Shown here: positions 1 through 64,000 of the stretch, piece by piece
How positions within the stretch are numbered: the first letter of the stretch is position 1
Layout of the letters: each line of letters opens with the position of its first letter
Source: a virus
Length of the DNA stretch: 64,000 nt
IMG/VR virus record: IMGVR_UViG_3300045988_077100
Coordinates: 1 to 64,000 of that record
Direction: 5' to 3' (one strand)
Position numbers and translations under genes: made by a program
Notes under the pieces: model-generated
Told to the model about the DNA's origin: nothing
The model's database searches: none
What the model saw: only the letters and a program-made list of their open reading frames with translations

Positions 1-610
1 TGCGGATCATGGCTCCATAGGAGTTTTCCGCATCCACCCAGCCTGTGACCATATACTCGCCGTTTCCCAAATGGGTAACGGTGGCGTCCGATAGCTTGCA
101 GAATTTGGCGGTGGACGGCGCTTTCAGATAGTCCTCTACAATCAACTGTGCACAGTAAAAAGCGTCATCATCGGAATGACGGGCGGTATTGATTGTAGAG
201 GAGCTGCCGGAGGACGAAGATGAGGACGAGGACGGGGTGTGTTTTGAGGAATGTCCGCTGGTCTGCGTGGTTGGGGTGGTGGGGCTTTTTGCGGGGACCG
301 GCTGGTTTGCGGAAGTCGCCACTACGCCAATGATGCAGAGAACAACCAGGCACATTGCAAAAATAAACCCTTGCTGAACCTTTTTATCATGCGCTGCTTG
401 CGGCTCCGGGTTCACTGCGGGAGTCTCCGGCACCGGCGGTTTAACGGCGGGGGTCGCTGCTTCCGGGGCAGGGGCAGGACTCTGCGGCGGTTTTCCCGGT
501 GCTTTTGCAGATTCGCTGAGAATGACAGATACGGGGCATCCGCAATGAGGGCAGCGGTCCGCCTTGTCGCTGATCATGTTGCCACATTCGGTGCATTTTA
601 TCAGTGCCAT
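1..610 (-). CDS. zinc-ribbon membrane protein (3' end truncated by window edge)
   Basis: ATG at 610 preceded by GGGAGG RBS. Own translation: MALIKCTECGNMISDKADRCPHCGCP (CxxC..CxxC zinc ribbon), Pro-rich linker, TM segment FIFAMCLVVLCIIGVV, Ser/Thr-rich stretch. Open to position 1. Absent from the ORF track because it is truncated. Confidence 0.7.
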   Translation of the reverse strand, partial: MALIKCTECGNMISDKADRCPHCGCPVSVILSESAKAPGKPPQSPAPAPEAATPAVKPPVPETPAVNPEPQAAHDKKVQQGFIFAMCLVVLCIIGVVATSANQPVPAKSPTTPTTQTSGHSSKHTPSSSSSSSSGSSSTINTARHSDDDAFYCAQLIVEDYLKAPSTAKFCKLSDATVTHLGNGEYMVTGWVDAENSYGAMIR

Positions 611-679
611 ATCAAAAACCTCCCAAATTCCTGATAGTTTGACCATATCGCATTTTGCAAGAGAAGTCAAGCGCCTGTG

Positions 680-713
680 AAAAAGCCGCCCACCACGGGC
701 GGCTTTGCTTTTT
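680..713. terminator. bidirectional rho-independent terminator
   Basis: AGCCGCCC-ACCAC-GGGCGGCT hairpin flanked by an A-run and a T-run, downstream of the 754..1056 minus gene. Confidence 0.6.
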
Positions 714-753
714 AACTTGCTTAAATCTTGCTTAGACTTTGCTGATTTTTTGC

Positions 754-1056
754 TTATTGGATTTCTCCGCGCCAGTATGCCGCGTTTTCTTCCTCTGTCG
801 GAAAGTCAGGAGAGAGTCCCCGCTTGCGGCGGTTTCGCCTCCATCCGCTGTAAATCTTCATATCGCGCTCGTCAATGCTGTATCCGATTCCGCGCTCAGA
901 GCGGTTGTGGACGAGCAGCGGACGCGGGTAATTTAGATTCCGCGCCCGCAAAACCTCGTATTTTCCAACGGGATCTTCAAGGTTCCAGCCGCTTTGGGTC
1001 AGATACGTTTTCAGGTCGGACAGCATCCCGTGTCTGACCGTTAATCTGTTTTTCAT
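754..1056 (-). CDS. hypothetical protein (100 aa)
   Basis: ORF track entry. GGAGGA RBS upstream of the ATG at 1056. Confidence 0.6.
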   Translation of the reverse strand: MKNRLTVRHGMLSDLKTYLTQSGWNLEDPVGKYEVLRARNLNYPRPLLVHNRSERGIGYSIDERDMKIYSGWRRNRRKRGLSPDFPTEEENAAYWRGEIQ

Positions 1057-1068
1057 CGGTTCCTCCGT

Positions 1069-1368
1069 TTAAAGGTTCTGGAAGGTGGCGTCGAACATCA
1101 CAACGCCGTTGGAGAGGTCGGAGTAAGGGATGCCCACCCAGACGGACTGTCCGGCGGTAAGACCGGAGAGAGACGAGGCGTAGGGCAGGTTTAGCACGGT
1201 ATCGTCAAAGGGAAGCTGGACGGCCACGGTGCCGCCGCTGGGGGCCGCTTTTACGGTGGCTTTTTCCAGACGGAGGCAGGAGCGGGTAGCGTCCGCCACT
1301 TTGGGCTGGAAGTAGTTGTTCCAGAGGCTATCAGCCAGCGCTTTCATGTCGGCGTTTTGATTACTCAT
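1069..1368 (-). CDS. hypothetical protein (99 aa)
   Basis: Internal ATG (MSNQNADMK...) with GAGGTG RBS. The longer track start lacks an RBS. Confidence 0.55.
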   Translation of the reverse strand: MSNQNADMKALADSLWNNYFQPKVADATRSCLRLEKATVKAAPSGGTVAVQLPFDDTVLNLPYASSLSGLTAGQSVWVGIPYSDLSNGVVMFDATFQNL

Positions 1369-1381
1369 GCAGTGCACCTCG

Positions 1382-1576
1382 TTATTCCGCGCCGGTGAGA
1401 CGGGCCTCCACCAGCTCCATTCCACGGCTTTCCAGATAGGAGATCAGAAGCAGGCGGGCGGCTTCCTCGCTTTCGGCGTCAACGGTATGATCGAACATCC
1501 GCAGCTCTCCCGCCTTGGTCTCGGCGGTGACGCTGAAGGCGAAGTCCCTGCGGGTGACATTGGTTTTCAGGTTCAT
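1382..1576 (-). CDS. hypothetical protein (64 aa)
   Basis: GGAGGA RBS. Start overlaps the stop of the upstream gene (translational coupling). Confidence 0.55.
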   Translation of the reverse strand: MNLKTNVTRRDFAFSVTAETKAGELRMFDHTVDAESEEAARLLLISYLESRGMELVEARLTGAE

Positions 1577-1872
1577 GTGGTTTCCTCCGTGATCCAGATT
1601 TCAGAGACGGTAAAGGTGAAGCAGATACCCCGGTCCGTTTTGTCGGTCTGCACAGTGTCGCACTGGCAGAACAGGAAGGAGAGAGCCTGCCGGATGGTGG
1701 AATTAAGGACCACAAGGGGAGTGGGAAATTCCAGCGCAACGGAGGCGTTCTCCCGGTTCTCATGAGGCGGCTGGTCCAGCAAGCGGACCTGGGGGACCAG
1801 ACGGTCGATCTTCCCGGCGGCTTCCCGCAGGGCGTTGTATCGGTTCATGGCGGTGGGGTTCATGATCTTCAT
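1573..1872 (-). CDS. hypothetical protein (99 aa)
   Basis: Start at MKIMNPTAMN with AGGAGA RBS. First gene of a four-gene minus-strand operon. Confidence 0.6.
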   Translation of the reverse strand: MKIMNPTAMNRYNALREAAGKIDRLVPQVRLLDQPPHENRENASVALEFPTPLVVLNSTIRQALSFLFCQCDTVQTDKTDRGICFTFTVSEIWITEETT

Positions 1873-1920
1873 TGTAAAATTCTCCTTTACCTTTAGGCGT
1901 GTAATTCCTTTTTGTGAGAA

Positions 1921-1949
1921 AATTATAGGCGCTTTTACATGGAATGTCG
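1921..1949 (-). promoter_or_regulatory. candidate sigma-70 promoter for the 1872..754 operon
   Basis: Minus-strand TCGACA, 17-nt spacer, TATAAT. Confidence 0.4.
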
Positions 1950-1952
1950 AGA

Positions 1953-1999
1953 TAAAAAAGGGAGGAACCTTTTCCAAAACGGAAACCGTTCCCCCTTTT
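1953..1999. terminator. bidirectional terminator downstream of hup
   Basis: Long nested hairpin flanked by AAAAAA and TTTTT. Confidence 0.6.
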
Positions 2000-2150
2000 T
2001 CGGTATGAGTATGGTCTTGATTAAAATTCTTGCGCTGACGGCCCCACAAGCGGCCTGAGAGATAAGAGAGAGGCGAGGGGCTGAAAACTGCCCCACGAAA
2101 CTCAAGGGGCGCTTACAGGGCTTCTGTGGGCAATTTACGAAATGGGGGTA

Positions 2151-2426
2151 TCAGCCGTTCAGGGCGTCCTTCAGGGGCTTTGCGGGGCGGAACACCGCAA
2201 CCGTCTTGGCGGGAAATTCCTTTTCCTCGCCAGTACGGGGGTCTTTCCCCACCCGTGCTTCCCGGTGCTTCACGGCAAACTTGCCGAAGCCGGGGACTTT
2301 GACCTCGCTGCCGTTGAGCAGGGATTCCTCAATGACGGTAAACAGGGCGTCGGCCAGCAGTGCGGTGTCATGCTTGGTGTGGCCGGTGCGCTCCGCAACG
2401 GCGGCGATCAATTCAGTCTTGTTCAT
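2151..2426 (-). CDS. hup: HU family DNA-binding protein
   Basis: MNKTELIAAVAE...FGKFAVKHREARVGKDPRTGEEKEFPAKTVAVFRPAKPLKDALN is a classic HU/IHF signature. AGGAGG RBS. Confidence 0.9.
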   Translation of the reverse strand: MNKTELIAAVAERTGHTKHDTALLADALFTVIEESLLNGSEVKVPGFGKFAVKHREARVGKDPRTGEEKEFPAKTVAVFRPAKPLKDALNG

Positions 2427-2454
2427 GGGACATCCTCCTTTCCTAAAATTTCAA

Positions 2455-2529
2455 TGGCAGGGATGGCTGGATTCGGACCAGCGCGTGAGGGAGTCAAAGT
2501 CCCTTGCCTTACCGCTTGGCTACACCCCT
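2455..2529 (-). tRNA. tRNA-Gln (UUG)
   Basis: Manual cloverleaf: AGGGGTG/CATCCCT acceptor, GCC/GGC D stem, AGGGA-CTTTGAC-TCCCT anticodon arm, GCTGG-TCCGAAT-CCAGC T arm, encoded CCA. Confidence 0.85.
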
Positions 2530-2888
2530 GTATTTTTACATAGGCTCCCGGCATTGCGCTCCGTTTGGATTGCTTACACAATTAGCCGTACAGAACCGGG
2601 CAAGCATACTGCCCTACACAACGGCCTTGCCCAAGGGCAGCCGTTACCTCACCACTTCCGCATACCTTTCGATGAACACGCCTCGGAGTTCGCTCTGCAT
2701 GGTTCTGTACGCGCTAACCGCGGAACTTTTCAGCCCTGCGCCGGTATGTCGGTCGCATCCGTTTCTTCATTCATAGCCGGAGCCAGCCAAATAATTATTA
2801 TTCGGCCTGCCGCTTTCATACAGCGCACAGGCAAGCCCCTTGTAGCGGTCTTACCCTTCCGCGGCGCCGCAATGCGGTAGCATACATC
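2530..2888 (-). ncRNA. candidate structured RNA spacer between tRNA genes (family unknown)
   Basis: No credible ORF. An 11-bp perfect long-range inverted repeat (2587-2597 / 2701-2711) encloses nested helices. Several further local hairpins. Confidence 0.3.
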
Positions 2889-2965
2889 TGGCAGGGACGG
2901 TTGGGAATCGAACCCACCCAAGCGGTTTTGGAGACCGCCTCGCCAGCCTTGGAACATTCGCCCCT
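2889..2965 (-). tRNA. tRNA-Trp(CCA)-like, non-canonical (no D stem, irregular T-stem junction)
   Basis: Acceptor AGGGGCG/CGTCCCT + G + CCA. GCGGT-CTCCAAA-ACCGC anticodon arm. GTGGG-TTCGATT-CCCAA T arm with a G.A pair and one extra nt. No pairable D stem was found. Confidence 0.45.
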
Positions 2966-3105
2966 ATGTTTGTCTGTCTTTCCAGACTGTCACCGCTGCG
3001 TGTCGGCTGCCTGCGGTTGGCCCCCATAGGTACACGTTTCTGTTGCCCTGCCGCGCCCATCTCCGGGCAACCCGTTTGTGATTGTACTTCTCATGGCGCT
3101 GGATG

Positions 3106-3180
3106 TGGTGCAGACGGCTGGATTTGAACCTGCATCGTTCCCCACTTCGGGGGTGCTCTAACCTACTGAGCTACGTCTGC
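3106..3180 (-). ncRNA. tRNA-like module 2 (canonical D arm, truncated anticodon arm)
   Basis: GCAGACG/CGTCTGC acceptor + ACCA. GCTC-AGTAGGTTA-GAGC D arm. The anticodon arm is reduced to CCCC-CGAAGT-GGGG (14 nt instead of 17). The T arm has one A.A mismatch. Confidence 0.5.
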
Positions 3181-3371
3181 AAATGTCCCCTCTGGGACAC
3201 TTCGTCAGGGAACCCTGGACGAGAGGTGCGAGGGGTCCTATGCCCAACCGGAATTGCACCGGGGCGTCAAGGGCAAGTACCAGTTGCCGGAGACGAGCTG
3301 CTTTTGCGGGCCGCAGCTTATATATTTATGGAGCACTGGCAGAGACGCATCACCCAAAATGCTCCCCGCCA

Positions 3372-3487
3372 TGGTGCAGATGGTGAGGATTTGCACCTCA
3401 CATAGCCTAACAGTGTCGGCCTCCACCGCTTTGCTGGGCGGCACCCGAACTGTCATTTGTAGCGTCTACCTATTCCGCTACATCTGC
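3372..3487 (-). ncRNA. tRNA-like module 3 (116 nt, extended rod replacing the anticodon arm)
   Basis: GCAGATG/CATCTGC acceptor + ACCA. Class-II-like D arm TAGCG-GAATAGGTAGA-CGCTA. (G)TGAGG-TGCAAAT-CCTCA(C) T arm. The central arm ACAGT-TCGG..CCGC-CCAGCAAA-GCGG..CCGA-ACTGT is about 44 nt. Confidence 0.45.
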
Positions 3488-3644
3488 ATATAGATGCCGG
3501 ACTTTCCCGGCGGTCATGTCGCTCAGATTCTCCGAGAATACCGTCCCGATAGCGGCTGTATCAACCCGCCGACTCCACTGCCAGATATGGAGGTTTCATT
3601 CCCACTACGGTTTATAGAGTAACCACCTCTTATGTGGGCGGGCA

Positions 3645-3713
3645 TGGTGCAGACGGCCGGAGAGGTCCCCGGCTACCGGGTGGAAAGGACAAAAGCACCG
3701 GTTGGACATCTGC
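3645..3713 (-). ncRNA. tRNA-like module 4 (69 nt mini, two hairpins between the acceptor strands)
   Basis: GCAGATG/CGTCTGC acceptor (one G.U) + ACCA. Internal hairpins ACCGGTG..CACCCGGT and CCGGGG-ACCT-CTCCGG. No D arm and no T-loop consensus. Confidence 0.4.
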
Positions 3714-3825
3714 ATAGACCCGCCTTGTTTGCGCCATGGCGGGTGATGTGGCGGCCCGACTTTCCGGGCTGTCATACACATTCAGGAGGCTTTGCAATCC
3801 ATGCAGGGCGCTGCTCGTGCACCCT

Positions 3826-3899
3826 TGGAGCGGATAATGGGAATCGAACCCACCTTCGCGGCTTGGGAAGCCGCCGTTCTACCGATGAACTATATCCGC
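3826..3899 (-). tRNA. tRNA-Gly (CCC)
   Basis: Fully canonical manual fold: GCGGATA/TATCCGC, GTTC/GAAC, GCGGC-TTCCCAA-GCCGC, GTGGG-TTCGATT-CCCAT, T + CCA. Confidence 0.9.
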
Positions 3900-4007
3900 A
3901 TATGCCCTGCCGGGGTCGCACCGGGGCACCGCTCCGAGAACGGCGAGCGTGTACTTACGGGCCACGCTTGGAAGGTAGGAGAATACTACGTGCGGCATCC
4001 GCGCCGC

Positions 4008-4108
4008 TGGTGAGCGAAACCGGAGTTGAACCGGGAGAACAGAGGACAAGCCAAAAACCCTGTTCGCGCAGGGTGTGAGTCTGCGCCGTGTCCGCACGAT
4101 TTTCGCCC
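4008..4108 (-). ncRNA. selC/allo-tRNA-like RNA (101 nt; 8-bp acceptor, 4-bp T stem, long variable arm)
   Basis: GGGCGAAA/TTTCGCTC 8-bp acceptor + A + CCA. D hairpin (T)CGTG-CGGA-CACG(G). GCGCAG/CTGCGC stem with a 9-nt loop ACUCACACC. Variable arm GAACAG..CTGTTC. CCGG-TTCAACT-CCGG T arm. Confidence 0.45.
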
Positions 4109-4253
4109 ATGCTGTTTTGGAGTTTGGCGGCTGCCGTTGGGTAGGCCGGCAGCCGCCGTGCATGAGGGAAGATAGAAAGATGGAAAGTAAGGGCGGCGTC
4201 TATCTCGCCCTTGATTTTATTATACGATACCCCTCCAATAGGGTTTTTGCCAT

Positions 4254-4664
4254 TTAGGATTCCGGGGCCAAGGCAAAGCAAAGGTTACAAAAACAATCCA
4301 GCGGCGCTTCGGTGATTGGAATAAAAACCCGTTCCACGGTGCGGTGAGAATAAGAATCTGGAATCGCGCAAAACGGGCCGAGCCAAGCCATTTTTAAGTA
4401 TTGTTCACCAGCGTGTTCGCATATATATACCTGCTGCTTCGGGGGAACGAGGTTCGCACGAATGAAATCTTGCAGACTGAAAATTTCAGGTTTGGGGCTT
4501 GCGGCGGCTTCTTTCGCGTGTTTCAGCTCCGCCTCAAGCCGTTCGGTTTCGTTGAAAAGATGCCTAATCGTTGTTGACGCCTCCGTGCAGACGATAGACT
4601 CTCGGAAATCATGCGACTCTTCGGCAAGCGAAACAAGATCGTCAATCAATGCGTTGTACTTCAT
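4254..4664 (-). CDS. hypothetical protein (136 aa)
   Basis: Start moved to MKYNALIDDLV. The N-terminal extension in the track overlaps the upstream gene and is low-complexity. Confidence 0.55.
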   Translation of the reverse strand: MKYNALIDDLVSLAEESHDFRESIVCTEASTTIRHLFNETERLEAELKHAKEAAASPKPEIFSLQDFIRANLVPPKQQVYICEHAGEQYLKMAWLGPFCAIPDSYSHRTVERVFIPITEAPLDCFCNLCFALAPES

Positions 4665-4704
4665 GGCTTTATACTCCAAGTGTTTCTCCTTTCTGCGCCA
4701 CTGT

Positions 4705-5397
4705 TCAGGCGGCGGCTTCGGCGGGCTTGCGGCAGGGGCAGAGGATGCCCTCGCCGTCGGCGGACCGGAAATAGATGGGGGTGATATAGGGCTTCTGTTC
4801 AGAGGCGAACGCCTCGCCATCGGGGAAAATCTGAAGGAAATCGATCAGATAGTTTGGGTTGACTCTGGGGAGACCGGGGCCGAAATCGTAATAAGGGGAG
4901 AAGGTTTCGCCCCTGCGGTGGCGCTTGGCGGCCCATTCCGCGCGGTCCGTTTTGATTTGCGCCCGAACCTCCGCCACAGTGGGAAGAGTGAGGCGCAGGG
5001 TGTTCTTGCGGATGGGGGCGATGAACTGCGCCAGGTTGAACCGGGAACCGTCCGCGCTGAGTTCCGGCGCGGCGGTCAGCTCCATGGGGCTGTTCAGGCG
5101 GAAGCCGCGGTGCCCGTCGCAGACGCACTGCTTGCCTTCCTCGTCGATCCAGAAGCCCTGTTCATTGGGGCGTTGGCTGTTCATGCGCACGGCTGCGTCG
5201 CAGATGCGGCTGGCAGCTTCCTCCACCAACGTGCGGCGGAGATCCTGTTCTAAAAAATACAGCTGGGGAATGGGACCGACGGCGCTTTTCCATTCATAGG
5301 GGTTTTTGCTGACGGCGGTATAAATGGCGGCTCCGTCCTCGTCCAGTCCGTGGACGAGCTGCAAAACGCAGGTGAGGGACTGTTCAGTGTTCATCAT
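4705..5397 (-). CDS. hypothetical protein (230 aa)
   Basis: Start at MMNTEQSL with AGGAGC RBS. Part of the minus-strand operon. Confidence 0.6.
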   Translation of the reverse strand: MMNTEQSLTCVLQLVHGLDEDGAAIYTAVSKNPYEWKSAVGPIPQLYFLEQDLRRTLVEEAASRICDAAVRMNSQRPNEQGFWIDEEGKQCVCDGHRGFRLNSPMELTAAPELSADGSRFNLAQFIAPIRKNTLRLTLPTVAEVRAQIKTDRAEWAAKRHRRGETFSPYYDFGPGLPRVNPNYLIDFLQIFPDGEAFASEQKPYITPIYFRSADGEGILCPCRKPAEAAA

Positions 5398-5614
5398 GGG
5401 TATGTGCTCCTTTCTGTTCATTTCTTGCGGTGGCCATGACCTCGCGGGCTACGTCTGCGTAGCACTCGCGGTAAAGGTCAACGCCGTATTTGTCGCGGAT
5501 GGCGTCGAGCTTGTCCACGTTGAAAAGCTCGGTAAACGGTTCGTACTTGTGCGGGGTGGGGAGGCGCGCGGCGATGATCTCGTTTCTGCACTCCCCATAT
5601 CCGGCGGTTTTCAT
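5384..5614 (-). CDS. hypothetical protein (76 aa)
   Basis: Start at MKTAGYGECR with AAAGGAG RBS. Confidence 0.5.
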   Translation of the reverse strand: MKTAGYGECRNEIIAARLPTPHKYEPFTELFNVDKLDAIRDKYGVDLYRECYADVAREVMATARNEQKGAHTHDEH

Positions 5615-5640
5615 GGTTGCGCTCCTTTCTGCGCGGCTGT

Positions 5641-5856
5641 TCAGGCGTATAGGATTTTCGAGGTTCCGGGGACGCGGCACTGGATCGAACAATCCGGGGC
5701 GTTCTTTTTGTTCAGGTCGATCCATGACTTCACGACGGGGAGAAGATCGTCATTGTAGACGGGCGCATAAACGAGGCGATTAAACAGCTCGCCGGTGTTC
5801 AGGCTCATGGGCTTATGCTGTTTGTCTCTGGGTCCTTTGAAGTAAACCATAAACAT
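5641..5856 (-). CDS. hypothetical protein (71 aa)
   Basis: AAAGGAG RBS, ORF track entry. Confidence 0.5.
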   Translation of the reverse strand: MFMVYFKGPRDKQHKPMSLNTGELFNRLVYAPVYNDDLLPVVKSWIDLNKKNAPDCSIQCRVPGTSKILYA

Positions 5857-5913
5857 AGGGTGGATCTCCTTTCGCGCTCTTGCGATTCCTGAACCAGATT
5901 CGATTTCATCGAA

Positions 5914-6180
5914 TTATTTTTCATTTAATTGGGATTTGATGGCGTCACGGGCCGCAATCAGCAAGGAAAACTCCTGCCGGTTTTCTGTGTTCTGATGATT
6001 TTTCACATAGAGGTCGGCGGTTTTGCACAGGTTTGCAAAATTCATACCGGGCCGCTCTGCAGCCTCCTGCAAAGCGGACACAAGGCGGAGAATGTGTTTA
6101 CGCTCAATCTCCTGCACGGGTTCGCTCAGTTCGCCTGCGATATAGGCGCGGGCCTGCGCATCGTTCAGTTTAGCTTTCAT
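5914..6180 (-). CDS. hypothetical protein (88 aa)
   Basis: ORF track entry with AAAGGA RBS. Confidence 0.55.
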   Translation of the reverse strand: MKAKLNDAQARAYIAGELSEPVQEIERKHILRLVSALQEAAERPGMNFANLCKTADLYVKNHQNTENRQEFSLLIAARDAIKSQLNEK

Positions 6181-6274
6181 GGGTGTCCTTTCATGCCCTC
6201 GTGACCTCCGGGGCGGGCTGTTCAGTTCTTAATTTCATTGTAGCAGGGTGGGCCAAGGGGGTTTTTGCCGCTGT

Positions 6275-7810
6275 TCAGGCGAGTCTGAGGACCTGACGGG
6301 CGGCGCGTTCGGCGTTGTCGGTAAGCTGGCGCTGCCATGCCTGATTTTTCGGAGACCAGCGGAAGCCGTTTCGCTTCAGGGCTGCGCGGGTGTCGGCGTC
6401 TGGGATGGTGTCAAAGAGGATTTGGAGTCTGTTCAGGTCGATATTGCGGACGATCTGGCCACCGTCAAAGGCGGTGCCGGTCTGAGGTTCGGCGGCCTGC
6501 TGTTCTCTGCGGTCAAACTCCGCGAGGCGCTGTTCTGTCCGCTCGATCTTGCCCCGGATGCTGGCCAGTTCGTAAGCGGGGAAGGGGGAACCGTACAGGG
6601 AGATGGGGGAGCCGTCACCGGAGGCGAACACGCCGGGGCGGGTCAGCCATGCGCGGTTTTTCTCGCTGAGACCGGGGCAGCCTTCCAGCGTTTTGTGCTT
6701 GCGATAATAGGCGTTGGCGGTTTTGGCGTCCTCCAACATCTGGCGTTGGCTGTTCAGGCGCTCGGTGAGCATTTCACGGGCGTGGGGGTCGGCAAGGTCT
6801 ACCGGGCCGGTGCCGACGCTGCGGATCTTGTCCAGAATCGCCTCAATCTGCCGGTATTCCTCCCACAGGGAGTCCTCGCGGGACATTTGGCGGTTGTGCT
6901 TGCGCATATTGAAGTTACCCGCCCCGGCGATAAACTGGCTGGGATAGCTGGCCTGATTGCGGTTGTAATCGTTCGTCCACTGGGCAAGGCGGCGGGCGTA
7001 GCTGTTCAGCAGGGCGTCCAGCTTGTCATGGTAAAAAGCGCTGACGCGGGCCTTCTGCTGTTCTACCATCTGGGCGGCTTTGTTCACGGAATTTCGATAA
7101 CTGGCCGTGGCGCTGCCGGGTTTGTAGTCGCCCATGTGAATGCAATAGTGGGCGTTCCGGGCGGTTTCCTCGTCGATGGGACCATAAGGCGGGACCGTTT
7201 CAGGCCGATTTTCCGGGGTGGGCTGTTCTGCCTGTTCTGCGGTGGTGGCCTCCGGCTGTTCTGCGGGTGCTTCCGCGCCTGCGCCGGTGGCGGGGGGCTG
7301 CTGTTCGGGCTGTTGGGTGGTGGCTGCGCTGGGCTGTGCGGTGGCGGCGGTGGGCTGTTCAGCCCGGAGACCGTCAGCAACGGAGCGGTAAAAGGCTTGT
7401 GTTTCTTTCGTGTCCTTGACGGTCTGGCAGTCCTCGCCAAAGTCCCATGTATAGCGCTTGATTGTCACGTCCAGGCTGTCCGCCTCGCTTGCAAAATAGG
7501 CGGCAATGTGTTCCGTGTGGGGGAAGGCCTTGATTTCGATTTCCGCGTGCTCCCGGTTCCACTCGTTGGCGGCGGCCCGCTTGTCCCGGCTGTTCACAAA
7601 GGCGGAAATGGGCCAGAAACAAAGATTGTCCTTTGCGGTGCTGAGTTCGCCGTTGCGCTTGATACGGCGGAGGCAGTGATCCCGGCCGCTCCAATTCGGA
7701 TCGCCGGGGGTGTGCTCGACGAAGTAAAGGCCGTTGTCATTCTTGAAGTATGCGCCGGTGATCTCCACCACGTCGCCGGTTTTCATGGTGCGGTTGTTCT
7801 TGTCAGTCAT
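6275..7810 (-). CDS. DUF3560-like protein typical of conjugative-element/plasmid cargo (511 aa)
   Basis: The C-terminus ...IVRNIDLNRLQILFDTIPDADTRAALKRNGFRWSPKNQAWQRQL resembles the DUF3560 signature as I recall it. Central Pro/Gln/Ala-rich linker. CAGGAGG RBS. Confidence 0.65.
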   Translation of the reverse strand: MTDKNNRTMKTGDVVEITGAYFKNDNGLYFVEHTPGDPNWSGRDHCLRRIKRNGELSTAKDNLCFWPISAFVNSRDKRAAANEWNREHAEIEIKAFPHTEHIAAYFASEADSLDVTIKRYTWDFGEDCQTVKDTKETQAFYRSVADGLRAEQPTAATAQPSAATTQQPEQQPPATGAGAEAPAEQPEATTAEQAEQPTPENRPETVPPYGPIDEETARNAHYCIHMGDYKPGSATASYRNSVNKAAQMVEQQKARVSAFYHDKLDALLNSYARRLAQWTNDYNRNQASYPSQFIAGAGNFNMRKHNRQMSREDSLWEEYRQIEAILDKIRSVGTGPVDLADPHAREMLTERLNSQRQMLEDAKTANAYYRKHKTLEGCPGLSEKNRAWLTRPGVFASGDGSPISLYGSPFPAYELASIRGKIERTEQRLAEFDRREQQAAEPQTGTAFDGGQIVRNIDLNRLQILFDTIPDADTRAALKRNGFRWSPKNQAWQRQLTDNAERAARQVLRLA

Positions 7811-7912
7811 AGTAAAATCCTCCTGAAATGTGTTTTGAATGTGTAGATTTTGGCTTTCTGGGGTGCCGTCGCTTTACCCGGTGCGGCGGCTCCAAAGTGT
7901 CCGGGTTTGTGG

Positions 7913-8356
7913 TCAGTCAAGACAGGTTTCATAACGGATGCGGTATTGCTCTTTCAGTTTGTCATAGGCGCGGGTGGTGACGGTGTAGGTGTTGCGCTGC
8001 TCGTCGTAGCTGATGCCGCGTCCGTGGAGCTGCGGGAGACCGTCGCGGAGAGGCCGAAGAAAATAATGCTTGCCGTAGTAGGAAAGATCGGCGGCGAAGT
8101 CGCAGCCGGTGGGGGCCTGCTGCATTTCGTAGCAATAGACGTATTCGCCGGGCTTGTCGGCCTGTACAGCGGGGGCCTTTTCTGCCTCTAATGCGGCGTA
8201 GTCCGGGGCGTAGCCGAACAGCTCGCCGGTTTCGGGGTCGTAGCGGCTGGCGGCAGCGTCCGGGACAAAAAGCGTTGTCTGCTCGTTGATCTGCTGGGCA
8301 TAGCCGCCGGGGACGGGGGCAAAGGTGCCGTTGATCTTGCGTTCGATGGATGCCAT
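7913..8356 (-). CDS. hypothetical protein (147 aa)
   Basis: AAGGAGG RBS, ORF track entry. Confidence 0.6.
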   Translation of the reverse strand: MASIERKINGTFAPVPGGYAQQINEQTTLFVPDAAASRYDPETGELFGYAPDYAALEAEKAPAVQADKPGEYVYCYEMQQAPTGCDFAADLSYYGKHYFLRPLRDGLPQLHGRGISYDEQRNTYTVTTRAYDKLKEQYRIRYETCLD

Positions 8357-8380
8357 TTTGTGATCCTCCTTGATTTTGAT

Positions 8381-8473
8381 TTAGCGGCGGGCCTCGATGA
8401 GATCCACCACGCGGAACATCAGGCGGGCAAAGGTGCCAGCGCCCAGAATAAGGATGAAAAGGTGAAAACTCAT
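8381..8473 (-). CDS. small hydrophobic peptide (30 aa), first ORF of the operon
   Basis: Own translation MSFHLFILILGAGTFARLMFRVVDLIEARR. CAGGAGG RBS 6 nt upstream. Below the ORF-track size cut-off. Confidence 0.4.
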   Translation of the reverse strand: MSFHLFILILGAGTFARLMFRVVDLIEARR

Positions 8474-8506
8474 AGTGTGGGCCTCCTGTCGGTGTGTTGT
8501 GCTGTC

Positions 8507-8609
8507 CACTTGTTAAGTATATTATACCACTTGATAAGTATATGTCTACTGTTTAAGTATACAACTTATTAAGCAGATTTTTGTTGATTTTGTACACTTG
8601 TTAAGAACG
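8507..8609. promoter_or_regulatory. five direct operator-like repeats (CACTTGTTAAGTATA consensus) in a divergent promoter region
   Basis: Copies start at 8507, 8527, 8546, 8562 and 8594. The last overlaps a plus-strand TTGTTA-17 nt-TATGAT promoter for the RHH gene. Confidence 0.55.
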
Positions 8610-8652
8610 TGCAAACAACGTATGATAAAAGACAAGAAAAGGAGGTGGAACC

Positions 8653-8883
8653 ATGCCACCGCGAAAATATACAGAGGCGCAGAAGAACGCCAATAAAAAA
8701 TGGGACGCGGAAAACCTGGACCGGATTTCTATTGCATTGCCTAAAGGCGCAAAGGATACGATCAAGACCCACGCGGCCGCCATGGGGGAAAGTGTAAACG
8801 CATTTTTCAACCGGGCAGCGCTGGAACAGATCAAGCGGGATCGTGGCAGCGAAAAAACAGAAGCAGCCACAGAAACAGAATAA
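8653..8883 (+). CDS. ribbon-helix-helix (Arc/CopG-like) DNA-binding protein
   Basis: ISIALPKGAKDTIKTHAAAMGESVNAFFNRAALEQI fits an RHH beta-strand plus two helices. AAGGAGG RBS. Confidence 0.65.
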   Translation: MPPRKYTEAQKNANKKWDAENLDRISIALPKGAKDTIKTHAAAMGESVNAFFNRAALEQIKRDRGSEKTEAATETE

Positions 8884-8922
8884 AAAAGCAGCGGCCCGGA
8901 GTTTTTCCGGGTCGCTGTTCTG
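8884..8922. terminator. bidirectional terminator
   Basis: 12-bp hairpin CAGCGGCCCGGA/TCCGGGTCGCTG flanked by an A-run and a T-rich run, between convergent genes. Confidence 0.6.
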
Positions 8923-9168
8923 TTACTCCCATCTGTCATAAAAACCAAAGGATCCAAACTGGATTACTTCATCTTCAGTGGTTTCCGTTTCGGACGGATC
9001 GAACGGAACGCCGTACCATCTGCGGTGGGCGACTTCCTCGTGGTTTTCGTCCTCGATTGTAATATCACACTGCGTATAGCCGGCGCGCTCGTCGGCCATG
9101 GCTTTTGCCTCGTCCAAAGTGCCGGCGCACTCGACCCAGAATCCGTTATTGTAATTGATTGTAAACAT
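8923..9168 (-). CDS. hypothetical acidic protein (81 aa)
   Basis: ORF track entry. Confidence 0.55.
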   Translation of the reverse strand: MFTINYNNGFWVECAGTLDEAKAMADERAGYTQCDITIEDENHEEVAHRRWYGVPFDPSETETTEDEVIQFGSFGFYDRWE

Positions 9169-9219
9169 TTTTTCGTCCTTTCTCCCGGTGTAGCCGGGTC
9201 GCTGTTCTGCGTTTTGGGG

Positions 9220-9561
9220 TTAGGCGTTGGCTTGATATTTTGCGAGTGCATCCGAAATAGCACGATTTACAAAAGCGTTTGCCGTTTCCCCCAGGGAGGC
9301 GGCGCAAGTCTTTATAACGGCTTTTTGCCCTTTCGGTAAAACAAGATCCATTCTGTCATAAGTCTTTTTTACATACTTGCGAACGGCGGCTTGCTGGGCC
9401 TTTGTGGTTTTGGTTTTCCGGGTTATATAATCGTTGATGTTTTCGGCGGTTCCGTCGTCCATAGCTTCCGCAGCGGCAAGGCTGGCCGCAGCTCCCCGGG
9501 TGAGATTTTCGGCGGGCTGGGCGTCAATTTCTGCCAGTCGTGCGCGTAATGCTTCGTTCAT
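9220..9561 (-). CDS. RHH-domain protein, candidate antitoxin/regulator (113 aa)
   Basis: Start at MNEALRARL with AGGAGC RBS. The C-terminus LVLPKGQKAVIKTCAASLGETANAFVNRAISDAL is paralogous to the 8653..8883 product. Confidence 0.55.
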   Translation of the reverse strand: MNEALRARLAEIDAQPAENLTRGAAASLAAAEAMDDGTAENINDYITRKTKTTKAQQAAVRKYVKKTYDRMDLVLPKGQKAVIKTCAASLGETANAFVNRAISDALAKYQANA

Positions 9562-9640
9562 GTTATATGCTCCTTTCAATGCCTCAATACGATTGTTTAT
9601 GCTGCTTTTTCTGCTTCTTTATTCGGCTTCTTGTTCTGTT

Positions 9641-9895
9641 TTAGTATATGTCTCCGCGTGTATTGATCTCTTTTACAGTAACGGTTTCTTTGTCCGTGTC
9701 AATCTGGAAAATTGCCCGGTAATGATAGATTTTCAACCGGTACATGCGAGAGCCAGCACCCCGCAAGGGGACAATATCGCCGGAAAGGGTTGATAATCCG
9801 GCCACCGCCGCCGCTACCCGGCCCCGTTCAGGCTCCGGGAGCTTGTCTAAATATTTTTGCGGCTGCTTCTTGATGATAACCGTTAGTCCGTCCAC
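9641..9895 (-). CDS. RelE/ParE-family type II toxin
   Basis: 84 aa, GTG start with AAGGAGG RBS. ...LPEPERGRVAAAVAGL...DIVPLRGAGSRMYRLKIYHYRAIFQIDTDKETVTVKEINTRGDIY matches the RelE/ParE fold pattern. Confidence 0.75.
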   Translation of the reverse strand: MDGLTVIIKKQPQKYLDKLPEPERGRVAAAVAGLSTLSGDIVPLRGAGSRMYRLKIYHYRAIFQIDTDKETVTVKEINTRGDIY

Positions 9896-9934
9896 GTTTC
9901 CGCCTCCTTTACTGTCGATATTTTACCACCCTAT

Positions 9935-10020
9935 ATATAATTCTGTAAATATACAATTTCAACAATATAATTACAGAATTATTGGTTATTTTGAACCTTG
10001 ATATAATTACAGAATTATAT
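9935..10020. promoter_or_regulatory. AT-rich operator/promoter region with three 18-bp boxes
   Basis: ATATAATTACAGAATTAT at 9965 and 10001. Inverted copy ATATAATTCTGTAAATAT at 9935, overlapping a minus-strand TTTACA-18 nt-TAAAAT promoter for the toxin gene. Confidence 0.5.
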
Positions 10021-10099
10021 ATAATAGAATCATAAAGAACAGGACAACACCACGGAGGCCGACAGGCCAGAGGGGCACCGCCCCGGAAAGGATCACAAA

Positions 10100-10276
10100 A
10101 TGGATTACAGCAAAATGAGCATGGACAAGCTCCGCAAGCTGATCGCCTGGGCTGATGACCGGGCAGCATACCGGAGGGCCTGCGGGACGATCTCCGGCAC
10201 GGCATACGCCGAGGATGAAACCGCAGTAAGGGCAGCACTCGCAGAGATCAACCGCCGCACACGGGCGACCGCATAA
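10100..10276 (+). CDS. small hypothetical protein (58 aa)
   Basis: Own translation MDYSKMSMDKLRKLIAWADDRAAYRRACGTISGTAYAEDETAVRAALAEINRRTRATA. Weak GAAAGGA RBS. Below the track cut-off. Confidence 0.4.
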   Translation: MDYSKMSMDKLRKLIAWADDRAAYRRACGTISGTAYAEDETAVRAALAEINRRTRATA

Positions 10277-10295
10277 GAAAGAGGAGGAACACGAA

Positions 10296-10658
10296 ATGAA
10301 AAAGAGCTTTTTTGAAATGATCCCCGGCGTTGTCCGCCTGGACTCCCGCGTTGCTATCTACGTGCCCAGCACCACCGACACCGACCACCCCACCGACAAC
10401 CGGCAGCAGGTGGAGGAAGTCGCCGCGAAGCTGTCCGCCATGTTTGGCGGAGCCACCGCCACCGAGGCCCGCGGCTACTGGGTGAGCCAGTCCGCCGGAC
10501 TCGTGGGCGAGGCCGTCACCATCGTTTACAGCAACGCCGCAGCCGAGGACATCGAGCGCCACGGCGCCGAAATCGTCGCCATCTGCCACAAGATCAAACG
10601 CGAGATGAAACAAGAGGCCGTCAGCCTTGAGATCAACGGCGAACTGTTTCTTGTATGA
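10296..10658 (+). CDS. hypothetical protein (120 aa)
   Basis: GAGGAGG RBS, ORF track entry. Confidence 0.6.
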   Translation: MKKSFFEMIPGVVRLDSRVAIYVPSTTDTDHPTDNRQQVEEVAAKLSAMFGGATATEARGYWVSQSAGLVGEAVTIVYSNAAAEDIERHGAEIVAICHKIKREMKQEAVSLEINGELFLV

Positions 10659-10687
10659 TCTCCGCCGCCCCCTATACCATACACCAC

Positions 10688-10717
10688 AGCCCGCAGGGAA
10701 TGCCCCCGCGGGCTTTT
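10688..10717 (+). terminator. rho-independent terminator
   Basis: AGCCCGC...GCGGGCT hairpin followed by TTTT. Confidence 0.6.
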
Positions 10718-11208
10718 CTCGTGCCCTCTGAGCGATACAGCCCAGCACCGCACCGCAGGCCCACGCCGCGCAGCCGCTTGCACCCTACGCCGCCCCAGGC
10801 GGCTATTTTTAACCCCTATGCGCGCGGGCGCGTTTATTGCGGGCGCGGTCTATTATAGTACCCTAAAACGTACCCCATAGAACCCCCGGACGCTTTACCC
10901 AAATGAAGAAAAGCGCGGAGCACTCCCGCAGGACCGGAAGCAATGGACAAAGGAAAAGGGGGAAGGGGTGGAGGAGTCACCCGCGGCGGTCTGTTCCGGC
11001 TGATTGCATCGGCCCGACCTCCACGGCCACCGCCGACCATGCCAGACCGGGAACCGTCAGCGGACCAGCCGCCGACCATCGGAGGACGGCCACCACCACC
11101 GGCACCGAGGGCCAGAGAACCGACCGCAGCCCCGGCTCCCGCCGCCTTTCGTCAGGTTGCACAAGGGCGGCATGGGCTGTTGTTGCATTTACCACCAAAA
11201 AAGGCGGT

Positions 11209-11243
11209 AACTGTTGCCATAATTGCTTATTATGGCAACAGTT
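11209..11243. repeat. perfect 15-bp inverted repeat (AACTGTTGCCATAAT / ATTATGGCAACAGTT, 5-nt spacer)
   Basis: Read directly from the sequence, inside the 1.07-kb non-coding tract. Confidence 0.85.
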
Positions 11244-11728
11244 TAGGCATTTGCAACAGGGTTTGACCCTTTCCGAGACCCGCCCAGCGGCCCCGCCTCC
11301 GCTCCAATGGCACCGGCTGACCGGCTGACCACGGCCCCGGCTGGGTGGGGGGTGGTTTACAGACCTGGCCACCGGATTGGCGCAGAATCTCTCCACAACT
11401 CTTCCCCCTCCTCTCACGTTCTCTTCAACCCACGTTCTCATCCCCGTCGCCCTTCCTTTCCCTTTAAATGGGGGGGGTAGTTTAGAAAACCGGGGGCAAA
11501 AAACGGAAAAGTCAAAAAGGGGTCCAAAAAAAATTTTATAAAAACGCTTCGCTTATGTGTGGGGAATACGTACTTAGGTTGCGCGGCGCGGGCGGAGCGC
11601 AGACGGTCGGTAGGTGACGTGCTGATGGGCGGTAGGTGAAGCAGACGTGCAAAAACCCTATTGGAGGGGGTTGCTATGCTAAAGATAGGAGAACTTTTGT
11701 GAAGCCATGGCAATGGAGGTGAGCGTGA

Positions 11729-12118
11729 ATGCCAAGCGGGAGTTCTGAGCGCTGTGTGTCATTGTTTGAGTTTTGGGGAGACAAGAGCCAGTATGCGGCG
11801 TGGCTGCAAGGGGAGTTTGCTGAAGAAGCGGATTTCCATGCCCATACGCTAAACGCCTTGCGGGTGGCGATGGACGAAGAACTGACGGATACACAGAGGA
11901 AGTATATGGAGATGTTTTTCGTCTATGGCATGAGCATGAAGGATATCGGTCAAGAGTTGGGGGTAGCCACGGCAACAGTCAGCAGGACAATCAATTGTGG
12001 GCTGGATAGACTGTACCATGTCCTCCGCTACGCGAACCCCCGATACCTGACCTTTCCGAAAAGCCGCACGGCAGCATCTCTAAAGAAGGGGCGCAAGCGG
12101 TGTGGGAAAGGGTCTTAG
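11729..12118 (+). CDS. sigma-70 region-4 (HTH) domain protein, small sigma-like factor
   Basis: LTDTQRKYMEMFFVYGMSMKDIGQELGVATATVSRTINCGLDRL is a region 4.2 HTH pattern. GGAGGTG RBS. Confidence 0.7.
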   Translation: MPSGSSERCVSLFEFWGDKSQYAAWLQGEFAEEADFHAHTLNALRVAMDEELTDTQRKYMEMFFVYGMSMKDIGQELGVATATVSRTINCGLDRLYHVLRYANPRYLTFPKSRTAASLKKGRKRCGKGS

Positions 12119-12165
12119 GCTGAGACGAGAGATGTTATAACTGATAGTTGAAAGGATGATTTCCA

Positions 12166-12504
12166 ATGAGCACAATTTACGTTGGTGAGAGGCGGAGCGG
12201 TAAAACAACCATGCTTATCGAAATGTCTGAAAGGACTGGGTTCCCCATTGTTGTGAGAACCTATCAAATGGGGCGTGAGATACAGCGGCTCGCAAACCAA
12301 ATGGGAAAGAATATCCCAACGCCCGTTACGGTGGGAAACTACATCCGACGGTTTGCCTATAGTGGCGTTAGAGAACAGAAGTATCTTGTGGACGAACTTC
12401 AGATGATTCTCTCGGCAATGAACATTGAAGCCGCTACGGCTGACTTTGTGAGAAATTGTATTGAAATTCTCCGCAGTCGGCAGAATGGGAGGTCAGATTT
12501 ATGA
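12166..12504 (+). CDS. small P-loop protein (112 aa)
   Basis: Walker-A-like GERRSGKTT near the N-terminus. AAAGGA RBS. Confidence 0.55.
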   Translation: MSTIYVGERRSGKTTMLIEMSERTGFPIVVRTYQMGREIQRLANQMGKNIPTPVTVGNYIRRFAYSGVREQKYLVDELQMILSAMNIEAATADFVRNCIEILRSRQNGRSDL

Positions 12505-12848
12505 GATGTACACCAGTTGAATTTCACGCGAGATTTCCTGTTTATGAGAATTACGATAGAGGTGGTTGCGACCACGCCCCACGCTTCCGGGATGCGAACG
12601 GTGTTGTTTATACGATCGATGCCATTAAAAATTCCTGCAAGGGGGATACGAACGTCCCGGTCATTCGGTTTCGGGCAGACGGTACTTCTAAAAGGATTGG
12701 TATTGTCAAGTCTATCAAGTGGGACCCGGAAGGCTTCGTTGAGGTAAATGGAGTTTTGCGGTTTGGTGGAACGTGCGAAGATGTGATTCTCGATAAAACA
12801 GAAATTGTCATCGGAATGACGATCACGGAAATTGGCCTTGAGACGTAA
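12501..12848 (+). CDS. hypothetical protein (115 aa)
   Basis: ATGA start/stop overlap, GGGAGG RBS. Confidence 0.5.
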   Translation: MRCTPVEFHARFPVYENYDRGGCDHAPRFRDANGVVYTIDAIKNSCKGDTNVPVIRFRADGTSKRIGIVKSIKWDPEGFVEVNGVLRFGGTCEDVILDKTEIVIGMTITEIGLET

Positions 12849-12869
12849 AGCAGTAGGAGGTCGAGAGAC

Positions 12870-13085
12870 ATGGCATACGTTCGGAAATACAAACAGGGGG
12901 TGCGGGTCAAGAGCATTGAGGACTTTCTGCATTCCCCGGAGGCGCAGTATTTTTTCTGGCATGGGAGGACGGTTCACAAACAAGTCTTTATGCACTGGCA
13001 GCTGGACACGCTTATCAGGGTAATAGGCGGAGGACGCCTTTACTTTGCGGATAAGACTGTGCCTGCGGATGGAGATGCGGAATGA
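12870..13085 (+). CDS. hypothetical protein (71 aa)
   Basis: AGGAGG RBS. Confidence 0.5.
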   Translation: MAYVRKYKQGVRVKSIEDFLHSPEAQYFFWHGRTVHKQVFMHWQLDTLIRVIGGGRLYFADKTVPADGDAE

Positions 13086-13375
13086 GCTGCTATGGGTGTA
13101 TCTGCAACAACTGTCTCTATAACTGCGAGTTATTCAGCGCATACTTCACGCCGGGAGAGATCAAGGACGTGGAGGACGTCTGCTATTGCTGTGATGAGTG
13201 CGAGTGGTTCGATGGGGACTATACGAAGCGGAGCCAGTGGCGAAAATCGTGCGAAAAATTTCGCCTACCGGCGAAGTATAAAGAGCATCTGGAACAGATG
13301 AAGCAGAAGGAGGCTCGTGTGGCGGTCAAGCGCCGCAGGGCATTTACTGTGATCGAGGGAGGGGAAAAGGATTGA
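13082..13375 (+). CDS. Cys-rich small protein (97 aa)
   Basis: Thirteen Cys residues in CxxC-type spacing (CYGCICNNCLYNC...CYCCDECEW). Start overlaps the upstream stop. Confidence 0.55.
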   Translation: MSCYGCICNNCLYNCELFSAYFTPGEIKDVEDVCYCCDECEWFDGDYTKRSQWRKSCEKFRLPAKYKEHLEQMKQKEARVAVKRRRAFTVIEGGEKD

Positions 13376-14073
13376 ACGTAGCCTATAACATGGACTGCAT
13401 GGAGTATATGCGGACGTTGCCGGACAAGGCGTTTGATCTGGCCGTGGTGGACCCTCCTTATGGAATCGGAGAAGATGGCGGTAAGGACCGGAGCCGCTAT
13501 GTAACACAGAAGAACGGCTCAAGGATTTACGTCAAGGATGGCGGGTACGAAAAGACCGGCTTTGACCGTTTCCCGGCGGATGAGCAGTACTTTGCAGAGC
13601 TTTTCCGGGTCAGCAAAAATCAGATTATTTGGGGAGCGAATTATTTTGTTCTCCCTCGTGGCGGAGCAATCGTGTGGGACAAGTGCAATGACGGAGTCGA
13701 CCAGTCCGGGGCTGAGATCGCGTTCAACTCTTTGAACCTTCGGACTGATATATTCCGGTTCATGTGGCGCGGCATGATGCAGGGGAAGAGTATCGCAGAG
13801 GGAACAGTTCAGCAAGGGAACAAGGCGCTTAATGAGAAGCGCATCCACCCGACGCAGAAGCCGGTGGCGTTGTACACATGGATTTTGCAGAAGTACGCCA
13901 AACCGGGAGACAAGATACTGGACACCCACTTGGGCAGCGGAAGCAGCCGCATAGCCGCCTATGATCTTGGTTTTGATTTTGTTGGGTGTGAAATCGACCC
14001 TCACTATTTTCAGGCGCAGGAAAAGCGCTTTGCGGAACACACGGCGCAGATCAGTTTGTTTACGGGAGGTTGA
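13372..14073 (+). CDS. DNA methyltransferase, N6-adenine/N4-cytosine type (DPPY motif)
   Basis: VVDPPYGIG catalytic motif, then HPTQKP and DTHLGSGSS AdoMet motif (beta-class order). TTG start coupled to the upstream stop. An ATG at 13390 is an alternative start. Confidence 0.85.
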   Translation: MNVAYNMDCMEYMRTLPDKAFDLAVVDPPYGIGEDGGKDRSRYVTQKNGSRIYVKDGGYEKTGFDRFPADEQYFAELFRVSKNQIIWGANYFVLPRGGAIVWDKCNDGVDQSGAEIAFNSLNLRTDIFRFMWRGMMQGKSIAEGTVQQGNKALNEKRIHPTQKPVALYTWILQKYAKPGDKILDTHLGSGSSRIAAYDLGFDFVGCEIDPHYFQAQEKRFAEHTAQISLFTGG

Positions 14074-14075
14074 AT

Positions 14076-14666
14076 ATGGATAGCTTGAATGCAAGTAGGA
14101 TAGCGGGCGGCAACAGCGCCTATGGGCGGAGTCAGTCGGACTTCTATCCCACGCCGCCGGATGTGACGGTGGCGCTCATGCGCTTTTTGAATCTTCCGCG
14201 CACAACGTCCGTATGGGAACCGGCAACGGGAGAGGGCGATATGGCCGGGGTGCTTCAGACCTACTTTGAGACCGTCTATACAACAGACATTCTGGATGGG
14301 ACGGACTTCTTGAAGTCCAGCATTGACACAGCGGATTGGATCATTACGAACCCGCCTTTCTCTCTGGCGGAAGCGTTCATTCGCAGGGCAGCGGAGCTGG
14401 GCAAGCCTTTCGCGTTCCTGCTCAAGTCGCAGTATTGGAACGCAACGTGCCGGCGGAAGCTGTTTGACGAGATCCCGCCCAGCTACATTCTGCCGCTGAC
14501 GTGGCGCCCGGATTTCTTTTTCAAGAAGCGGATGCCCGGAGAGAAGGGAAGTCCGCTGATGGACGTGATGTGGTGCGTTTGGCTGACGCCATGGAAGAAT
14601 GATATTCAGACGGTGTACCGTCCGCTTACGCGGCCGGAGATGGGGGCAGGAAATAAAAATGGCTAA
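14076..14666 (+). CDS. putative N6-adenine DNA methyltransferase (NPPF motif)
   Basis: FYPTPPDV...WEPATGEGDM...WIITNPPFS is the gamma-class motif order. GGGAGG RBS before the ATG at 14076. Confidence 0.65.
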   Translation: MDSLNASRIAGGNSAYGRSQSDFYPTPPDVTVALMRFLNLPRTTSVWEPATGEGDMAGVLQTYFETVYTTDILDGTDFLKSSIDTADWIITNPPFSLAEAFIRRAAELGKPFAFLLKSQYWNATCRRKLFDEIPPSYILPLTWRPDFFFKKRMPGEKGSPLMDVMWCVWLTPWKNDIQTVYRPLTRPEMGAGNKNG

Positions 14667-14823
14667 GCTGGCGATTCTGCTATTTATTCCCATCTGCCTT
14701 TTCGGGTGGGCCTGTTACGGCATCTGCAAAGACTGGGATAAGGGGGCGCTGGCGTTCCTGACGCTGCTGTTGACCGGTTCGGCCTTCCAGTGCGGTTTTG
14801 CTTTGTGCCAGATGATTTTTTGA
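14659..14823 (+). CDS. small membrane protein (54 aa)
   Basis: Start at MAKLAILLFIPICLFGW. Two hydrophobic segments. Confidence 0.45.
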   Translation: MAKLAILLFIPICLFGWACYGICKDWDKGALAFLTLLLTGSAFQCGFALCQMIF

Positions 14824-14841
14824 ATTAAGGGGGAATTTTTG

Positions 14842-15204
14842 ATGAAGTATGATTTTCGCGTCGGGGACTACGCTGAGACCAAGGATGGCAACCGGGGGTA
14901 TGTCATCAAAAGTGATCTTTTGTGCTACCAAGATATTGTGACGGGGTACATAATTACCGTGAAATTCAGCAATGAGGAAACCATGACGTATGAGTTTACA
15001 GCCAACGATGCGCACCGGCAGTTCAATCGCATTGGGCGTTATGACCTTACAGAGAAAGAAAAGAGTAAGATTGAACCATTCCAAGTCAATCCGTCACTTA
15101 CTGAGTATGCGTCAATTTTTGCAATGAGCGATAAAATCAACGAGCTTGTGGATGCCGTCAATGAACTGCGTATGCGGGATGCAAAGGAGAGTAAGGATGA
15201 TTGA
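14842..15204 (+). CDS. hypothetical protein (120 aa)
   Basis: AAGGGGG RBS before the ATG at 14842. Confidence 0.55.
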   Translation: MKYDFRVGDYAETKDGNRGYVIKSDLLCYQDIVTGYIITVKFSNEETMTYEFTANDAHRQFNRIGRYDLTEKEKSKIEPFQVNPSLTEYASIFAMSDKINELVDAVNELRMRDAKESKDD

Positions 15205-15601
15205 GTACATCAGGGTTGTAAGCAAGCAGCGGCCCGCAAAGCGGGCGTTTGATATGCAGGTGGGGGCACATCTGCGTGTGTATATTGCCGGGAAGATCAC
15301 CGGCGACAAGAACTATCGGGAGAAATTCGCCAAGGCGGAGCAGGCCCTCGCTGCTATGGGCCATTGCGTCCTGAACCCGGCCCATTTGCCCGAAGGTATG
15401 GAGCAGGGCGATTATATGCGCATCTGCCTCGCTATGATCGACTGCGCGGACGGAGTGGTTTTGCTGCCGGACTGGCGTGAGAGCGACGGGGCGCGATTGG
15501 AACGGGCCTACGCCGAGAAAATTGGGAAAGAGGTTGTTGTGGCAGACCAGGGCAGGATCGATGAGTTTTTGGAGAAGATGGAGGGGAAACGAAATGAGTA
15601 A
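15197..15601 (+). CDS. DUF4406-like (nucleoside 2-deoxyribosyltransferase-like) protein
   Basis: VYIAGKITGDKNYREKFAKAEQAL...VLNPA...DGVVLLPDWRESDGARLE matches the pattern as I recall it. AGGAG RBS. Confidence 0.6.
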   Translation: MIEYIRVVSKQRPAKRAFDMQVGAHLRVYIAGKITGDKNYREKFAKAEQALAAMGHCVLNPAHLPEGMEQGDYMRICLAMIDCADGVVLLPDWRESDGARLERAYAEKIGKEVVVADQGRIDEFLEKMEGKRNE

Positions 15602-16202
15602 AGCCGTACTTATCAGCATCCGCCCCAAGTGGGTGGAAAAGATCGCCAACGGCGAAAAGGCCATCGAAGTCAGAAAGACCAAGCCGAAGCTGGAAACGCC
15701 GTTTAAGTGCTACATCTACTGCACGCAGGACAAGCACCTTGCGTTTATGCAGAACCAGACAGGCACAAACCTGATTGCCTGCATGGATGCCACTGCAGCA
15801 ATCCCGGTGGGCGGTGCCATAGGAAACGGCAAGGTCATTGGCGAGTTTACCTGTGACCGGATTTACAAGATTGACAAGGATAGTACGGATTTTCTTTTTA
15901 AGTCCGGGAGGCTATCCGTTTACAAGCAAGCTGCCGAAGAAAAGTGTGGCCTGCGTGTGGCTATGACAGACGATGAGTTGCACGGCTATCTTGGGCATTG
16001 TCAGGGCTACGGCTGGCACATTACCGATCTGCGCATTTATGATATGCCGAAAGAATTGAGCGAGTTCAAGACGCTATGTAGAGTCGATGCCGATTGCTGT
16101 GCCTGCCCTTATTACAATTACACCAAAATGGACTGTGACGGCCGGGTTATCGGTCGCCCGCCCCAAAGCTGGTGCTATGTGGATGACTTGCAAACCAAAT
16201 AA
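15594..16202 (+). CDS. ASCH/PUA-like domain protein
   Basis: MSKAVLISIRPKWVEKIANGEKAIEVRKTKPK is a typical ASCH N-terminus. Start overlaps the upstream stop. Confidence 0.6.
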   Translation: MSKAVLISIRPKWVEKIANGEKAIEVRKTKPKLETPFKCYIYCTQDKHLAFMQNQTGTNLIACMDATAAIPVGGAIGNGKVIGEFTCDRIYKIDKDSTDFLFKSGRLSVYKQAAEEKCGLRVAMTDDELHGYLGHCQGYGWHITDLRIYDMPKELSEFKTLCRVDADCCACPYYNYTKMDCDGRVIGRPPQSWCYVDDLQTK

Positions 16203-16210
16203 TGCAAAAG

Positions 16211-16240
16211 AAAAACCCTCGCTTTTGAAGCGGGGGTTTT
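16211..16240 (+). terminator. rho-independent terminator
   Basis: AAAAACCCTCGC-TTTTGA-AGCGGGGGTTTT. Confidence 0.7.
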
Positions 16241-16358
16241 CCGTTCGTAAAACCGTTCGTAAAATCGAAGATAAAACGCCTTGCGTTTGGTGTTTTTATT
16301 GACGTAATGGAAAATATTTTTACCATTCAAAAATAGCTGAACCCGTTGAAATATAAGG

Positions 16359-16389
16359 AAAACCCCACAATCACAAGGATTGTGGGGTT
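16359..16389 (-). terminator. terminator downstream of the integrase gene
   Basis: CCCCACAATC-ACAAG-GATTGTGGGG hairpin, followed by TTTT on the minus strand. Confidence 0.55.
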
Positions 16390-16416
16390 GGTCCGAGTGG
16401 CGGGAGTCGAACCCGC
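16389..16416 (-). other. tRNA 3'-end fragment (T arm + acceptor 3' strand + CCA), candidate att core
   Basis: Minus strand reads GCGGG-TTCGACT-CCCGC-CACTCGG-A-CCA. The sequence 5' of it is not tRNA-like. Confidence 0.65.
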
Positions 16417-16526
16417 TAATAAATGGCTATAACCGTTGAAAATGAATGGGCGTTTTGCGACGTTCGTAAAATCGTTCGTAAAATGTGAGGTTTGGCGGTG
16501 GGGAACATAGGAAGGGCGGCAAAAAG

Positions 16527-17690
16527 TCAGGCGGGCGCACAAGGCTTTTTTTCGAGGGGATGTTCTGCGTCCGAATCGGGGTCATGGCCTCGGTTTTTGT
16601 AAAACCGCTCCATTTTGTTTTCGGCGTTGAGCCGATCTTCTTTGGCAAGTTTTAGGTAAATCTTGTGAACGGTGTTGTGGTCGCTCCATCCGCCGATTTC
16701 TTGCACCTCCAATTCGCTAAGCCCCAGATGGAAACCGAGGGAGGCAAAGGAGCGGCGAAGTCCGTGAACACCGCACTCAGGAAGGTCATTCTTTTTGCAG
16801 ATCAGGTTAATGCCGCCGCGCAAAGAATTTTCAGTACAATCCAGAATGGGAAGGCCGGCACTTTTCCTCTGTGAAAGCAGGTCATAAAGGGCGGGGATCA
16901 TAATTTGGATCGTGCGTTGAGACGAAACGTTTTTGTTAGTCTTTTTATACACAAAGTCTCCGTTTTTATCCATGACCCGTGCGCCCTGAATTTTGATCCG
17001 CTTTTTCTTTAAGTCGATGTTTTCCCAAGATAGGCCGAATATTTCAGACCGGCGGAGGCTGTGAAGGGCCAGCAGCGCGCCCACTTCAAACCGGCTGCCG
17101 CTCACAGCGTCCACAAAAACAAGGATCTGCTGGTAGGTCAGCCAGGGAAGGTCTTTTTTTATGCTTTGAGGGAGACGGACTTCCGGCGGAGCGATGTGAT
17201 TATCCCGCATCACGGTGCAAACAAGGCCCCATGAATTATACACTGTTTTAGGGGACAGGGTTTCACTGGCTTCGTCGATCTCCTGCTGCCAATTTGATAT
17301 ATCCTGTATTTTGGCATTGATCTTTCCGGGGAAGCGATTCTTTTTGATACACTCATATCCCCGGATCGTGGATGGAGACAAAGATTGATTTTTTTCCAAA
17401 TAACTGTCGATTGCCTGAAGAAGCGTGAGACTGCATTTTGCGTCCTTTTTAGCTTCCAGAAAGCCGGCGCGGATGGCGCGGGCCTTGGCTTCGCAGAGAG
17501 CGGCGGTATCTTCCGTGATACTTTGCCCTTCGGCCCGCAGTTCGATGTTCCACTTGCCGGACTTCAACTGACGTGGGGAGGGGACTTTGATCTCGTCCTT
17601 CTTTTTGCGCTCCCTAATCTGGCGTTCGCCGCACCACTTGCAGAAGATAGAATCATCATCAATGACACGCTTACAGTTTTTGCATTTCAT
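16527..17690 (-). CDS. int: tyrosine-type site-specific integrase with N-terminal zinc ribbon
   Basis: Start at MKCKNCKRVIDDDSIFCKWCG with GGGAGG RBS. C-terminal catalytic pattern ...HSLRRSE...HGLRRSFASL...GWSDHNTVHKIYLK (R..HxxR..Y). Confidence 0.9.
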   Translation of the reverse strand: MKCKNCKRVIDDDSIFCKWCGERQIRERKKKDEIKVPSPRQLKSGKWNIELRAEGQSITEDTAALCEAKARAIRAGFLEAKKDAKCSLTLLQAIDSYLEKNQSLSPSTIRGYECIKKNRFPGKINAKIQDISNWQQEIDEASETLSPKTVYNSWGLVCTVMRDNHIAPPEVRLPQSIKKDLPWLTYQQILVFVDAVSGSRFEVGALLALHSLRRSEIFGLSWENIDLKKKRIKIQGARVMDKNGDFVYKKTNKNVSSQRTIQIMIPALYDLLSQRKSAGLPILDCTENSLRGGINLICKKNDLPECGVHGLRRSFASLGFHLGLSELEVQEIGGWSDHNTVHKIYLKLAKEDRLNAENKMERFYKNRGHDPDSDAEHPLEKKPCAPA

Positions 17691-17710
17691 GCGCACACCT
17701 CCCGTGTGTA

Positions 17711-18163
17711 TCAGCCGTGGAAGAACCCAAATTCCAGACAGTGCAGATCCAGATAAACGGCGTAAGCCACGACGAAGATCAAAAGGACCAACATCCATCG
17801 CAAAAGACGGTCCCGGTTGCGGATGCCGTGGGACTGACGTTCCACAAATTCCCGGAGAAGTTCGTTCTGGGCGTTCAGGCCGTTGATCTCCTGACGGTAG
17901 ACGTCCAGTTCCCGGCTTACGATCTCCTCAATGGTTTCTGGGGGTGTAGGATCTTCCGCTGGCTCCATTCCCAAAAACTGATCAATGGAAATTCCGAGGA
18001 AAGCGCAGATGGGTCCAAGGGTTTCCAGTGTAGGGGAATGGGTGGTAGCGCGGAACATATTGTTCACCGTGTTGAGAGGAACTCCGCTGCCGTCCGCGAT
18101 TTCCTTGTTTGTGATGTGTTTTTCCTCTTTTGCCGCGCGGCACTGATCAATCAATGACAGCAT
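17711..18163 (-). CDS. XRE-family HTH regulator with C-terminal transmembrane anchor
   Basis: HITNKEIADGSGVPLNTVNNMFR HTH. C-terminal LLRWMLVLLIFVVAYAVYL TM segment. Confidence 0.7.
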   Translation of the reverse strand: MLSLIDQCRAAKEEKHITNKEIADGSGVPLNTVNNMFRATTHSPTLETLGPICAFLGISIDQFLGMEPAEDPTPPETIEEIVSRELDVYRQEINGLNAQNELLREFVERQSHGIRNRDRLLRWMLVLLIFVVAYAVYLDLHCLEFGFFHG

Positions 18164-18576
18164 ACGAAGAGCACCTCCTTGTTGAAAATTGCCAAAATGT
18201 TTAGACTGACAGTAGAAATCGTGTGTATCAACACCGAAATCGTGCGTATTAAGACTTACAAACCTGGAGACTTGATGGTACGATAATAACAGACCTACCG
18301 CACCCCCAAGCAGCAGGTCTTAACGGGCCGCCGCTTTCGTGGCTGGGGCGGCGGCCATCCATCACAGCTTCAGGGGGCAAGGGAGAAAAACGGAACGGAT
18401 GGGGAGAAAGGACTTGTATGTGTAGAAATGGAATCAACAGGAGCAGACCTTCATACCGACGCGGGTCTCCGTAAGGAATTGAAACACCAGATCAAAGGAC
18501 TGTCGGATGAAAGCATGAAAAAGCTGTGGGAAGCTATTCAATGCGGGGTGTTCGGCGCACCGCTGGAAACCGGAAA

Positions 18577-19095
18577 TTAGGTAGTGGGCTTCCCCTGACG
18601 GCTTTTTAAAAACTCAACGTACTGCGCAAGGTCGGCCAGCTGGCCAGCCTCGCAGGAATCGACAAAATCATAGATGGCTTTTGCGTAGCCGCTGCCCGTC
18701 CCGCTTTTGGCGGGGCGGGTATTTTTTTTGGCCTGACGGTCAGCCGCAGCCTCGATGGTTTGAATAAAAGTGAGGTCATGGAGCGATTCCCGCAGGCCGT
18801 CGATCTCCACGGCGATTTCGTCCGCTTCCTCCGCCGTGGCGGTTTTTTGTGCCTTTTCCAGCTCCGCCAAGCGGAAGTTGGCTTCGTCAATCTGGGAATC
18901 AGCGGAGACACCCATCACATATTCAACGGGAACTTCAAAATAATCGGCAATGCGGGAGATGGTGGAACTATCCGGAATTGCCGCTGTTTTTTTCCACTTG
19001 GTCGGCGTAGAGTTGCTGAGGCCCATTTCCGTGGCCGCTTTGGTACAGGAAATGTTTTTGCGCTGACACAGCAGTTTAAATCTGTCATAAAACAT
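18577..19095 (-). CDS. XRE-family CI-like repressor
   Basis: ISCTKAATEMGLSNSTPTKWKK HTH. Divergent from the cro-like gene across an operator-rich region. Confidence 0.75.
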   Translation of the reverse strand: MFYDRFKLLCQRKNISCTKAATEMGLSNSTPTKWKKTAAIPDSSTISRIADYFEVPVEYVMGVSADSQIDEANFRLAELEKAQKTATAEEADEIAVEIDGLRESLHDLTFIQTIEAAADRQAKKNTRPAKSGTGSGYAKAIYDFVDSCEAGQLADLAQYVEFLKSRQGKPTT

Positions 19096-19110
19096 AAGTC
19101 TTGCCCCCTG

Positions 19111-19290
19111 ATTTTGAGCATTATGCCGAAACTAACCAAAATCAGGAAAACGGGTTGACAACCTGACCACAGTCAGGTATCATAAGCGTATAAACTGATT
19201 TTGGTCAGTTAATTTGACGGCGGTGAGGTTAATGGATTTTGCTGGTTTGGTCACTTGCATCATATCATTAAACCTAACCAAAGTCAACAT
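19111..19290. promoter_or_regulatory. immunity-region operators
   Basis: Palindromes ACCTGA-N6-TCAGGT (19161-19178) and AACTGA-N6-TCAGTT (19193-19210), plus related half-sites TGACCAAA/TTTGGTCA. Confidence 0.6.
19155..19183 (+). promoter_or_regulatory. early rightward promoter
   Basis: TTGACA, 17-nt spacer, TATCAT. The spacer is itself an operator palindrome. Confidence 0.65.
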
Positions 19291-19314
19291 TTTTAATGAA
19301 GGAGGTTAGATTTG

Positions 19315-19527
19315 ATGCCTGCAAAATGGACCGGCGAGTTGGTGGGGGAGATCCACAACGCCGGATTGACGATCAAAGAGGTTGCGGAAGCAGCTGGAAT
19401 GAACCCCAAGTACATCAGCACCGTGCTCAACAGCGACGGCGACGCTCCAAAGGCAGAAGCGAAACTGCGGGCGGCGTTGGCTCGGCTGACCGGGAAAGCT
19501 GCACCGGAGGATGCTGACGAAGCGTGA
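19315..19527 (+). CDS. Cro-like small HTH protein
   Basis: ATG at 19315, 9 nt after GGAGG. LTIKEVAEAAGMNPKYISTVLN HTH. Confidence 0.6.
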   Translation: MPAKWTGELVGEIHNAGLTIKEVAEAAGMNPKYISTVLNSDGDAPKAEAKLRAALARLTGKAAPEDADEA

Positions 19528-19552
19528 CAAAAAACGAAAAGGGGAAATGTGA

Positions 19553-20296
19553 ATGAACGAGCTTATTAAAGTAACCTACGACAATGACCGGCCTGCTGTC
19601 TCTGCCAGAGATTTGCACGAATTTCTGGAAGTTGGGTCTGAGTATTCTCACTGGTTCAAAAGAATGTGTGAGTACGGTTTTACAGAGGGACAGGACTATT
19701 CGCCATTTTTGACGAATAGGGTGGATGGCCTTTCAGGGAAGCCGAGACAAGATGCAATTTTAACCATCGACATGGCAAAGGAACTGTGTATGCTCCAGCG
19801 GAATGAAAAGGGCAAGCAGGCCCGTCAGTATTTCATTCAACTGGAAAAGGACTGGAACAGTCCGGAGAAAGTGATGGCCCGTGCCTTGCAGATCGCCAAC
19901 AAGAAACTGCAAGTGCTGGAAGCCAAGGCGGAAGAGAACCGGCCTAAAGTGCTGTTTGCGGACAGCGTGGCGGCATCCAACACCTCTATCCTTGTTGGGG
20001 AGTTGGCAAAGCTGCTCCGGCAGAACGGCGTGGACATTGGAGGGACGAGATTGTTCCGCTGGATGCGGGAAAACGGGTATCTCATTAGACGCTCCGGTTC
20101 GGACTACAATATGCCCACGCAGCGGAGTATGGAGATGGGCCTTTTCACTATCAAGGAAACGGCGATCACCCATGCGGACGGGACGGTGACGGTGAGCAAG
20201 ACCGTTAAGGTAACGCCAAAAGCACAGATTTATTTTGTGAACAAGTTTCTTGGAGAAAAAACTGTGAAACCAGAGGGGGTAAACCATGGGAGATGA
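19553..20296 (+). CDS. phage antirepressor (AntA/KilAC-type)
   Basis: N-terminus VSARDLHEFLEV.SEYSHWFKRM... and C-terminus ILVGELAKLLRQNGVDIGGTRLFRWMRENGYL are typical of the Bro-N/ANT and KilAC domains. Confidence 0.85.
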   Translation: MNELIKVTYDNDRPAVSARDLHEFLEVGSEYSHWFKRMCEYGFTEGQDYSPFLTNRVDGLSGKPRQDAILTIDMAKELCMLQRNEKGKQARQYFIQLEKDWNSPEKVMARALQIANKKLQVLEAKAEENRPKVLFADSVAASNTSILVGELAKLLRQNGVDIGGTRLFRWMRENGYLIRRSGSDYNMPTQRSMEMGLFTIKETAITHADGTVTVSKTVKVTPKAQIYFVNKFLGEKTVKPEGVNHGR

Positions 20297-20567
20297 GGAT
20301 ATAAACGTTTTTTGGAGTTCTGCGTTTGATGGGTTGACCTTGGAACAGCAGTTTGCAAAGTTTGGCAAGGTTGCAAGTAAGTTGGCAGATGCGTCCACTT
20401 TTGCTCGAATTGGGGAATATGACTCGGCAGAAGAGATTCTGATTGAAGCCACATGTGAGATTTCAGCCCTAAAGTGTAACCCCTTGTTGGAGTTGGCGAT
20501 TGCGGTTCGCAACTATATAACTGGACTTAGGAGTGGAACCAATCAGCCTGATTCAGTTGATTACTAA
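20286..20567 (+). CDS. hypothetical protein (93 aa)
   Basis: ORF track entry. Visibly lower GC than its neighbours. Confidence 0.45.
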   Translation: MGDEDINVFWSSAFDGLTLEQQFAKFGKVASKLADASTFARIGEYDSAEEILIEATCEISALKCNPLLELAIAVRNYITGLRSGTNQPDSVDY

Positions 20568-20587
20568 TCACGAAAGGAGGCGGCGGG

Positions 20588-20827
20588 ATGCCGCGTGTAA
20601 AGCTGGGGCGGAAGCCCAATGACGAGGTTTTGATCTCACTGCTGTGGGGCAGACAGGCCGCCATGGGGATGCCGGTGGGCACCATGGCGGAAAAGGCGGG
20701 CATGACGCCGCAGACCCTACGGGCGCGGAAGAAGTCCCCGCAGGACTTTTCGCTGAAGGAACTGCTGAAGCTGGGACGCGCACTGGATATTCCCATTGAG
20801 GAACTGCGGGATGCCATCCGCTATTAA
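20588..20827 (+). CDS. small HTH-like protein (79 aa)
   Basis: AGGAGG RBS. MAEKAGMTPQTLRARKK HTH-like segment. Confidence 0.5.
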   Translation: MPRVKLGRKPNDEVLISLLWGRQAAMGMPVGTMAEKAGMTPQTLRARKKSPQDFSLKELLKLGRALDIPIEELRDAIRY

Positions 20828-20846
20828 CGAAGGGAGCAAGAGGACC

Positions 20847-20981
20847 ATGACACCGACGCATATCAGCGCAAAGACGCTGGAAGCCATTGAAAAGGCGCTG
20901 GCCCACGGAGACCGCGTAGAGCTGATCCCGGTGAAGGACGGCGTGAAGGTGATCCGCATCCGGCGGGACGAGATCAAGTAA
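20847..20981 (+). CDS. small hypothetical protein (44 aa)
   Basis: Start at MTPTHISAK with AGAGGA RBS. Confidence 0.4.
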   Translation: MTPTHISAKTLEAIEKALAHGDRVELIPVKDGVKVIRIRRDEIK

Positions 20982-21007
20982 GCCTATGGGAAAAGTGAAT
21001 GAGATGC

Positions 21008-21086
21008 CTGTCCCTAAGCGTTGGGGCAGAGGAGCAGAGCGTTGCTGACGCCGGAATGACCGGCGTGGGCAGCGCTTTTTGTTTTT
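21008..21086 (+). ncRNA. conserved two-hairpin element, copy A (HP1 with UAAGCGUU loop + terminator hairpin)
   Basis: HP1 CTGTCCC-TAAGCGTT-GGGGCAG. Spacer AGGAGCAG. A 17-bp hairpin with AATGA loop, then TTTTTGTTTTT. Confidence 0.55.
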
Positions 21087-21108
21087 GCTGTAAGGAGACG
21101 GAATTTTG

Positions 21109-21846
21109 ATGAAAACCTTTGAGGAATACAAGGCGGAGGCCGCATGGGAAGCCCACTTGGAAAACGCCCTTCGCGTGGCACGGCGGGAAGCTGCGGAGCG
21201 TAGGCGGAAGGCCATCCGCAGAGCGGTTCTGCTGTGGGTGTCTGTGGCGCTGGTGCTGGCGGTGCTGTGGCTGACACGGGACACCGGGAAGCCGGAGCCG
21301 GAGGCGCCCACCGTAACGGCGGGACGGCTGGCCGGGGACGAGACACCGGCGGCGGAGTACGCTTCGCTGGTTCTCTGGCAGGAGCTGGACCCTGAGACAG
21401 CCCCGCCGGTTCAGGAGGACTACGAGAACGAGAAGATCGAAGCGGCGCTTTACGCCAGCGGGTATTTCCGGGAGGACGTTCCTCTGGACGGAGAACTGCA
21501 AAGCCAGCTTCGGGCGGCCTGTGAGGAAAGCGGCGTGGAGTACACGCTGATGCTGGCCATCATCCGCAAGGAGACCGGCTACCGGAACGTGAAGGGCGAC
21601 GGCGGGGCCAGTTGGGGCTACTGCCAGGTACAACCCCGGTGGCACAAGGCCCGGATGGAGCGTTTGGGGGTCACGGACCTGATGGACCCCTTCGGGAATT
21701 TCCGGGTGGCCTGCGACTACATGGCGGAGCTTTTGAGCCGGTATGACGTGGAGAACGCCCTGACGGCCTACAACAGCGGCCATCCGGGGCACAGCGATTA
21801 TGCCAGAACCGTGATGGGGTATTGGGAGGAACTGAAAAATGGGTGA
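21109..21846 (+). CDS. membrane-anchored lytic transglycosylase (SLT domain)
   Basis: TM segment AVLLWVSVALVLAVLWL. LMLAIIRKETGY...WGYCQVQPRWH...ALTAYNSG is an SLT-like catalytic region. Confidence 0.75.
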   Translation: MKTFEEYKAEAAWEAHLENALRVARREAAERRRKAIRRAVLLWVSVALVLAVLWLTRDTGKPEPEAPTVTAGRLAGDETPAAEYASLVLWQELDPETAPPVQEDYENEKIEAALYASGYFREDVPLDGELQSQLRAACEESGVEYTLMLAIIRKETGYRNVKGDGGASWGYCQVQPRWHKARMERLGVTDLMDPFGNFRVACDYMAELLSRYDVENALTAYNSGHPGHSDYARTVMGYWEELKNG

Positions 21847-22486
21847 GTTGGTACGGCTGACTTTCCCGGACCGGCCGCAATGGCTGGCAGGACGGGGCCG
21901 TGGCATCGGCGGCAGCGAGGCGGCGGCGGCCATTGGGCGAAGCCCATGGAAAACGGCGCTGACGCTGTGGAAGGAGAAAACCGGGACGCAAGCCGCGCCT
22001 GATCTCGGCGGCAACGAGGCCGTGGAGCTGGGGCGGCGAATGGAACCGGCCATCCGGGACTTCTTCATGGCCCAGTATCCCGGCTACGAGCTTTACTACG
22101 GTGCCTATGACATTCTCTACCAGAGCGACCGCCCATGGCTTTTTGCCACGCTGGACGGAGAACTGACGGAGACGGACACCGGACGGAAGGGCATTTTGGA
22201 GATCAAAACCTCGACCGTGAGCCGGGGGATTGACTGGGCGAAATGGCGGGATCAGGTTCCGGAGAACTATTTCACGCAGATCCTTCACCAGCTGCTTGCC
22301 ACCGGGTATGACTTCGCCGTGCTCTATGCGGCGCTCTATGATCTGTCCGGCAACATTACACTGCGCCGCTATGACTTTGAGCGGCGGGAGCACGAGGCGG
22401 ACCTGAAATGGCTGCTGGAACAGGAAACGGCCTTTTGGGACCATGTGGAGGCGGGGACGATGCCCGCCCAGACTTTGATTTTGTAA
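21839..22486 (+). CDS. YqaJ-family viral recombinase exonuclease
   Basis: GIGGSEAAAAIGRSPWKTALTLWKEKTG...ILEIKT... is the lambda-Exo/YqaJ pattern. Confidence 0.85.
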   Translation: MGELVRLTFPDRPQWLAGRGRGIGGSEAAAAIGRSPWKTALTLWKEKTGTQAAPDLGGNEAVELGRRMEPAIRDFFMAQYPGYELYYGAYDILYQSDRPWLFATLDGELTETDTGRKGILEIKTSTVSRGIDWAKWRDQVPENYFTQILHQLLATGYDFAVLYAALYDLSGNITLRRYDFERREHEADLKWLLEQETAFWDHVEAGTMPAQTLIL

Positions 22487-22530
22487 GGCGCACAACTCCG
22501 AAAAATTTAAACATGAAAAGGAGAATTTAT

Positions 22531-22818
22531 ATGGAAAAAGAAGTGTTTCACATCACGGTGAAAAACGTGGAATCCGGGGAGGTTGTGATGGACAGGGACT
22601 CTGCGGCGTTTACCTGCATTGCGGCAAATGAGGAGAATACGCATGTACTCACCTCCCTTAACGGAGATGCCATTCTTGTGGGCAGGCTGTTGTGGCGGGC
22701 GCAGGAGGAGATCGATCGGATTCTCCAGGCGCATCCCGAACTGAAACTTGTTGCGAAGGCCATTGCCGCTTTGGAGGCGGAGGATGCCGATAAGACGGAC
22801 GAGGAGGAGAAAGCATGA
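22531..22818 (+). CDS. hypothetical protein (95 aa)
   Basis: Start at MEKEVFHI with AAGGAG RBS. Confidence 0.5.
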   Translation: MEKEVFHITVKNVESGEVVMDRDSAAFTCIAANEENTHVLTSLNGDAILVGRLLWRAQEEIDRILQAHPELKLVAKAIAALEAEDADKTDEEEKA

Positions 22819-23063
22819 TGCTGGTAAACATTCGCTATTACAAGCCCCTGCACAAGGCATACGCGGGGAACGCATTTACCTACCGGACGGCACTGCCGCT
22901 GACGGTGGGGGACAAGGTGATGGCTCCCACGCAGGGCGGAGACAAGCGGGCCATGGTGGTGGAGGTCAACGTGCCGGAGAGCCGTGTGGACGAGCGGATC
23001 ATGCCGCTGCTGAAGGAGATCACGGCCTATGACACCGGGGAAAAGGAGGACGCGGACGCATGA
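22815..23063 (+). CDS. hypothetical protein (82 aa)
   Basis: ATGA-coupled start. Confidence 0.5.
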   Translation: MMLVNIRYYKPLHKAYAGNAFTYRTALPLTVGDKVMAPTQGGDKRAMVVEVNVPESRVDERIMPLLKEITAYDTGEKEDADA

Positions 23064-23977
23064 GCAGCGCAATGGAATTTGCAATTACCACGGATCTTAC
23101 TCCGTTGAAGGAGTTTAACATCTCCGCCAACTTTGCGGAGTGTCAGGCGTGGCTGGAAGAGAATCTGGCTCCATACCGGGGCATGGTTGTGACGGAGGAG
23201 GCTATCGGGGCGGCGAAGAAGTACCGGGCCAACATCCGCTCCGTGGCCGCACGTATCGACGAGTGCCGGAAGATGGCCAAGGCGGCGGCGCTGGCAAGCT
23301 ACGCCCCCTTTGAGGAAAAGTGCAAGGCGCTGACGGCCCTGTGCGACGAATCTGCCGCCAATCTGGACGGCCAGATCAAAGCCTTTGACGAACGGCGCCG
23401 CATGGAGAAGCTGGACGCTATCCGGGCCTTTTTTGATGAGCGCATCGGAGAACTTGCGGAATTTCTCCCGTGGGAAGCGGTTCTGGACAAGCGGTGGGGC
23501 AACGCCACCTATTCCGAGGAACAGGCCCACAAGGACATTCTGGTGGCGATCAGCAAGTGCGACAGCAGCATTGCCGCCATCCGCGGGCTGAACAGTGAGT
23601 TCGAGACCACGCTGCTGGAAGAGTACAAGCAGTGTCATGACCTGCCCACGGTGCTGAAAAAGGATCAGGCGCTCAAGCGGGTGAAGGAGATCGAGGAACA
23701 GCGGAAGGCGGAACAGGAACAGCGCAGACAGCAGGCCGAGGCTGCGCGGGCGGCGGAGGAAGCCGCCAGAGCGGAGCGGTTGCAGGCCGTCGTGGAAGCG
23801 GCCAGAGCCATTCAGACAAGTCCAGTCGTCTCAGAGCCGGTAAAGGCAGCGGTGAAAGCCGCAATGGAACCGTCCCTCATTACGCTTTCGTTCCGGGTGA
23901 CAGGCACGGTGGAGCAGCTGAACGGACTGCGGGATTATATGCTGGCCAACGGCATTGCCTTTGGCCGTGCGGACTGA
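23060..23977 (+). CDS. DUF1351-like phage protein (RecT-associated)
   Basis: 305 aa with a central coiled coil. Sits immediately upstream of recT, as in many Firmicutes phages. Confidence 0.6.
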   Translation: MSSAMEFAITTDLTPLKEFNISANFAECQAWLEENLAPYRGMVVTEEAIGAAKKYRANIRSVAARIDECRKMAKAAALASYAPFEEKCKALTALCDESAANLDGQIKAFDERRRMEKLDAIRAFFDERIGELAEFLPWEAVLDKRWGNATYSEEQAHKDILVAISKCDSSIAAIRGLNSEFETTLLEEYKQCHDLPTVLKKDQALKRVKEIEEQRKAEQEQRRQQAEAARAAEEAARAERLQAVVEAARAIQTSPVVSEPVKAAVKAAMEPSLITLSFRVTGTVEQLNGLRDYMLANGIAFGRAD

Positions 23978-23996
23978 ATAAGGGAGGAATTTTGAC

Positions 23997-24986
23997 ATGA
24001 AGGCAACCAACAGCTTTGCGGCCCAGACCCAGCGGGACAAGCCCACGTTTTCCATGGCGATCGCGGCCCCCAGTATGCAGAAGATGATCCAGAGCGCTCT
24101 GCGGAGCGACAAGGCGGCGGCGCGGCTGACCTCCACGCTGATCTCCGCCGTGAATGCCAGCGAACAGCTGAGAGCCTGTGAACCCAGCACCATTGTGGCG
24201 GCGGCACTTCGGGGCGAGGGCATGGGCCTGATCTTTGGCCATGGCTACTATGTGGTGCCCTACGGGACTACCGCTACATACCTACTTTCGTACAAGGGCT
24301 ATATCCAGCTTGCCATGTCCACCGGATTTTATGCGGACATTGACTGCGTGGAAATCCGTGAGGGCGAGATCGAGGGCCGTGACCGGCGAACCGGTAAGCC
24401 CATCGTGAACCTTGCCAAGTACGAGAGTGACGAGGAACGGCAGAGTAAGCCCATTATCGGCTACTACGGCTACTTTGAATTGAAGGACTCTACGTTCCGC
24501 TACGAATACTGGCCCATGGACCGGCTCCTGCGCCATGCGGACCGGTACTCCAAGGCGTTCAGCTATGAGAAGTTCAAGGCCATGCAGAGCGGGGAAATGA
24601 ACCCCAAGGACGTGGAAAAGCTGCTGAACGGTTCCCCCTGGTACGATCCCAACGGCGGGCAGGACCGGATGTGCCGCAAGACGATTCTGCGGCAGCTGCT
24701 GAACAGCGGCTATGCGCCCCTGTCCCCGGAGGTCAAGACCCAGCTCATGGAGGAAGCCAGCGCCGAGGACGAGGGCATGATCCCGGATATGCCCATGCCG
24801 GAGCGCACGGTGGCATCTACCGGAGAGGTGGTGGAGACCGCGCCTGCGGCTGTGGAAGCCCATCAGGAGACCGTGGAGGGTGACGCCGGTATGGTTATGC
24901 CCCCCAAGTCTGAAAAGACCGCAGAGACCCCTCAGAAGGGGCAGGACGAGGGAATGGACTATGCGGCCACCTTCTTTGGGGAATGA
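23997..24986 (+). CDS. recT: RecT-family single-strand annealing recombinase
   Basis: ...CEPSTIVAAALRGEGMGL...YVVPYG...LSYKGYIQLA...MCRKTILRQLL is typical of RecT. Confidence 0.85.
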   Translation: MKATNSFAAQTQRDKPTFSMAIAAPSMQKMIQSALRSDKAAARLTSTLISAVNASEQLRACEPSTIVAAALRGEGMGLIFGHGYYVVPYGTTATYLLSYKGYIQLAMSTGFYADIDCVEIREGEIEGRDRRTGKPIVNLAKYESDEERQSKPIIGYYGYFELKDSTFRYEYWPMDRLLRHADRYSKAFSYEKFKAMQSGEMNPKDVEKLLNGSPWYDPNGGQDRMCRKTILRQLLNSGYAPLSPEVKTQLMEEASAEDEGMIPDMPMPERTVASTGEVVETAPAAVEAHQETVEGDAGMVMPPKSEKTAETPQKGQDEGMDYAATFFGE

Positions 24987-24997
24987 GGTGAGGAGAC

Positions 24998-25498
24998 ATG
25001 CTGATCTCCATTAAGACGCGGGAGGAGGACGGGAGCCGGTACATGATCTGTGCCGGCACCGTCACCCGTGAAGTCAAAACCGGAACCACAGCCAAGGGAA
25101 CGCCGAAGGCGGAATTTGGCATGAAGTACGCCAAGGGCGAGTTCATGAACGTGTCCGCCGTGGGGGACGATGACGTGACCCGCATGGCGGCGTGCCTGGA
25201 AAAGGGAGATGCCGTTCTGGTGTGCGGCGTGTGGAAAACCCGGAGCTACACCACCCGTGACGGGGAACAGAAGGAGTGGAGCGAGCTTCACGCGGAGTTC
25301 GTGGCCCCGCAGGCGGTGATGGCGGCCGTGCTGGACCTGCTGTCGGCGGGAAGCGGGAAAACGCCCGTCTCCGAACCGGCGAAGCCTATGGAACACAGCG
25401 GCAGTCAGGCGGGTTCCCTTGACAGTCAGGAGGACGCCGTTTTGCCGTGGGAACAGCCCGAAGAGGACGAACCCTACGATTATGTACCGCAGATTTAG
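24998..25498 (+). CDS. ssb: single-stranded DNA-binding protein (phage SSB-like)
   Basis: OB-fold-like N-terminal half, a disordered linker and an acidic aromatic tail (EEDEPYDYVPQI). Position after recT. Confidence 0.6.
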   Translation: MLISIKTREEDGSRYMICAGTVTREVKTGTTAKGTPKAEFGMKYAKGEFMNVSAVGDDDVTRMAACLEKGDAVLVCGVWKTRSYTTRDGEQKEWSELHAEFVAPQAVMAAVLDLLSAGSGKTPVSEPAKPMEHSGSQAGSLDSQEDAVLPWEQPEEDEPYDYVPQI

Positions 25499-25511
25499 GG
25501 GGAATTGACCT

Positions 25512-26360
25512 ATGGCGAAAGAAAACCGGTATTTCTGGCTGCGGCTCTATGATGACTTCTTTACGTCCAAGCGGATCAAAAAACTCCGCAAGCTGGCAGG
25601 CGGCGATACCTACCTCATCATTTACCTGAAAATGCAGCTCATTGCCATGAAGCACGATGGGATTTTGCAGTGGTCAGGTCTCGACGATAACTTTGCCGAT
25701 GAGCTGGCGTTGGAACTGGATGAGGAACCGGCCAACGTGGAGGTGACGATCAACTACCTTCTTTCCTGCGGCTTGGCGGAGACCTCGGATGACGTCACGT
25801 TTTTCTTCCCGTATGCGGTGAAAAACGTTGGGAGCGAAGGTTCCTCCGCGAAGCGGATGAGGGAGTCCAGAGCAAGAGCAAAGCTGAGAGAACCGTCACA
25901 ATGTTCGAACGATGTGCGAACATTGTGCGAACATCGTTACGGAGAGAAAGAGATAGAGAAAGAGATAGATATAGAAGATATATCTTCTTCACTACGTTCA
26001 GAAGATATGGGGGGCGGTGCCCCCAGTGAGCCAAAGGCACCGGAGAGCAGAAAGCGGACGGCGGTGAAATTCGTACCGCCCACGCTGGAAGAGGTGGAAG
26101 CCTACGCCGCGTCCCGGCAGAGCACGGTGGACCCCCGTCGGTTTTTTGAGTATTTTAACACCCCGGACGCGCAGGGCCGCTCGTGGAGGGACAGCAAGGG
26201 GAACCCGGTGAAGAACTGGAAGCAGAAGTTCCTCACATGGGAAGGCCGGGACGGCGGGAAGGGAAAGCCCGCCCCGGCGGCATCCCAGACGGACAAGCCC
26301 CGGAAAAGCTGGACGGAGCTGGCAGCGGAAATGGACGCGGAGGAGGGCCGCACAACATGA
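25512..26360 (+). CDS. phage replisome organizer
   Basis: The N-terminus MAKENRYFWLRLYDDFFTSKRIKKLRKLAGGDTYLIIYLKMQL is the phage_rep_org_N signature. Confidence 0.75.
   Translation: MAKENRYFWLRLYDDFFTSKRIKKLRKLAGGDTYLIIYLKMQLIAMKHDGILQWSGLDDNFADELALELDEEPANVEVTINYLLSCGLAETSDDVTFFFPYAVKNVGSEGSSAKRMRESRARAKLREPSQCSNDVRTLCEHRYGEKEIEKEIDIEDISSSLRSEDMGGGAPSEPKAPESRKRTAVKFVPPTLEEVEAYAASRQSTVDPRRFFEYFNTPDAQGRSWRDSKGNPVKNWKQKFLTWEGRDGGKGKPAPAASQTDKPRKSWTELAAEMDAEEGRTT
25900..26010. repeat. iteron/palindrome cluster inside the replisome-organizer gene (candidate ori)
   Basis: Tandem TGTGCGAACAT x2 (25913, 25924). Tandem GAGAAAGAGATA x2 (25943, 25955). A 14-bp perfect palindrome GAAGATATATCTTC (25974-25987). 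Confidence 0.5.
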
Positions 26361-27058
26361 CCAGACAGGAGACAGGCATCATCATGGATATTCTGACGGC
26401 GGCCTATCCCCGATTTTACAGCAGCACCACCGGGCCGGATATGCGCAACGCCATCAAACTGTGGGCGGATATGTTTGCCCATGACGAGGTGGCGCTGGTG
26501 GCGGCGGCGGTAAAAAGCGTGATCGAAAGCGACGAAAAGGGCTTCCCGCCCACCATCGGGCAGGTAAAGGCCAAACTTCGCCTGCTGACGGCAAAACCGG
26601 AAATGACGGAGGCAGAGGCGTGGGGTCTGGTGGCAAGGGCCATCCGCAACGGGCTGTACGGCGCGGAGGAAGAATTTGAGAAGTTCCCGCCGGTGGTACA
26701 GCGGATCGTGGGCAGCCCCAACACGTTGCGGGAGTGGGCGCGGATGGACACGGAAACGGTGCACAGCGTAGTGTCCAGCAACTTTCAGCGCAGCTATCGG
26801 GTCATTTCCGCACGGGAACGGGAGATCAACGCCCTGCCTGCGGAGGTTCGGGCGCTGGTACAGCGTATCGGCACCGGGCCGGAGCCGAAGAAGCTGGCAC
26901 CGCCTGAGAAGAAACCACTGCCGGCGGCGGAAGCAAAACCGGAAGCCGAGGCGGTGAAGCCGCCGGAATGGTTCAAGGACGCGGTACGGCCCCAGCGGCG
27001 TAGCCGGGATGAGGTGATGGCCTATCTCCGGGGAAAGGCCGATGGGGATGGCAGGTAA
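26357..27058 (+). CDS. replicative helicase loader/inhibitor-like protein
   Basis: MTRQETGIIMDILTAAYPRFY... resembles the G40P-loader family N-terminus. Start coupled by ATGA overlap. Confidence 0.6.
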   Translation: MTRQETGIIMDILTAAYPRFYSSTTGPDMRNAIKLWADMFAHDEVALVAAAVKSVIESDEKGFPPTIGQVKAKLRLLTAKPEMTEAEAWGLVARAIRNGLYGAEEEFEKFPPVVQRIVGSPNTLREWARMDTETVHSVVSSNFQRSYRVISAREREINALPAEVRALVQRIGTGPEPKKLAPPEKKPLPAAEAKPEAEAVKPPEWFKDAVRPQRRSRDEVMAYLRGKADGDGR

Positions 27059-27320
27059 TTTTACGCTGGCAAGCTGTATGCGGAGATACAGGACGCGGGA
27101 TGAGTTGGAGGACCCCTCCAACAGCCTGCACAAGTGCTGGTCCTGCAAACTGGCCTATGGGCAATGCGAATGGAGCCGGGTGGACGAGAAAAGCGGAAAA
27201 GTCCGCTTTGAGGACGTTCCCGGATGGAAGGTCCGGCGGAGATCCCGCATGGAGCGGGACGGAATGGTGGAGCGGGTGCAGGTTTTGGACTGCCCGAAGT
27301 ATCAGGAGGAAAAGCGATGA
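27042..27320 (+). CDS. hypothetical Cys-containing protein (92 aa)
   Basis: ORF track entry. Start uncertain. Confidence 0.4.
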   Translation: MGMAGNFTLASCMRRYRTRDELEDPSNSLHKCWSCKLAYGQCEWSRVDEKSGKVRFEDVPGWKVRRRSRMERDGMVERVQVLDCPKYQEEKR

Positions 27321-27838
27321 GCGTTTGTTTGGATGATCTGAACAGCCTGCCGGAGCGCTACCGGAAGCAGGTACAACAGCAGATGCAGGCCCAGCAGATC
27401 GACCGGACGGCCAGAGTAATGGCTCAATTCGTGACGGAGGAGAAGGGGAAGGCGGAAGCGGCGGCGGAGGGCAAGCGCAAGCACCATAACCACCCCACCG
27501 CCCGGACCCTGCCCAACGGAACGGAGCACACCTTCGACAGCCGCAAGGAGGCGGCCCGGTATGACGAGCTGGCACTGCTCAGCAAGGCAGGGGCTATCCG
27601 GGACCTGCGGCTCCAACCTCAATTCACGCTGAAAGAAAGCTACATCACGGCCAACGGCGACCGAAGCCGCGCCGTGACGTATCGGGCGGACTTCTCCTAC
27701 GAGGAGCGGGGGAAGGACGGCACATGGAATCTGGTGGTGGAGGACGTAAAAGGCCCCTCCACGAAAAAAGACAAGACCTACCGCATGAAGGTGAAGCTGA
27801 TGCAGGACATGAAGCACATTACCGTGCGGGAGGTATGA
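27317..27838 (+). CDS. DUF1064-like protein (putative Holliday-junction resolvase class)
   Basis: FDSRKEAARYDELALLSKAGAIRDLRLQPQFTL...YRADFSY...VVEDVKG...YRMKVKLM pattern. Confidence 0.65.
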   Translation: MSVCLDDLNSLPERYRKQVQQQMQAQQIDRTARVMAQFVTEEKGKAEAAAEGKRKHHNHPTARTLPNGTEHTFDSRKEAARYDELALLSKAGAIRDLRLQPQFTLKESYITANGDRSRAVTYRADFSYEERGKDGTWNLVVEDVKGPSTKKDKTYRMKVKLMQDMKHITVREV

Positions 27839-28224
27839 ACGGAAAGGAGATATGCCCGGTGGAGACCGTAACTGTGATCGTGCGGGCTGTGCTGCCCTGG
27901 GACAGCGCAGACGGGAAAGACCGGATCGAGATATGCACCCATGACCGGCAGAGCCAGATCGACTACTGCCTGAACCACTGCCCCTATGCAGAATGCGTGA
28001 ACTGCGCGGGTGGAGGTCGGACTACCAGCCGCGGCGGACGGCCACCCCTTCTGCGGGAAGCGGAAATGCAGAAGCTGCGGGAACTGCTGGAAGCCCGGAC
28101 AGCCCCGGCGGACATTTGCCGGGAGATGCACATGGACGCGGATTTTCTAAGTCGGTGCAAACGGAAACTGCGGAGGGAAAGAAAACGAGACGATTATTTG
28201 AAAATGCAAAAGGGGGTGATTTAG
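27835..28224 (+). CDS. hypothetical protein (129 aa)
   Basis: ATGA-coupled start. Ends with TAG at 28222-28224. Confidence 0.5.
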   Translation: MNGKEICPVETVTVIVRAVLPWDSADGKDRIEICTHDRQSQIDYCLNHCPYAECVNCAGGGRTTSRGGRPPLLREAEMQKLRELLEARTAPADICREMHMDADFLSRCKRKLRRERKRDDYLKMQKGVI

Positions 28225-30082
28225 GTGAAGCATTATGGAGATGTCACAAAAATTTACGGAAATGAAGTAGAACCCGTGGATTGTGTGATAGGTGGTTCAC
28301 CTTGTTAGACAGGACCTTTCCATTGCCGGAAAGAGGGCGGGGCTTGCCGGGGCGCGTTCCGGCCTGTATATGGAGCAAATACGGATTATCAAGGAGATGA
28401 GAGAACGTGACAGAAGAATGGGGCGAACAGGTGAGTTTGTGCGACCTCGGTATATGGTCTGGGAAAATGTCCCCGGAGCCTTCTCAAGCAACGGCGGAAA
28501 AGACTTCGCAGCCGTCCTCGAAGAAGCCATCCGCATCGCAGAACCGGAAGCCCCCAATATTGAAGTGCCTGAAAAAGGTTGGAACACCTGGGGGGGATAC
28601 CACGATGAAATGGGAGGACGATGGAGCGTTGCGTGGCGAGTGCTCGATGCGCAACACTGGGGAGTCCCCCAACGTCGCCGTAGAATCGCGCTTGTCGCAG
28701 ATTTTGGAGGCGACACCGCATGGGAAATATTGTTTGAGCGGCAAAGCATGTCAGGGTATCCTGCGGAGAGCGGAGCGCCGGGGGAAGGCCCTGCCGGGGA
28801 TTCTGAAAACGGTGCTGGTGGAGCAGGCAAAGACGCCGGATCAGTAATCTGCCTCCAAGGGAATGCAATCGACCGGGCTGATACCGCCGGATGCAACGGG
28901 AAGGGCTGGAAAGAAGATGTCTGCTATACGTTGAACACCATTGGCCGTCCGGCGGTCTGCGCCGGTCTGGACTGCCTTACTCCGTGGGATTGCCAGAGCA
29001 AGCGGGTATACAGCGAAGCCGGTGTGATGCCAACGTTGCCAGCCGGAGAAAACAGCGGTCAGAATCAGGAATCCGTACTGTGCGCCGGGTTTAAGCTGGG
29101 GAACAGCGAACAAGCCCGGAGCATCGGATACGCCGAGGAACAGGCCCCTACGCTGAACGCAGAGTGCGGAGGAAACAAACCGGCGGTGATGTGCCTGAAC
29201 GATCAAGGCGGGAATGTGATGGGCGTGAGCCATGATGTTTCCGGGACGCTGAGAGCACAGGAGCATGGGCACCAGCCCTCCATTCTGGATATGAGCCACG
29301 CCTGCGACGTCATCCGGGACTGCGGCGAGGTAGCTCCCAGTCTGCAAGCCCGTATGGGAACCGGCGGCAACCGAATACCGCTGACGTACCAGAAAACAAC
29401 CGGAACTTTATCGCCCGGAGCACACGCAGGGAGCTATAACGGGCAGGACGCTTACAACGATATGCTGGTGGTATCAAGCGAAATTTCCCCAGCATTAAGA
29501 GCAAAAGCCAATGACCCATACCGAACAGATATGGCCGCGTATGTCGCAAGCGTAGATTGCCGAAATTTCACCGAGGGCGGGGAGATCAACGGAACCTTGC
29601 AGGCAAAGGAAAGCGAAGGCCAAAGCCTGAATCTGAACAATACGGTCCGCCAAAACATGGTGGTTCGCCGTCTGACCCCGCTGGAGTGCGAACGGCTTCA
29701 GGGGTTTCCGGACGGATGGACAGATATTGGAGATTGGGTCAAAACAGATAAACGCGGGCGCAAAATAAAAGTGAAAGGAAGTGCGGACAGCCCCCGGTAT
29801 AAGGCACTGGGCAACTCCATCGCCCTGCCGCCGTGGAAATGGCTGCTAAAACGGCTGTGCGGCAACTACGAGCGGGACGCCACAATGGCGAGTTTGTTCG
29901 ATGGAATAGGCGGGTTCCCTTTGATTTGGGAGCAACTGAACGGGCGCGGGACTTGTCTGTGGGCCAGCGAGATCGAGGAGTTCCCCATCGCCGTGACCAA
30001 ACGGCGGTTCGGCACGGTGGAGGAACCGGGAGACATGGGGCGGTTTTTGTTCCCATGCGGAAACGAAAGGAGCGGGACATGA
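28225..30082 (+). pseudogene. DNA (cytosine-5)-methyltransferase, circularly permuted motif order and interrupted in the PCQ motif
   Basis: GTG at 28225 gives VKHYGDVTKIYGNEVEPVDCVIGGSPC, then TAG at 28306. The +1 frame continues QDLSIAGKRAG (IV), WENVPG (VI), GVPQRRRRI (VIII), TPLECERLQGFPDGW (IX), GNSIALP (X), then MASLFDGIGGF (I) and WASEIEEFPIAV (II). Confidence 0.8.
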
Positions 30083-30276
30083 AGCACAGCAACGATTACT
30101 GGGAACAGGAAGCCTATTGGGAGCTGGAACGGCGGCGGGCGGAGAAAAACCGCAAAACCAGAGAGCAGCGGCGGCGGGAGCGGGCGGACACCTCCGCCAT
30201 GATCGGCGGAATTTGCTTTTTACTGCTGCTGGCGGTTCTTTTGGCAAATGTCATGCTGGGAGGCGATACGCTATGA
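30079..30276 (+). CDS. small membrane protein (65 aa)
   Basis: MKHSNDYWEQEAYWELERRR...IGGICFLLLLAVLLANVML. ATGA overlap with the upstream stop. Confidence 0.5.
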   Translation: MKHSNDYWEQEAYWELERRRAEKNRKTREQRRRERADTSAMIGGICFLLLLAVLLANVMLGGDTL

Positions 30277-30509
30277 ACAGGGGAAACCGGAGAGCGGGGG
30301 AGCACCGGGTACTGGAACCGTGCGCCCTGTGCGGAATGTACAGTGGGGAGCGGATGGAGGACGCGGCGCCACCCTTTGACTTCGCCGTGGTGTGCGCTTC
30401 CTGCGGGGCGCGGACCAGACCGTATCACGGTCTGAACTGCGCCACAAAAGCGTGGAACCGGGGAGACGTTTACCGCCCGGAGAAAGGAAAACACTATGTA
30501 TCACTGTGA
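30273..30509 (+). CDS. lar: Lar-family restriction alleviation protein
   Basis: EPCALCG...FAVVCASCGARTRPYHGLNCATKAWNRG matches the Lar zinc-ribbon pattern (CPFCG...V.C..CGA....A..AWNRR). Confidence 0.65.
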   Translation: MNRGNRRAGEHRVLEPCALCGMYSGERMEDAAPPFDFAVVCASCGARTRPYHGLNCATKAWNRGDVYRPEKGKHYVSL

Positions 30510-30660
30510 AACCTGCGGCGCAGATTTTGAAGCACCACTGGTCTTAGACGGTTCGGAGCCGCGCCCGGACTGCTTTTTTGAGCGGTTCCGGAAGGTGGGC
30601 TGCCCCTATTGCGGGAGCCAGTATTTTAACGAATTGGACGAGGAAGGGGAGGAAGAATGA
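30496..30660 (+). CDS. small zinc-ribbon protein (54 aa)
   Basis: Own translation MYHCETCGADFE...VGCPYCGSQYFNELDEEGEEE. AAAGGAAAA RBS. Confidence 0.45.
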   Translation: MYHCETCGADFEAPLVLDGSEPRPDCFFERFRKVGCPYCGSQYFNELDEEGEEE

Positions 30661-30784
30661 TTGATGCCTTGGAATTTATAAAGGCAATTAAACAGATGCT
30701 CAGTGCAGGAGCGAATTGACAGGGCGATTGTGGACACGGTTCTTGAGTTTGTATCGGTGGCCAAGATGGACGGAGGTGCTAACC

Positions 30785-31093
30785 ATGAGGCTGGTTGATG
30801 CAACGCCTTTGGAGTGTCAGGCCAAAGAGCGCAAAGAAAACGAGTGGAATCAACGTGTTTCCCCAACGTCTTGGGCACACGCCGAAGAAAGTTTTTTACA
30901 CCGGATTGAAGATGCTCCCACCGTGGATGCCGTGGTCGTGACGCGGTGCAAGGACTGCAAGCATAAAGGGTGGGTACAGGAGCCGTGTCACGGTAAGAGC
31001 GTTGATTATTGCAAAGTCTGGGACTGCACTTTGCGGAATCTGGAAACTACATTTTGCAGCTACGGCAAGAGAAAGGACGGCGGGGCTGAATGA
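30785..31093 (+). CDS. Cys-rich hypothetical protein (102 aa)
   Basis: Start at MRLVDATPLE with GGAGGTG RBS. CKDCKHKGW...CHG...CKVWDC. Confidence 0.5.
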   Translation: MRLVDATPLECQAKERKENEWNQRVSPTSWAHAEESFLHRIEDAPTVDAVVVTRCKDCKHKGWVQEPCHGKSVDYCKVWDCTLRNLETTFCSYGKRKDGGAE

Positions 31094-31233
31094 AACGGAA
31101 AGACTGGATGATTATAGCCTTTTGGACGCTGGTTATAGCCGCGGGCATTGCGTTTATCGTGTTTTATTTCAAAAGCATTTTAACCGCCGACATTCCACTG
31201 TGGCTGAAACTGCACTTGTTAAGGGGGAAGTAA
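31090..31233 (+). CDS. small membrane protein (47 aa)
   Basis: Own translation MKRKDWMIIAFWTLVIAAGIAFIVFYF.... ATGA overlap. Confidence 0.4.
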   Translation: MKRKDWMIIAFWTLVIAAGIAFIVFYFKSILTADIPLWLKLHLLRGK

Positions 31234-31234
31234 G

Positions 31235-31579
31235 ATGGCCAAACAATCTGGATACTTGCAACGGTGGGAGAACGAGACCAACCGGCTGCTTCAGGCAACG
31301 ATAGTTATAACCTCGCAGTATGACATTGATACCTTGCAAATCGCGATCCACCAGTCGGAGGGCTGGGGCTATGATCGCATTATGCGTCTCACCGAAGCAT
31401 GGGCAGAGGTGAGAAAAGAATACAGACCGGCGCTGGACTACAAAAACCCGGCGGCGGACGTGTGCCAGGAGCACATGGACCGGGTGCTGAAAGAGATCAT
31501 CCGGGATAAGGCGGAGCTGATTCCGCACGCTGAACGGTACAAAGATTTGAAAAAAGTGACGTATGGAGGACGGAAATGA
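31235..31579 (+). CDS. hypothetical protein (114 aa)
   Basis: ORF track entry, GGGGGAAG RBS. Confidence 0.5.
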   Translation: MAKQSGYLQRWENETNRLLQATIVITSQYDIDTLQIAIHQSEGWGYDRIMRLTEAWAEVRKEYRPALDYKNPAADVCQEHMDRVLKEIIRDKAELIPHAERYKDLKKVTYGGRK

Positions 31580-31785
31580 AGATCGGGCAGACGGTAGAGG
31601 CGAAGTTCAAGACGCTGCCGGTGGAGCGGGCGAAAAGTGAGCGGTCAAGCGTGGAGCTGTGCCCGATGCGGACGGGGCGGGTGACATGGGTGCACCCCAA
31701 GGGACGGTTTATCACCGTGACGACCAAAACCCTTGGCGGGGACGTGACGGAGAACTTTTTGCCCGGAGAGGTCCGGGCAATCTGA
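31576..31785 (+). CDS. hypothetical protein (69 aa)
   Basis: ATGA-coupled start. Confidence 0.5.
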   Translation: MKIGQTVEAKFKTLPVERAKSERSSVELCPMRTGRVTWVHPKGRFITVTTKTLGGDVTENFLPGEVRAI

Positions 31786-31802
31786 GAAAGGGGGCGGAGG
31801 AC

Positions 31803-32012
31803 ATGGCAGAGACGCTTGTAAATTTTGTGATCCTGCTTGTAGTGGTGGGCTTTGCGGTCTATGAGGCGAGCAGCGGGAATATTGCCATGACGGTATACGC
31901 CTGCACGCTGCTGGCGCTGTTTTCTTTGCTTTGGAAGATGGAAAGCATCGAACGGCACCTGAAACGGCTTTGCGAATTGCTGGAAGGGGAGGGGGACGAT
32001 GGAGAGGACTGA
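31803..32012 (+). CDS. small membrane protein (69 aa)
   Basis: MAETLVNFVILLVVVGFAVYE...ACTLLALFSLLW. GGCGGAGG RBS. Confidence 0.5.
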   Translation: MAETLVNFVILLVVVGFAVYEASSGNIAMTVYACTLLALFSLLWKMESIERHLKRLCELLEGEGDDGED

Positions 32013-32241
32013 GGACCACAAGCAGGGCAAGGAACTGCCGGTCTACGCGGTACGGCTGCGGGAATTGCGGCGGGCAAGAGGCGTGAGCAGCCGCCGGGTA
32101 TCGGAATACTGCGGTATGAGCCACGGCATGGTAGGATTTTACGAAAGCGGCATGAAGGAACCGAAGGCCACGGCCCTGATCACGCTTGCGGATTTTTACG
32201 GCGTGAGTGTGGATTACATCCTTGGCTTGGAGCCGGAATAA
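31999..32241 (+). CDS. XRE-family HTH protein, last gene before the packaging module
   Basis: VRLRELRRARGVSSRRVSEYCGMSHGMVGFYESGMKEP...LADFYGVSVDYILG. Confidence 0.7.
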   Translation: MERTEDHKQGKELPVYAVRLRELRRARGVSSRRVSEYCGMSHGMVGFYESGMKEPKATALITLADFYGVSVDYILGLEPE

Positions 32242-32299
32242 AAAAATTTTCAAAGTGGCTACTAAAGTTTACCAAATTAAGAAAACCTTGTGGAATAAT

Positions 32300-32342
32300 A
32301 GAGAGTGAGAAGAAATAAATTCTTTTCACTCTCTGTTTTTTT
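32300..32342 (+). terminator. strong rho-independent terminator 18 nt upstream of the terminase-module start codon
   Basis: 15-bp stem AGAGAGTGAGAAGAA/TTCTTTTCACTCTCT followed by GTTTTTTT. Confidence 0.8.
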
Positions 32343-32360
32343 AGGGGAAGGAGACCGCGA

Positions 32361-33326
32361 ATGGAACTGGAACCGATGGATACGGCGGAACTGACTGCAC
32401 AGCAGGAACGCTATGACGCCATTGCCCGTGCCACCAGCGACAGCCTTGCCCTTTTTTACTGCTGCATTGAATTTGACCGGCCATTCGATATGCTGGCGGT
32501 GCCAAAAGAACCGGACGTGGGTGAGAAGTGGATCGCCTATCTGGACAACCTGCGGCTGAAAAAGCTGGACATGCGGCGGGGGGAACCCCTTGGGTTTCTG
32601 GACGGGCTGACGGACATTACCAAGATTTTTGGCGAGGGGTTGACCGCCGGGGAATTTACCAAGGCGGTTGGCAACGAGAAGTCCGCCCGGAACCGGAAGG
32701 TGGGGACGGCACAGCAGCGGAAGAACTGGGGCGAGAACTCTGCGAAGAACCCCTACACATCTGAGGACTATGACGAACTGGATCGCATTTACGAGGCACT
32801 GTCCAGCGACCTGATGGCAGTTGGCGGCGTGAGCGTGAAGCAGGAGTTCATCCTGCGGGACTGCGCAAAAATGACGCTGGACCGGGACAAGATGCGGGCC
32901 ATCGGCCAATATGACAAGGCGGCCAAGCTGAACAAGATGGTTCAGGACAACCTGTCCAGCGAGGGACTGCGGAAAAAGGACGCGAAGCCCATTGACGATC
33001 TGCGGATCGACAGTCTGGTGGAGGCACTGGAAAAGAAGGGGCTTTTGAAAAACGGGAAACAATGTGCCCCGGACGAGATGTTCCGCATTTTGTTTGGGCG
33101 ATCCTGCAAATACCCCTACACCATGGACGCGGCGGAGCAAATGATTTTAATTAACGAAAACCGGATGCGGCAGAACGAGGGGCGGCCTGAGCTGACCACC
33201 CTGCCGCCGGAGATGCGGCTGCGGGACGAGTTGGGGGAGTTTGCGGAGGAACCCAATGATCAGGAGAAGGAGGCATATCAGCGACTCGGACTGGTGAAGA
33301 TGCCTCCGGCGAAGAAAAAGCGGTAA
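32361..33326 (+). CDS. putative terminase small subunit (position-based)
   Basis: 321 aa, immediately upstream of the large terminase. No motif recognised. Confidence 0.4.
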   Translation: MELEPMDTAELTAQQERYDAIARATSDSLALFYCCIEFDRPFDMLAVPKEPDVGEKWIAYLDNLRLKKLDMRRGEPLGFLDGLTDITKIFGEGLTAGEFTKAVGNEKSARNRKVGTAQQRKNWGENSAKNPYTSEDYDELDRIYEALSSDLMAVGGVSVKQEFILRDCAKMTLDRDKMRAIGQYDKAAKLNKMVQDNLSSEGLRKKDAKPIDDLRIDSLVEALEKKGLLKNGKQCAPDEMFRILFGRSCKYPYTMDAAEQMILINENRMRQNEGRPELTTLPPEMRLRDELGEFAEEPNDQEKEAYQRLGLVKMPPAKKKR

Positions 33327-33335
33327 GGAGGAGCC

Positions 33336-35189
33336 ATGGCACGGCGGGCCGGAAAGGCATGGACAAGTTCGCAGGGCTGGGTCAGCGTGAAGCCCACGGC
33401 AGAGCGGGACTACACGGACTATGAGGACGCCTGGTGGGCCTTCCTGATCTGGGTGTTTCGGTGGTATCCGGACAAACTGCTGGACCTTGTGCGGAGCGAC
33501 GAAGCGGACTTCGCCAACGAGGAGATCATGCAGCGGGTGATGGTGCGGGCCTACGCCAGGAAACGGGAGGTGGCGATCACCGGAACCCGAAGCCTGACAA
33601 AGACCAGCACAAAGATGAAATACGCCATGGTGAACGGGTTGGTATGGCCGGGGACCCAGAGCGCATATTATGGTCCAAGCTACAAACAGCTTGCCGCCAT
33701 CGGCGGAAAGACCTACCACCAGATTGAGCACGATTACCCCATCCTTGCCAAGCACTGGCGGGTCAGTGCGGAGAGCAAGGATGACTTCAAGATCGAGACG
33801 GACGGCGGAAGCGCCTTTTACATCTCCGCCATGCGCGGAGACAACCTGCATGACGTGACGGCGGAGGAATACGCACAGGAAGAAACCCCGCCCTTTGACT
33901 ACAACGAGTATTCCACGGTAGTGCTGCCGGCCGTGCGTCTCTGGCACAACATCAGCGGTGAGCGGGACAAAAACTTCGTAGGATACAAGAAACACGCCAT
34001 CACCAGCGCAGGGCGCAAGCAGAACCACGCCTTTCAGACCCGGTGCAAGGTGATGAAAAAAATGACCCAAGGGGAAAGCGCCTTTGCCATTGACATTTCA
34101 TGGGAGAGCATCGTGCTCATGCAGATGCGGCCCTATGAATGGGCGCAGGGACTCCGGGAGGAGCTGACGGCGGAAAAGTGGATGCGGGAAATGGAGAGCC
34201 GGTTTACCGGCGCAGACGAGTTCCCCGTGCTTTCCGACGAAGTGCTGACGGATTCCCAGCGGGTGCTGGTGATGGAGACGGAGCACTGCTGCAAGGACCC
34301 GCACCCCAAGCTGGACCCGGAGGAAGTTATTTACATCGTGGGCTATGACGTTTCCTACGAGGATTCGGCAAAGAACGCCAAATGCGCCTGCGTGGTGATA
34401 AAGCTGACCCGCCAGCGGGAATACCTGAAACGGGACCGCTTTTTGAAGCAGCTGGTCTACATTGACGATTGGCCCCCACCGGACAAGAGCAAGGCGCAGG
34501 CACGGCGGCTGAAGGCGATATGGAATCGGTTCTGCTATGACGGAAGCCAGACCTACATCTCCATTGACTCGTGGCAGTACGGGCGCGGGGTGCTGGAAGA
34601 TTTGATGACCGACTTGGGAGACGGCCTTCCGCCCCTGTGTGTGAAGAACCACGCGGCCTATGCGGCGGCGGAGCTGCCGGGGGCCATTCCGGTGATCTAC
34701 CCCATCAAAGCAGGCGGCACCGGCGTGACGGACCCGGACTTTGAAATGCTGAAATACGCACAGACGGAGTTTGAACACCACAACGTTGAATTGCTAACGC
34801 TGAACGCCAACGAGGGCGTGGAGGCGTATAAGCGCGCCCACCGCATCCGGGACGACGACCGGGACTACCAGTTCGCACAGCCCTACCAGAAGTGCCGGGA
34901 ACTGTCCGGCCAGATACAGAACCTGAAGCTGGTGCCCAGCGGGGCGGGGATGAGCGAGAAGCGCATTTCCAAGGCCATTCAGCGCGATAGCTGGTCCGCC
35001 ACGAAATATGCCCTGCGGCTGGCCCAACTGATTGAGCGAGAGGAACTGCTGACGGAGATCCACGGAAAGAACAAGAGCGACTGGGCGTCGGCGCTGGATC
35101 GGTTCAAGGAAAACAAAGTGGCTCCGCCTATCAGCACCGGAAGCAGCGGACGGCTGGTGACGGCGCGGCGGGGAGGCCGGAGGTTTTGA
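33336..35189 (+). CDS. terL: terminase large subunit
   Basis: 617 aa. ATPase-like N-terminal half (VAITGTRSLTKTST; ...AEEYAQEE). Size and position upstream of the portal gene. Confidence 0.75.
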   Translation: MARRAGKAWTSSQGWVSVKPTAERDYTDYEDAWWAFLIWVFRWYPDKLLDLVRSDEADFANEEIMQRVMVRAYARKREVAITGTRSLTKTSTKMKYAMVNGLVWPGTQSAYYGPSYKQLAAIGGKTYHQIEHDYPILAKHWRVSAESKDDFKIETDGGSAFYISAMRGDNLHDVTAEEYAQEETPPFDYNEYSTVVLPAVRLWHNISGERDKNFVGYKKHAITSAGRKQNHAFQTRCKVMKKMTQGESAFAIDISWESIVLMQMRPYEWAQGLREELTAEKWMREMESRFTGADEFPVLSDEVLTDSQRVLVMETEHCCKDPHPKLDPEEVIYIVGYDVSYEDSAKNAKCACVVIKLTRQREYLKRDRFLKQLVYIDDWPPPDKSKAQARRLKAIWNRFCYDGSQTYISIDSWQYGRGVLEDLMTDLGDGLPPLCVKNHAAYAAAELPGAIPVIYPIKAGGTGVTDPDFEMLKYAQTEFEHHNVELLTLNANEGVEAYKRAHRIRDDDRDYQFAQPYQKCRELSGQIQNLKLVPSGAGMSEKRISKAIQRDSWSATKYALRLAQLIEREELLTEIHGKNKSDWASALDRFKENKVAPPISTGSSGRLVTARRGGRRF

Positions 35190-35560
35190 CAATGGCTCAA
35201 CGGAAGAAACGATACCGGCTGTACGCCATGGGGCGGACCCGGAAAACGGAAGAGATCGCGTATGACACCCGGTTTTACCGGATCTGCGCAGGGTACATTC
35301 TGCTGTATCTCACCGGACGGAAAAAGCCGGAGGGCGCAGTGGAGGTGGCCGGGGCGGACCTGGACCGTCTGACAGACGGGGACCGCCTGTGGCTGGCAGA
35401 CTGCAACACCATGATCCTGGCAGAAGCGGCGGCCCAAGCGGGCGTAACGCCGGAAGAAGCGGAGAAGCAATGGGTCAGCACTCTGGACCGGCTGGAATGG
35501 GAATTGCAGAAGGAGCGGGAACGCATGAAGGGAGGCGGGGAGCATGGACCTGCAAACTGA
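35186..35560 (+). CDS. hypothetical protein (124 aa)
   Basis: ORF track entry, coupled start. Confidence 0.5.
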   Translation: MTMAQRKKRYRLYAMGRTRKTEEIAYDTRFYRICAGYILLYLTGRKKPEGAVEVAGADLDRLTDGDRLWLADCNTMILAEAAAQAGVTPEEAEKQWVSTLDRLEWELQKERERMKGGGEHGPAN

Positions 35561-37316
35561 ATTGAGGTCGGTGCAGTTCGCCTCGTACCCGAAGATATTC
35601 GGAAGGCTGCGGGAACTGGCGGCACAGTACGGCGACCTGCCCATGGACGCCGTAAGCAGCGCGTTTATGCGGGCGGCCAGCAACACCTACACCCGGAATA
35701 ACCCCTACATTCAGAACCGCCGGGTAAAGGCCATTTCCTCGCTGCCGGTGAATTACAGCAAGGACAAGGTGGCGGAGATGCTCACCGCACCGGACGGCAA
35801 CGAACAGGGCCTGCGGCAGGTGGCCCACGCGCTGGAATGGACGGCGTATCCCCTGTTTCACACCCGGAAGGTGTACACGGAAATGCTGACCTACCACAGC
35901 TACATTGCCCCGGAGTACGCCACAGAGGAAGAAGCGAAGCGGGAGGACTTCCTGCGGGAATGGCAGCTTTTGGACAAGCTGCGGAAAACGCTGGACCCCA
36001 AGGCCACGGCCCATGAGATCGCGGGGCAGGTATTGCAGGAGGGGAAGGTTTTCTACTATCCCCGGGTCAGCGTGGACAAGCCCCACAACAAGGTAAACCA
36101 CGCTTTTTTACAGCAGCTCCCCAGCGACTGGGTAAAGATCGTGGGGTTCAACAACGTGTCGAAATACACGGTGGCGATGAACCTGATGTACTTTATGCAG
36201 CCGGGGACGGACCCCTTGCAGTTCGGAGACCTGCTGCTGCCCTATCTGGATGACTTCTACGCATCGGCGGAGCGGGCACCGGAGGGCACGGGGAAGCGGG
36301 TGATCTTCGCGGCGCGGGACCGGGTGGACCTGAACGTGCTGGAACAGCGGAGGAAGCAGACCGGCGGCCGCTTGGCGGGAGACCCGGAGGTATACTCCCA
36401 GAACGGGCGGTGGTTCTACTGGGTGACGCTGCCGGTGGACAAGATTTTCACCTTTGAGGCAGACGATGTATCCCGGAACGCCATTTCCCCGCTGGCGGGG
36501 CTGTATCTCTCTCTGGTGCAGATGGCGCAGTACGAGCAAATCCAACTGGAACTGGTGCAGAACCCCCTGATCGCCCTGTTTACCGGCGAGATCCCCTACA
36601 AGGATAAGTCCGAAATTACAAGCACAGAGGACGATTACCGGCTTTCCGACGCGGGACGGCGGCTGTTTGAGTACCTGTGGTATCAGATGCTGACAGAGAG
36701 CAACACCAGCGGGATCGGCTGGTTCACGGCCCCTGTGGAAAACATCAAAATGCACCAGTTGGCAGAAGCACCCAGCGCCACCAAGATTTCCGCAGCCGGG
36801 TACAGCTACGCCATGAACAAGGCAGGGCTGTCCGCCATCGTCCCCACCACGGAGGACCCCAAGGCGGGCATCGCACAAATCTCCCTGCAGATCGAGGGAA
36901 AGTTTGCGGAGTGCGTATACCGGGGCTACGAACGGATGATGGCCGCCATTATGGACAAGCTGAATCTGAAATATTCGTGGCGGTTTGAGCTATTCGGAGA
37001 AATCGCAACGGATGATGATTTGCGTGAAAGCCTGCGAAAAGATATGACCCTTGGGATTCTATCCGCCTCTGCGAAATACATGGCGTTATACGATATGTCA
37101 CTATTGGATGATTTGTCATTGAGCAATGCAATCATTGCATCTGGCATTATGGAGAAAAGAATTCCGCTTGCGTCTACCTATACCGGCGGTGGAGATGCAA
37201 ATAAATCCCAAGGGGGAGAGGCAAAAAGAATTATGAACCCCGGGGGGAGGCCAACATCTGGCGGCAAAGTAACAAGCGAGGGACAAGAGGCCGACTTAGA
37301 TACTTACGGGGAATGA
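35544..37316 (+). CDS. portal protein
   Basis: 590 aa directly after the terminase gene. Call is based on size and position. Confidence 0.7.
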   Translation: MDLQTELRSVQFASYPKIFGRLRELAAQYGDLPMDAVSSAFMRAASNTYTRNNPYIQNRRVKAISSLPVNYSKDKVAEMLTAPDGNEQGLRQVAHALEWTAYPLFHTRKVYTEMLTYHSYIAPEYATEEEAKREDFLREWQLLDKLRKTLDPKATAHEIAGQVLQEGKVFYYPRVSVDKPHNKVNHAFLQQLPSDWVKIVGFNNVSKYTVAMNLMYFMQPGTDPLQFGDLLLPYLDDFYASAERAPEGTGKRVIFAARDRVDLNVLEQRRKQTGGRLAGDPEVYSQNGRWFYWVTLPVDKIFTFEADDVSRNAISPLAGLYLSLVQMAQYEQIQLELVQNPLIALFTGEIPYKDKSEITSTEDDYRLSDAGRRLFEYLWYQMLTESNTSGIGWFTAPVENIKMHQLAEAPSATKISAAGYSYAMNKAGLSAIVPTTEDPKAGIAQISLQIEGKFAECVYRGYERMMAAIMDKLNLKYSWRFELFGEIATDDDLRESLRKDMTLGILSASAKYMALYDMSLLDDLSLSNAIIASGIMEKRIPLASTYTGGGDANKSQGGEAKRIMNPGGRPTSGGKVTSEGQEADLDTYGE

Positions 37317-37429
37317 CATGGTTGTCAGCATGGGGATAGGGTAGCTCCCGAAAAGCGGTTGCCTTGCCGCCTTCCCCAGCTTACAAAAAGGCAAATTACG
37401 AAAGGCGGTAATTGAATGTGAGCACTGTC

Positions 37430-38062
37430 ATGGATTTGACCGGCAAACATTTTGGAAAACTAACTGTTATTTGCCGAGGCCCGGATCGTATAAATAAAAG
37501 CGGGAAAAGTGTTCGATGGAAATGTATCTGCGAATGCGGGGTAGAAACACTCGTTGATGGGCGTCACCTAAAAAATGGGCACACAAAATCGTGCGGATGC
37601 GAAAAGCAAATATCTGCGCAAAAAATGGGAAAACAGCAAGCAACGCACAATCGATATCCCACAAGGTTATATCACATTTGGAACGGGTTAAAAATGCGTT
37701 GCCAAAACAAAAACAATGACAGATTTTCCGCTTATGGAGGAAGAGGCATTACCGTCTGTGCAGAATGGGCCGGTAGTTTTGAAACGTTTCGAGATTGGGC
37801 ACTTGCCAACGGCTACCGGGACGATTTAAGCATAGACCGAATTAACGTAAATGGGGACTATTGCCCTGAAAATTGCCGATGGGCCACGATTGTGGAGCAA
37901 AACAACAATAAAAGGAACAACCGTTTTATCACATTATGCGGAAGCACAAAAACGGTTGCCGAATGGTCAAGAGTAGTAGGAATTGCAAGCGGAACAATCA
38001 TTGCGAGATTGCGAAAAGGGTGGGGAGAATACGAAGCCGTTTTCACACCTTTATTGCATTGA
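37430..38062 (+). CDS. free-standing Cys-rich DNA-binding/endonuclease-like protein (homing-endonuclease-type insertion)
   Basis: MDLTGKHFGKLTVI...WKCICECG...SCGC...LYHIWNGLKMRC...YGGRGITVCAEW...DLSIDRINVNGDYCPENCRWAT. Visibly lower GC than the flanks. The track start TTG at 37412 is an alternative. Confidence 0.5.
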   Translation: MDLTGKHFGKLTVICRGPDRINKSGKSVRWKCICECGVETLVDGRHLKNGHTKSCGCEKQISAQKMGKQQATHNRYPTRLYHIWNGLKMRCQNKNNDRFSAYGGRGITVCAEWAGSFETFRDWALANGYRDDLSIDRINVNGDYCPENCRWATIVEQNNNKRNNRFITLCGSTKTVAEWSRVVGIASGTIIARLRKGWGEYEAVFTPLLH

Positions 38063-38102
38063 CACCTACGGCGGATAGCCGAAGAAAAAGTGAACAGAGC
38101 AC

Positions 38103-38177
38103 CCCGCTCTAAGCGGTGAGCGGGAGGAGCAAAGCGTTGCTGACGCCGGAATGACCGGCGTGGGCAGCGCTTTTTTT
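38103..38177 (+). ncRNA. conserved two-hairpin element, copy B
   Basis: HP1 CCCGCTC-TAAGCGGT-GAGCGGG. Spacer AGGAGCAA. The terminator hairpin is identical to copy A, then TTTTTTT. Confidence 0.55.
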
Positions 38178-38199
38178 CAACATGAGAGGAGGAAACCAC

Positions 38200-38733
38200 A
38201 TGGCAAAGCTGCGGGACATTTACCACTACGAAAATCCACGCTTTTCCCCGCTGCGGGACGCGGCGAGGCGGGCCACGGCGGCATACCAGAACGCCGCACG
38301 GGGGCTGGACACGCTGAAGGAGTGGGTTCTGGTGGAGTTTGGACTGGTACACACGGCGGACGCCATTCACCGTCTGGCCCACGAACAGCCCAAGCGGTTT
38401 GACGAGATCGGGGACATCCTTCACCAGCGGCACCTGATGCAGGAATACCCGGAGACCCCGGAATACCGGGAGCGGCCGGAGGACATGGACGGCGTTTTCG
38501 GAGAGGTGATCCGGCTGTTGGAGGACATTGAGGACGCCTTGCGGGACTGCGTGGGTGCCAGCGAAAAAGTGGGGCTGTATCCGCTGGCAAGGGAATTTGA
38601 AAACCTTCAGATGGAGAACAGCAAAAGCTACGAGACCATGCTCTACGCATGGCAGATGTATGACAAGACCGACGGCAGCGCCACCAGCTATGACAACTGG
38701 GTGGAAAAGCTGTTTGACGGAGAGGAGGCGTGA
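38200..38733 (+). CDS. hypothetical head-module protein (177 aa)
   Basis: Start at MAKLRDIYHY, 7 nt after GAGGAGG. Confidence 0.55.
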   Translation: MAKLRDIYHYENPRFSPLRDAARRATAAYQNAARGLDTLKEWVLVEFGLVHTADAIHRLAHEQPKRFDEIGDILHQRHLMQEYPETPEYRERPEDMDGVFGEVIRLLEDIEDALRDCVGASEKVGLYPLAREFENLQMENSKSYETMLYAWQMYDKTDGSATSYDNWVEKLFDGEEA

Positions 38734-38735
38734 CC

Positions 38736-40097
38736 ATGCCGTTTCGGACGAGAGGGACCCCGCCGGAGCACGTAAAAATGTCCGGCGAGCTGCGGGTCAT
38801 GCAGCGGCTCAGTGAATACGAGTTCGGCGTGGAGCTGTGGGTCATGCGCTCCGGGCTGAATGAGAATCATTGGGATTTCCGCAATATGCGGGAGCACTAC
38901 CTGACGTTTGTGGGCCAGCCCATCCTGTGTGCCTATGTGGGCCGCAAGGTGGGGGACGGACACAACATGAGAGAAGTGCGGGACCCCTACACCGGCGAGA
39001 AGGGCTACACGTTCATGGACGGAACGGCGGAGCGCATCGTAGGGACCCTATCCGACGATCCCAAGGACTTTTCCATTGTGGAAGAGGCCGGGAACGAGTG
39101 GATCAGGGCAAAGGGCCGGTTATTCCAGTTTTACGCACCGGAATTGGTGGAAAAAATCGTGCGGACAGGGCGCATGGATGTTTCCGCTGAGACCGATACG
39201 AAAAAATCCCACATGGACGGCGATATCGAGATCATTACAGATTGGGCAGGTCTCGGCGTAACCGTGCTGGGAGACGATGTGCCGCCGGCAATTCCGGGGG
39301 CGCGGATCAAGGCGCTGAGTGCCATGCAGGAAGAGTTTAAGACATTAAAACTGCGGGCGGCGTCTCTGGACCCCGGAAAGGGAAGCAACGAAACGAACAA
39401 GAGAAAAGGAGTGAACATCATGAGCAAGAAGGCAATGGAGGCCATGTCCGAAAAGTTCAAGGGCTACCGCGTGGTCGCTCTGAGCGAGGACGGGATGCAC
39501 GTTGGCCTCGTGGACTCTGCCGGCAGCGCTTATACCTACGCCTTTAATGCGGAGGATAACGGCGCCGTGGTGGAGAGCCGCATCAAGCCCGCTTACCTTA
39601 CGGCAGCCTTCCCCTTTGGCGAGGGCGTGAACGCCATGGCAGAGGTGAGCGACATCGTGGACTATGCCTGCGCCGCAAAGGGGCAGCAGGCGGAGGACGT
39701 GAAGGCACTGCAGACACGTCTGGACGAGGCGGAGGAAAAGATCCGCACCATGGAAGCCGCCGAGCATGAGCGCCGGGTGGAGGCCGTGAAGAAAGCCGTG
39801 AACAGCGCCTTGGAGGACATCCGGGCCTGCGCTGTGGAAGGCGACGCCGACATGACCGAGACTGCAAAGGGTCTGTGTGACCGGGCAGAGGAGTTCGCAG
39901 CCATGGAGACCGACGGAAAGTTCTGCGGCGCGGACCGCGCCGTGCTGGACCTGATGGCCGCACACGGCAAGGCACAGACCGAGAAGCGCAAGAAGGAAAT
40001 GGCCGCCAAGCAGCATTCCTTCGCATGGAACAACCCCAAGACCAACAGCGGTGAGGGCGGCGGCATTGAAGAAATGCTTGCCCGCATGAACGGCTGA
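38736..40097 (+). CDS. putative scaffolding / capsid-maturation protein
   Basis: 453 aa. The C-terminal half is coiled-coil-like (LDEAEEKIRTMEAAEHERRVEAVKKAV). Position upstream of the capsid genes. Confidence 0.45.
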   Translation: MPFRTRGTPPEHVKMSGELRVMQRLSEYEFGVELWVMRSGLNENHWDFRNMREHYLTFVGQPILCAYVGRKVGDGHNMREVRDPYTGEKGYTFMDGTAERIVGTLSDDPKDFSIVEEAGNEWIRAKGRLFQFYAPELVEKIVRTGRMDVSAETDTKKSHMDGDIEIITDWAGLGVTVLGDDVPPAIPGARIKALSAMQEEFKTLKLRAASLDPGKGSNETNKRKGVNIMSKKAMEAMSEKFKGYRVVALSEDGMHVGLVDSAGSAYTYAFNAEDNGAVVESRIKPAYLTAAFPFGEGVNAMAEVSDIVDYACAAKGQQAEDVKALQTRLDEAEEKIRTMEAAEHERRVEAVKKAVNSALEDIRACAVEGDADMTETAKGLCDRAEEFAAMETDGKFCGADRAVLDLMAAHGKAQTEKRKKEMAAKQHSFAWNNPKTNSGEGGGIEEMLARMNG

Positions 40098-40121
40098 GAT
40101 ACGAGAGGAGAGTGAATCACA

Positions 40122-40754
40122 ATGGCATACATTGAAAAGACTGCGTTTTGGCCCCGTGTGACCAACCGCGTATTCGACGAGACCCTGAACATCACCGGCA
40201 AGTTCCAGAACGGCGATAAGGCAGACGAAACCTGCTCCGCCGGTTTCCTGTGCGTAAAGGATGAGCTGATGGACTGCGAGGGCTATGTGGGCGTTGGCCC
40301 CACCGACTCCACCGTGACCATCAAGAACAGCAACAGCTGGAACATGAAGGCCACCGGAGCCGCCGTGAAGAGCGAGGGTGACGGCATTTTCGCCTGCAAC
40401 CCCTATGACGTGAACATGGTTCAGGACCCTGCGACCGGCAACCTCTACAAGGTCGGCGCCAACACGCTGGGTCTGCCCGCTCCCAAGGGCTATCCCGTCA
40501 CCTTCACCAAGATCGTGTTTGACGGGAACAAGATTTACCGGTTCGGCATCGGTAACGTGTCCACCGCTCTGGGGGCCAACAAGTTCCTGACCATTGCCAA
40601 CGGTCTGCTGGTGCCCGCCAGCGCTGCTCCCACCGACGTGGGGACTCCGTACTTCAAGGTTCTGCCCACCGGCGGCACCTTCACCGAGGGCGCACAGAGC
40701 GCATTTGAGTTCGTGGACGTGCTGGCCTGCAAGGTTGACGCGGCAGCGGGCTGA
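40122..40754 (+). CDS. capsid-associated protein (decoration or second capsid component; position-based)
   Basis: 210 aa. Strong GAGAGGAGAG RBS duplicated before the next gene. Confidence 0.4.
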   Translation: MAYIEKTAFWPRVTNRVFDETLNITGKFQNGDKADETCSAGFLCVKDELMDCEGYVGVGPTDSTVTIKNSNSWNMKATGAAVKSEGDGIFACNPYDVNMVQDPATGNLYKVGANTLGLPAPKGYPVTFTKIVFDGNKIYRFGIGNVSTALGANKFLTIANGLLVPASAAPTDVGTPYFKVLPTGGTFTEGAQSAFEFVDVLACKVDAAAG

Positions 40755-40777
40755 GAAACGAGAGGAGAGTGACAACA

Positions 40778-42022
40778 ATGGCAATCAAATTGAACAGCAT
40801 CAATCCCGCTGTGTATGACAGCGCTGCCAAGGAGTTCAGCAACGCGGAACGTGAGCGGGCCGACATCGTGACCTGCGGCCGTCTGCTGATGCGTGAGCGT
40901 CTGGGCCGGGATGAGCGCGCCCTGCGGGTCATGACCAAGCAGCCCGACGATTTCACCGCCATGCTGGCGGACGGCGAGGGGCAGAACAGCTACAGCATGA
41001 CCAACCGCAACCTTCAGAAGAACCTGCTGCTTTTCTGCGCCAAGCGGGTGTGCGCCCTGAGCGGGGAAATCCCCCCCGCTGATCTGGACGAGTTCCGCCG
41101 CAATCAGCGCAAGTTTATGAGCGACGGCCTGTACCTCAAGACTCTGGCCGGCATCGTCACCGAGATCGTGACCCCCATGCTGCCCACCGTCATGAGTTCC
41201 GGGCTGGGCTGGCTGGCTGAGATGACCACCGTGCCCATCGGCCAGACCAAGGAACTGGACATCATGTCCAACGACATCTTCCTCTTTGAGGATGACAGCT
41301 GGGGTTCCTCCCGCTCCAAGCCCGCCAACACCCTCTACAACAAGAGCGTGACCCTGAACCCCCGTCTGCGCACCGCACGGGTGAGCGTGAAGTGGTATCA
41401 GCTGGTGGGCAACGATGCCGACATGGGGCGGTTCTTCAACGCTCTGGCCGCCGGTATGTACTCCAAGATCACGGCGCTGTGGATCAGCACCCTGACCAAG
41501 ATGACCGCCAACACCGCCTATGTGCCCGCCAACATGACCTTCACCAACACCTCCGCCAACTGGGTCACTGCCGGTGAGCGGGTGAGCGTTGTGAACGGGA
41601 CCCGCTACCGAAATGTGATGGCCATTGGCCGCCCATCCGCGCTGACCAAGGCCCTGCCCAGCGGCGTGGTGAACGCCTCCACCGTGAATCTGGATGCGGC
41701 CCTGTCTACCCTGCTGGGGCTGGACTGGACGCGCTATGGGTTCCTTGGCGAGTACATGGGCATGAACCTGATGCCCATTGACACGGCCATTGTCCCCGGC
41801 ACCCAGAACACCACCGTGACCGACATCGTACCCGCCGACAAGATTTGGCTGACCGCCGTGGGTGGCTACAAGCCCGTCTACATCGGCATGGAGGAGGGCA
41901 CTCCCATTCAGCTGGAGCTGACCCCCGACCAGACCGCAGACATGAGCATCGACGTAGTGGTTTCTATGTCCATCGACTGTGTGCCGGTCCCCGCCAATAA
42001 AATGGCCGTCATTAACGCGTAA
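40778..42022 (+). CDS. major capsid protein (position- and size-based)
   Basis: 414 aa from ATG 40778 (MAIKLNSINPAVYD...). Strong RBS. Follows the scaffold-like gene. Confidence 0.6.
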   Translation: MAIKLNSINPAVYDSAAKEFSNAERERADIVTCGRLLMRERLGRDERALRVMTKQPDDFTAMLADGEGQNSYSMTNRNLQKNLLLFCAKRVCALSGEIPPADLDEFRRNQRKFMSDGLYLKTLAGIVTEIVTPMLPTVMSSGLGWLAEMTTVPIGQTKELDIMSNDIFLFEDDSWGSSRSKPANTLYNKSVTLNPRLRTARVSVKWYQLVGNDADMGRFFNALAAGMYSKITALWISTLTKMTANTAYVPANMTFTNTSANWVTAGERVSVVNGTRYRNVMAIGRPSALTKALPSGVVNASTVNLDAALSTLLGLDWTRYGFLGEYMGMNLMPIDTAIVPGTQNTTVTDIVPADKIWLTAVGGYKPVYIGMEEGTPIQLELTPDQTADMSIDVVVSMSIDCVPVPANKMAVINA

Positions 42023-42136
42023 GACCCAAAGTGGGAGGGAGGAAACCCTCTCTCCCGCAGATATGGCGCGAAGCCTGCATGAGGGCAGAGCACCACGGAA
42101 AATACAGCATCTTTTATCTGAAAGGAGCGGACAAGG

Positions 42137-42925
42137 ATGGCAAAAGAGAAACGGACGGCCGCAGATGTGGCGGCGGGGATTGAAGCCCAGGAGCTGGAAG
42201 CAGCCGACCAGCCCTTGCGGGAACAGGCAAAGGCTGCGCCCGTGGCAGAGCAGAAAGCGCCTGCGGCGGAGAAGGAACCCGAAAAGCTCTATACAGCCGA
42301 TGAGGTAGCGGAGATCGCCAAACAGGCGGCGGCGGAGGCCGTTGCAAAGGCCATGGCGGAGGTCAAACCCCAAGTGGTGCAGGTGATGGCAGACACTGAA
42401 AAGGTGACGCTCCGCTGGTGCGCCCCGGTGGCGGACGATAATCTGGCTGTATTTGGCCCCAACGGGATGTACGGCACCGTGACCGGGAAGAACGGCACCG
42501 TGATGGTGCCCAAGAGCGAGTGGAGCCGATTCTATGATGAGACGGCAAGACGGCTCATTGAGCGGCGCTGGCTGGTGGTGCTCTCCGGGATGACCGATGC
42601 GGAACGGGCGGTGTATCACTGCGCGTACCGCAAGGGCGAGGTACTGGACGAGACGGCCTTCCGCTGCGCCGTGACCATGGGGGACAAGCTGCTGGACATC
42701 TTCGACGATCTCTGCACGGAGCATCAGGAGATGGTGGCCAAGGCTTACTATGACGCATGGGAGCGAGGCGAGGTCAGCGCTGACAGCCGGGAGCTGCTGA
42801 AGAAGCTGAATGCGAAGAACAAGGCCCGGTATGCCGAAGAACCCAAGGAGGACCCCCGGCGGAAGGGAATGTTCCGCCCGGTGCTGGACGCGCTGAACAG
42901 CGCGGAGGCAGCGGAAGAGGACTAA
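42137..42925 (+). CDS. hypothetical protein (262 aa)
   Basis: Ala/Glu/Lys-rich N-terminus. ORF track entry. Confidence 0.5.
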   Translation: MAKEKRTAADVAAGIEAQELEAADQPLREQAKAAPVAEQKAPAAEKEPEKLYTADEVAEIAKQAAAEAVAKAMAEVKPQVVQVMADTEKVTLRWCAPVADDNLAVFGPNGMYGTVTGKNGTVMVPKSEWSRFYDETARRLIERRWLVVLSGMTDAERAVYHCAYRKGEVLDETAFRCAVTMGDKLLDIFDDLCTEHQEMVAKAYYDAWERGEVSADSRELLKKLNAKNKARYAEEPKEDPRRKGMFRPVLDALNSAEAAEED

Positions 42926-42946
42926 AGGCAAAAGGAGGAATTAGAC

Positions 42947-43213
42947 ATGGATATTTCCGGATTTGGCATTGCCAGCGTGGCGGTAATCACGGTGATCTGC
43001 TACCTAATCGGCATGGCTGTGAAGGCCACCGCCATTGAGAACAAGTGGATTCCCATTATTGTGGGCGTATCCGGCGGCGTTCTGGGCGTGGTGGGGATGC
43101 TGATTATGGCAGACTTCCCCGCAACGGACTATCTCACCGCCGTGGCAGTGGGCATTGTAAGCGGTCTGGCCAGCACCGGCGTGAATCAGATCGCGAAACA
43201 GATGAGTAATTAA
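42947..43213 (+). CDS. holin-like membrane protein
   Basis: 88 aa with three hydrophobic segments (IASVAVITVICYLIGMAV; WIPIIVGVSGGVLGVVGMLI; LTAVAVGIVSGLAS) and a polar C-terminus. Confidence 0.65.
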   Translation: MDISGFGIASVAVITVICYLIGMAVKATAIENKWIPIIVGVSGGVLGVVGMLIMADFPATDYLTAVAVGIVSGLASTGVNQIAKQMSN

Positions 43214-43465
43214 AATTGCGCTCCCCGCAGGGGGACATTCCCGTGTCATGGACGTGGGGCGCATTCTTTTCTGGAAAAGAACCCGCCCCACACCCCGGAA
43301 GAAAAGCACCAGGGCGTTCCGACTTCGCCCTGGACCCCCAACGGCACAAAGGGCGAGGGCTGCGGCCCTCTCCCTTTGGAAACCCTCTCCCATAGGACGG
43401 GGCGAGGACAAGGGGGACATAGATAGGATCAACAACCATTTTTTAATTTGAAAGGAGAACAAATC

Positions 43466-43804
43466 ATGAAAAAGAAGTTTGCGGACATTATCAACGAGGG
43501 CAAGAAGAACGGCAAGAAGCTCAGTGAGATCAACGCCGAGCTGAAGGCAGCGGGGGCAACCTTCCATCTGGACTACACCATGACGCCGGATGGCCCCCAG
43601 ACCGGCTGGTCTGAACAGGAGATGAAGGAGGGCTTCATGCCTGCGGAGAAGGAGCCGGAGGATGTGAAGCACCTCCATGACTATATGCGGTTTAACCCCG
43701 CCAAGGCCAACACCGAGGAAGAGGTCTGGGTACCCGAGGGCCATTACCGCATCACCTTCGACGAGGACGGCCACCCCACCAAGGCCGTACGGATCAATGG
43801 TTGA
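43466..43804 (+). CDS. hypothetical protein (112 aa)
   Basis: Start at MKKKFADIINEG with AAAGGAG RBS. Confidence 0.5.
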   Translation: MKKKFADIINEGKKNGKKLSEINAELKAAGATFHLDYTMTPDGPQTGWSEQEMKEGFMPAEKEPEDVKHLHDYMRFNPAKANTEEEVWVPEGHYRITFDEDGHPTKAVRING

Positions 43805-44492
43805 CACGTTTGACTGCGCCCGTGCGCAGGTCTACCACAACACCGCCAAACTGTCCCCCGCCCAGATCAAGCTGAAAACTGGCTGCACCCACATCATCAA
43901 CGGATACCTATTTAATAGTAGGTATCAGCCGGTGGGCTGGACGGTGATCGACGGAAAGATCATCAGCCGGGACGCGTATCAGGATTGGGGCATTTCCATC
44001 GGTTCTGATGGAAAGCCCCAAATGCTGACGGACCGGGGCGGCAGTTTTCTTTCCGGGGTGCCTCTTTTGAAAAATGGGGCGAAGCTGGAGCGAAGCCTGA
44101 CGCCGGATGTGGCCCGCCCCGCAGCCCGTACGGCTGTGGGCTGGATGCCGGATGGGCGAATCTGCCTGTGGTGCGACAAGGCCAGCCTGACCCGTGAGCA
44201 GTTGCAGAACAAACTGCTGGGTCTGGGCGTGGTGGACGCCCTGATGCTGGACGGCGGCGGGTCTACGCAGGGCATTTTCCCCAAGGGGAAGGTGACCAGC
44301 AGCCGCAAGGTGCCTACCATGCTGCTATTCTGGGAGCGGAGGGCGACCACCGCAAACCCTACCCCGGCCCCAACCAAGCCGGAGGACCCGGCGCTGGCAT
44401 GGGGCAAGGCCAAGGGGCTGTTGACGGACAGCAATGCGGGGGAGACAGTGACACGGGCAGAGATGGTTCGTGCATTATACAAAATGAGGTGA
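43797..44492 (+). CDS. phosphodiester glycosidase (DUF2233/NAGPA-like) family protein
   Basis: ...INGYLFN...GWTVIDGKIIS...ARTAVGWMPDGRICLWCDKA.LTREQL...LGVVDALMLDGGGSTQ pattern. Confidence 0.6.
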   Translation: MVDTFDCARAQVYHNTAKLSPAQIKLKTGCTHIINGYLFNSRYQPVGWTVIDGKIISRDAYQDWGISIGSDGKPQMLTDRGGSFLSGVPLLKNGAKLERSLTPDVARPAARTAVGWMPDGRICLWCDKASLTREQLQNKLLGLGVVDALMLDGGGSTQGIFPKGKVTSSRKVPTMLLFWERRATTANPTPAPTKPEDPALAWGKAKGLLTDSNAGETVTRAEMVRALYKMR

Positions 44493-44893
44493 TGAGCATG
44501 GTTGGGATCAACGGATACTCCAAGGCCAAGGACGGAAACAAGCGTCTTTCCGCCCACTTCAAGGTCAAGGAGTTTGCCTGCAGGGACGGCAGCGACGCCG
44601 TTTTGGTGGCTCCCCGTTTGGTAATGGTGCTGGAATCCATCCGCACTTATTTCGGTTCCGCTGTGGTGATCAACAGTGGCTACCGGACTCCCCAGTACAA
44701 CGCCAAGGTGGGCGGCGTGACGGAAAGCCAGCACTGCTACGGCACGGCAGCTGATATTTCCGTGGAAGGACAGAAGCCGGAACAGGTGGCGGCCTATGCC
44801 AGACAGCTGATGCCTGACTGGGGCGGCGTGGGGGTTTATGACAGCTTTTGTCATATCGACGTGAGAGAGACCAAGGCTGACTGGACCGGCTGA
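44492..44893 (+). CDS. peptidase M15A-type (D-Ala-D-Ala carboxypeptidase-like) cell-wall hydrolase, putative endolysin
   Basis: LSAHFKVKEFACRDGS...INSGYRTPQYNAKVGG.TESQHCYGTAADISV...FCHIDVR contains the H..D..H zinc motif of M15A. Confidence 0.75.
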   Translation: MSMVGINGYSKAKDGNKRLSAHFKVKEFACRDGSDAVLVAPRLVMVLESIRTYFGSAVVINSGYRTPQYNAKVGGVTESQHCYGTAADISVEGQKPEQVAAYARQLMPDWGGVGVYDSFCHIDVRETKADWTG

Positions 44894-45027
44894 GAAAACA
44901 CAAGCAAAAAGCCCCATGCCACTGGGAATGCGGCGGCATGGGGCAATATTAAAACAGAACATGACCGTTCCGAAAAAACAGGGCGGGACGGAAAACATAT
45001 AAAACAGGCCAAAAAGGAGGGACGGCT

Positions 45028-45741
45028 ATGGGAACGAGTTGGAGCGAGATCATTTCGGACCATGCCATGGTTTTTATTGATGACGTGAGACTGACGGATC
45101 AGGCGGCGGAAAGCCCTGCGCGGTTCCTCCGGCGGATGAGCCTGTACATGAAAAACGCGATCCCGGTATTCAACCGTCCCCCTGAGATGGTGGATTACCT
45201 AAAGGAGGGGCTGACGGAACCCGCCTACGGGGACAGCGCATGGATCTCCACGGAGGAAAGCCTGACGGCGGAGACCAAGGTGGAAACGGGGATGACCGGC
45301 TACGAATTATTCTCCTGCGCACAGCGGGCAGAGCAGCCGGACGGGTCCGTGCTCTTAGTACCGTATGGAGAGGCGGTATATGACCCGGAGACCGGGACCG
45401 TGACCTTTCCTCCCCAGATGGACGCGGGATTACAGTACGAAATGGACTTTTACACCGACGGGGCCTTTGCCCATGACCTGACGGCGGAGCAAAAACGGCT
45501 GTTGGGATTGTGCGTAGCCTCCGTATGGGACGAGCGGTTTTTCCGCAACTGGCTCGGCGACGCGCCCAAGGATCATGACCGGAGTTTTAACCCGCCTAAC
45601 GAACCGCAGTACATGGAAAAGGGCAGCAAGAAGAAATTGCAAAACCGGGGGCTTCTGAACGAGGAATTGCGGAAGTATGAGCAGGACTGCATATACGCCA
45701 CGGCGTTCCGCCGGTCGGCACGGCAGATGGAGCTGATCTGA
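45028..45741 (+). CDS. head-tail joining module protein (position-based)
   Basis: 237 aa, AAGGAGG RBS. Confidence 0.4.
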   Translation: MGTSWSEIISDHAMVFIDDVRLTDQAAESPARFLRRMSLYMKNAIPVFNRPPEMVDYLKEGLTEPAYGDSAWISTEESLTAETKVETGMTGYELFSCAQRAEQPDGSVLLVPYGEAVYDPETGTVTFPPQMDAGLQYEMDFYTDGAFAHDLTAEQKRLLGLCVASVWDERFFRNWLGDAPKDHDRSFNPPNEPQYMEKGSKKKLQNRGLLNEELRKYEQDCIYATAFRRSARQMELI

Positions 45742-45755
45742 AAGGAGGGGACCAC

Positions 45756-47078
45756 ATGGCGGACGCCAAGCACGGCATGAAAAACATTGGACTTTTGGGC
45801 GGCGGGAACGGCAGGGCGACCAACGCTCCGGCTCAATACCGGGACCGGAATCGGCAGTATTTTGCGGATGCCACGGCCCGGTTTGTGGAGGAAATGGCTC
45901 CTTACGCCACGGACTTTGTGACGGCCCGGATGCAGGGCTTGGTTCCCGGAGACTTCTACCGGTGGAGCACGAAGCGCATCCGACTCTCCGACACCACCAA
46001 GCAGGGCGTCAGCCTTACCCGGAAAACCGATGATCAGAAGGCATTTCTGGTGGCGGACGCCGGGGTGGACTACATCCCGGAGGGAGCCAAGGTGGAGACC
46101 ATGGGTTCCTACTGGCTGGTAACGAACCCTTCTAATCTATCCAGCGCCACGGGGAACGGCATCATGCGGCGGTGCAACGCCGTATGGCGGTTTCTGGACT
46201 GGTACGGCAACATCCGAGAAGAACCGATCCTTGTGGAAAAGTCGCTGGCGCAGGCCACAGCCAACGATTTTCAGGAAATGACCCTCATCATGCAGGGATA
46301 TTTCAACATCATCTGCCAGCGGAACGCCAACACGGAGCAGCTGGACCAGAACAGCCGCCTGATCTTAGGGCGGCGGGCCTACCAGATCACGGGCTACTCC
46401 GACGTGACGCAGGAGTTTACCGGGGACGATGAGAGCACACACCTGCTGTATTTCAACGCCAGAATGCAGGAGCCGAACCACGAGATCGACGATCTGGAAG
46501 CGAAGGTGGCAGGGGGGAAGAACTTCTCCTGGGCGGTATTCGTCACCGGGGCGCCCCGCATGACGGCGGGGGACGCCTTCCAATTCACCGCTGCTTCCCA
46601 GCGGAACGGGGCCGAGGTGGAGAACACGGAGGAACACCCCATCGGCTATGTATGGTGTTCCAGCGACACCAACGTGGCCACGGTGGACAGCAAAGGCGTG
46701 GTAACAGCGGTAGGCGAGGGCACCTGCCAAATCACGGCGGTGCTGGACCAAAACCGGACCTACGGCGGGACCTTCGCCGTGACGGTGGAGGCATCGGCGG
46801 CAAAAACACCGGCGGTACGGTTTTTGAATGAAGTTCCCAAGTACATGGCCCCCTACGATGTGGAGACCTTGGAGGCGGCGCTGTTTATCGGCGGCGTTCG
46901 ACAGGACACGGCGGTGGAGTGGACCTATGAGGGAGCCGCAGAGGGTTCTTACAGCGTGAGTGTCAATGGGAACCGGTTGACAGTAAGGTGCTGGGGGAAC
47001 AGCCCAAAACCGCTGACGGTAACGGCCAGATGCGAGGGCGAGAGCGTCAGCGCGGAGATCGAATTGGAGGGCTTGTGA
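45756..47078 (+). CDS. structural protein with C-terminal Ig-like (Big_2-type) domains
   Basis: YVWCSSDTNVATVDSKGVVTAVGEGTCQITAV is a Big_2 pattern, followed by a second Ig-like repeat. Confidence 0.55.
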   Translation: MADAKHGMKNIGLLGGGNGRATNAPAQYRDRNRQYFADATARFVEEMAPYATDFVTARMQGLVPGDFYRWSTKRIRLSDTTKQGVSLTRKTDDQKAFLVADAGVDYIPEGAKVETMGSYWLVTNPSNLSSATGNGIMRRCNAVWRFLDWYGNIREEPILVEKSLAQATANDFQEMTLIMQGYFNIICQRNANTEQLDQNSRLILGRRAYQITGYSDVTQEFTGDDESTHLLYFNARMQEPNHEIDDLEAKVAGGKNFSWAVFVTGAPRMTAGDAFQFTAASQRNGAEVENTEEHPIGYVWCSSDTNVATVDSKGVVTAVGEGTCQITAVLDQNRTYGGTFAVTVEASAAKTPAVRFLNEVPKYMAPYDVETLEAALFIGGVRQDTAVEWTYEGAAEGSYSVSVNGNRLTVRCWGNSPKPLTVTARCEGESVSAEIELEGL

Positions 47079-47079
47079 G

Positions 47080-47274
47080 ATGGCAGAGAAGTGTCCATAC
47101 GCTTACAAGCGGCCCGGAACGGTGAGTTTGCTGTGCGAGAAGCAGCCGGGGCAGAAATTCCCCATCTGCGGGCACCAGCATTTGTGCGGCGTGACCGGGC
47201 AATGGGAGAACACACCGCAGGCGGCCTTGTGTCCCCTGCGAGGAAGCAACTGTGAGAAATTCCAAAAAATCTGA
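47080..47274 (+). CDS. Cys-rich small protein (64 aa)
   Basis: ORF track entry, 8 Cys residues. Confidence 0.45.
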   Translation: MAEKCPYAYKRPGTVSLLCEKQPGQKFPICGHQHLCGVTGQWENTPQAALCPLRGSNCEKFQKI

Positions 47275-47288
47275 AAGGAATGACGTAT

Positions 47289-47852
47289 ATGGAATGGAAA
47301 AAGCTGACGGAGGAAGGGCTGCTGGCAGCCAGAGACTATGTACCCCTGATGGAAAAGGCGGCGTTTGCGGCGGAGTGCGCCGGACGGTGCTTTGACCGGA
47401 TGGAAGTCCGGGTGGAGGGAGGACAGGTACTCCCCTACTTCAAGGAGAACGTGGAGCGGCGGAGCCGGTATCTCATGGGCGGCTTTGTAAAGCTGTATCT
47501 GGGAGAGGACTTTGAGCCGGTGGAGGGGGAAACCTACCTCATGTCCGCCGACGACTACGACCGCTGGGCCGGAGGTCACATCTTCAACCAGATCGACCGC
47601 ATGAAGGGAAAGGGGCCGAACCTCCGGGACAAAGCCTTTGACCTGCTGGCGGACTACCGCGATCTGGAAAAGATGCTGAAAACGGAGATTTATGGGATGC
47701 TGCAAGCCATGAACGATCCCGTGAGCCGGTTTCAGGATCTTGCGGCGCAGAGCATGACGCCGGAGGCGGTGCAAAAGACGCTGGACGATCTGAAGGAGGC
47801 CCGGAGCGCCTTTGACGCGGCCTTTCAGCAGCGGAAGGACGGCGCACAATGA
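47289..47852 (+). CDS. hypothetical structural-module protein
   Basis: ATG at 47289 has AAAGGA at a proper distance. The track start 47280 abuts the RBS. Confidence 0.45.
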   Translation: MEWKKLTEEGLLAARDYVPLMEKAAFAAECAGRCFDRMEVRVEGGQVLPYFKENVERRSRYLMGGFVKLYLGEDFEPVEGETYLMSADDYDRWAGGHIFNQIDRMKGKGPNLRDKAFDLLADYRDLEKMLKTEIYGMLQAMNDPVSRFQDLAAQSMTPEAVQKTLDDLKEARSAFDAAFQQRKDGAQ

Positions 47853-48553
47853 ACCCGGCCTTCCACAGCCCCACTTATCCATTTGAGAGAGTCCAAAGCG
47901 GGTTTCTGACCTTCCGTGGGGCGGAGGAGATCCCCCACAAGCTATTGACCTATCTGATGGATCTGCCGCTGCCGGACGGCTACGAGCCGGTGGATGACAA
48001 CACCCGCCCCCGTGTCCGGCTGATGAAATATCTATGGCATGACGGGGCCAAGCCGCTGGGAGAGCGGCTGCCCACGGCCAAGGAGAAGCAGAGCCTTCTT
48101 TTTGACGGGAATGAGCCTGTGGTAGACAGCAACACCCAGCGCCGCAAGCACCCGAAAGGGTATCGCCTTTACGCACAGAAGTTCTGGGGAGAAGCCCAGA
48201 CGGAGGCGAAAAGCACGATTAAATGTTATTTGGGCCGCATTTTTTCACAGACGTCCTTTGACGCGCGGATCGGGATCACGTTTGTGATCTCCTGCAACGT
48301 GAACCAAGAGACTACCACTAAAACGGAGGCATACGCCCGCTCCTACGATATGGAGCAGTGCATCATCGAGGCACTGAACGGGGTGAATCTGGCGGGGATC
48401 GGCGTGTGCGATTTCTCCCGTGCCGCACACGCGGACAACGGAAGCCGACCGGTATATGACCAGACGGGCACGGTGGTGGGCCGGGAACTGAAAATGAGCA
48501 TACATTGGGCGGAAAGCGAAGCCGCCATGGGGGATACCATTGAGGACTACTAA
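47849..48553 (+). CDS. hypothetical structural-module protein (234 aa)
   Basis: ATGA-coupled start. Confidence 0.5.
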   Translation: MNPAFHSPTYPFERVQSGFLTFRGAEEIPHKLLTYLMDLPLPDGYEPVDDNTRPRVRLMKYLWHDGAKPLGERLPTAKEKQSLLFDGNEPVVDSNTQRRKHPKGYRLYAQKFWGEAQTEAKSTIKCYLGRIFSQTSFDARIGITFVISCNVNQETTTKTEAYARSYDMEQCIIEALNGVNLAGIGVCDFSRAAHADNGSRPVYDQTGTVVGRELKMSIHWAESEAAMGDTIEDY

Positions 48554-48577
48554 ATTCACAACGGGAGGACAGCCACC

Positions 48578-48880
48578 ATGACCATGGAAGAAGCAGCCGT
48601 AAAGATAGAGGGGCATGAGCACGAGATCAAGTCCCTGAAACACCGCATGGAAGAGGTGGAGCGGGATCAGCAGGCGCTGATCAAGCTGACTGCCAGTGTA
48701 GAGGTAATGGCGACCAAGCAGGAAGAAATGGGGACCAAGGTGAGCCGGATCGATGAAAAGATGACGGAGATGGAAGGGAAGTCCGCCAAACGGTGGGACA
48801 GTCTCGTGGACAAGGTGATCTGGCTGATCGCCGGGGCCTGTATTGCGGCGCTGTTTGCCAGCGCGGGCATTGCCATTTGA
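48578..48880 (+). CDS. coiled-coil protein with C-terminal TM anchor (XhlA-like architecture)
   Basis: About 70 aa of heptad-like sequence, then VIWLIAGACIAALFASAGIAI. Confidence 0.4.
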   Translation: MTMEEAAVKIEGHEHEIKSLKHRMEEVERDQQALIKLTASVEVMATKQEEMGTKVSRIDEKMTEMEGKSAKRWDSLVDKVIWLIAGACIAALFASAGIAI

Positions 48881-48911
48881 TTTCAGATATTGGAGAGGAT
48901 GAATTAAAAGA

Positions 48912-49712
48912 ATGGAACTCTCACGGAATATCAAGCGGGCGGCGGACCGCTACGAACCCGTAGAAACCGCCGGACTGACCCTATGGCCCATCCGGGTATG
49001 TGAGCAGGAGGAATTTGAGCGGGCGAGACCCGCCATTGACGTGATTCAGCAGGCGCTCCCTGTGCGCTATGCGGTCATGCCTCTGCTGACAGCCTATTGG
49101 GTCATGGATCTGGAAAGCATGGAGCGGGGGGAGGAACCGGTGGGCCTTTTCAACCGGGCGCTGGCGTTTTTGGCGCTGGCGCTGCGGCTGGGGGAGGGTC
49201 GGAGCCTTTCGGACCGCATCCGCCTGTTTCATGTGAAACTTTCTCCTGAAAATACAATGGATTTAAAGGGGATATGCTTTACATGGAACGGTGAGGAAGA
49301 AATCACCATTACCCCGGTACAATTCCAGCGGCTCAGGGCTATTCTGGCCTATCAGAACGGCATTGAGCTGACGGATGAGGACGCCAACCCAGACCTGTTG
49401 GAAGCGGAGGCGGAGCTGGCCCGGAGAAACGGGCCGAAGCTGCGCCGGGACCCGGCCGGTCTGCTTTCCTCCATCGCCCTGTTTACGGGCTGTGAGGAAA
49501 CAGAGATGGACGAATGGCCCCTGCTGAAGCTGAAACGGCGTCAGGAAGCCATCCAGCGGGCGGCGGATTATCTGATCTGCGGCATTTCGGAGGGCAACGG
49601 CGTGAAGTGGAAGGGCGGGAACCCTGTACCCCACCTTTTCTATGACCGGGAGCGGGAGGACGCGGGGGCCATGACCCCGCTGAGTCAATTTACCAACAAT
49701 ACGGAACATTAA
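48912..49712 (+). CDS. hypothetical structural-module protein (266 aa)
   Basis: ORF track entry. Confidence 0.5.
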   Translation: MELSRNIKRAADRYEPVETAGLTLWPIRVCEQEEFERARPAIDVIQQALPVRYAVMPLLTAYWVMDLESMERGEEPVGLFNRALAFLALALRLGEGRSLSDRIRLFHVKLSPENTMDLKGICFTWNGEEEITITPVQFQRLRAILAYQNGIELTDEDANPDLLEAEAELARRNGPKLRRDPAGLLSSIALFTGCEETEMDEWPLLKLKRRQEAIQRAADYLICGISEGNGVKWKGGNPVPHLFYDREREDAGAMTPLSQFTNNTEH

Positions 49713-49729
49713 AAGGAGTGTGAACAGAC

Positions 49730-50857
49730 ATGATCACTTTTACCGACAAGAGACTGTACGCCAAGGGCATTTGCACGGCGCAGCTTCAGGACCCCTCCAC
49801 CGGGGAGATTCTGAGCCAGAGCGACAAGTTTTCCACCGGCAACATTCAGTTCTCCGCCAACACCGACCCCCTGCGGGCGGGCCTTGGCAACGGCATCGCC
49901 ACCATCATCGCCAGCGACAGCGACACGCAGGTGAACTTCACCCGCGCGGACTTCGACCTGATGACCAAGATGATGGCTGTGGGCGGCGCCGTGAACTACA
50001 ACGCCGTTTCCCCCGTCTGCCAGACGGTGGAGGCCACGGGTACTTCCTTGAAGGCCGACGTGAGCAAGCTGGTGCCGGTGGCCCAGTACGGCTATTCCAA
50101 CATTTTCTGCTACGTGCAGGAGGTGGGTGCTGCGTCCTCCTACGCTGTGGGCGGCGTCCCCTATCCCATTGACCCCGCCACCGGCGCCATTACCGGCTTC
50201 ACCGCTGAGAACGGCAAGAGCTACAAGGTGTGGTACTTCGCCAAGAAGCCCGCGGCCCAGGTGGGCATTGTGAACGGTGCTTTCAATGGCCGCATCGTCC
50301 ACTTCACCGCTCAGATCGCCGTGTATCAGAACGTGTCCGGCAAGAATAAGGGCACCCGTTGGGGGTGGGGCTATTTGATCGTGCCCCGCCTGTATCTGAA
50401 CCCCGAAGGGGCCAACACCACCGGTGACCAGACCAACTACGACACCACCACCATCACCGGGCGCGCCATCAACGAGGACGCCGATGTGATCTCCGCTGAG
50501 TGCGACGCCTGCGGCGGCATGGGCACCGTGGCCTACATGGTGCTGGTGCCTGACGAGGAAAGCGACGAGGTGGCGGGGCTGGCCGTGATCGGCGGCGTGG
50601 TGAGCGTGGCTGCCAGTGGCACTGCCCCCGTGAATGCCAAGTTGGTCATGAAAAACGGCGAACTGGTGACGCCCTCTCCCGCAAGCCTGCTGAAGTACAC
50701 CGTGACCGCCGGGACTGCTACCGGGACCACGGTCTCCAAGGACGGCATTGTGACCGCCGGGAGCACGCAGGGCACCGGGAGCATCGCCATCCAGTATCCC
50801 GCCGAGGGAGCCGCCAAGTACACCGCGCAGGCGGTTCTGGAAGTCACCGCCGAGTAA
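49730..50857 (+). CDS. major tail protein with C-terminal Ig-like domain (position-based)
   Basis: 375 aa. Precedes the chaperone-like gene and the tape measure gene. The C-terminal part is Ig-like. Confidence 0.55.
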   Translation: MITFTDKRLYAKGICTAQLQDPSTGEILSQSDKFSTGNIQFSANTDPLRAGLGNGIATIIASDSDTQVNFTRADFDLMTKMMAVGGAVNYNAVSPVCQTVEATGTSLKADVSKLVPVAQYGYSNIFCYVQEVGAASSYAVGGVPYPIDPATGAITGFTAENGKSYKVWYFAKKPAAQVGIVNGAFNGRIVHFTAQIAVYQNVSGKNKGTRWGWGYLIVPRLYLNPEGANTTGDQTNYDTTTITGRAINEDADVISAECDACGGMGTVAYMVLVPDEESDEVAGLAVIGGVVSVAASGTAPVNAKLVMKNGELVTPSPASLLKYTVTAGTATGTTVSKDGIVTAGSTQGTGSIAIQYPAEGAAKYTAQAVLEVTAE

Positions 50858-50875
50858 GGGACACACCAAAAACGC

Positions 50876-50951
50876 CTTATCCTAAGCGTTGGATAGGATG
50901 AGCCGAGCGGGGCTGACTGCCGGGGAAACCCGGTGGTCGGCTCCGCTTTTT
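50876..50951 (+). ncRNA. conserved two-hairpin element, copy C
   Basis: HP1 CTTATCC-TAAGCGTT-GGATAGG. Spacer ATGAGCCG. A 19-bp hairpin with GAAA loop, then TTTTT. Confidence 0.55.
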
Positions 50952-51050
50952 GTTCCCCGGCGGACGGGAGAGCATGAGGATCTCATGCTTTGGCGTATGC
51001 TTGGGATCATTTTCGTGAGGTCACGAAAATGGACGGAAAGGAGCGGGGAT

Positions 51051-51572
51051 ATGAGCGGGAGCGCATCTGCCAGGATCACAGGGCTGGACGAGGACATGGC
51101 GGCACTGGAACAGCGGTTCAAGGCGGCGCTGGCGGGGGCCATGCCCACGCTGCGGGAGGATTTGTCCCAATGCCTTTTCGAGCACGTGCAGGGCGACGTA
51201 TACGAGAAGTTCGACCCGAAGGAATATATCCGGCGGGGAGAATACGGCGGCTTGGCCGACATCGACGGCAACACGGAGTTTGCGGTGACAGAGGACAGCG
51301 TTTCCATGGACTACCAGCCCAGCGGCGAGAGCGAGCAGGTGGAAAACCCGCTGAACGGGGACGCACTGATCGGGCGCATTGAGCATCTGGACCCGCCCTA
51401 TGACTGGACCCGGAGGCCACCGGCCAGACCGTTTTTTGAGAATTTTGTCACGGAGCTGGTAGAAGGCGGACGGGCGGAGGAAACGCTGGTACGGGCCATG
51501 AACCAACAGGACGCAGAATTACAGATCGAAGCCAACGGCTACACGGGCCGGGAGGGTGACGAAGGATATTGA
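51051..51572 (+). CDS. tail assembly chaperone-like protein (position-based)
   Basis: Start at MSGSASARITG with AAAGGAG RBS. The track start 50889 would run through the RNA element. Confidence 0.45.
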   Translation: MSGSASARITGLDEDMAALEQRFKAALAGAMPTLREDLSQCLFEHVQGDVYEKFDPKEYIRRGEYGGLADIDGNTEFAVTEDSVSMDYQPSGESEQVENPLNGDALIGRIEHLDPPYDWTRRPPARPFFENFVTELVEGGRAEETLVRAMNQQDAELQIEANGYTGREGDEGY

Positions 51573-51594
51573 AGTAAAGGCAGGGCGGTGAAGC

Positions 51595-54500
51595 ATGGCA
51601 AAAATTATCTTTAAGGGCGTACCCGATTTTACAGAGGTCCGGGCGGAGATCGCAAAGCTGAAGCAGGAGGTCGCGTCGGTATCCTCCACGAAGGTGAATC
51701 TGAACGGCACGGCGCAGGGCCTGAACGGCGCGGCCAATGCCGCCGGGAAGCTGGCGGGGAACTTGCAGAAGGTTTCCACCACCTTTGACGCAAACGGGCA
51801 GGCCACGCGGCAGGTGCGGGATTTCTCCGCACGGCTGGGAGAGACCACCCGCGTGGTGGCGACGCTGAACAAGGAGACGGGGGATCTGGCTGTGACCCAG
51901 CAGACCGTGACCCGGAACTACCGACAGCAGGCCCAAGCAGCGGAGAAAGCCGCTGCCGCAGAACTGAAAGCCACGCGGCAGGCCAACGCCTATTTACAGC
52001 AGCAGACCAGAGCAGCGCAGAACACCCCTTATAATCCCACATCGATCCAGCGGCAGATCGAGGGCATGGTGGGCATCGGGAATGCAGCCAAGAGTGCGGC
52101 GGACAGTGCCGGCGTATTTGAAAGAGCGTTTTTGAACACCTCCGATAAGGTCCAGAAGGGCACGAAGGAGATGACCGAGAAAAACGGGCTGTTAGGGGAC
52201 AGCTTTACCAACGTCTACCTGAAAATGCTGCAATGGCAGGTGATGGGAACCATCGTCTCCAAGACCATTGGGGCCTTCCGGGACGCCATTTCCACCATGA
52301 AGGCCGTGGACGATGAAATGGTGACGGTCCGCAAGGTAACTGGCTTTACAGCGGAGCAGATGGAAAAGCTGCGGGACCGGGCCTATGAGACGGCATCGGC
52401 CTACGGCGAGGCGGCGGACGAATATCTGAACTCCGTGGCGGCGTTTGCCCGTGCCGGTTACGGCGAACAGGCGGACGCACTGGCGGAGCTGGCCACCAAG
52501 ACAAAGCTGGTGGGCGACACCAACGCGGAAACGGCACAGCAATTCCTGCTGTCCGTGGACGCGGCGTATCAGTACAAGGGCAACATTGAAGCCCTGACCA
52601 AGGTGCTGGACGGCGCCAACGAGATCGACAACAAGTACGCCACCAGTATTGAAAAGCTGGCGGAAGGCTTGGGGACCGTGGCTCCCGTGGCGGCACAGGC
52701 CCATGTGGGGATCGATGAACTGACGGCGGCGATCGGTACGATCACCGCCGTGACCCAGCGGAGCGGCAGCGAGGCGGCCCGTGCGTTCCGGGCACTGGTG
52801 CTGAACATCGTGGGGGACACAAAAACCGAGATCGACGAGGGCGTGACGTGGACCACCGGGGAGATCGCCGGATTGAAGGACGTGATCCGACAGTACGCCC
52901 CGGCTGCGTATGAAGCGGCCAAGGCCACCGGCGAGGTCATTGACCCCATGGAGGCCATCGGGGGCCTTGCCCAGAGCATGAAGGACGGGCTGCTGACCGA
53001 ACAAAAGCTGATGGAGATGGTCAGCGACATCGGCGGCAAGCTGCGGACCTCTCAGCTGCTGGCCCTGATCCAGAACTGGGATATGTACCAGTCCATGCTG
53101 AAAGACTACGCCAACGCCGTAGGCAGCGCGGACAAGGAAATTGAAAACGCACTGGACAGCTGGACCCGCAAGACCAACATTCTGAAAAACGAATGGACGG
53201 AGTTCATCCAGAGCATGGTGAGCACCGACGCCGTTAAGGGCGGACTGGACGTGCTGATCGGTGCGGTGGAAGTCCTGAACACGGACATTGGGCATTTCGC
53301 GGCGGTTTCCGGGACTGCGGTTTTGGGAATGCTGGCGCTGAAAGCGGCGGCCAAGGGCGCGACGGTGGCATTTGCAAAGCTGTCGGCGGCGGGGATCGCC
53401 ATGAACCCGTGGCTGCTGGCAATCGCGGCGGCGGCAGGGGCGTTCAGCCTTGTGTGGAAGGCGACGGAGGACTACCGGAAAAGCCTGTCCACCCTGAACA
53501 CGGAGATCGAGACCAACAACACCCAGTTAGAAGAAAACAAGAAGCGGCTGGAAGAAATCTATGCAATTCCATGGCATGATCTAACGCCGGAGCTGATCGA
53601 GGAAAAGAAGGCACTGGAAGCGGAAAACGCCGAACTGGAACAGCAGATCAAGCACCTGACGGCAATCGCGGAGAAGAAGTCGCAGAGAGTGGGCGGAGCC
53701 GGTGGAACCACCATCACGTCCATGGGCAGCGTGAAGGGCTACGATGAATTTGTGGGCCGGTCCTTCAAATCCACGGAGGAAATGATTGCCCAGCTGCGGC
53801 TGGTGACGGGACAGGCCATCAGCACCACGGCAGACCTGGAACGGCTGGGGATCACCTACGAGACACTGGCGGACAAGGCCAAGGCGTACACGGACCAGCT
53901 TCAGTCCGGGCGAAGCATCCAACAGGACCAGATCGACGATTTCTACGCCGTGAAAACGGCGGCGGAACAGCAGGTGGCAGCCTACGAGGAAGCCATCAAG
54001 GCCAACGGCAAGCTGACGGACGCCCAACAGGCGGACTATGACGTGCTGAAGGCATTTTTGGCACAGGTCAACAAGGCCACACAGCCCATGAGCGACTATG
54101 TGGCGGGGCTTTTGAAGGTACAGCGGCAGGCGGGGAAGTCCGGGGACCAGATTTACGATCTGGTGAAGCGGATGATCGTTCTGAACGAGAAAAAGCTGGA
54201 CCTGAGTCAGCAGATCGGAGCACTGCGGCAGCTGGCCACCGAGGCCGGGGCGGCCGCCTATTCCGTGGGCATGATCGGTGCCGCCAAGACGCAGGATGTA
54301 GAGCGGACTATCAAAGGCTTGTTGCAGACCGGAAAGGCCAAGACCTATGACGAAGCCCGTGCCATCGTTCTGAACCGGATCTACAAGTCCATGTTTACGG
54401 ACACCGGGCGGGACAGCGGGACGGTGGATACCACCTCCAAAGTGGATACGTCCCCCACCACATCGTCCACAGGGAAATCCACTAAGGACGCGGAGCTGGA

Positions 54501-56403
54501 ACGGCTGAAGGACATCGTATCCCTGCGGAAGTCGGAGCTTTCCCTCATGCAGGAGCGTGGGGACAGCACGGCGGACCAGATCGACAAGATGCGGCAGATC
54601 CAAGCGGCGCTCCACGCACAGGCGGAGTATATGCGGCGGATCGGGGCCAGTCAGGCGGACATCAACGCCCTGTCCACGGAGCACTGGAAGATCACCAAGC
54701 AAATCCAAGAGCTGCAAAAGGATTTGTGGAATGAATTAGAGGACGCCGTTAACAAAAAGCTGGAAGAGGCGGAGGAAGCACGGGACAAGCAGACAGCCGC
54801 CATTGACAAGCAGATCGCCGCGCTGAGGGACGCCAAGGAAGCCGAGGACGAAGCCCTGAAGCTGGAACAGCTGAAGGCGGCGGTGCTGGAAAAGCAGAAC
54901 GCCTTGCTGGAAGCCCAGAAGGAACGGACGGTGCGGGTGTTCAACGCCGCAACCGGACAGTGGGAGTGGGAAGCCAACGCATCGTCCGTAAAGTCCGCAC
55001 AGGACGCCTATGAAAAGGCCAAGGAGGACTTGGCGGAATATGAGCGGGAGTTGGCCCTTCAGCGGGAAATCGACGAACTGGAAGCCAAGAAAAAGCTCAT
55101 CGAGGAAACCTATGACACCCTGAAAGCCGAGTGGAAGCGGATCACGGACAGCCTGCAGGAACCCACCCGGACCATTGACGATATTCTCAGCGACATTGCC
55201 AGAAACGGCACACCCAAGATGCGTCAGCAGGTGGAGGAGGTCAACAGCCTGCTGGGCAAACTGAATCAGTACATTGCCGGGGCTATGAATGGGATCATGC
55301 TTCCCGGACAGACGATGCTGCCGGGGATGATGGGCGCGGCCGGGGCCACCGGCGGCTTCCATTTCGACTACACGAAAAATCCGGGCGGCGGCTGGACGCA
55401 GACAGAAATGAACGAGGGGTTCAAGGAGGGGGACTCTGGCTGGAAGCTGGCAGACGGCAGCGACGCCAACCTGAATTACCGGGACACCACGCCATACGGA
55501 AAGGGTGTGAAGGGGTCCTTCACCGGCGCGGATATGAGCCGTGACCCAAAGTTGGCGGGGCGAACCGTTGAGAAAAACGGATATATCATCACGTATGACG
55601 AAAACGGCTATGCTAAGAGCGCCATCAACGTACATCAGGGAGCTGTCAATGGAAAACTTTCCGGGCTTTACACGAAGGTGGACGCGGACGGCAACGAGAT
55701 GCACTACACGGGCTATGACAAAAACGTGGATTACAACCTTGCCATCAAGCAGGCCAAGGAGTCCGGGGCCGGGGAAGGGCTGATCAAGCAGTTAGAGACA
55801 GAGCGGCAGAACAAGATCAACGCCATGTACGGCGGCAAGGACCCGGACAGAGGCGGAAGCGGTTCCGGCGGAAGTTCTTCAAAAGGCGGTTCGTCCAGCT
55901 CGTCCGGCGGCAAGGGCTATGACAGCAATGTGGACTACTCTCTGGCAATCAAAAATGCCGAAAAGAGAGGCGCCAGTCAGGCCACCATCGACAAACTGAA
56001 AGAAGAGCGCCAGAACAAGATCAATGACAAATACAGTGGAAAAGACCCGTACAAAAAATATGACTCCGGCGGCATTTTGAAGGGTCTGGGGGGCATCAAG
56101 GCCACCAGTCAGGACGAGATCGTGATCCCGCCGCTGCTGGCGGAGAAGATGCTGGAACCCAGCGCGGACAACACCTTCCAGAAGCGGATGAGTGAGCTTG
56201 GGTGGCTGTACGGCGCGGCGGAGCGGGGCAGCGCCATGCCGGGAAAGACGGTAATGAGCCGGACCAGCAACGACCACTACGGAGACAGCTACACGATCAA
56301 CGGCGTTCGGATCGGCGCGGAGGCGGCTGACCGGCTGACCGTGGCGCAGGTGATGCGGGCACTGAACAGCGGGGCCGGGAATCTGGGCCTCTACAAACAT
56401 TAA
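51595..56403 (+). CDS. tail tape measure protein
   Basis: 1602 aa, Ala/Gln/Lys-rich and helical, with internal hydrophobic segments (LAIAAAAGAFSLVW). Position is typical. Confidence 0.85.
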   Translation: MAKIIFKGVPDFTEVRAEIAKLKQEVASVSSTKVNLNGTAQGLNGAANAAGKLAGNLQKVSTTFDANGQATRQVRDFSARLGETTRVVATLNKETGDLAVTQQTVTRNYRQQAQAAEKAAAAELKATRQANAYLQQQTRAAQNTPYNPTSIQRQIEGMVGIGNAAKSAADSAGVFERAFLNTSDKVQKGTKEMTEKNGLLGDSFTNVYLKMLQWQVMGTIVSKTIGAFRDAISTMKAVDDEMVTVRKVTGFTAEQMEKLRDRAYETASAYGEAADEYLNSVAAFARAGYGEQADALAELATKTKLVGDTNAETAQQFLLSVDAAYQYKGNIEALTKVLDGANEIDNKYATSIEKLAEGLGTVAPVAAQAHVGIDELTAAIGTITAVTQRSGSEAARAFRALVLNIVGDTKTEIDEGVTWTTGEIAGLKDVIRQYAPAAYEAAKATGEVIDPMEAIGGLAQSMKDGLLTEQKLMEMVSDIGGKLRTSQLLALIQNWDMYQSMLKDYANAVGSADKEIENALDSWTRKTNILKNEWTEFIQSMVSTDAVKGGLDVLIGAVEVLNTDIGHFAAVSGTAVLGMLALKAAAKGATVAFAKLSAAGIAMNPWLLAIAAAAGAFSLVWKATEDYRKSLSTLNTEIETNNTQLEENKKRLEEIYAIPWHDLTPELIEEKKALEAENAELEQQIKHLTAIAEKKSQRVGGAGGTTITSMGSVKGYDEFVGRSFKSTEEMIAQLRLVTGQAISTTADLERLGITYETLADKAKAYTDQLQSGRSIQQDQIDDFYAVKTAAEQQVAAYEEAIKANGKLTDAQQADYDVLKAFLAQVNKATQPMSDYVAGLLKVQRQAGKSGDQIYDLVKRMIVLNEKKLDLSQQIGALRQLATEAGAAAYSVGMIGAAKTQDVERTIKGLLQTGKAKTYDEARAIVLNRIYKSMFTDTGRDSGTVDTTSKVDTSPTTSSTGKSTKDAELERLKDIVSLRKSELSLMQERGDSTADQIDKMRQIQAALHAQAEYMRRIGASQADINALSTEHWKITKQIQELQKDLWNELEDAVNKKLEEAEEARDKQTAAIDKQIAALRDAKEAEDEALKLEQLKAAVLEKQNALLEAQKERTVRVFNAATGQWEWEANASSVKSAQDAYEKAKEDLAEYERELALQREIDELEAKKKLIEETYDTLKAEWKRITDSLQEPTRTIDDILSDIARNGTPKMRQQVEEVNSLLGKLNQYIAGAMNGIMLPGQTMLPGMMGAAGATGGFHFDYTKNPGGGWTQTEMNEGFKEGDSGWKLADGSDANLNYRDTTPYGKGVKGSFTGADMSRDPKLAGRTVEKNGYIITYDENGYAKSAINVHQGAVNGKLSGLYTKVDADGNEMHYTGYDKNVDYNLAIKQAKESGAGEGLIKQLETERQNKINAMYGGKDPDRGGSGSGGSSSKGGSSSSSGGKGYDSNVDYSLAIKNAEKRGASQATIDKLKEERQNKINDKYSGKDPYKKYDSGGILKGLGGIKATSQDEIVIPPLLAEKMLEPSADNTFQKRMSELGWLYGAAERGSAMPGKTVMSRTSNDHYGDSYTINGVRIGAEAADRLTVAQVMRALNSGAGNLGLYKH

Positions 56404-56416
56404 GGGAGGCGGGCGC

Positions 56417-58516
56417 ATGGCATTATTCCAACCAACGAATATTTATCCATCGTCCCTTGGGGAACTGGGAAACGGCACGGTTGACATCACGAAGCCGCTG
56501 ACGGTGAGCTGGCAGGTGAACGGCAACTCCGCTATGACCGCGTTTTCCCTGACGATCTGCAAAAACGATGCGGCGTCCACACAGGTGTACACCACGGGGA
56601 AGCTGACGGAGGGATGCCCCTTCTATGGGATCGACTACGCGGGAAACACCGTGCTGTTTACCCACACCATTCCGGCTGACGCATTGAGCGGGGCGAATAT
56701 GGAGAATGGGCAGCAGTACAAGCTGATCATCAAGCAGTGGTGGGGGGAGACCGACGCAGAGAGCGTGACCCAGCGGAGCGCATCGGTCTTTCTGACGAGG
56801 GCGGACCCGGTACTGACCGTGGCCGCCATCCCCTCGCCGCTGACGGTGCGGAAGTACGCATTTACGGCGGCCTATTCTCAGGCGCAGGGAGACACGCTGA
56901 ACTGGGTGCGGTGGATGCTCCGGGCAAAAAGCAGCGATACGGCGCTCTATGACAGCGGGCGCATTTACGGCACGGCGGAACTGCGGATGGAGTATGACGG
57001 CCTGTTTTCCGACACGGATTACGCCGTTCGCTGTCAGGTGCAGACGGAGAACGGCGTTCAGGCAGACACCGGCTGGGTGGATTTCCGGGTGGCCTACGCT
57101 ACCGCCACCACCACCGGCGCGGTGGTGGCCTGTCCCAACTGCAAAAAGTCCGGTATCCGGGTGACATGGCCGGGGCTGTACGATGTGCAGGGCACGGCGG
57201 CGGGAGAAAACCGCATCCAAAACGGAAAGCTGGTATTGGGAGCGGATGGGACCGTGATCTGGGACAAGGTGACGGGGCAGCCGATGAACTACGCTCAGCC
57301 GTGGAGCTTGGTGTGGAGCGGGACGGTGGACGTGAACCGCGACAACCCCATCCTGACGGTGGGGCTGAATGGCGGCGCGGCCATTGTGACGCTGGGGAAG
57401 TCCGGCGTTTCTATGACGGTGGACGGCGTGGAGGTCTGGAAGGACGCCCTGTGCGGCGTAACGGAGGAGGACGAATGGACGCTGGTGATCACCGGCGGAC
57501 AAATCTATCTCCGGCAGGTGACGTGGATCAACGCCTTGTATCCCGCCGTGACCCTGTACCCCGGACCGGAGCTGTATCCCTACAAGGGCATTCAATCCGG
57601 CAACCTTTTCAGCAGCGACGTGAACCTGACGGGGCGGTCCATTACTTCTTTGACGCTGGGCGGCGTCCAGACCTGCGACTATCTGTGGGTGACGGGTGAG
57701 GTTCTGGAAGCCAGTGTGCTGGACCAGATTCTGAGCCAGGACGGCTGGACGCCGGTGGCGTTTTCCGGGAACACACTGTTCCAGACGGATTTCGCCGGAG
57801 GCGGCCTGCAGGCGGGGAACCTGGCTTTCAGCGGAACGCTGACGGGCTTTGCCATTTACCGCTACCACGAGGGGGAAGCAACGCTGGAACCGGTGGCGCA
57901 GACGCCCCTTTCGGAGCGGGCCATTCTGGACTGCAAGGCGGTATCGCAGGAGACATACCGCTACTATATGTTTGGACTGGGGCAGACGGCGGACGGGCAG
58001 GAGGTCATCGTGACCAACGCCATGATCTCCGACGCGGTGACGCCCATTTTCTGGGACTGGACGGTTCTGCAATGCACCATGGACGCAGATGGGGGCTATC
58101 ACCCGGCGGCGATCTTCCGGTTCAGCCTGAACGTGGCCAGCGGGGAAATCAGCAACAACAACAGCCCCGGTGTGCTGGGGAATTTCACCCGGTATCCTAC
58201 GGTACAGAGTTCCCCCAGCGATTACCGCTCCGGGACGCTCTCGGCGGCCATAGGGCACGTTCTGACAAGTGGGGAGTATACGGATACCAACGAGGTGCGG
58301 GACGCCGTGTACGCCCTCTCAACCACGCAGGACACCCTGTTTTTGAAAGACAGGCGGGGAGACCTGTGGCAGATCAGGGCGGGCGGGGCCATTACCATGA
58401 GCACCATGGACGGCAGCCGACAGCAGGTGCAGACGGTGACGCTGCCATGGGTGGAGATCGGCTCCGCGGATGGGGCGCGTATCCTGCTCACATCCAGCGA
58501 CGCTTTGTTTGCATAA
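56417..58516 (+). CDS. distal tail protein-like (position-based)
   Basis: 699 aa, immediately after the tape measure gene. Confidence 0.5.
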   Translation: MALFQPTNIYPSSLGELGNGTVDITKPLTVSWQVNGNSAMTAFSLTICKNDAASTQVYTTGKLTEGCPFYGIDYAGNTVLFTHTIPADALSGANMENGQQYKLIIKQWWGETDAESVTQRSASVFLTRADPVLTVAAIPSPLTVRKYAFTAAYSQAQGDTLNWVRWMLRAKSSDTALYDSGRIYGTAELRMEYDGLFSDTDYAVRCQVQTENGVQADTGWVDFRVAYATATTTGAVVACPNCKKSGIRVTWPGLYDVQGTAAGENRIQNGKLVLGADGTVIWDKVTGQPMNYAQPWSLVWSGTVDVNRDNPILTVGLNGGAAIVTLGKSGVSMTVDGVEVWKDALCGVTEEDEWTLVITGGQIYLRQVTWINALYPAVTLYPGPELYPYKGIQSGNLFSSDVNLTGRSITSLTLGGVQTCDYLWVTGEVLEASVLDQILSQDGWTPVAFSGNTLFQTDFAGGGLQAGNLAFSGTLTGFAIYRYHEGEATLEPVAQTPLSERAILDCKAVSQETYRYYMFGLGQTADGQEVIVTNAMISDAVTPIFWDWTVLQCTMDADGGYHPAAIFRFSLNVASGEISNNNSPGVLGNFTRYPTVQSSPSDYRSGTLSAAIGHVLTSGEYTDTNEVRDAVYALSTTQDTLFLKDRRGDLWQIRAGGAITMSTMDGSRQQVQTVTLPWVEIGSADGARILLTSSDALFA

Positions 58517-58534
58517 GAGGGAGGCGATGCAGAA

Positions 58535-59791
58535 ATGACCCAAGCGGAACGGATGAACGATTACCGCAAGATGCTGCGCCGGCCTTTTACCAAGCTGTGC
58601 CGTCTGCGGTTTTTACAACCGGACGGCTCCACGGCCTTTGCACTGGACAACAACCCCACGGGGCGCTTTGCCGGGGCATTTATCGCGGACGGGAGCCTTT
58701 CCGTGAATCTGAACAACGGCCAGCGGCGGACGGCCTCAGTGACGCTGGCGAATCTGGACGGCACGTTCGATTACAACATCAACCGGGTGTGGTTCGGGAA
58801 CCGGATCGCACTGGACGAGGGCCTTGTACTCAGCGACGGCACGGACTTTTACATCCAACAGGGGGTCTTTCTGGTGAAGGACCCGGTGGAGACGCTGGAA
58901 CCGGCCAAGCGGACGGCGCAGTACGATCTGGTGGATAAATGGTCGGATCTGGACGGAACGCTTTTCGGCTATCTGGAAGGGACCTATGAAGTGAAAGCGG
59001 GGGTCAACGTATTTGACCCCATCGCAGCCCTTTTAAAACTGGACCGGGGAAACGGGGAACTGGTGGACAATGTGGCCCCGGTATTCACGGAATACTACAA
59101 CGGCAAGACTCAGCAGCTGGCAAACGGCACCACGGCCAAGCTGACGGACGCGCCCTACACCCTGCGGGTGGACAGTGACAACGGAAGCTATGCGGACGTG
59201 TGCCTTGGTCTTGCGGAAATGCTGGCGGCGTGGATCGGGTACGATGCCTCCGGCGCACTGCGGATCGACCCCTCTCAGGACGATATTCTGGACAGCGACA
59301 AGCCGCTGGCGTGGCAATTCTCACAAAGCGAGGCGGAGCTGCTTGGGACGGAGTACACGGAAAAGAACACGGAAGTGTACAACGATTTTATCGTGATTGG
59401 GGAAGCGGTGAACAACAGCCCGCAGGTGGCGGCACGGGCGCAGAACCTTGACCCGGCCAGCAGCACGAATGTAAGTCGGATTGGGCGCAAAACCGTGCGC
59501 TACCGGGCGGCGGGCTATTCCACAAAAAGACAGTGCGAGGACTTGGCTGTGTGGAAGCTGAAACGGTCCGCGGCACTGCAAAAGTCCGTCTCGGTTTCTT
59601 GCAGCCAGATCATGCACCTGAACGAAAATGAACTCATTTCTATCGTGCGGAGCGACAAGGCGGGGTCTCCGGTGGAGCGGCATCTGGTGCAGGGGTTTAC
59701 AAGGCCCCTGACATGGAGCGGCCCCATGCAAATTTCCGCCGTGTCGGTACAGGATTTCCCCACGGCCACCGTGACGGGGTGGCCCACCTGA
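58535..59791 (+). CDS. tail-associated/baseplate hub-like protein (position-based)
   Basis: 418 aa, second gene after the tape measure gene. Confidence 0.45.
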   Translation: MTQAERMNDYRKMLRRPFTKLCRLRFLQPDGSTAFALDNNPTGRFAGAFIADGSLSVNLNNGQRRTASVTLANLDGTFDYNINRVWFGNRIALDEGLVLSDGTDFYIQQGVFLVKDPVETLEPAKRTAQYDLVDKWSDLDGTLFGYLEGTYEVKAGVNVFDPIAALLKLDRGNGELVDNVAPVFTEYYNGKTQQLANGTTAKLTDAPYTLRVDSDNGSYADVCLGLAEMLAAWIGYDASGALRIDPSQDDILDSDKPLAWQFSQSEAELLGTEYTEKNTEVYNDFIVIGEAVNNSPQVAARAQNLDPASSTNVSRIGRKTVRYRAAGYSTKRQCEDLAVWKLKRSAALQKSVSVSCSQIMHLNENELISIVRSDKAGSPVERHLVQGFTRPLTWSGPMQISAVSVQDFPTATVTGWPT

Positions 59792-59897
59792 ACGGTGAAG
59801 CAGCCCAAAAGGGCACCGGATCAAAAGGAGGAACTTTTATGAAGAAGAATCGTTGCGGAAAAACGGCCCTTTTTTTCCCTGAGAGGGGGCGGATGTA

Positions 59898-60308
59898 ATG
59901 GCATATTCCAAAACCGTATGGGTCAACGGTCAGGCCCCAGCGCTGGACGCAGCGCATCTGAACAAGATCGAAAATGAACTGGAAGCCCTTGACCAGCGCC
60001 CTATTGGGGGCGGGGGGACCACCTACACCGCCACCATCGGGACTGCATGGACGGAGGACAGCAACACCGGGGTCAAGACCCAGAGCGTGGCGATTCCCGG
60101 CGTGAAGGCATCCAACACGGCCACGGTGGACCATGCTTACACCGGCAGTGGGACAAGCGACGACTATGCCGCCTTTGTGGAGGCAGAGAACCAGTATCTC
60201 AACTGCATCACCAACGGCTACGCAGAGACCTATGACGGCGGGATCAAGTTTACCATCTTCGGGGACGCCAACACGGTGTCCATTCCCATTGTGGTGGAGG
60301 TGAGCTGA
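59898..60308 (+). CDS. hypothetical tail-tip protein (136 aa)
   Basis: ORF track entry. Confidence 0.45.
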   Translation: MAYSKTVWVNGQAPALDAAHLNKIENELEALDQRPIGGGGTTYTATIGTAWTEDSNTGVKTQSVAIPGVKASNTATVDHAYTGSGTSDDYAAFVEAENQYLNCITNGYAETYDGGIKFTIFGDANTVSIPIVVEVS

Positions 60309-61033
60309 TGGGCTTTGCAATCGTGGCGGGGGGGAACCCCAATATGGCGGTGCCGGTGGCAGGGATTGCCGCCGGGGACATCGCCGTGGGGTCTACGGTG
60401 AAGCTGATGGAGAGCGGCACGGCGGTTGAATATCTGGTGGTGAATCAGGGGATTCCCAGCAATTCCAACCTGTACGACAGCAGCTGCGATGGGACGTGGC
60501 TGCTGAGGAAGGCCATTCATAGCGACAGGGCTTGGAACTCTTCCAACGTCAGCACATACGCCAGCAGCGCTATTAACACATGGTTGAACGGAGATTTTTT
60601 CAACACATTGACAAGCGGAAATGCGGTGAAGCAAGTGAAAATCCCGTATTGCACAGGTGGGGGGACTTCCACGGTGAACAGCGGGGCCAACGGGCTGAGT
60701 GTTAGGGCCTTTCTGCTGGGCGGCTATGAATTGGGGCTGAGAACCAGTGACAACAGCAGTTTCCCCGTGGATGGCGCGAAGTTGAGCTATTTTGATACGG
60801 GGATGGGGACATCTGCCAACAATAAGCGCATTGCAAATCTGAACGGTGCAGCCAGTGTATGGGGGCTCCGCTCTCCGTGGAAAGATGATACCAACTTTGT
60901 GTGGGATATTGATTCCAACGGTGAGATCCTTTACGGTGTTGCCACTGGAACATACGGCATCCGTCCGGCGCTGGTGCTGTTCAAAACGGCCATCTTTGAC
61001 AAAGACACCATGATCCTGAAGGGGGCGGCGTGA
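60308..61033 (+). CDS. DUF6273-like tail fibre/RBP-module protein
   Basis: ...RAFLLGGYELG...WGLRSPW....GIRPALVL pattern. Paralogous to 62211..63056. Confidence 0.5.
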   Translation: MGFAIVAGGNPNMAVPVAGIAAGDIAVGSTVKLMESGTAVEYLVVNQGIPSNSNLYDSSCDGTWLLRKAIHSDRAWNSSNVSTYASSAINTWLNGDFFNTLTSGNAVKQVKIPYCTGGGTSTVNSGANGLSVRAFLLGGYELGLRTSDNSSFPVDGAKLSYFDTGMGTSANNKRIANLNGAASVWGLRSPWKDDTNFVWDIDSNGEILYGVATGTYGIRPALVLFKTAIFDKDTMILKGAA

Positions 61034-62214
61034 TGGGACATGTTCTGTTTCTGAGGAAGGGCAGCGTACATACCGCACCGGGGAATGGGCTGCCCTATGG
61101 CTACCAGAAATTGCAGTATATCCAGAGCACCGGCACACAGTACGTAAATACAGGGGTTAAGCCAAATCAGGATGCACGGGTAGTGCTTGATGTTTATGCC
61201 AGCCCAGCAACAACTGCATCATGGCTATTTGGAGCGAGAAATGGAAATACCGATAGGACCTTCGGCCTACTCAGTTACAATTCTCAGTACCGTTCCGACT
61301 ACAACAACTCAACGGAAGAGTATTCTACGGTAACTCCATCCGGGAAGTTTACAGTTGATAAGGACAAGAACGTTACAAAGTTTAACGGGACGATAGGCGT
61401 TACAGCAAAATATGGAGCGTTCCAATGCACATATCCGATGTTCCTTTTCGCAAACAACAACGCTGGAACAGCAGCAGGGTTCGGTTCTTTTAAACTATAC
61501 TCCTGCCAGATCTACGACAACGGAACCCTTGTGCGGGACTATGTGCCCTGCAAGAATCCCTCCGGCGTGGTTGGCCTGTACGACCTGACGGGGAAACAGT
61601 TTTACGGCAACAGCGGCACGGCCATTTTCTACGCAGGCCCGCCGGTGGTAACGCTGCCGGAGGGGTACACGCAGCTGATGTATCTGGAAAGCAGCGGCAC
61701 CCAGTACATCAATACCGGCTTTACGCCCAATCAGGACGCAAGGATTCAGCTGGATTGCGAACGCACGGCAGCCAATGCAACAGATCACTTTTTCGGCGTG
61801 AGAACCGGCAATTCGGCTTCGTCCGCATTCGCTTTCTATATCTATAATTCCGGCTGGCGGTGGGCCTACAACAATGCGACGGCCAACGGCACCGGCCCCG
61901 ATATCGGCAGGTATTTCATTGACGCCAACAAGAACATCACGACGATAAATGGGGACACGACATTGACCGGCACCTATGCCAGTTTCACGGCAGCCGCAGC
62001 TGCTCCGCTGTTTGCCATGCTGTCCGCCCCCAGCGGGTTTTCCTACGGTTCGTTCCGGCTTTACACCTGCCGGATCTACAACAACGGCCTGATGGTACGG
62101 GATTTCATCCCGTGCAGGAACGCCAGCGGGACGATCGGGCTTTACGATCTGGTGAATGGGCAGTTTTATACCAACGCGGGAACGGGGACGTTCACAGGAA
62201 GCGAGGTGGAATGA
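61030..62214 (+). CDS. tail fibre/RBP-module protein with internal tandem duplication
   Basis: Two ~190-aa halves share LP.GY..L.Y..S.GTQY.NTG..PNQDAR...D....F.LY.C.IY.NG..VRD..PC.N.SG..GLYDL..GQFY.N.GT..F. Confidence 0.55.
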   Translation: MMGHVLFLRKGSVHTAPGNGLPYGYQKLQYIQSTGTQYVNTGVKPNQDARVVLDVYASPATTASWLFGARNGNTDRTFGLLSYNSQYRSDYNNSTEEYSTVTPSGKFTVDKDKNVTKFNGTIGVTAKYGAFQCTYPMFLFANNNAGTAAGFGSFKLYSCQIYDNGTLVRDYVPCKNPSGVVGLYDLTGKQFYGNSGTAIFYAGPPVVTLPEGYTQLMYLESSGTQYINTGFTPNQDARIQLDCERTAANATDHFFGVRTGNSASSAFAFYIYNSGWRWAYNNATANGTGPDIGRYFIDANKNITTINGDTTLTGTYASFTAAAAAPLFAMLSAPSGFSYGSFRLYTCRIYNNGLMVRDFIPCRNASGTIGLYDLVNGQFYTNAGTGTFTGSEVE

Positions 62215-63056
62215 TGGGCAGAGTGATTATGAGCGGCATTGTGCCGACGCTGAAAGCGCCGGTGAATGTTGATCCGGTGCTGAACAACAACAGCTGGGAA
62301 ACCATCAGCAAAATCAGTCAGGCGGGGTTGGCGGCGCAGTATTGGAACGTGGGCGACACGAAGGACATTGTGATCAACGGCACGGTGGGAAGGACAACCT
62401 TTACCAACCTGACGGTGCAGGCGTTCATCATTGGCATTGACCACAACTCTGCCAGAGAGGGGCAGCACTTAATCCATTTCCAGATCGGCAAAATCGGTGA
62501 GAAATTGGTTGGACTGGTGGATGGTGATTACGGCGACTATACATATTCAAACGGTGCCTTTACCATGAATAAGTTGAACACGAACAGCGGCGGGTGGAAT
62601 AACAGCCACATGAGAGAGACCGTGCTGGGCAGCGACAGCACCAGCGCCACCAGCCCACCGGGAAACACCCTGCTGGCAGCCATGCCTGCGGATCTCCGGG
62701 CGGTTATGAAGCCGGCCACCAAGTACAGCGACAACACCGGCGGCGGACATGACACCGCAAGCTATGTTACCGCTACCCAGGATCTGCTGCCGTTGCTTTC
62801 GGAGTTTGAATATTTTGGGGTAAGAACCTACGCCAACAGCGCGGAGCAGAATTACCAGGTCCAGTATGACTATTACAAGGCTGGAAACAGCAAGGTGCAT
62901 TATAAGCACAACGCCACCGGCACAAAGGCCTCTGTGTGGTGCCGTTCCGTCGATTCGAGCACCAATCGCTATTTCTGCCGTGTCTACACCGACGGTGACA
63001 CCGCCACTGACGGTGCCTACTATTCCTTGGCGCTGGCCCCCTGCTTTTTTGTATAA
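62211..63056 (+). CDS. DUF6273-like tail fibre/RBP-module protein (paralog)
   Basis: Start at MMGRVIMSG (ATGA overlap). ...LLPLLSEFEYFG...VWCRSV... pattern. Confidence 0.5.
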   Translation: MMGRVIMSGIVPTLKAPVNVDPVLNNNSWETISKISQAGLAAQYWNVGDTKDIVINGTVGRTTFTNLTVQAFIIGIDHNSAREGQHLIHFQIGKIGEKLVGLVDGDYGDYTYSNGAFTMNKLNTNSGGWNNSHMRETVLGSDSTSATSPPGNTLLAAMPADLRAVMKPATKYSDNTGGGHDTASYVTATQDLLPLLSEFEYFGVRTYANSAEQNYQVQYDYYKAGNSKVHYKHNATGTKASVWCRSVDSSTNRYFCRVYTDGDTATDGAYYSLALAPCFFV

Positions 63057-63067
63057 GGAGGATTTCT

Positions 63068-63349
63068 ATGTACAGATTGACCACCCCGCAAGGGGAAAGC
63101 TACCTGACCGAGAAGGTCAACTACATCCGTAGACACGATTCCGGGGTGTACCTGCTGACGGACGCAGGGAGAGCGGAGGGCGTGGCGTACCGTGGGACAC
63201 CGTATCTTTTCCGGGATGGGGCGCAGGTATGTGAGGTGGACGCCGGGGAAACGGTGCACACCACCGAAAAGACGGTATCGGACAACGATGCCATGAACGT
63301 GGATCAGGAGTACAGGCTGACGCTTCTGGAGCTTGGCCTGAACGAATGA
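63068..63349 (+). CDS. hypothetical protein (93 aa)
   Basis: AAGGAGG RBS. Confidence 0.5.
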   Translation: MYRLTTPQGESYLTEKVNYIRRHDSGVYLLTDAGRAEGVAYRGTPYLFRDGAQVCEVDAGETVHTTEKTVSDNDAMNVDQEYRLTLLELGLNE

Positions 63350-63379
63350 TAAACCTAACATTTTGAAAGGAGAACCAGT

Positions 63380-63541
63380 ATGCTGTACAGAACTTTGAAG
63401 CGGATGATCGAGCGAGGCCAGACCACCGGCATGGAGGAAAAGCTGGACATTTTCTTTGCGGCCGGGAAACTGACGGAGGCGGAGTATTCCGAATTGATCG
63501 GGATGCTGCATCTGGAGAAGGCGGCGGGAGAGAAAGCATAA
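63380..63541 (+). CDS. XkdX-like small phage protein (53 aa)
   Basis: Own translation MLYRTLKRMIERGQTTGMEEKLDIFFAAGKLTEAEYSELIGML.... AAAGGAG RBS. Confidence 0.4.
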   Translation: MLYRTLKRMIERGQTTGMEEKLDIFFAAGKLTEAEYSELIGMLHLEKAAGEKA

Positions 63542-63622
63542 AATATCCGGCATCCCCGGCTGATTTCCCGTTTTTTCGACACGCCCTCTGTGGTACACTG
63601 ACCGCAGAAGGGAGGGGAGACC

Positions 63623-63760
63623 ATGGAGCAGCTGAAACCGGAATATCTCTGTCTGTTTCACGCCATTACGGAAGCCATTGAGGAACTGGAACGCCTAAAA
63701 GCGGACCTGATGGCGGCGCAGCGCAGGGCGGAGGCCCTTTACATGGAGCGCACGGACTAA
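63623..63760 (+). CDS. small coiled-coil protein (45 aa)
   Basis: Own translation MEQLKPEYLCLFHAITEAIEELERLKADLMAAQRRAEALYMERTD. GGGAGGGGAG RBS. Confidence 0.4.
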   Translation: MEQLKPEYLCLFHAITEAIEELERLKADLMAAQRRAEALYMERTD

Positions 63761-63799
63761 CCGTGCGCTCTTTTTATAATTGTGCGGTCTTATGCAGAC

Positions 63800-63850
63800 A
63801 AAAAAACACACGCTCGTGCGATCAAAACGCATGAGCGTGTGTTTTGGTTT
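63800..63850. terminator. bidirectional terminator at the end of the tail-fibre module
   Basis: 15-bp stem ACACACGCTCGTGCG/CGCATGAGCGTGTGT flanked by an A-run and a T-run. Confidence 0.75.
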
Positions 63851-63869
63851 CAGGGTGGGCGTGGGGAAA

Positions 63870-64000
63870 TCAGGCGTAAAAGGCGGTGAGCTTGTCGGCG
63901 CTGCGCTTGGCTTGTAAGTCCCGTTCGGCAAAGACCTTCTTGGCGCTTTTCCGCCCGGAACGGTCCATGAGCCGCCCGGAATAACGCTGTGTGGTGATGG
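63870..64000 (-). CDS. C-terminal fragment of an unidentified protein (5' part beyond the window)
   Basis: Own translation ...ITTQRYSGRLMDRSGRKSAKKVFAERDLQAKRSADKLTAFYA, with stop at 63870-63872. Confidence 0.4.
   Translation of the reverse strand, partial: ITTQRYSGRLMDRSGRKSAKKVFAERDLQAKRSADKLTAFYA

What the first reader, a model, noticed from the sequence alone, without database searches (positions are those of the whole stretch)
3106..3713. Three tRNA mimics share a GCAGAYG...CRTCTGC-ACCA acceptor end but have no decodable anticodon loop
Modules at 3106-3180, 3372-3487 and 3645-3713 (minus strand) all start GCAGA(C/T)G. All end with the complementary strand, discriminator A and an encoded CCA. 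Their bodies diverge strongly.
- Module 2 has a textbook D arm and a near-canonical T arm. Its anticodon arm is shortened to CCCC-CGAAGU-GGGG.
- Module 3 has a class-II-like D arm and a good T arm. A ~44-nt rod with an 8-nt apical loop stands where the anticodon arm would be.
- Module 4 is a 69-nt mini with two unrelated hairpins.

The aminoacyl-acceptor end is conserved while the decoding end is lost. That looks like selection for acceptor/CCA-end function and not like random pseudogene decay. Possible roles are a decoy or substrate for acceptor-end-targeting enzymes, a primer, or a tRNA-like regulatory RNA. The function is unknown.
Basis: partly seen in the sequence, partly recalled or inferred. 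Interest (0 to 1): 0.7.

Follow-up and report, generated by a model that had tools for sequence, protein, structure and literature searches.

The report
Phage array of anticodon-less tRNA mimics
A gut-bacterial virus carries a shuffling array of small tRNA-derived RNAs that all keep the same amino-acid-acceptor end but have no working anticodon, so the end itself appears to be their function, possibly as a decoy for tRNA-attacking host defences.

Summary
Window 3106-3180, 3372-3487 and 3645-3713 (minus strand) are three closed units with the acceptor helix GCAGAYG/CRUCUGC, A73 and an encoded CCA. None has a decodable anticodon loop, and intron-aware prediction does not rescue them.

They lie in a ~2-kb noncoding tRNA island (primase, island, HU) of a temperate Oscillospiraceae phage.

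Related loci hold at least 106 distinct module sequences in 131 loci, with about 14 unalignable body types of 63-117 nt. Nearly all keep the same acceptor helix. T and hairpin stems change by compensatory substitutions, and the anticodon-arm position is replaced wholesale. The link between body and acceptor holds in loci retrieved without using the acceptor.

Closely related phages carry one to four modules in different combinations.

Shown: a selected, non-decoding tRNA-like family with a fixed acceptor end.

Inferred: RNase P-type excision, and a role as competitor or decoy for an enzyme that reads the acceptor stem. The stem meets every published determinant of the toxSAS FaRel2, which needs only a minihelix.

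The main rival is mascRNA-like processing punctuation for the conserved structured spacer RNAs. Function is untested.

I rate it a new variant of a known kind (pseudo-tRNAs, irregular tRNA polycistrons).

The parts
3106..3180 (-). Module 2 (type M75). A tRNA-like RNA with acceptor GCAGACG/CGUCUGC-A-CCA and canonical D and T arms. The 'anticodon' arm is reduced to CCCC-(C)GAAGU-GGGG.
   Evidence: Near-identical or variant copies (M74/M75) occur in many relatives. T-stem covariation is shown.
3372..3487 (-). Module 3 (type M116). It has acceptor GCAGAUG/CAUCUGC-A-CCA, a tRNA-Leu-like D arm (GCGG AAUAGGUAGA CGCU) and a 6-bp T stem with loop UGCAAAU. A ~48-nt rod replaces the anticodon and variable arms.
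   Evidence: with no tRNA or Rfam call. About 10 distinct relatives were found. Changes in the rod are mostly U-G-preserving or mismatches, so true covariation is weak.
3645..3713 (-). Module 4 (type M68-70 'mini'). Layout: acceptor helix, UCCAA, variable hairpin 1, UA, then hairpin 2 (GCCGGGG-ACCU-CUCCGGC) stacked on the acceptor, then A-CCA.
   Evidence: Alignment A1 of 20 minis has 99% of cells paired and compensatory changes at 4 pairs. It exceeds all shuffles on covariation score and exceeds the slid controls.
4008..4108 (-). 'Module 1', a further CCA-ended tRNA-like unit with a different acceptor (GGGCGAAA/UUUCGCUC, 8 bp) and a 4-bp T stem (8/4). It has a long variable arm and a 9-nt 'anticodon' loop.
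   Evidence: Generic acceptor scan, fold at z = -3.1. ARAGORN calls it only at lowered threshold, as an intron-bearing tRNA.
3826..3899 (-). Genuine tRNA-Gly(CCC), the first canonical tRNA of the island.
   Evidence: ARAGORN and Rfam tRNA at 64.8 bits.
2889..2965 (-). Aberrant tRNA with a Trp anticodon, the Trp-type acceptor AGGGGCG, G73 and an abnormal D arm.
   Evidence: ARAGORN Trp(cca). It fails Rfam tRNA and scores 36.8 bits on tRNA-Sec, below the gathering score. It is 81% identical to 'tRNA-OTHER' of Bacillus phage Mater.
2455..2529 (-). Genuine tRNA-Gln(UUG), the last element of the island, just upstream of the HU gene.
3714..3825 (-). Spacer s0 (tRNA-Gly to module 4). It is hairpin-rich and ends in the hairpin CCCGCC...GGCGGG followed by UCUAU.
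3488..3644 (-). Spacer s2 (module 4 to module 3). Its core is also conserved in distant islands. It ends in the hairpin GCCGG-GAAAGU-CCGGC followed by AUCUAUAU.
3181..3371 (-). Spacer s4 (module 3 to module 2). It ends in the hairpin GUCCC-AGAG-GGGAC followed by AUUU. In other phages the same spacer follows M63, M65, M81 or M69.
2966..3105 (-). Spacer s3 (module 2 to the Trp-like tRNA). It ends in the hairpin CAGUCUG-GAAAG-ACAGAC followed by AAACAU.
   Evidence: 4 covarying pairs.
2530..2888 (-). Spacer s6, a conserved structured RNA of about 300 nt that starts directly after the CCA of the preceding tRNA(-like) element.
   Evidence: It occurs in more than 119 IMG/VR contigs. Alignment A3 has 54 pairs, 9 of them with compensatory changes. 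There is no Rfam match.
2151..2426 (-). Phage HU-like DNA-binding protein gene, immediately downstream of the island and co-directional with it. It served as the acceptor-independent anchor for retrieving relatives.
   Evidence: Pfam Bac_DNA_binding, E = 3e-30; used as anchor.

Best explanation
What it is (shown, about 0.9). The three modules belong to a large family of phage-encoded, tRNA-derived RNAs that cannot decode. They lie head-to-tail with real tRNAs and structured spacers in a co-directional ~2-kb noncoding island. The island sits between the primase and HU genes of a temperate phage of gut Oscillospiraceae.

Anatomy (shown). Every module is a closed unit with a 7-bp acceptor helix G1-C72, C2-G71, A3-U70, G4-C69, A5-U68, Y6-R67, G7-C66, then A73 and an encoded CCA. 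The base at -1 is usually U, and a stable hairpin lies 4-8 nt upstream. Everything else differs between body types:
- a full D arm and T arm with a stub in place of the anticodon arm;
- a Leu-like D arm with a long rod;
- just two hairpins.

How it most likely works (inferred, about 0.35-0.4).
1. The island is transcribed as one precursor.
2. RNase P cuts at each G+1.
3. The modules accumulate as 63-116-nt RNAs that present one particular acceptor end but cannot enter the ribosomal decoding cycle.
4. They act by mass action as competitive substrates or decoys for a protein that reads the acceptor-stem sequence and the CCA end.

The best candidate for that protein is a host abortive-infection toxin that inactivates tRNA 3' ends. 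Examples are toxSAS pyrophosphokinases of the FaRel2/CapRel type, or MenT/AbiEii-type nucleotidyltransferases.

This reading accounts for three features. The anticodon is lost so the RNAs do not interfere with translation. The bodies stay dissimilar because identical repeats are deleted by recombination. Copy number (1-4) turns over quickly, as in other counter-defence hotspots.

Cleavage at the modules would also define the ends of the neighbouring spacer RNAs.
For: Anatomy and non-decodability.

Family size: 106 distinct sequences in 131 loci, in length classes from 63 to 117 nt.

Acceptor invariance without circular retrieval:
- HU-anchored loci;
- loci anchored on the s6 RNA;
- body-only signatures.

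The RNA structure is selected. T and hairpin stems covary (CG<->UA, UA<->AU, GC<->CG), while acceptor pairs 1-5 and 7 never vary in the same sequences. Observed covariation exceeds 500 of 500 shuffles and all slid controls.

The middle of the type-A modules has no consensus.

Modules and spacers assort independently among phages whose HU proteins are at least 90% identical. Arrays hold 1-4 modules.

RNase P-friendly context: at -1 there is U 157 times, C 50, A 3 and G 0. G1-C72, A73 and an encoded CCA are present, and every spacer ends in a hairpin plus a short leader.

Modules also occur 4-6 nt from another tRNA-like unit with no spacer between them. So they are not merely spacer punctuation.

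The stem is not that of a normal host type-I tRNA. A scan of 185,579 species genomes for this acceptor joined to the common D arm found 9 hits. Six are phage-like Oscillospiraceae or Clostridia MAG contigs.

Precedent (PMC11559606). FaRel2 pyrophosphorylates the CCA end and accepts a bare minihelix. Its determinants are G1-C72, C2-G71, G4-C69 and R5-Y68, with pair 3-70 free. The GCAGAYG helix meets all of them. The same paper notes that phages counter tRNA-targeting defences with their own tRNAs.
Against: - No expression, processing or 3'-end data exist.
- Several spacers begin with a hairpin 0-1 nt after the CCA. This could hinder 3' trimming and leave the CCA internal.
- No tRNA-end-modifying toxin was identified in the host, and none was looked for.
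- No partner protein was found in the phage.
- The match to the FaRel2 determinants is four common base pairs. I estimate a few per cent of tRNA stems would match by chance.
- Pairs 3 and 7 are also invariant, which FaRel2 recognition does not explain.
- Other CCA-ended modules in the same kind of island have other stems (GGGCGAA, GGAGAUG, GCGGCAU) that fail those determinants.
- Titrating a catalytic enzyme needs high RNA levels.
- Most relatives come from one metagenome project (IMG 3300045988), so part of the invariance reflects recent common ancestry.
Confidence: 0.38

Rival explanations
1. Processing punctuation, working like mascRNA/MALAT1. The functional products would be the conserved structured spacer RNAs. 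The tRNA-like units would only recruit RNase P (and 3' processing) to give those RNAs defined ends. Loss of the anticodon would simply prevent interference with translation.
For: - Spacers are conserved and hairpin-rich.
- s6 is a widespread structured RNA with 9 compensatory pairs. It begins right after a CCA, about 130 nt before its conserved core.
- Every spacer ends in a stable hairpin plus a 4-8 nt leader before G+1. That is what would protect a 3' end made by RNase P.
- Real tRNAs (Gly, Trp-like, Gln) occupy equivalent positions.
- U is preferred at -1.
Against: - RNase P reads shape, not the sequence of stem pairs 2-7 (established knowledge). The invariant helix sequence across about 14 bodies, set against freely covarying T stems, is then unexplained.
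- Modules occur directly adjacent to other tRNA-like units with no spacer to release.
- A minimal array has one module between two real tRNAs (L273).
Confidence: 0.25
2. Scaffolded effector RNAs. The acceptor, D and T arms would act as a stable, processable tRNA scaffold. The swapped middle segment would be the active part, for example a pairing seed or protein-binding loop. Each body type would then have its own target.
For: - The variable part sits exactly at the anticodon-arm position.
- The T-arm variant tracks the downstream flank rather than the middle type.
- The same D and T scaffold carries different middles (M116 versus M105).
- One middle (CGGACUUCGUGAGCCG) occurs on two different acceptors.
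- Type 72/73 displays CCAGGAGGUAUG, a perfect Shine-Dalgarno sequence plus AUG.
Against: - Within a type the middle is no more conserved than the D loop or T stem.
- The minis lack the scaffold.
- No targets were identified.
- It does not explain why the stem sequence is fixed.
Confidence: 0.12
3. Non-ribosomal aminoacyl acceptors or synthetase titrators. A host aaRS that does not need the anticodon (a Leu-type A73 identity, or acceptor-based recognition as for Thr or Gly) would charge the modules. The aminoacyl-RNA would then feed a non-translational transfer reaction or sequester the enzyme.
For: - A73, G1-C72 and C2-G71 are classical identity positions (PMC9976931 was listed; the interpretation rests on my own knowledge).
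- Module 3 keeps a Leu-like D arm, and genuine phage tRNA-Leu genes share the GCAGAYG stem.
- There is precedent for irregular tRNAs that are charged but not used in translation (PMC5389517).
- tRNAOther of B. cereus is aminoacylated, though poorly (PMC3399842).
Against: - The minis have neither a D/T elbow nor a variable arm.
- No transferase or aaRS-like gene was found in the phage genes scanned.
- LeuRS does not read the stem sequence (own knowledge), so stem invariance is again unexplained.
Confidence: 0.1
4. DNA-level or neutral explanation. The modules would be decaying duplicates of one tRNA gene. Their ends would stay identical because the 8-13-nt acceptor sequences serve as recombination junctions, or are homogenised by recombination, in a phage with its own RecT/YqaJ system. 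The RNAs would have no function.
For: - Combinatorial arrays can be derived from a longer array by deletions between the repeated ends.
- The phage encodes YqaJ exonuclease, RecT and SSB.
- Relatives are close and mostly come from one data set.
Against: - Compensatory changes keep the T, hairpin and 6:67 pairs.
- 98-99% of cells are paired.
- Pair 6:67 differs between modules of one genome and is type-specific, so there is no homogenisation.
- The stem is identical in islands whose s6 RNA is only about 75% identical.
- There are no target-site duplications, and the integrase lies 13 kb away.
- Direct repeats are a liability in phage genomes, so their retention argues for constraint (inference).
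Confidence: 0.1
5. Ordinary or unusual decoding tRNAs. This would include intron-containing tRNAs, or frameshift or doublet-decoding suppressors with 6-nt or oversized loops.
For: - Module 2 passes the Rfam tRNA threshold.
- ARAGORN assigns nominal anticodons to some relatives: Ile aat, Phe aaa, Met cat, Gly ccc.
Against: - ARAGORN with introns makes no call on modules 3 or 4.
- Loops lack U33 and the 5-bp stem. The nominal anticodons change with trivial substitutions inside one body type.
- The minis have no anticodon arm at all.
- There is no bulge-helix-bulge or group I intron signature (Rfam).
Confidence: 0.03

Closest known systems
mascRNA / menRNA (tRNA-like units at the 3' ends of MALAT1 and NEAT1)
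   Same: Both are small tRNA-like RNAs with a truncated anticodon arm and a CCA end. They are excised by tRNA-processing enzymes from a longer noncoding transcript, and that cleavage also makes the neighbour's end (PMC11693755 and PMC8457004, listed).
   Different: - mascRNA is eukaryotic, single-copy and has its CCA added after transcription. Here the units are phage-encoded, multi-copy and carry an encoded CCA.
- There is no Rfam match.
- The invariant stem sequence across many bodies has no counterpart.
Polycistrons of irregular tRNAs and allo-tRNAs (Mukai et al. 2017, PMC5389517)
   Same: Both are clusters of non-canonical tRNA-like genes in bacteria and phages. Some members are charged but not used in translation, and some are proposed as regulatory ncRNAs and linked to toxin-antitoxin loci. 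Module 1 of this island has the 8/4 architecture.
   Different: - Modules 2-4 are 7/5, 7/6 and 7/7 rather than 8/4 or 9/3.
- They lack anticodon loops altogether.
- They share one fixed acceptor helix across unrelated bodies.
- They come from gut Oscillospiraceae phages, not soil Acidobacteria.
tRNAOther, the pseudo-tRNA of Bacillus cereus (PMC3399842)
   Same: It is a tRNA-like RNA that does not act in translation and works as a regulator. The island's Trp-like element resembles a phage 'tRNA-OTHER'.
   Different: - tRNAOther keeps a Trp anticodon, which is what it uses (T-box regulation). Modules 2-4 keep the acceptor end and lose the anticodon.
- tRNAOther is a single chromosomal gene, not a cassette array.
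Phage tRNA islands with large ornate RNAs (GOLLD, ROOL)
   Same: Both are noncoding islands in phages or prophages in which tRNAs neighbour, or are embedded in, conserved structured RNAs of unknown function (PMC12286853 and PMC5737381).
   Different: - There is no GOLLD or ROOL match.
- The structured RNAs here are smaller, about 110-360 nt.
- The tRNA-like units are non-decoding.
Phage tRNAs as counter-defence against tRNA-targeting immunity (T5 tRNA-Tyr versus retron Ec78, tRNA-Lys versus PARIS)
   Same: In both cases phage-encoded tRNA-type RNAs are proposed to neutralise host effectors that attack tRNAs (10.1101/2023.03.15.532788, PMC12409363, PMC11559606).
   Different: The known cases are functional replacement tRNAs that escape the nuclease. 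The proposal here is non-functional mimics that would absorb an enzyme targeting the acceptor end. That mechanism has not been demonstrated for any phage.
T4 stable RNAs species 1 and 2 (rnaC, rnaD) in the T4 tRNA cluster
   Same: They are small stable RNAs of unknown function, co-transcribed with phage tRNAs and matured by RNase P. This comparison rests on my own knowledge and was not tested here.
   Different: No sequence comparison was possible with these tools. The T4 RNAs are not known as a multi-body family with a shared acceptor helix.

Membership tests
Canonical decoding tRNA (Rfam RF00005) | The cloverleaf scores above the family gathering score. | tested here: inconclusive
   Module 2 scores 48.2 bits against a gathering score of 29, so it meets the test. 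Modules 3 and 4 get no hit even at E<=10, so they do not.
Canonical decoding tRNA (Rfam RF00005) | A 5-bp anticodon stem with a 7-nt loop, U33 and a readable triplet. | tested here: not met
   Module 2 has a 4-bp stem and a 5-6-nt loop. Module 3 has a 48-nt rod. Module 4 has no such arm.
Canonical decoding tRNA (Rfam RF00005) | A 7-bp acceptor stem, a discriminator base and a CCA end. | tested here: met
   All three modules have it.
Intron-containing tRNA | An intron-aware predictor recovers a normal tRNA after the insert is removed. | tested here: not met
   ARAGORN -i adds no call at default thresholds. Calls made at lowered thresholds span spacers or start inside a module. There are no group I intron hits in Rfam.
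mascRNA-menRNA family (Rfam) | A match to the covariance model. | tested here: not met
   There is no hit at E<=10 in 2000-4600.
mascRNA-like processing element (works-like) | It lies at the 3' end of a structured ncRNA whose end is made by RNase P cleavage. | not testable with these tools
   The layout is compatible: a hairpin, a leader, then G+1, with U preferred at -1. Cleavage itself cannot be shown here.
tmRNA | A tRNA-like domain together with a tag reading frame. | tested here: not met
   ARAGORN -m finds none. Rfam finds none. There is no G3-U70.
allo-tRNA (8/4 or 9/3 acceptor branch) | A 12-bp acceptor branch split 8/4 or 9/3, with a long variable arm. | tested here: not met
   Modules 2, 3 and 4 fold as 7/5, 7/6 and 7/7. 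Only the neighbouring module 1 (4008-4108) is 8/4.
Substrates of acceptor-stem-reading toxSAS (FaRel2 type) | G1-C72, C2-G71, G4-C69, R5-Y68 and a 3' CCA on at least a minihelix. | tested here: met
   GCAGAYG/CRUCUGC-ACCA satisfies all four pairs (one search compared with PMC11559606).
Substrates of acceptor-stem-reading toxSAS (FaRel2 type) | The RNA is actually bound or pyrophosphorylated by such an enzyme, and the enzyme is present in the host. | not testable with these tools
Host genomes were not screened for toxSAS genes.
Mobile DNA repeats (MITE or attC-like cassettes) | Terminal inverted repeats with target-site duplications, or an adjacent dedicated recombinase. | tested here: not met
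   The flanks show no duplications. The integrase is 13 kb away. The internal stems covary as RNA.

The most novel reading that the evidence does not exclude
The modules would be the first RNA-based counter-defence against immune effectors that attack the tRNA 3' end. In this reading a phage encodes a diversified, recombination-proofed array of acceptor-arm decoys. These soak up a toxin that reads the acceptor stem and modifies the CCA end (toxSAS, MenT or AbiEii type), and so protect host tRNAs with a Thr, Gly or Leu-like stem during infection.
Probability: 0.25. Interest if true: 0.85.

Novelty: new variant of a known kind. Interest (0 to 1): 0.68.

Why it matters
Pseudo-tRNAs are usually dismissed as decay products. 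Here comparative data show the opposite pattern to decoding tRNAs: the anticodon end is dispensable and is replaced by almost anything, while the acceptor helix sequence is frozen.

This gives a natural system for asking what the acceptor end does outside translation.

It also gives a concrete, testable candidate for how phages might neutralise the growing class of defence toxins that pyrophosphorylate, extend or acetylate tRNA 3' ends.

Finally, it exposes a common, unannotated RNA island in human-gut Oscillospiraceae phages. The island holds tRNA-likes and at least one widespread 300-nt structured RNA, and current annotation pipelines miss it.

Tried and rejected
- Rfam at gathering and at E<=10. 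Nothing was found for modules 3 and 4 or for any spacer. The weak abiF and Plastid-ycf2 hits are trivial hairpin or antisense-tRNA matches.
- ARAGORN with introns, lowered thresholds and tmRNA mode. No credible rescue.
- GenBank phages. Only two unannotated gut 'Bacteriophage sp.' records share the island, and no cultured phage does.
- Acceptor-pattern scans of IMG/VR. Most rows were chance or coding matches, for example a recurrent 69-nt gene segment. They were filtered by structure and are circular for conservation claims. The HU-anchored and s6-anchored sets were therefore used instead.
- Protein-coding reading of the island. ORFs on both strands have no Pfam family. Cassette indels and tRNAs argue against coding.
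- Neighbouring genes as partner enzymes. Pfam and PHROGs found primase, HU, integrase, antirepressor, YqaJ, RecT, SSB and methylases. No tRNA enzyme was found. Not every ORF of the window was scanned.
- attP or tRNA-fragment explanation. Rejected because the units are complete and closed, are tandem, and lie 13 kb from the integrase.
- Covariation in spacers s0-s4 and in the module 3 rod. There is too little divergence to decide.
- Resemblance of the mini loops to the 16S 3' tail, and of the type-72 loop to a Shine-Dalgarno sequence. Noted, but post hoc and not tested.
- PANGU and nucleoid-associated-protein sensing. Read because of the adjacent HU gene; no relevant link was found.
Full report
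**1. Observation**

Reading the minus strand confirms three units at the stated coordinates.
- Module 2, 3106-3180, 75 nt: GCAGACG...CGTCTGC-A-CCA.
- Module 3, 3372-3487, 116 nt: GCAGATG...CATCTGC-A-CCA.
- Module 4, 3645-3713, 69 nt: GCAGATG...CGTCTGC-A-CCA.

The exact 3' motif CRTCTGCACCA occurs four times in 64 kb, against about 0.06 expected (my arithmetic). Three are these modules. The fourth (36514-36524) has no 5' partner.

Each unit folds with the acceptor helix closed, and each folds better than its shuffles (z = -2.7, -3.7, -2.6).

ARAGORN calls module 2 'tRNA-???' with a two-base anticodon and ignores the other two. Rfam's tRNA model accepts module 2 (48.2 bits) only by deleting part of the anticodon loop. 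It finds nothing on modules 3 and 4 even at E<=10. Allowing introns changes nothing at default thresholds.

The description is accurate apart from two details. Module 2's T stem has an A-A mismatch in this window. Module 3's apical loop is 6-8 nt depending on one pair.

**2. Context**

The modules sit in a ~2-kb stretch with no credible ORF. On the minus strand the order is:
1. an 8/4 tRNA-like 'module 1' (4008-4108);
2. tRNA-Gly(CCC);
3. module 4;
4. module 3;
5. module 2;
6. an aberrant Trp-anticodon tRNA;
7. a ~360-nt spacer;
8. tRNA-Gln;
9. an HU gene.

Upstream on the same strand is a primase. The window also encodes an integrase, an antirepressor, YqaJ, RecT, SSB and DNA methylases. It is therefore a temperate phage.

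A species-genome scan places the family in gut Oscillospiraceae and Clostridia MAG contigs such as Dysosmobacter and Oscillibacter.

No sigma-70-like promoter or terminator stands out inside the island. This is consistent with, but does not prove, one long precursor.

**3. Relatives**

Pattern scans of IMG/VR returned many chance hits but also dozens of true relatives. Because those scans presuppose the acceptor, I retrieved loci independently in two ways.
- Through the HU protein. This gave 37 close relatives with HU at least 90% identical.
- Through a conserved core of the long spacer RNA. This gave more than 119 contigs.

In the HU set every array between tRNA-Gly and tRNA-Gln consists of one to four units with the GCAGAYG/CRTCTGC helix. 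The only departures are a few A73->G and one C72->U.

Body-only signatures in the unbiased loci are flanked by that helix.

Altogether there are 106 distinct sequences in 131 loci. They fall into about 14 body types:
- two-hairpin minis of 63, 65 and 68-70 nt, where module 4 belongs;
- D+T-arm types of 67, 72/73, 74/75 (module 2), 77, 78, 81, 82, 83, 91 and 93 nt;
- Leu-like rod types of 105, 116 (module 3) and 117 nt.

**4. What is conserved**

In 26 type-A sequences, acceptor pairs 1-5 and 7 never vary, and pair 6:67 is C-G or U-A. Two T-stem pairs switch CG<->UA and UA<->AU. The segment in place of the anticodon arm cannot be aligned.

In 20 minis the helix is again fixed. Hairpin 2 switches CG<->UA at two pairs and hairpin 1 switches GC<->CG.

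Both alignments exceed all 500 shuffles in covariation score and in paired cells. Both far exceed the slid-register controls.

So the RNA structure is maintained by selection, and the acceptor helix is constrained at the level of sequence.

Module 3 is the least supported. About ten variants exist, and changes in the rod are mostly wobble-preserving or mismatches.

Nominal ARAGORN isotypes on relatives (Ile aat, Phe aaa, Met cat, Trp cca) flip with single substitutions inside one body type and lack U33. They are artefacts.

**5. Array dynamics**

Spacers fall into a dozen classes. Modules and spacers assort almost freely among near-identical phages. For example, s2 is followed by M63, M65, M72, M74, M81, M116, Trp or Gln, and s4 is preceded by M63, M65, M69, M81 or M116.

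Every spacer ends in a stable hairpin, often with a GAAAG loop, plus a 4-8-nt leader. The base at -1 is U in 157 cases, C in 50 and never G.

The observed combinations can be derived from longer arrays by deletions between the repeated ends. The phage's own RecT system could catalyse this (inference).

The region behaves as a hypervariable hotspot between conserved flanks.

**6. Mechanism**

Shown: a selected family of non-decoding tRNA-derived RNAs with a fixed acceptor end.

Inferred from established RNase P rules (own knowledge): U-1, G1-C72, A73 pairing with the P15 loop, and an encoded CCA make these good substrates. The modules are therefore probably excised.

The key question is why the helix sequence is frozen. 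RNase P does not read it. LeuRS-type anticodon-independent recognition does not read it either. Proteins that do read acceptor pairs include some aaRSs and several tRNA-end toxins.

The toxSAS FaRel2, from Firmicutes and Actinobacteria, pyrophosphorylates the CCA end and accepts a bare minihelix. It requires G1-C72, C2-G71, G4-C69 and R5-Y68, with pair 3 free (PMC11559606). The GCAGAYG helix satisfies all four.

A decoy or competitor role would explain four things:
- the loss of the anticodon;
- the tolerance of any stable body;
- the multiplicity of dissimilar bodies, since identical repeats would recombine away;
- the rapid turnover.

This is my best explanation, at about 0.38.

Weaknesses:
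- there are no expression data;
- hairpins directly after some CCA ends may block 3' maturation;
- no toxin has been identified in the host;
- pairs 3 and 7 are also invariant;
- other stems occur in the same kind of island (GGGCGAA, GGAGAUG, GCAGGCA, GCGGCAU).

**7. Rivals**

- **Processing punctuation.** This is the main rival. The spacers are conserved. s6 is a bona fide structured RNA that begins right after a CCA. The terminal hairpins look like protective 3' ends. But this does not explain the frozen stem, and modules also occur 4-6 nt from other tRNA-like units.
- **tRNA-scaffolded effector RNAs.** These fit the targeted replacement of the middle, but the middles are not specially conserved.
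- **Aminoacyl carriers.** There is precedent, but the minis lack an elbow.
- **A neutral or DNA-level account.** Covariation contradicts it. So does the type-specific pair 6:67 within one genome.
- **Unusual decoding tRNAs.** effectively exclude them.

**8. Comparison with known systems**

The closest are:
- mascRNA/menRNA, with the same architecture and processing logic, but no model match;
- the irregular tRNA polycistrons and allo-tRNAs of Mukai et al.;
- tRNAOther of B. cereus;
- phage tRNA islands with GOLLD or ROOL.

Literature searches found no description of a phage family of anticodon-less tRNA mimics with an invariant acceptor helix. They also found no RNA decoy for acceptor-end toxins.

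I therefore rate it a new variant of a known kind (non-translational tRNA-like RNAs), with interest about 0.68.

**9. Caveats**

- Most relatives come from one IMG project (3300045988) and from gut metagenomes, so phylogenetic depth is modest.
- The genome scan required the common type-I D arm and a C-C before the 3' strand. A host tRNA with this stem but a different body would have been missed.
- All functional statements are inference.

Noticed in passing
window 2530-2888 (-): This is a conserved structured RNA of about 300 nt ('s6') that starts directly after the CCA of a tRNA or tRNA-like unit. It is present in more than 119 IMG/VR contigs. It has 54 predicted pairs, 9 with compensatory changes, including a long-range closing helix. 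No Rfam family matches.
   Followed up: partly
window 2889-2965 (-): This tRNA has a Trp anticodon (CCA), the Trp-type acceptor AGGGGCG and G73, but an aberrant D arm. It fails Rfam tRNA and scores 36.8 bits on tRNA-Sec, below threshold. It is 81% identical to the 'tRNA-OTHER' of Bacillus phage Mater. It may be related to the non-translational pseudo-tRNA tRNAOther of B. cereus.
   Followed up: partly
window 4008-4108 (-): 'Module 1' is a CCA-ended unit with an 8-bp acceptor (GGGCGAAA/UUUCGCUC, G2-U71) and a 4-bp T stem. It has a long variable arm and a 6-bp stem with a 9-nt loop, which is an allo-tRNA-like 8/4 architecture. It also contains a terminator-like hairpin plus U run at 4057-4074.
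   Followed up: partly
L011, L023, L035, L094 and others (type 72/73 modules): In the position of the anticodon loop these relatives carry CCAGGAGGUAUG, a perfect Shine-Dalgarno sequence (AGGAGGU) followed by AUG. The minis, including window 3645-3713, carry the pyrimidine tracts UCCUUUC and ACCUCUCC, which resemble the 16S rRNA 3' tail. This is a post hoc observation and its significance was not tested.
   Followed up: no
s6-anchored loci, e.g. L023 2971-3062, L365, L336: Related islands hold other closed, ACCA-ended modules with different acceptor helices: GGAGAUG (112-115 nt, rod type), GCAGGCA (79 nt) and GCGGCAU (92 nt, no D or T arm). None is called as a tRNA.
   Followed up: partly
window 21839-25498 (+): A phage recombination module is present: YqaJ-like exonuclease, DUF1351, RecT and SSB. 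It could drive the cassette shuffling and deletions seen in the RNA island.
   Followed up: no
window 37329-37391 (+): An int-alpA RNA motif (Rfam RF02996, 40.9 bits, above the gathering score) lies just downstream of the ORF at 35544-37316.
   Followed up: no
window 3239-3265, 3901-3927, 4011-4037 and 3496-3517, 3754-3775: Short hairpin-forming sequences recur in the island, and some lie just upstream of tRNA or tRNA-like 5' ends. On the minus strand they read GCCCCGGUGCRAYYCCGG... and AUGACMGCCSGGAAAGUCSGGC. They may be leader or 3'-end-protection elements.
   Followed up: partly

Follow-up and report, generated by a model that had tools for sequence, protein, structure and literature searches.

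Three element copies between the modules of a Clostridia prophage

The DNA analysed here (a 64-kb stretch, hereafter the window) contains a temperate prophage of siphovirus-like type from a Clostridia host. Its lysogeny module comprises an integrase (16527-17798, minus strand) and an HTH protein, and the promoter-like sites of the switch lie face to face at 19155-19183 (plus strand) and 19287-19259 (minus strand). The early rightward operon encodes, in order, an HTH protein, an Ant antirepressor, a 93-amino-acid (aa) ORF, a Cro-like HTH protein and a small ORF ending at 20981, beyond which lies the first of three copies of an RNA element (copy A, 21007-21086), with SLT, YqaJ, RecT, SSB, replisome-organiser and methylase genes on its 3' side. 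Copy B (38102-38177) separates the portal gene, accompanied by an inserted HNH gene, from the head genes (38182 onward). Copy C (50875-50951) has on its 5' side a 375-aa gene (49730-50857; taken for the major tail protein because of where it lies, with no Pfam family match) and on its 3' side the chaperone and tape-measure genes. All three are intergenic, on the plus strand and in the same direction as the genes, and their location at module boundaries, proposed in an initial annotation of the window, is supported. Promoter-like sites were sought after each of the three terminators and none was found, so the downstream modules must rely on read-through; copies B and C also lie many kb from any promoter-like site. 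Unless read-through were efficient, a terminator straight in front of capsid genes would make little stoichiometric sense, a point that weighs against reading these sites as switches. The exact sequence type appears to be narrow, as its pattern had a single true carrier among GTDB genomes (an uncultured Clostridia metagenome-assembled genome with three copies; the remainder were chance matches). A megablast search with 25 kb against GenBank phages returned marginal matches only.

The copies share one anatomy. After an invariant C (21007 in copy A, 38102 in copy B and 50875 in copy C), a 7-bp hairpin (HP1) encloses an 8-nt loop. For copy A (HP1 at 21008-21029), the arms CTGTCCC (21008-21014) and GGGGCAG (21023-21029) flank the loop TAAGCGTT (UAAGCGUU, 21015-21022), and the next 8 nt are AGGAGCAG; for copy B (38103-38124), the arms are CCCGCTC (38103-38109) and GAGCGGG (38118-38124), the loop is TAAGCGGT (UAAGCGGU, 38110-38117) and the next 8 nt are AGGAGCAA; for copy C (50876-50897), CTTATCC (50876-50882) and GGATAGG (50891-50897) flank TAAGCGTT (UAAGCGUU, 50883-50890) and the next 8 nt are ATGAGCCG. 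These eight nucleotides, previously described as a spacer, are a 3-nt linker (AGG, 21030-21032, in copy A) and the 5' arm of a second, covarying hairpin that we term P2. Copy A P2 (21033-21046) pairs AGCA (21033-21036) with UGCU (21043-21046) around the hexaloop GAGCGU (21037-21042) and overlaps the 5' arm of the copy A terminator; copy B P2 (38128-38141) pairs AGCA (38128-38131) with UGCU (38138-38141) around AAGCGU (38132-38137); and copy C P2 (50901-50914) pairs AGCC (50901-50904) with GGCU (50911-50914) around GAGCGG (50905-50910).

Each copy ends in an intrinsic terminator, with a G+C-rich stem (HP2) of 17-19 bp followed by 5-7 U: 21038-21086 in copy A (HP2 21038-21076, U-run 21077-21086), 38133-38177 in copy B (HP2 38133-38171, U-run 38172-38177) and 50906-50951 in copy C (19-bp HP2 50906-50947, U-run from 50948). 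The common plan first noted for the copies, a 7-bp hairpin with the loop UAAGCGKU followed by a 17-19-bp hairpin and a T-run, was thus recovered, as were their number, places and strand: the pattern CTAAGCGKTGNNNNNGAKGAGC occurs three times in the window against 0.04 expected, and a covariance model (R1) built from diverse relatives only found exactly sites A, B and C (69-75 bits; next match, 15 bits). Predicted fold energies were -50 to -52 kcal/mol on the plus strand (z -5.8 to -7.0) and -33 to -42 kcal/mol on the minus strand, a difference that fits the presence of G.U pairs in the plus-strand RNA only, as had been proposed. Copy A carries an HP2 identical to that of copy B, unlike its relatives, which have a different HP2 at site A, suggesting that the copies recombine.

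Covariation and two mutually exclusive helices

To what extent the structure is conserved was assessed in relatives. An exact-pattern scan of IMG/VR recovered at least 119 loci, mostly the A, B and C orthologues in close relatives at three per contig, among which HP1 changes are mediated by G.U pairs (CTGTCCC/GGGGCAG, CTGCCCC/GGGGCAG and CTGTCCC/GGGACAG). A second RNA-pattern scan, covering relatives other than the window clade, yielded 72 true elements, among which HP1 is built from more than 20 unrelated stems. When 57 distinct sequences were aligned without gaps, an alignment used for the statistics of both small hairpins, two-sided changes occurred at all 7 HP1 pairs and 98% of cells were paired (shuffled and slid controls, 31-50%), so that the early observation that the HP1 stems differ and still pair extends well beyond the window, and both the loop and the pairing of the stem are conserved. 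The 4 bp of P2, whose 3'-arm columns were unconstrained by any search pattern, were paired in 57 of 57 relatives, with covariation at two pairs: the middle pair (GC 18, CG 16, AU 15, GU 8) and the loop-closing pair (CG 48, AU 7, UA 2). The terminator stem covaries across 40 relatives. The element is therefore a selected plus-strand RNA structure and more than a plain terminator, as first argued from the window copies and now borne out by covariation of HP1, P2 and the terminator in about 60 distinct relatives.

We refer to HP1 (7 bp, loop U-AAGCGK-U), the 3-nt purine-rich linker and P2 (4 bp) together as the sensor. The P2 hexaloop, RAGCGK in the window copies and RAGYGK across the family, resembles the HP1 loop. 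The P2 loop and 3' arm are also the first bases of the terminator 5' arm, which makes P2 and the terminator incompatible, and the middle base of the P2 3' arm covaries both with its P2 partner and with its terminator partner (UA 16, GC 11, CG 7), the signature of two mutually exclusive helices. P2 alone has a predicted free energy of -2.2 (copy A) to -5.3 kcal/mol (copy C), and the terminator fold is approximately 30 kcal/mol more stable, which suggests that termination is the default state and that P2 could win only kinetically, and only if held by something.

Several readings of the element can be weighed against these data. One, contained in the initial annotation, is a switch made of RNA alone, in which the HP1 loop AAGCG pairs with CGCUU at the 3' base of the terminator as a pseudoknot that weakens it. 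Across 40 diverse sequences, 89% of cells are indeed complementary, but no pair showed two-sided changes and all 500 shuffles equalled the real complementarity. Variants with AGAG/CUCU in place of AGCG/CGCU at the terminator base (L082, L157, L188, L207 and L208) retain the loop UAAGCGUU, such that the terminator pair is compensated and the loop mismatch is not; variants with the loop UAAACGUU (L141 and L150) have an unchanged 3' arm; and L133 has its second motif beyond the limits of the terminator stem. Conservation of the second AGCG is accounted for by its role as the P2 loop, and we consider the RNA-only switch very unlikely. The feature is real and strongly selected, and the general interpretation first given to it, a cis-acting site for read-through control or protein binding, fits the anatomy described here, whereas the loop-to-arm competition then put forward as its mechanism is unsupported.

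A second reading holds that these are ordinary terminators with an upstream stabilizing hairpin, kept as DNA 'boundary sequences' that promote module exchange. The location of the sites at module borders and the transfer of copy B's HP2 to copy A are what such sequences would predict; however, the conserved loops are carried by more than 20 unrelated stems, the G.U-mediated covariation is valid on the plus strand only, the covariation of P2 conflicts with a pure terminator role and a terminator-less version of the module exists (see below), leaving this the most improbable of the explanations considered. A MITE-like or strand-neutral repeat was rejected for related reasons, as the window copies and approximately 150 related loci are all co-directional with their flanking genes and only the plus strand folds well. 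An ssoA-like CS-6 loop (TAGCGT) and single-stranded DNA hairpins resembling integron attC or HUH sites were further candidates, dropped in view of the U-run, the G.U asymmetry and the co-orientation with transcription. A K-turn or C/D-box-like reading of GAGC...CUGA was rejected by eye, with the covariation fitting the Watson-Crick register of P2.

Relation to gut-2 and to a linked small gene

At the gathering threshold, an Rfam scan of the whole window returned nothing at sites A, B or C. The initial annotation did not recognise the element as a known family, a view that did not survive closer comparison. In small-region scans with the gut-2 model (RF02990; gathering score, 39.8 bits), copy C matched at 27.3 bits (E = 2.5e-4, 50873-50920) and copy B at 23.4 bits (E = 2.3e-3, 38100-38147), both below the cut-off and both aligned to all 48 model positions; copy A had no match at E <= 10. 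The relative L133, which shares the gene context, passes the gut-2 gathering score (48.6 bits) and also matches model R1 (48.8 bits), and the loci L133-L140, downstream of the same small-protein gene as described below, pass the gathering score and match R1 at E = 2.6e-11. L133 was the only one of 15 diverse loci to pass in a gathering scan, and 6 short loci had no gut-2 match at E <= 1. As in the window, gut-2 RNAs have an HP1, a purine-rich linker of about 3 nt (RAAG; consensus AAG), a 4-bp second hairpin and near-identical twin hexaloops, and canonical gut-2 loci likewise have an upstream A/U motif and a terminator that overlaps hairpin 2. The loops differ (AAGCGK/RAGCGK in the window, AAUUGG in gut-2), as do the flanks of the HP1 hexaloop (U.U in the window, a C-G pair in gut-2), and the Rfam model ends before the terminator. 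Although the window copies fall below the gathering score, their architecture, their sub-threshold matches and the bridging position of L133 between gut-2 and R1 suggest that, judged from sequence, they are divergent members of a gut-2 superfamily, an orphan motif in Rfam. Discussion of gut-2 was absent from the literature searched. The motif reportedly stems from Weinberg et al. 2017 (NAR 45:10811), whose main text does not mention it.

The small ORF at the end of the early operon is the last gene before copy A and was absent from the initial annotation. It spans 20847-20981 on the plus strand (alternative upstream starts at 20796 and 20811) and encodes a protein of approximately 44 aa (MTPTHISAKTLEAIEKALAHGDRVELIPVKDGVKVIRIRRDEIK), with the family consensus M.EKTIKAIESVLAKGDRVELIPVKDGVKVVRVRREEVK; it is the sole match to the family hidden Markov model in the window (E = 1e-25). 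Homologues comprise 388 close matches and, across the family, 453 clusters at 50% identity, all of 41-129 aa and with zero fusions. The protein matches phrog_29211, which carries no function annotation; it has no Pfam family, and a PDB sequence search gave no functional annotation. AlphaFold2 predicted a helix (residues 7-19) and a beta-hairpin (residues 22-37) with a pLDDT of 85, for which Foldseek found nothing at E < 0.4. The charge counted from the sequence is near neutral and there is no Cys/His motif. Similarity to a known RNA-binding fold was thus undetectable by Foldseek and Pfam, which counts against a role for the protein as the ligand of the RNA. A tblastn search of GenBank phages with the 43-aa protein found only Flavonifractor phage Chenonceau (ON453904; host F. 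plautii), weakly.

Linkage between this gene and the RNA was assessed from both sides. Starting from the RNA, the small gene was found upstream on the same strand at 68 of 72 loci (at -7 to 1532 nt), and the sequence available upstream of the other four is shorter than 520 nt, such that the gene is present at 68 of 68 loci with enough sequence. Starting from the protein, via eight family members, the RNA was found downstream at all 32 loci with enough downstream sequence. Gene and RNA are adjacent in at least four contexts: after a Mu-F-like gene and before scaffold; after an HK97-type protease and before capsid (L049); after an LRR protein and before Gp80 (L349); and in the early operon of the window. 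At the divergent loci L049 and L082, the homologue lies directly upstream of the element in the head module. Conserved synteny could explain some of this linkage, as most members share the Mu-F-like-to-scaffold neighbourhood. Canonical gut-2 loci, recovered by a pattern scan in which 5 of 116 matches were true and the rest mostly chance, were mixed in this respect: at L231/L282 (loops AAUUGG), very divergent small-protein homologues are present upstream, and the canonical type L277 has none in the 11 kb upstream. Per genome there is one protein gene and 2-3 RNA sites, a pattern such as might be expected for a regulator and its operators. The hexaloops vary between sites of one phage (AAGCGU, GAGCGU and AAGUGG), and covariation between protein and loop specificity was not demonstrable across sites with these loops.

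The sensor also occurs with a second kind of read-out. Several phages have a second, divergent module approximately 5 kb downstream, before the tape-measure region and without a U-run, in which HP1 and linker are followed by a P2 of the form GGC[UAAGYGGU]GCC. The alternative to P2 in this variant is a hairpin, GGUGCC...GGCACC, that directly adjoins the start codon and presents the Shine-Dalgarno sequence in its loop; the ORF on the 5' side ends at a UAA within the HP1 loop. Chenonceau has both types, with a terminator-type site (26223-26303) before the scaffold gene and a ribosome-binding-site (RBS)-type site at 31068-31132, and a single small gene (24619-24753). Regulatory RNAs that bind ligands or proteins typically reuse one sensor with several read-outs in this way. 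A -1 frameshift stimulator for the tail chaperone was also considered for the variant and rejected by eye, as neither a conserved slippery site nor an extended -1 frame was seen.

The terminator-less variant bears on another explanation, that the element acts in trans as a small RNA (sRNA), either encoded by its own gene or left as a stable 3'-end fragment (for example, as a twin-loop decoy titrating the small protein or a host protein), with the terminator as its 3' end. In Rfam, gut-2 is typed as 'Gene; sRNA'; in its canonical examples, a TATAAT box precedes HP1 by 14-19 nt; and tandem copies occur in L174, L215 and L231. Most family members have a conserved -10-like motif, T[AG]AATAYT, 5-12 nt upstream, which could be a -10 element and, if so, would favour the sRNA reading. 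Against this, the family has no conserved -35, and the motif is degenerate upstream of the window copies, which have no promoter-like site; the motif was rejected as a promoter on these two grounds. A mere 3'-end hairpin would, moreover, not need P2, which covaries despite destroying the terminator, and the tape-measure variant has no terminator and overlaps an RBS. Together, these observations make an sRNA unlikely.

Alternatively, the P2/terminator switch may be worked by another operator (a host RNA-binding regulator, RNA polymerase or a ribosome on the upstream ORF), with the small gene as a mere neighbour. The preceding ORF often stops 10-12 nt short of HP1, or even within the hairpin or its loop, so that a terminating ribosome could melt HP1; the small protein has no recognizable RNA-binding fold; and the same RNA architecture is used by ANTAR-type host regulators (PMC3369931). 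Stop-codon distances are, however, scattered (-43 to +14), which led us to reject ribosome-coupled attenuation via a fixed distance, and 9 of 109 loci have no qualifying upstream ORF. The hexaloops, R1 A2 G3 Y4 G5 K6 (AAGCGU, GAGCGU and AAGUGG), break the ANTAR A1/G4 rule. Finally, gene and RNA move jointly into unrelated contexts, which is hard to explain for a bystander gene, and we regard operation by some other factor as rather unlikely.

A candidate antitermination switch and its parallels

The reading that we prefer, with a probability of about 0.5, is that each copy is a cis-acting gut-2-type switch on an intrinsic terminator, with the small protein as its most likely opener. A factor, probably a dimer, would bind both like loops on the nascent RNA before the terminator 3' arm is made; the bound factor would lock P2, the terminator (or the RBS hairpin) would fail to form and, at terminators, polymerase would read through. 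The most likely factor is the approximately 40-aa protein encoded at 20847-20981, with its predicted helix and beta-hairpin. As the last product of the early operon, it would accumulate and open terminator A, allowing expression of the recombination and replication genes, and then terminator B, ahead of the head genes, and terminator C, ahead of the genes for the tail chaperone and tape measure, amounting to a local, site-by-site timer of the lytic programme. More broadly, and as a tentative proposal to which we give somewhat less than even odds, phrog_29211 and its divergent relatives may constitute a hitherto unrecognised, minimal phage antiterminator and translational activator, a dimer of which would read gut-2-type twin hexaloops and open terminators or RBS hairpins.

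The proposed switch falls in the same mechanism class as the RNA targets of ANTAR proteins (EutV, NasR and AmiR; Ramesh et al. 2012, PMC3369931), which are tandem hexaloop stem-loops, the second exclusive with a terminator, an arrangement also found in the present element. Both have two small stem-loops, like-sequence hexaloops and a short linker, and in the proposed mechanism, as for ANTAR targets, a weak P2 would need a bound protein dimer. The systems differ in location (the interior of phage operons here, the 5' leaders of metabolic operons for ANTAR) and in ligand, with the candidate here being a 40-aa protein whose predicted fold differs from that of ANTAR regulators; the ANTAR domain (PF03861) was absent from the approximately 35 window phage ORFs scanned and from the small protein.

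The RBS-linked variant of the module is closest to the Com/mom system of phage Mu, in which the gene for a very small phage protein immediately precedes the RNA site of that protein, whose binding to a hairpin is proposed to remodel the adjacent inhibitory structure, turning on the downstream gene (PMC6483171). Com is a zinc finger that acts at a single hairpin with a translational read-out only, whereas the present protein has neither a Cys/His motif nor a Pfam match. The two have no sequence similarity and share only their logic, with the gene placed 5' of the site and, in the present family, a variant linked to an RBS.

Read-through of terminators between temporal classes is also permitted in phage lambda by an early product, N, acting at nut (boxA-boxB), and in HK022 by the put RNA hairpins. 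The nut and put sites act once, near the promoter, and make polymerase processively terminator-resistant, with put needing no protein; by contrast, the present sensor is attached to, and overlaps, every terminator. No boxA-like conserved element was seen by eye. Copy A, after the cro-like gene, occupies the place of lambda tR1.

What these analyses add to gut-2 is a terminator- or RBS-coupled switch and a candidate obligatory 40-aa protein partner. Listed in Rfam without a function, gut-2 can now be assigned to temperate siphovirus-like phages of gut Clostridia as its host, to the boundaries before replication, head and tail genes as its place and to a mechanism class (an antiterminator hairpin exclusive with a terminator or RBS hairpin), with a candidate partner named. 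Chenonceau, which is inducible and sequenced, infects the cultivable F. plautii and has a single protein gene with two RNA sites, offers a direct test bed. Were the 40-aa protein to be the ligand, few known RNA-binding gene regulators would be smaller; it would also represent a third route of phage timing by antitermination beside N/nut and Q, and would provide a compact protein-RNA switch usable in synthetic biology. Should the proposed mechanism hold, the orphan gut-2 motif would gain both a function and a protein partner, and this family of approximately 40-aa proteins would serve as a master timer by which the temperate phages of gut Clostridia express their replication, head and tail genes.

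Sequence context of the first hairpin

In related loci, the A/U-rich motif T[AG]AATAYT is conserved 5-12 nt 5' of HP1, the 7-bp first hairpin with the loop UAAGCGKU (for example, in L156, L182 and L131), and the C at position -1 of HP1 is invariant (79/80). The stop codon of the upstream open reading frame (ORF) often falls inside this motif, which is also present where there is no ORF. T[AG]AATAYT looks like a -10 element; it is degenerate in the window (20995-21007 and 38090-38102, preceding copies A and B), and a true TATAAT occupies its position in canonical loci of gut-2 (RF02990), the Rfam motif to which the window copies are divergently related.

Module classes and neighbours in related loci

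Three canonical gut-2 loci with AAUUGG loops (L277, L293 and L311) adjoin a tyrosine-recombinase-like gene and are followed downstream by a DUF4417-like gene, both recognized by eye from translations. No homologue of the ~40-amino-acid phage protein encoded upstream of the element was detected in the 11 kb upstream of gut-2 in these loci, making them a possible exception to the linkage between RNA and protein. Elsewhere, ~260 nt of non-coding DNA containing several hairpin-like segments separates the small-protein gene from the element (L147 and L150; 3120-3300).

A second class of twin-loop module was observed 5' of the tape-measure region (L169, 7365-7436; L194, 5605-5669; L171, 4705-4778; L189, 6230-6294; L159, 9036-9107; and L354, 13854-13918). 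These modules are missing the U-run and are coupled to a hairpin that contains the Shine-Dalgarno sequence and adjoins an apparent ATT start codon, and the upstream ORF has the UAA of their HP1 loop as its stop codon.

Other structured RNAs were also observed around the element in relatives: a GP20-a RNA (RF02991) that separates the element from the scaffold gene in L155 (1061-1152; 45.1 bits, slightly below the cut-off of 47.2), and a skipping-rope RNA (RF02924) near the element in L215 (4410-4506, minus strand; 53.9 bits).

Module borders, insertion and exchange in the window

A very strong A/U-rich hairpin (18 bp, with a U-run) at 32297-32337, directly 5' of the gene at 32361, resembles a conventional terminator, differs from copies A-C and marks a further module border. 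It lies ahead of a 617-amino-acid gene (33336-35189), read as the terminase from its position before the portal gene; its product had no Pfam match, and all of its PHROGs matches were of unknown function. Outside the prophage, a tRNA gene cluster (Gln, Trp and Gly; 2455-3899, minus strand) includes an odd tRNA-like gene with a shortened anticodon loop (3106-3180).

The extreme 3' end of the portal gene carries an inserted cassette (37293-38078) in which an int-alpA RNA (RF02996; 37329-37391, 40.9 bits) accompanies an HNH homing-endonuclease gene (37412-38062, phrog_374); this cassette is absent from close relatives. The final portal codons are duplicated around it: a recoded version, gacttagatacttacggggaatga, forms the present portal terminus, and the original end, cacctacggcggatag, persists 3' of the HNH gene.

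The terminator hairpin of copy A (21038-21076) is the same sequence as that of copy B (38133-38171), and most relatives carry another hairpin at site A (AGCGTTGCTGATGGAACCGG...). Together, this identity and the different hairpin in relatives indicate recombination or gene conversion between copies inside the window phage.

What the first reader, a model, noticed from the sequence alone, without database searches (positions are those of the whole stretch)
28225..30082. C5 DNA methyltransferase with circularly permuted motif order (IV-X then I-II) and a 4-nt insertion inside the catalytic PCQ motif
There are two anomalies.

(1) Motif order. The reading frame starts with ...HYGDVTKI...GGSPC (motif IV region). 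It continues through ENV (VI), QRRR (VIII), a ~330-aa target-recognition region, TPLECERLQGFPDGW (IX) and GNSIALP (X). It then runs on in frame into MASLFDGIGGF (motif I, from 29885) and WASEIEEFPIAV (II) before stopping. Joining the C-terminus back to the N-terminus would recreate a normal I-X enzyme. This is the signature of permutation by tandem duplication and trimming. I know of permuted C5 MTases with other break points (M.BssHII, plant DRM), but not one broken between II/III and IV.

(2) Interruption. Between TGT (Cys, 28303-28305) and CAG (Gln, 28310-28312) lie four extra bases, TAGA. They create an in-frame TAG and a +1 shift, so the catalytic Cys sits on a 27-codon leader ORF. The gene is either an inactivated pseudogene or an enzyme that needs recoding.
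Basis: partly seen in the sequence, partly recalled or inferred. Interest (0 to 1): 0.7.

Follow-up and report, generated by a model that had tools for sequence, protein, structure and literature searches.

The report
Permuted phage methylase with recoding stop
A prophage cytosine DNA methylase whose domain order is naturally circularly permuted, and whose catalytic Cys-Gln pair is split by a conserved TAG-plus-one-base insert that probably has to be skipped by the ribosome rather than marking a dead gene.

Summary
Both anomalies are real, and neither is private to this genome. (1) The gene belongs to a very large gut-phage family of C5 DNA methyltransferases with motif order III-IV-VI-VIII-TRDs-IX-X-I-II. 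The break lies between motifs II and III. This is the "Type B" topology, which engineered M.MpeI and M.SssI tolerate with wild-type activity but which was reported absent from nature. Canonical-order relatives fix the breakpoint, and the C-terminal I-II segment is under purifying selection. (2) TGT-TAGA-CAG is not an assembly error. The identical ORF occurs on 10 contigs. TGT-TAG-N-CAR (N = A, C or T) occurs in more than 119 IMG/VR stretches, in many divergent leader lineages and also in canonical-order relatives. The leaders keep 27 codons and motif III/IV residues, with pN/pS of 0.16-0.33. The Cys codon is always TGT and the Pro codon always CCY. No TAA, TGA or other 4-nt insert exists at this site. 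The best reading is a conserved recoding site (a net +1 shift or a 4-nt bypass at a UGU_UAG shifty stop) that gates methylase expression. The mechanism and the activity are untested. The pseudogene and two-polypeptide readings remain possible. Also seen: length-variable poly-G tracts, a conserved nested +1-frame ORF, and a three-recombinase element that targets the same TGY|CAG site.

The parts
28212..28224 (+). Shine-Dalgarno GGGGGTGA (28212-28219), then the TAG stop (28222-28224) of upstream ORF 27724-28224, which abuts the leader start codon
   Evidence: Read directly. GGTGAT..TAG-GTG is shared by most TAGN alleles.
28225..28305 (+). Leader segment of 27 codons with a GTG start. It carries motif III (HYGDVTKI) and the first half of motif IV, ending in the catalytic Cys (GGSPC).
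   Evidence: The 27-codon frame and the motif residues are kept in all TAGN lineages. pN/pS is 0.16-0.33.
28290..28302 (+). AGGTGGTTCACCT. It is SD-like (AGGTG) and anti-SD-like (TCACCT). It can form a local hairpin, or pair with AGGTGAA at the leader start (28223-28229).
   Evidence: RNAalifold gives a consensus helix. The duplex is more stable in TAGN leaders than in intact ones (-13.1 vs -9.0 kcal/mol, p=3e-8). There is almost no covariation, so this part is inferred.
28300..28312 (+). Candidate recoding core CCT TGT TAG A CAG, i.e. CCY-UGU-UAG-N-CAR. TAGA is at 28306-28309.
28310..30082 (+). Methyltransferase body in the +1 frame. It carries the second half of motif IV (QDLSIAGKR), ENV (28463-28471), QRRRR (28670-28684), a variable region of about 330 aa with several TRD-like modules, motif IX (29666-29719), motif X (29810-29830), then motif I, motif II and the stop codon.
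29885..30013 (+). Permuted C-terminal segment: motif I (MASLFDGIGGF, still with its ATG) and motif II (WASEIEEFPIAVTKRRFG, 29960-30013)
   Evidence: It aligns to residues 6-55 of canonical-order relative L099 (42% identity, E=4e-8). pN/pS is 0.17 over 51 family sequences. Pfam profile positions 4-43.
30014..30082 (+). Tail TVEEPGDMGRFLFPCGNERSGT plus stop. This may be a degenerate relic of the duplicated motif III.
   Evidence: The BLASTP alignment runs on into EVTHVGDI / EVKHYGDI of canonical relatives. This is weak and only suggestive.
28590..28596 (+). G7 tract inside Trp-Gly-Gly. It is in frame in this window. It is one of the family's length-variable poly-G tracts.
28605..28847 (+). Nested ORF of 80 codons in the +1 frame of the body (MKWEDDGALRGEC...KACQGILRRAERRGKALP...). 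It is conserved across the family.

Best explanation
The locus encodes a prophage C5 cytosine DNA methyltransferase with a long multi-TRD variable region. It sits between the replication module and a Lar-like anti-restriction gene. Its catalytic domain is a natural circular permutant: a tandem duplication, fusion and trimming moved motifs I-II to the C-terminus, so the protein starts at motif III. In this allele the codons for the catalytic Cys and the next Gln are separated by TAG-A. I propose that this is a conserved translational recoding site. The ribosome translates the 27-codon leader and pauses at the weak terminator UAG-A, with tRNA-Cys wobble-paired on UGU. A fraction of ribosomes then resume in the +1 frame. 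They either skip the four bases, restoring an exact PCQ, or read AGN, inserting one Arg or Ser. The result is full-length enzyme. The remaining ribosomes terminate and release a 27-aa peptide. The site would act as a throttle or switch on methylase output, on top of the poly-G tracts. What is shown: the permuted order, its family-wide conservation, the reality and conservation of TAG-N, and purifying selection on both sides of it. What is inferred: that ribosomes change frame here, how they do so, and that the product is active.
For: Permutation. Pfam and PDB coordinates are out of canonical order. BLASTP against canonical-order relative L099 gives q1-189/s49-227, q333-543/s259-496 and q552-603/s6-55. 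All 80 best IMG/VR loci share this order. At E<=1e-30, 702 cluster representatives (50% identity) match the IX-X-I-II junction query, and the top 150 each match as one stretch ending at or near the C-terminus. The I-II segment has pN/pS of 0.17. Engineered II|III permutants of M.MpeI and M.SssI have wild-type-like activity (PMC5944983). Recoding. The same TAGA allele appears in many assemblies. The exact ORF is on 10 contigs from NCBI, Logan and ENA, and the allele is in GenBank record MT835520.1. These include canonical-order genes whose ORFs are long and intact on both sides. Every TAGN leader has another TAGN leader as its nearest neighbour, and none is more than 75% identical to any intact leader. 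The start codon is GTG in 45 of 48. Among TAGN alleles pN/pS is 0.16-0.33 for the leader and 0.16-0.37 for the body, much as in intact alleles. After excluding one non-methylase chance hit, the Cys codon is TGT in 57/57 TAGN leaders against 68/163 intact ones, and the Pro codon is CCY in 57/57 against 87/163. N is A, C or T, never G, in real methylase contexts. Near-identical alleles differ only by TAGA versus TAGC. IMG/VR holds no TAA or TGA variant, no other 4-nt insert, and no TAGN in PCQxFS-type methylases. The canonical TAGC alleles have no start codon in the body frame upstream.
Against: There is no experimental or proteomic evidence of frame change. UGU cannot re-pair in the +1 frame (GUU), and there is no matching landing codon, so this is not a textbook slippery site or bypass. 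The SD-like element lies 8 nt upstream, not 3, and is missing from the canonical TAGC alleles. Half of the TAGN alleles (31/62) carry further frame changes, against 12/42 intact-PCQ controls. Nearly all of these changes are at poly-G tracts. Closely related TAGN leaders show very low synonymous diversity (pS 0.003 against 0.05 in their bodies). That could mean a young leader module is spreading by recombination rather than being maintained long-term. Bodies could also be refreshed by recombination with intact alleles. The structure prediction failed (pLDDT 27), so the fold of the permutant was not checked directly.
Confidence: 0.6

Rival explanations
1. Inactivated allele. TAGN is a disabling insertion that arose once in a low-GC leader module. 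It spreads among phages by recombination or hitch-hiking. The gene is dead or dying in this prophage.
For: There is an in-frame stop inside the catalytic motif. 31 of 62 TAGN alleles have further frame changes. Synonymous diversity among close TAGN leaders is very low, and the leader is grafted onto bodies that closely resemble those of intact alleles, which suggests recent modular spread.
Against: TAGN leader lineages have diverged to about 60% nt identity yet all keep 27 codons, the motif III/IV residues and pN/pS of 0.16-0.33. TGT, CCY and TAG are invariant while the neighbouring codons vary. The window body is an uninterrupted 596-codon ORF. The extra frame changes sit at poly-G tracts and also occur in 29% of intact-PCQ controls. 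TAGN also occurs in canonical-order genes with bodies of 516-658 codons.
Confidence: 0.22
2. Two-polypeptide enzyme. Ribosomes terminate at TAG and re-initiate at the GTG 14 nt upstream (28292). This yields a 27-aa peptide carrying motif III and the catalytic Cys, plus a 596-aa body (MVHLVRQDLS...). The two assemble non-covalently.
For: A start codon lies 18 nt upstream of CAG in the body frame in most TAGN contexts (6 of 93 have no start codon at all). GGT-GGT, which creates that GTG, is strongly enriched in TAGN alleles. Natural split C5 methylases exist (M.AquI and M.EcoHK31I, from memory).
Against: Six of 93 contexts, including those checked among the canonical-order TAGC genes, have no start codon in the body frame upstream. 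No SD precedes the GTG. A break immediately after the nucleophile Cys, combined with a 6-residue N-terminal extension on the partner, has no precedent.
Confidence: 0.1
3. Footprint of a mobile element, for example the three-recombinase RIT element that inserts at the same TGY|CAG junction, left behind after imprecise excision.
For: A RIT element with inverted repeats of about 90 bp interrupts a permuted methylase gene at TGC|CAG (L081), and its 95% relative interrupts an unrelated PCQPFS methylase gene at TGT|CAG (L082).
Against: The element ends (TTATCCCGAA... and ...CGGAATAAC) contain no TAGN. TAGN alleles share other derived features (GTG start, distinct leader clade, TGT/CCY) that a footprint does not explain. 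IMG/VR holds no TAGN in PCQxFS-type genes.
Confidence: 0.03
4. Artefact: the TAGA is a sequencing or assembly error, or the I-II tail is a neighbouring gene fused by a lost stop codon in this genome only.
For: None found.
Against: The identical ORF is on 10 contigs from three sources. More than 100 independent contigs from many datasets carry TAGN. The junction architecture is present in hundreds of protein clusters.
Confidence: 0.01

Closest known systems
[quoted passage not shown] 2018, PLoS One, PMC5944983)
   Same: The new N-terminus lies between motifs II and III, and the old termini are joined so that motif X runs into motif I. These constructs were as active as wild type, which shows that the topology is viable.
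   Different: Those constructs are laboratory products. [quoted passage not shown] Here it is natural and abundant in gut phages. It also has a multi-TRD variable region of about 330 aa and a short extra tail.
Natural circularly permuted C5 methylases of Type H (M.BssHII, M.Alw26I, M2.Eco31I, M.Esp3I, M2.BsaI), and plant DRM2
   Same: They are circular permutations of the same fold, thought to arise by tandem duplication and trimming.
   Different: Their break lies in the variable region (IX-X precede I-VIII) or, in DRM2, between V and VI. Here the break lies inside the SAM-binding subdomain, between II and III.
prfB (RF2) programmed +1 frameshift, CUU UGA C
   Same: An in-frame stop in a weak 4th-base context serves as the pause site, there is an upstream SD-like sequence, a net +1 shift is required for the full-length product, and there is regulatory potential through release-factor activity.
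   Different: In prfB the P-site tRNA re-pairs (CUU to UUU) and the SD lies 3 nt upstream. Here UGU cannot re-pair, four bases separate the two sense codons, the stop is always UAG, and the SD-like element lies 8 nt upstream and is not universal.
Translational bypassing and stop-hopping (T4 gene 60; short hops over stops in E. coli)
   Same: The take-off codon is followed directly by UAG. Skipping the four bases would give the exact canonical PCQ sequence.
   Different: The gap is 4 nt rather than 50. There is no matched landing codon: AGN pairs with tRNA-Cys at only 1-2 positions. No dedicated downstream structure was seen.
Phase-variable DNA methyltransferases with homopolymer tracts, and multispecific Bacillus phage methylases (SPR, phi3T, rho11s)
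   Same: This family carries poly-G tracts of variable length (G7-G11) and a long variable region with several TRD-like modules.
   Different: TAGN is not a repeat and cannot switch by slipped-strand mispairing. The multispecificity is inferred from the architecture only.

Membership tests
C5 cytosine DNA methyltransferase (Pfam PF00145) | Motifs I (FxGxGG), II, III, VI (ENV), VIII (QxRxR), IX and X are present | tested here: met
   PF00145 E=6e-25 for the body. The C-terminal 65 aa match profile positions 4-43. The motifs were read directly in the translation.
C5 cytosine DNA methyltransferase (Pfam PF00145) | A contiguous catalytic PCQ (motif IV) in one reading frame | tested here: not met
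   TGT and CAG are separated by TAGA. They become contiguous only after conceptual removal of the 4 nt.
C5 cytosine DNA methyltransferase (Pfam PF00145) | Canonical linear order I to X | tested here: not met
   The order is III-IV...X-I-II.
C5 cytosine DNA methyltransferase (Pfam PF00145) | m5C-forming activity | not testable with these tools
   This needs a methylome or an enzyme assay.
Type B circular permutant of C5 methylases (classification of PMC5944983) | N-terminus between motifs II and III, with motif X joined to motif I in one chain | tested here: met
   BLASTP to canonical relatives places the break at ...KRLPE|MKHYGD. The junction is conserved in 702 cluster representatives.
Type H natural permutants (M.BssHII group) | N-terminus in the variable region, with IX-X preceding I-VIII | tested here: not met
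   The variable region is internal, and IX-X follow VIII.
Programmed +1 ribosomal frameshift at a shifty stop (prfB type) | A shift site with an in-frame stop, conserved across diverged homologues, with purifying selection on both flanks | tested here: met
Programmed +1 ribosomal frameshift at a shifty stop (prfB type) | The P-site tRNA can re-pair in the +1 frame | tested here: not met
   UGU to GUU gives no pairing with anticodon GCA (sequence plus standard pairing rules).
Programmed +1 ribosomal frameshift at a shifty stop (prfB type) | An SD-like stimulator a few nt upstream | tested here: inconclusive
   AGGTG lies 8 nt upstream in most permuted alleles and is absent from the canonical TAGC alleles.
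Programmed +1 ribosomal frameshift at a shifty stop (prfB type) | A trans-frame protein product is observed | not testable with these tools
   This needs a reporter assay or mass spectrometry.
Translational bypass (gene 60 type) | Matched take-off and landing codons flanking the skipped gap | tested here: not met
   Take-off is UGU. The triplet before CAR is AGN, which matches tRNA-Cys at 2 of 3 positions for N=C or U and at 1 of 3 for N=A.
Simple-repeat phase-variable methylase gene | The frame switch lies in a homopolymer or short tandem repeat | tested here: not met
   TAGA is single-copy with no flanking repeat. Separate poly-G tracts elsewhere in the gene do fit this feature.
Decaying pseudogene | Relaxed constraint (pN/pS near 1, plus indels or stops) on the cut-off 5' segment | tested here: not met
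   Leader pN/pS is 0.16-0.33 at 50-97% identity. The 27-codon length is kept in 45 of 48 unique leaders. Only the very closest pairs show a ratio of about 1.2, based on very few changes.

The most novel reading that the evidence does not exclude
CCY-UGU-UAG-N-CAR is a previously undescribed, evolutionarily maintained recoding signal. It is a 4-nt bypass or a non-slippery +1 shift at an amber codon, placed between the nucleophile Cys and the Gln of the catalytic motif. It is used by a large clade of gut-phage C5 methylases, both permuted and canonical, to gate enzyme production. [quoted passage not shown]
Probability: 0.5. Interest if true: 0.85.

Novelty: new variant of a known kind. Interest (0 to 1): 0.75.

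Why it matters
There are two points, of interest to different specialists. First, C5 methylase researchers predicted from engineering that a II|III permutation is fully viable and were puzzled that nature does not use it. This family shows that nature does, on a large scale, in human-gut phages. That bears on REBASE-style annotation and on motif-order-based gene callers. Second, a stop codon plus one base, conserved inside a catalytic motif across more than 100 diverged genes, would be a new natural recoding context. It has no slippery codon and is strictly UAG-specific. It would also be a new way for temperate phages to meter an epigenetic or anti-restriction enzyme. In practice, annotation pipelines now call these genes from GTG 28292 as Cys-less methylases or as pseudogenes, so phage methylation capacity in gut metagenomes is probably being misjudged.

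Tried and rejected
1. An AlphaFold2 model of the intact homologue P0001 with 23 near-identical sequences gave pLDDT 27 and was uninformative. No deeper admissible alignment could be built.
2. TAG read as an amino acid (a code-15 type phage) is rejected. The frame after TAG is still wrong, and TAG ends the upstream ORF at 28222-28224.
3. A suppressor or frameshift tRNA was considered. The window has tRNA-Gln(TTG), tRNA-Trp, tRNA-Gly and an odd tRNA with a 6-nt anticodon loop at 2455-3899. These lie about 12 kb outside the apparent prophage (integrase-sized ORF at 16527-17798), and a 6-nt loop would not give a +1 shift, so this was not pursued.
4. Slipped-strand phase variation at TAGA is rejected because there is no repeat.
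5. A generic mutational hotspot at PCQ-coding DNA is rejected. IMG/VR has no TAGN in PCQxFSxAG genes, no TAA or TGA variant and no other 4-nt insert.
6. A downstream stimulatory RNA structure was considered. TAGN bodies closely resemble those of intact relatives from CAG onward, so any signal must lie upstream.
7. The start-region/pre-shift helix is more stable in TAGN alleles but nearly invariant, so covariation neither supports nor refutes it.
8. Literature searches for a recoding site in a DNA methylase found nothing. Searches for a natural II|III permutant found only the statement that none is known.
Full report
A GTG at 28225 opens a 27-codon ORF. It reads VKHYGDVTKIYGNEVEPVDCVIGGSPC and ends with TGT (28303-05) and TAG (28306-08). 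After one more base (A, 28309), CAG GAC CTT TCC... continues in the +1 frame as QDLSIAGKRAGL. That frame stays open to 30082. Removing TAGA gives a 617-aa protein. Pfam PF00145 matches the body (E=6e-25). It also matches the last 65 residues, at profile positions 4-43, while the N-terminus matches positions 72-129. phmmer against PDB aligns residues 4-58 of the close intact homologue P0001 to M.HaeIII 48-102 and M.HhaI 59-114. HYGDVTKI is motif III, so the new N-terminus lies between motifs II and III.

**The gene sits in a prophage early region.** Upstream are a replisome organizer/DnaD-like protein, a helicase-loader-like protein and a DUF1064 Holliday-junction resolvase. Downstream is a Lar-like restriction-alleviation protein. 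ORFs of the sizes expected for terminase, portal and tail genes follow. These were not annotated.

**The permutation is family-wide.** A search with the repaired protein returned thousands of gut-phage and metagenome proteins. The best 120 are 79-96% identical and cover 95-100% of the query (one covers 66%). Those read in full end ...GNSIALPPWKWLLKRLCGNYERDATMASLFDGIGGFPL..WASEIEEFPIAVTKRRFGT.... All 80 best IMG/VR loci, down to about 54% identity, match through motif II at the C-terminus. A 138-aa query spanning IX-X-I-II found 702 representatives of 50%-identity clusters at E<=1e-30. The top 150 each match as a single stretch ending at or near the protein's C-terminus. Across 51 distinct family sequences the C-terminal I-II segment has pS 0.64 and pN/pS 0.17.

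**Canonical-order relatives fix the breakpoint.** Examples are L099 (504 aa), L217, L245 and the Oscillospiraceae phage NatCom_11393 protein. BLASTP of the window protein against L099 gives q1-189/s49-227 (52% identity), q333-543/s259-496 and q552-603/s6-55 (42%, E=4e-8). The break therefore falls at ...TxKRLPE|MKHYGD... The retained ATG at motif I fits tandem duplication, fusion and trimming. So does a tail (TVEEPGDM...) that aligns weakly with the start of motif III.

**The literature makes this topology noteworthy.** Albert et al. 2018 (PMC5944983) built permutants of M.MpeI and M.SssI. The II|III permutants (Type B) were by far the most active, comparable to wild type. A REBASE survey in the same paper found 27 natural permutants, all broken in the variable region (Type H). 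[quoted passage not shown] I found no later report of one.

**The TAGA interruption is not an error and is not private.**
- Many database proteins start MVHLVRQDLS..., which is the same allele called from GTG 28292.
- The window's exact 596-aa ORF lies on 10 contigs from NCBI, Logan and ENA.
- Of the 80 protein-selected IMG/VR loci, 17 carry TGT-TAGA-CAG.
- They fall into two gene lineages that are only about 55% identical as proteins. Their leaders differ at roughly 30% of bases, mostly by synonymous or conservative changes.
Together with the earlier loci this makes 137 loci and 93 distinct contexts.
- The allele also occurs in GenBank MT835520.1 and in Butyrivibrio, Dysosmobacter, Oribacterium and other Clostridia MAGs.
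- Leader lineages are numerous: VKHYGDVTKI.., VKHLGDITKI.., VIHLGDICKI.., VKHYGSICEIDGSK.., VKHFGDIKKL.., VEHLGDITKL.. and others.
- TAG-C also splits PC|QDLS in canonical-order genes (L217, L226, L245, L379, L384). Where sequenced, these have motifs I-III upstream in the leader frame, bodies of 516-658 codons, and no start codon in the body frame upstream. The interruption is therefore independent of the permutation.

**Several features point to a maintained signal rather than decay.**
- *Leader clade:* Every TAGN leader's nearest neighbour is another TAGN leader. None is more than 75% identical to any intact leader. 45 of 48 start with GTG 27 codons before the Cys, whereas intact alleles mostly start with ATG.
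- *Selection:* Among TAGN alleles pN/pS is 0.16, 0.22 and 0.33 for the leader and 0.17, 0.20 and 0.37 for the body, at increasing divergence. These values are similar to those of intact alleles.
- *Codon choice:* After excluding one non-methylase chance hit, L386, the Cys codon is TGT in 57/57 unique TAGN leaders against 68/163 intact ones. The Pro codon is CCY in 57/57 against 87/163. Both differences stay significant after clustering at 80% identity.
- *The fourth base:* N is A (98 loci), C (36) or T (3), and never G. Near-identical alleles differ only by TAGA versus TAGC. From memory of E. coli work, A and C are weak fourth bases for termination.
- *Specificity:* IMG/VR holds no TAA or TGA version (one chance hit), no 4-nt insert starting with a base other than T, and no TAGN in PCQxFSxAG-type genes.
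- *Upstream sequence:* TAGN leaders are enriched for GGT-GGT-TCA-CCT. This sequence creates an SD-like AGGTG, an anti-SD-like TCACCT and a GTG in the body frame. TCACCT can pair with AGGTGAA at the leader's own start. That duplex is more stable than in intact alleles (-13.1 vs -9.0 kcal/mol, p=3e-8). It hardly varies, however, so covariation is uninformative.

**Some evidence cuts the other way.**
- Half of the TAGN alleles (31/62) show additional frame changes, against 12/42 intact-PCQ controls sampled the same way.
- Nearly all of these changes are at poly-G tracts whose length varies from G5 to G11, mostly G7-G11, between close relatives. This looks like homopolymer phase variation or sequencing noise, not random decay. 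It does mean that many copies are off at any given time.
- Close TAGN leaders have about 16-fold lower synonymous diversity than their bodies. This fits either RNA-level constraint or recent spread of the leader module by recombination. Group A bodies closely resemble those of intact alleles from CAG onward.
- UGU cannot re-pair in the +1 frame, and there is no cognate landing codon.

**My mechanistic reading is inferred, not shown.** I take the site to be a shifty stop. tRNA-Cys is held on UGU only by a G:U wobble, and UAG sits in a weak termination context. A fraction of ribosomes resume at CAR, either by a 4-nt bypass that gives an exact PCQ or after decoding AGN as one extra Arg or Ser. 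UAG is the only stop codon whose middle base can pair with C35 of tRNA-Cys at the AGN triplet. It is also the near-cognate of Gln codons. Either fact could explain the strict TAG requirement. Comprehensive reviews and surveys of recoding mention no such site in a DNA methylase.

**Rival explanations.**
- A spreading dead allele: about 0.2.
- A two-chain enzyme made by termination and re-initiation at GTG 28292: about 0.1. It is weakened by the alleles that lack any restart codon.
- A mobile-element footprint: about 0.03.
- An artefact: about 0.01.

**Side observations.**
- A conserved 80-codon ORF is nested in the +1 frame of the body at 28605-28847. It shows the codon periodicity of that frame across 65 representatives.
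- A three-tyrosine-recombinase element is inserted exactly at TGY|CAG in two unrelated C5 methylase genes.

**Verdict.** The finding is real. The frameshift is most likely a new, conserved recoding site rather than a lesion, but this needs a reporter or mass-spectrometry test.

Noticed in passing
window 28605-28847 (+); longer alt-frame ORF 28407-28847: A conserved 80-codon ORF is nested in the +1 frame of the methylase body (MKWEDDGALRGEC..LSQILE..KACQGILRRAERRGKALP..). In 191 of about 258 family members the peptide lies in frame +1 relative to PCQ. Over the last 25 codons, alt-frame amino-acid identity is 0.68 against 0.24 for the methylase frame. Nucleotide variability follows the alt frame's codon periodicity (0.32/0.19/0.50). 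Both frames lack stops in 65/65 representatives. Database hits are all 35-95 aa ORFs with no Pfam domain. Function is unknown. It recalls the M.EcoHK31I beta polypeptide (from memory).
   Followed up: partly
window 28590-28596; family loci such as L115, L129, L212, L229: Poly-G tracts inside the methylase gene vary from G5 to G11, mostly G7-G11, between near-identical alleles. They lie at Trp-Gly-Gly and at Arg-Gly-Gly-Cys-Asp. They account for nearly all extra frame changes, in both TAGN alleles and intact-PCQ alleles. This is either phase variation or homopolymer sequencing error. The window's G7 tract may also act as the SD for the nested ORF (GGGGGGGATACCACGATG).
   Followed up: partly
L081 ~7886-11760 (same contig as L017); L082: An element with three tandem tyrosine recombinases (552, 407 and 348 aa, all PF00589) and inverted repeats of about 90 bp (RIT-like) is inserted exactly at TGC|CAG of motif IV in a permuted methylase gene. 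Its 95% relative abuts TGT|CAG CCT TTC AGC (PCQPFS) of an unrelated C5 methylase gene. This suggests site-specific targeting of PCQ-coding DNA.
   Followed up: partly
window 2455-3899 (-): A tRNA cluster is present: Gln-TTG, Trp-CCA, Gly-CCC, and a tRNA at 3106-3180 that ARAGORN reads with a 6-nt anticodon loop (Rfam tRNA, 48 bits). Two further tRNA-like stretches (about 3366-3486 and 3640-3716) share the same acceptor ends (GCAGAYG...CRTCTGCACCA). The cluster lies well outside the apparent prophage.
   Followed up: no
window 28222-28227: The stop codon TAG of upstream ORF 27724-28224 (166 aa, Cys-rich, no Pfam or PHROG hit) directly abuts the leader's GTG start. The TAG-GTG arrangement recurs in most TAGN alleles, which suggests translational coupling.
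   Followed up: no
window 37329-37391 (+): There is an Rfam int-alpA RNA match (40.9 bits, gathering score 35.8) just downstream of the ORF 35544-37316 that I take by size and position to be the portal gene.
   Followed up: no
window 30117-30509 (+): A Lar-like restriction-alleviation protein (phrog_599, E=2e-6) is encoded just downstream of the methylase gene. The phage therefore pairs a methylase with a second anti-restriction function.
   Followed up: no
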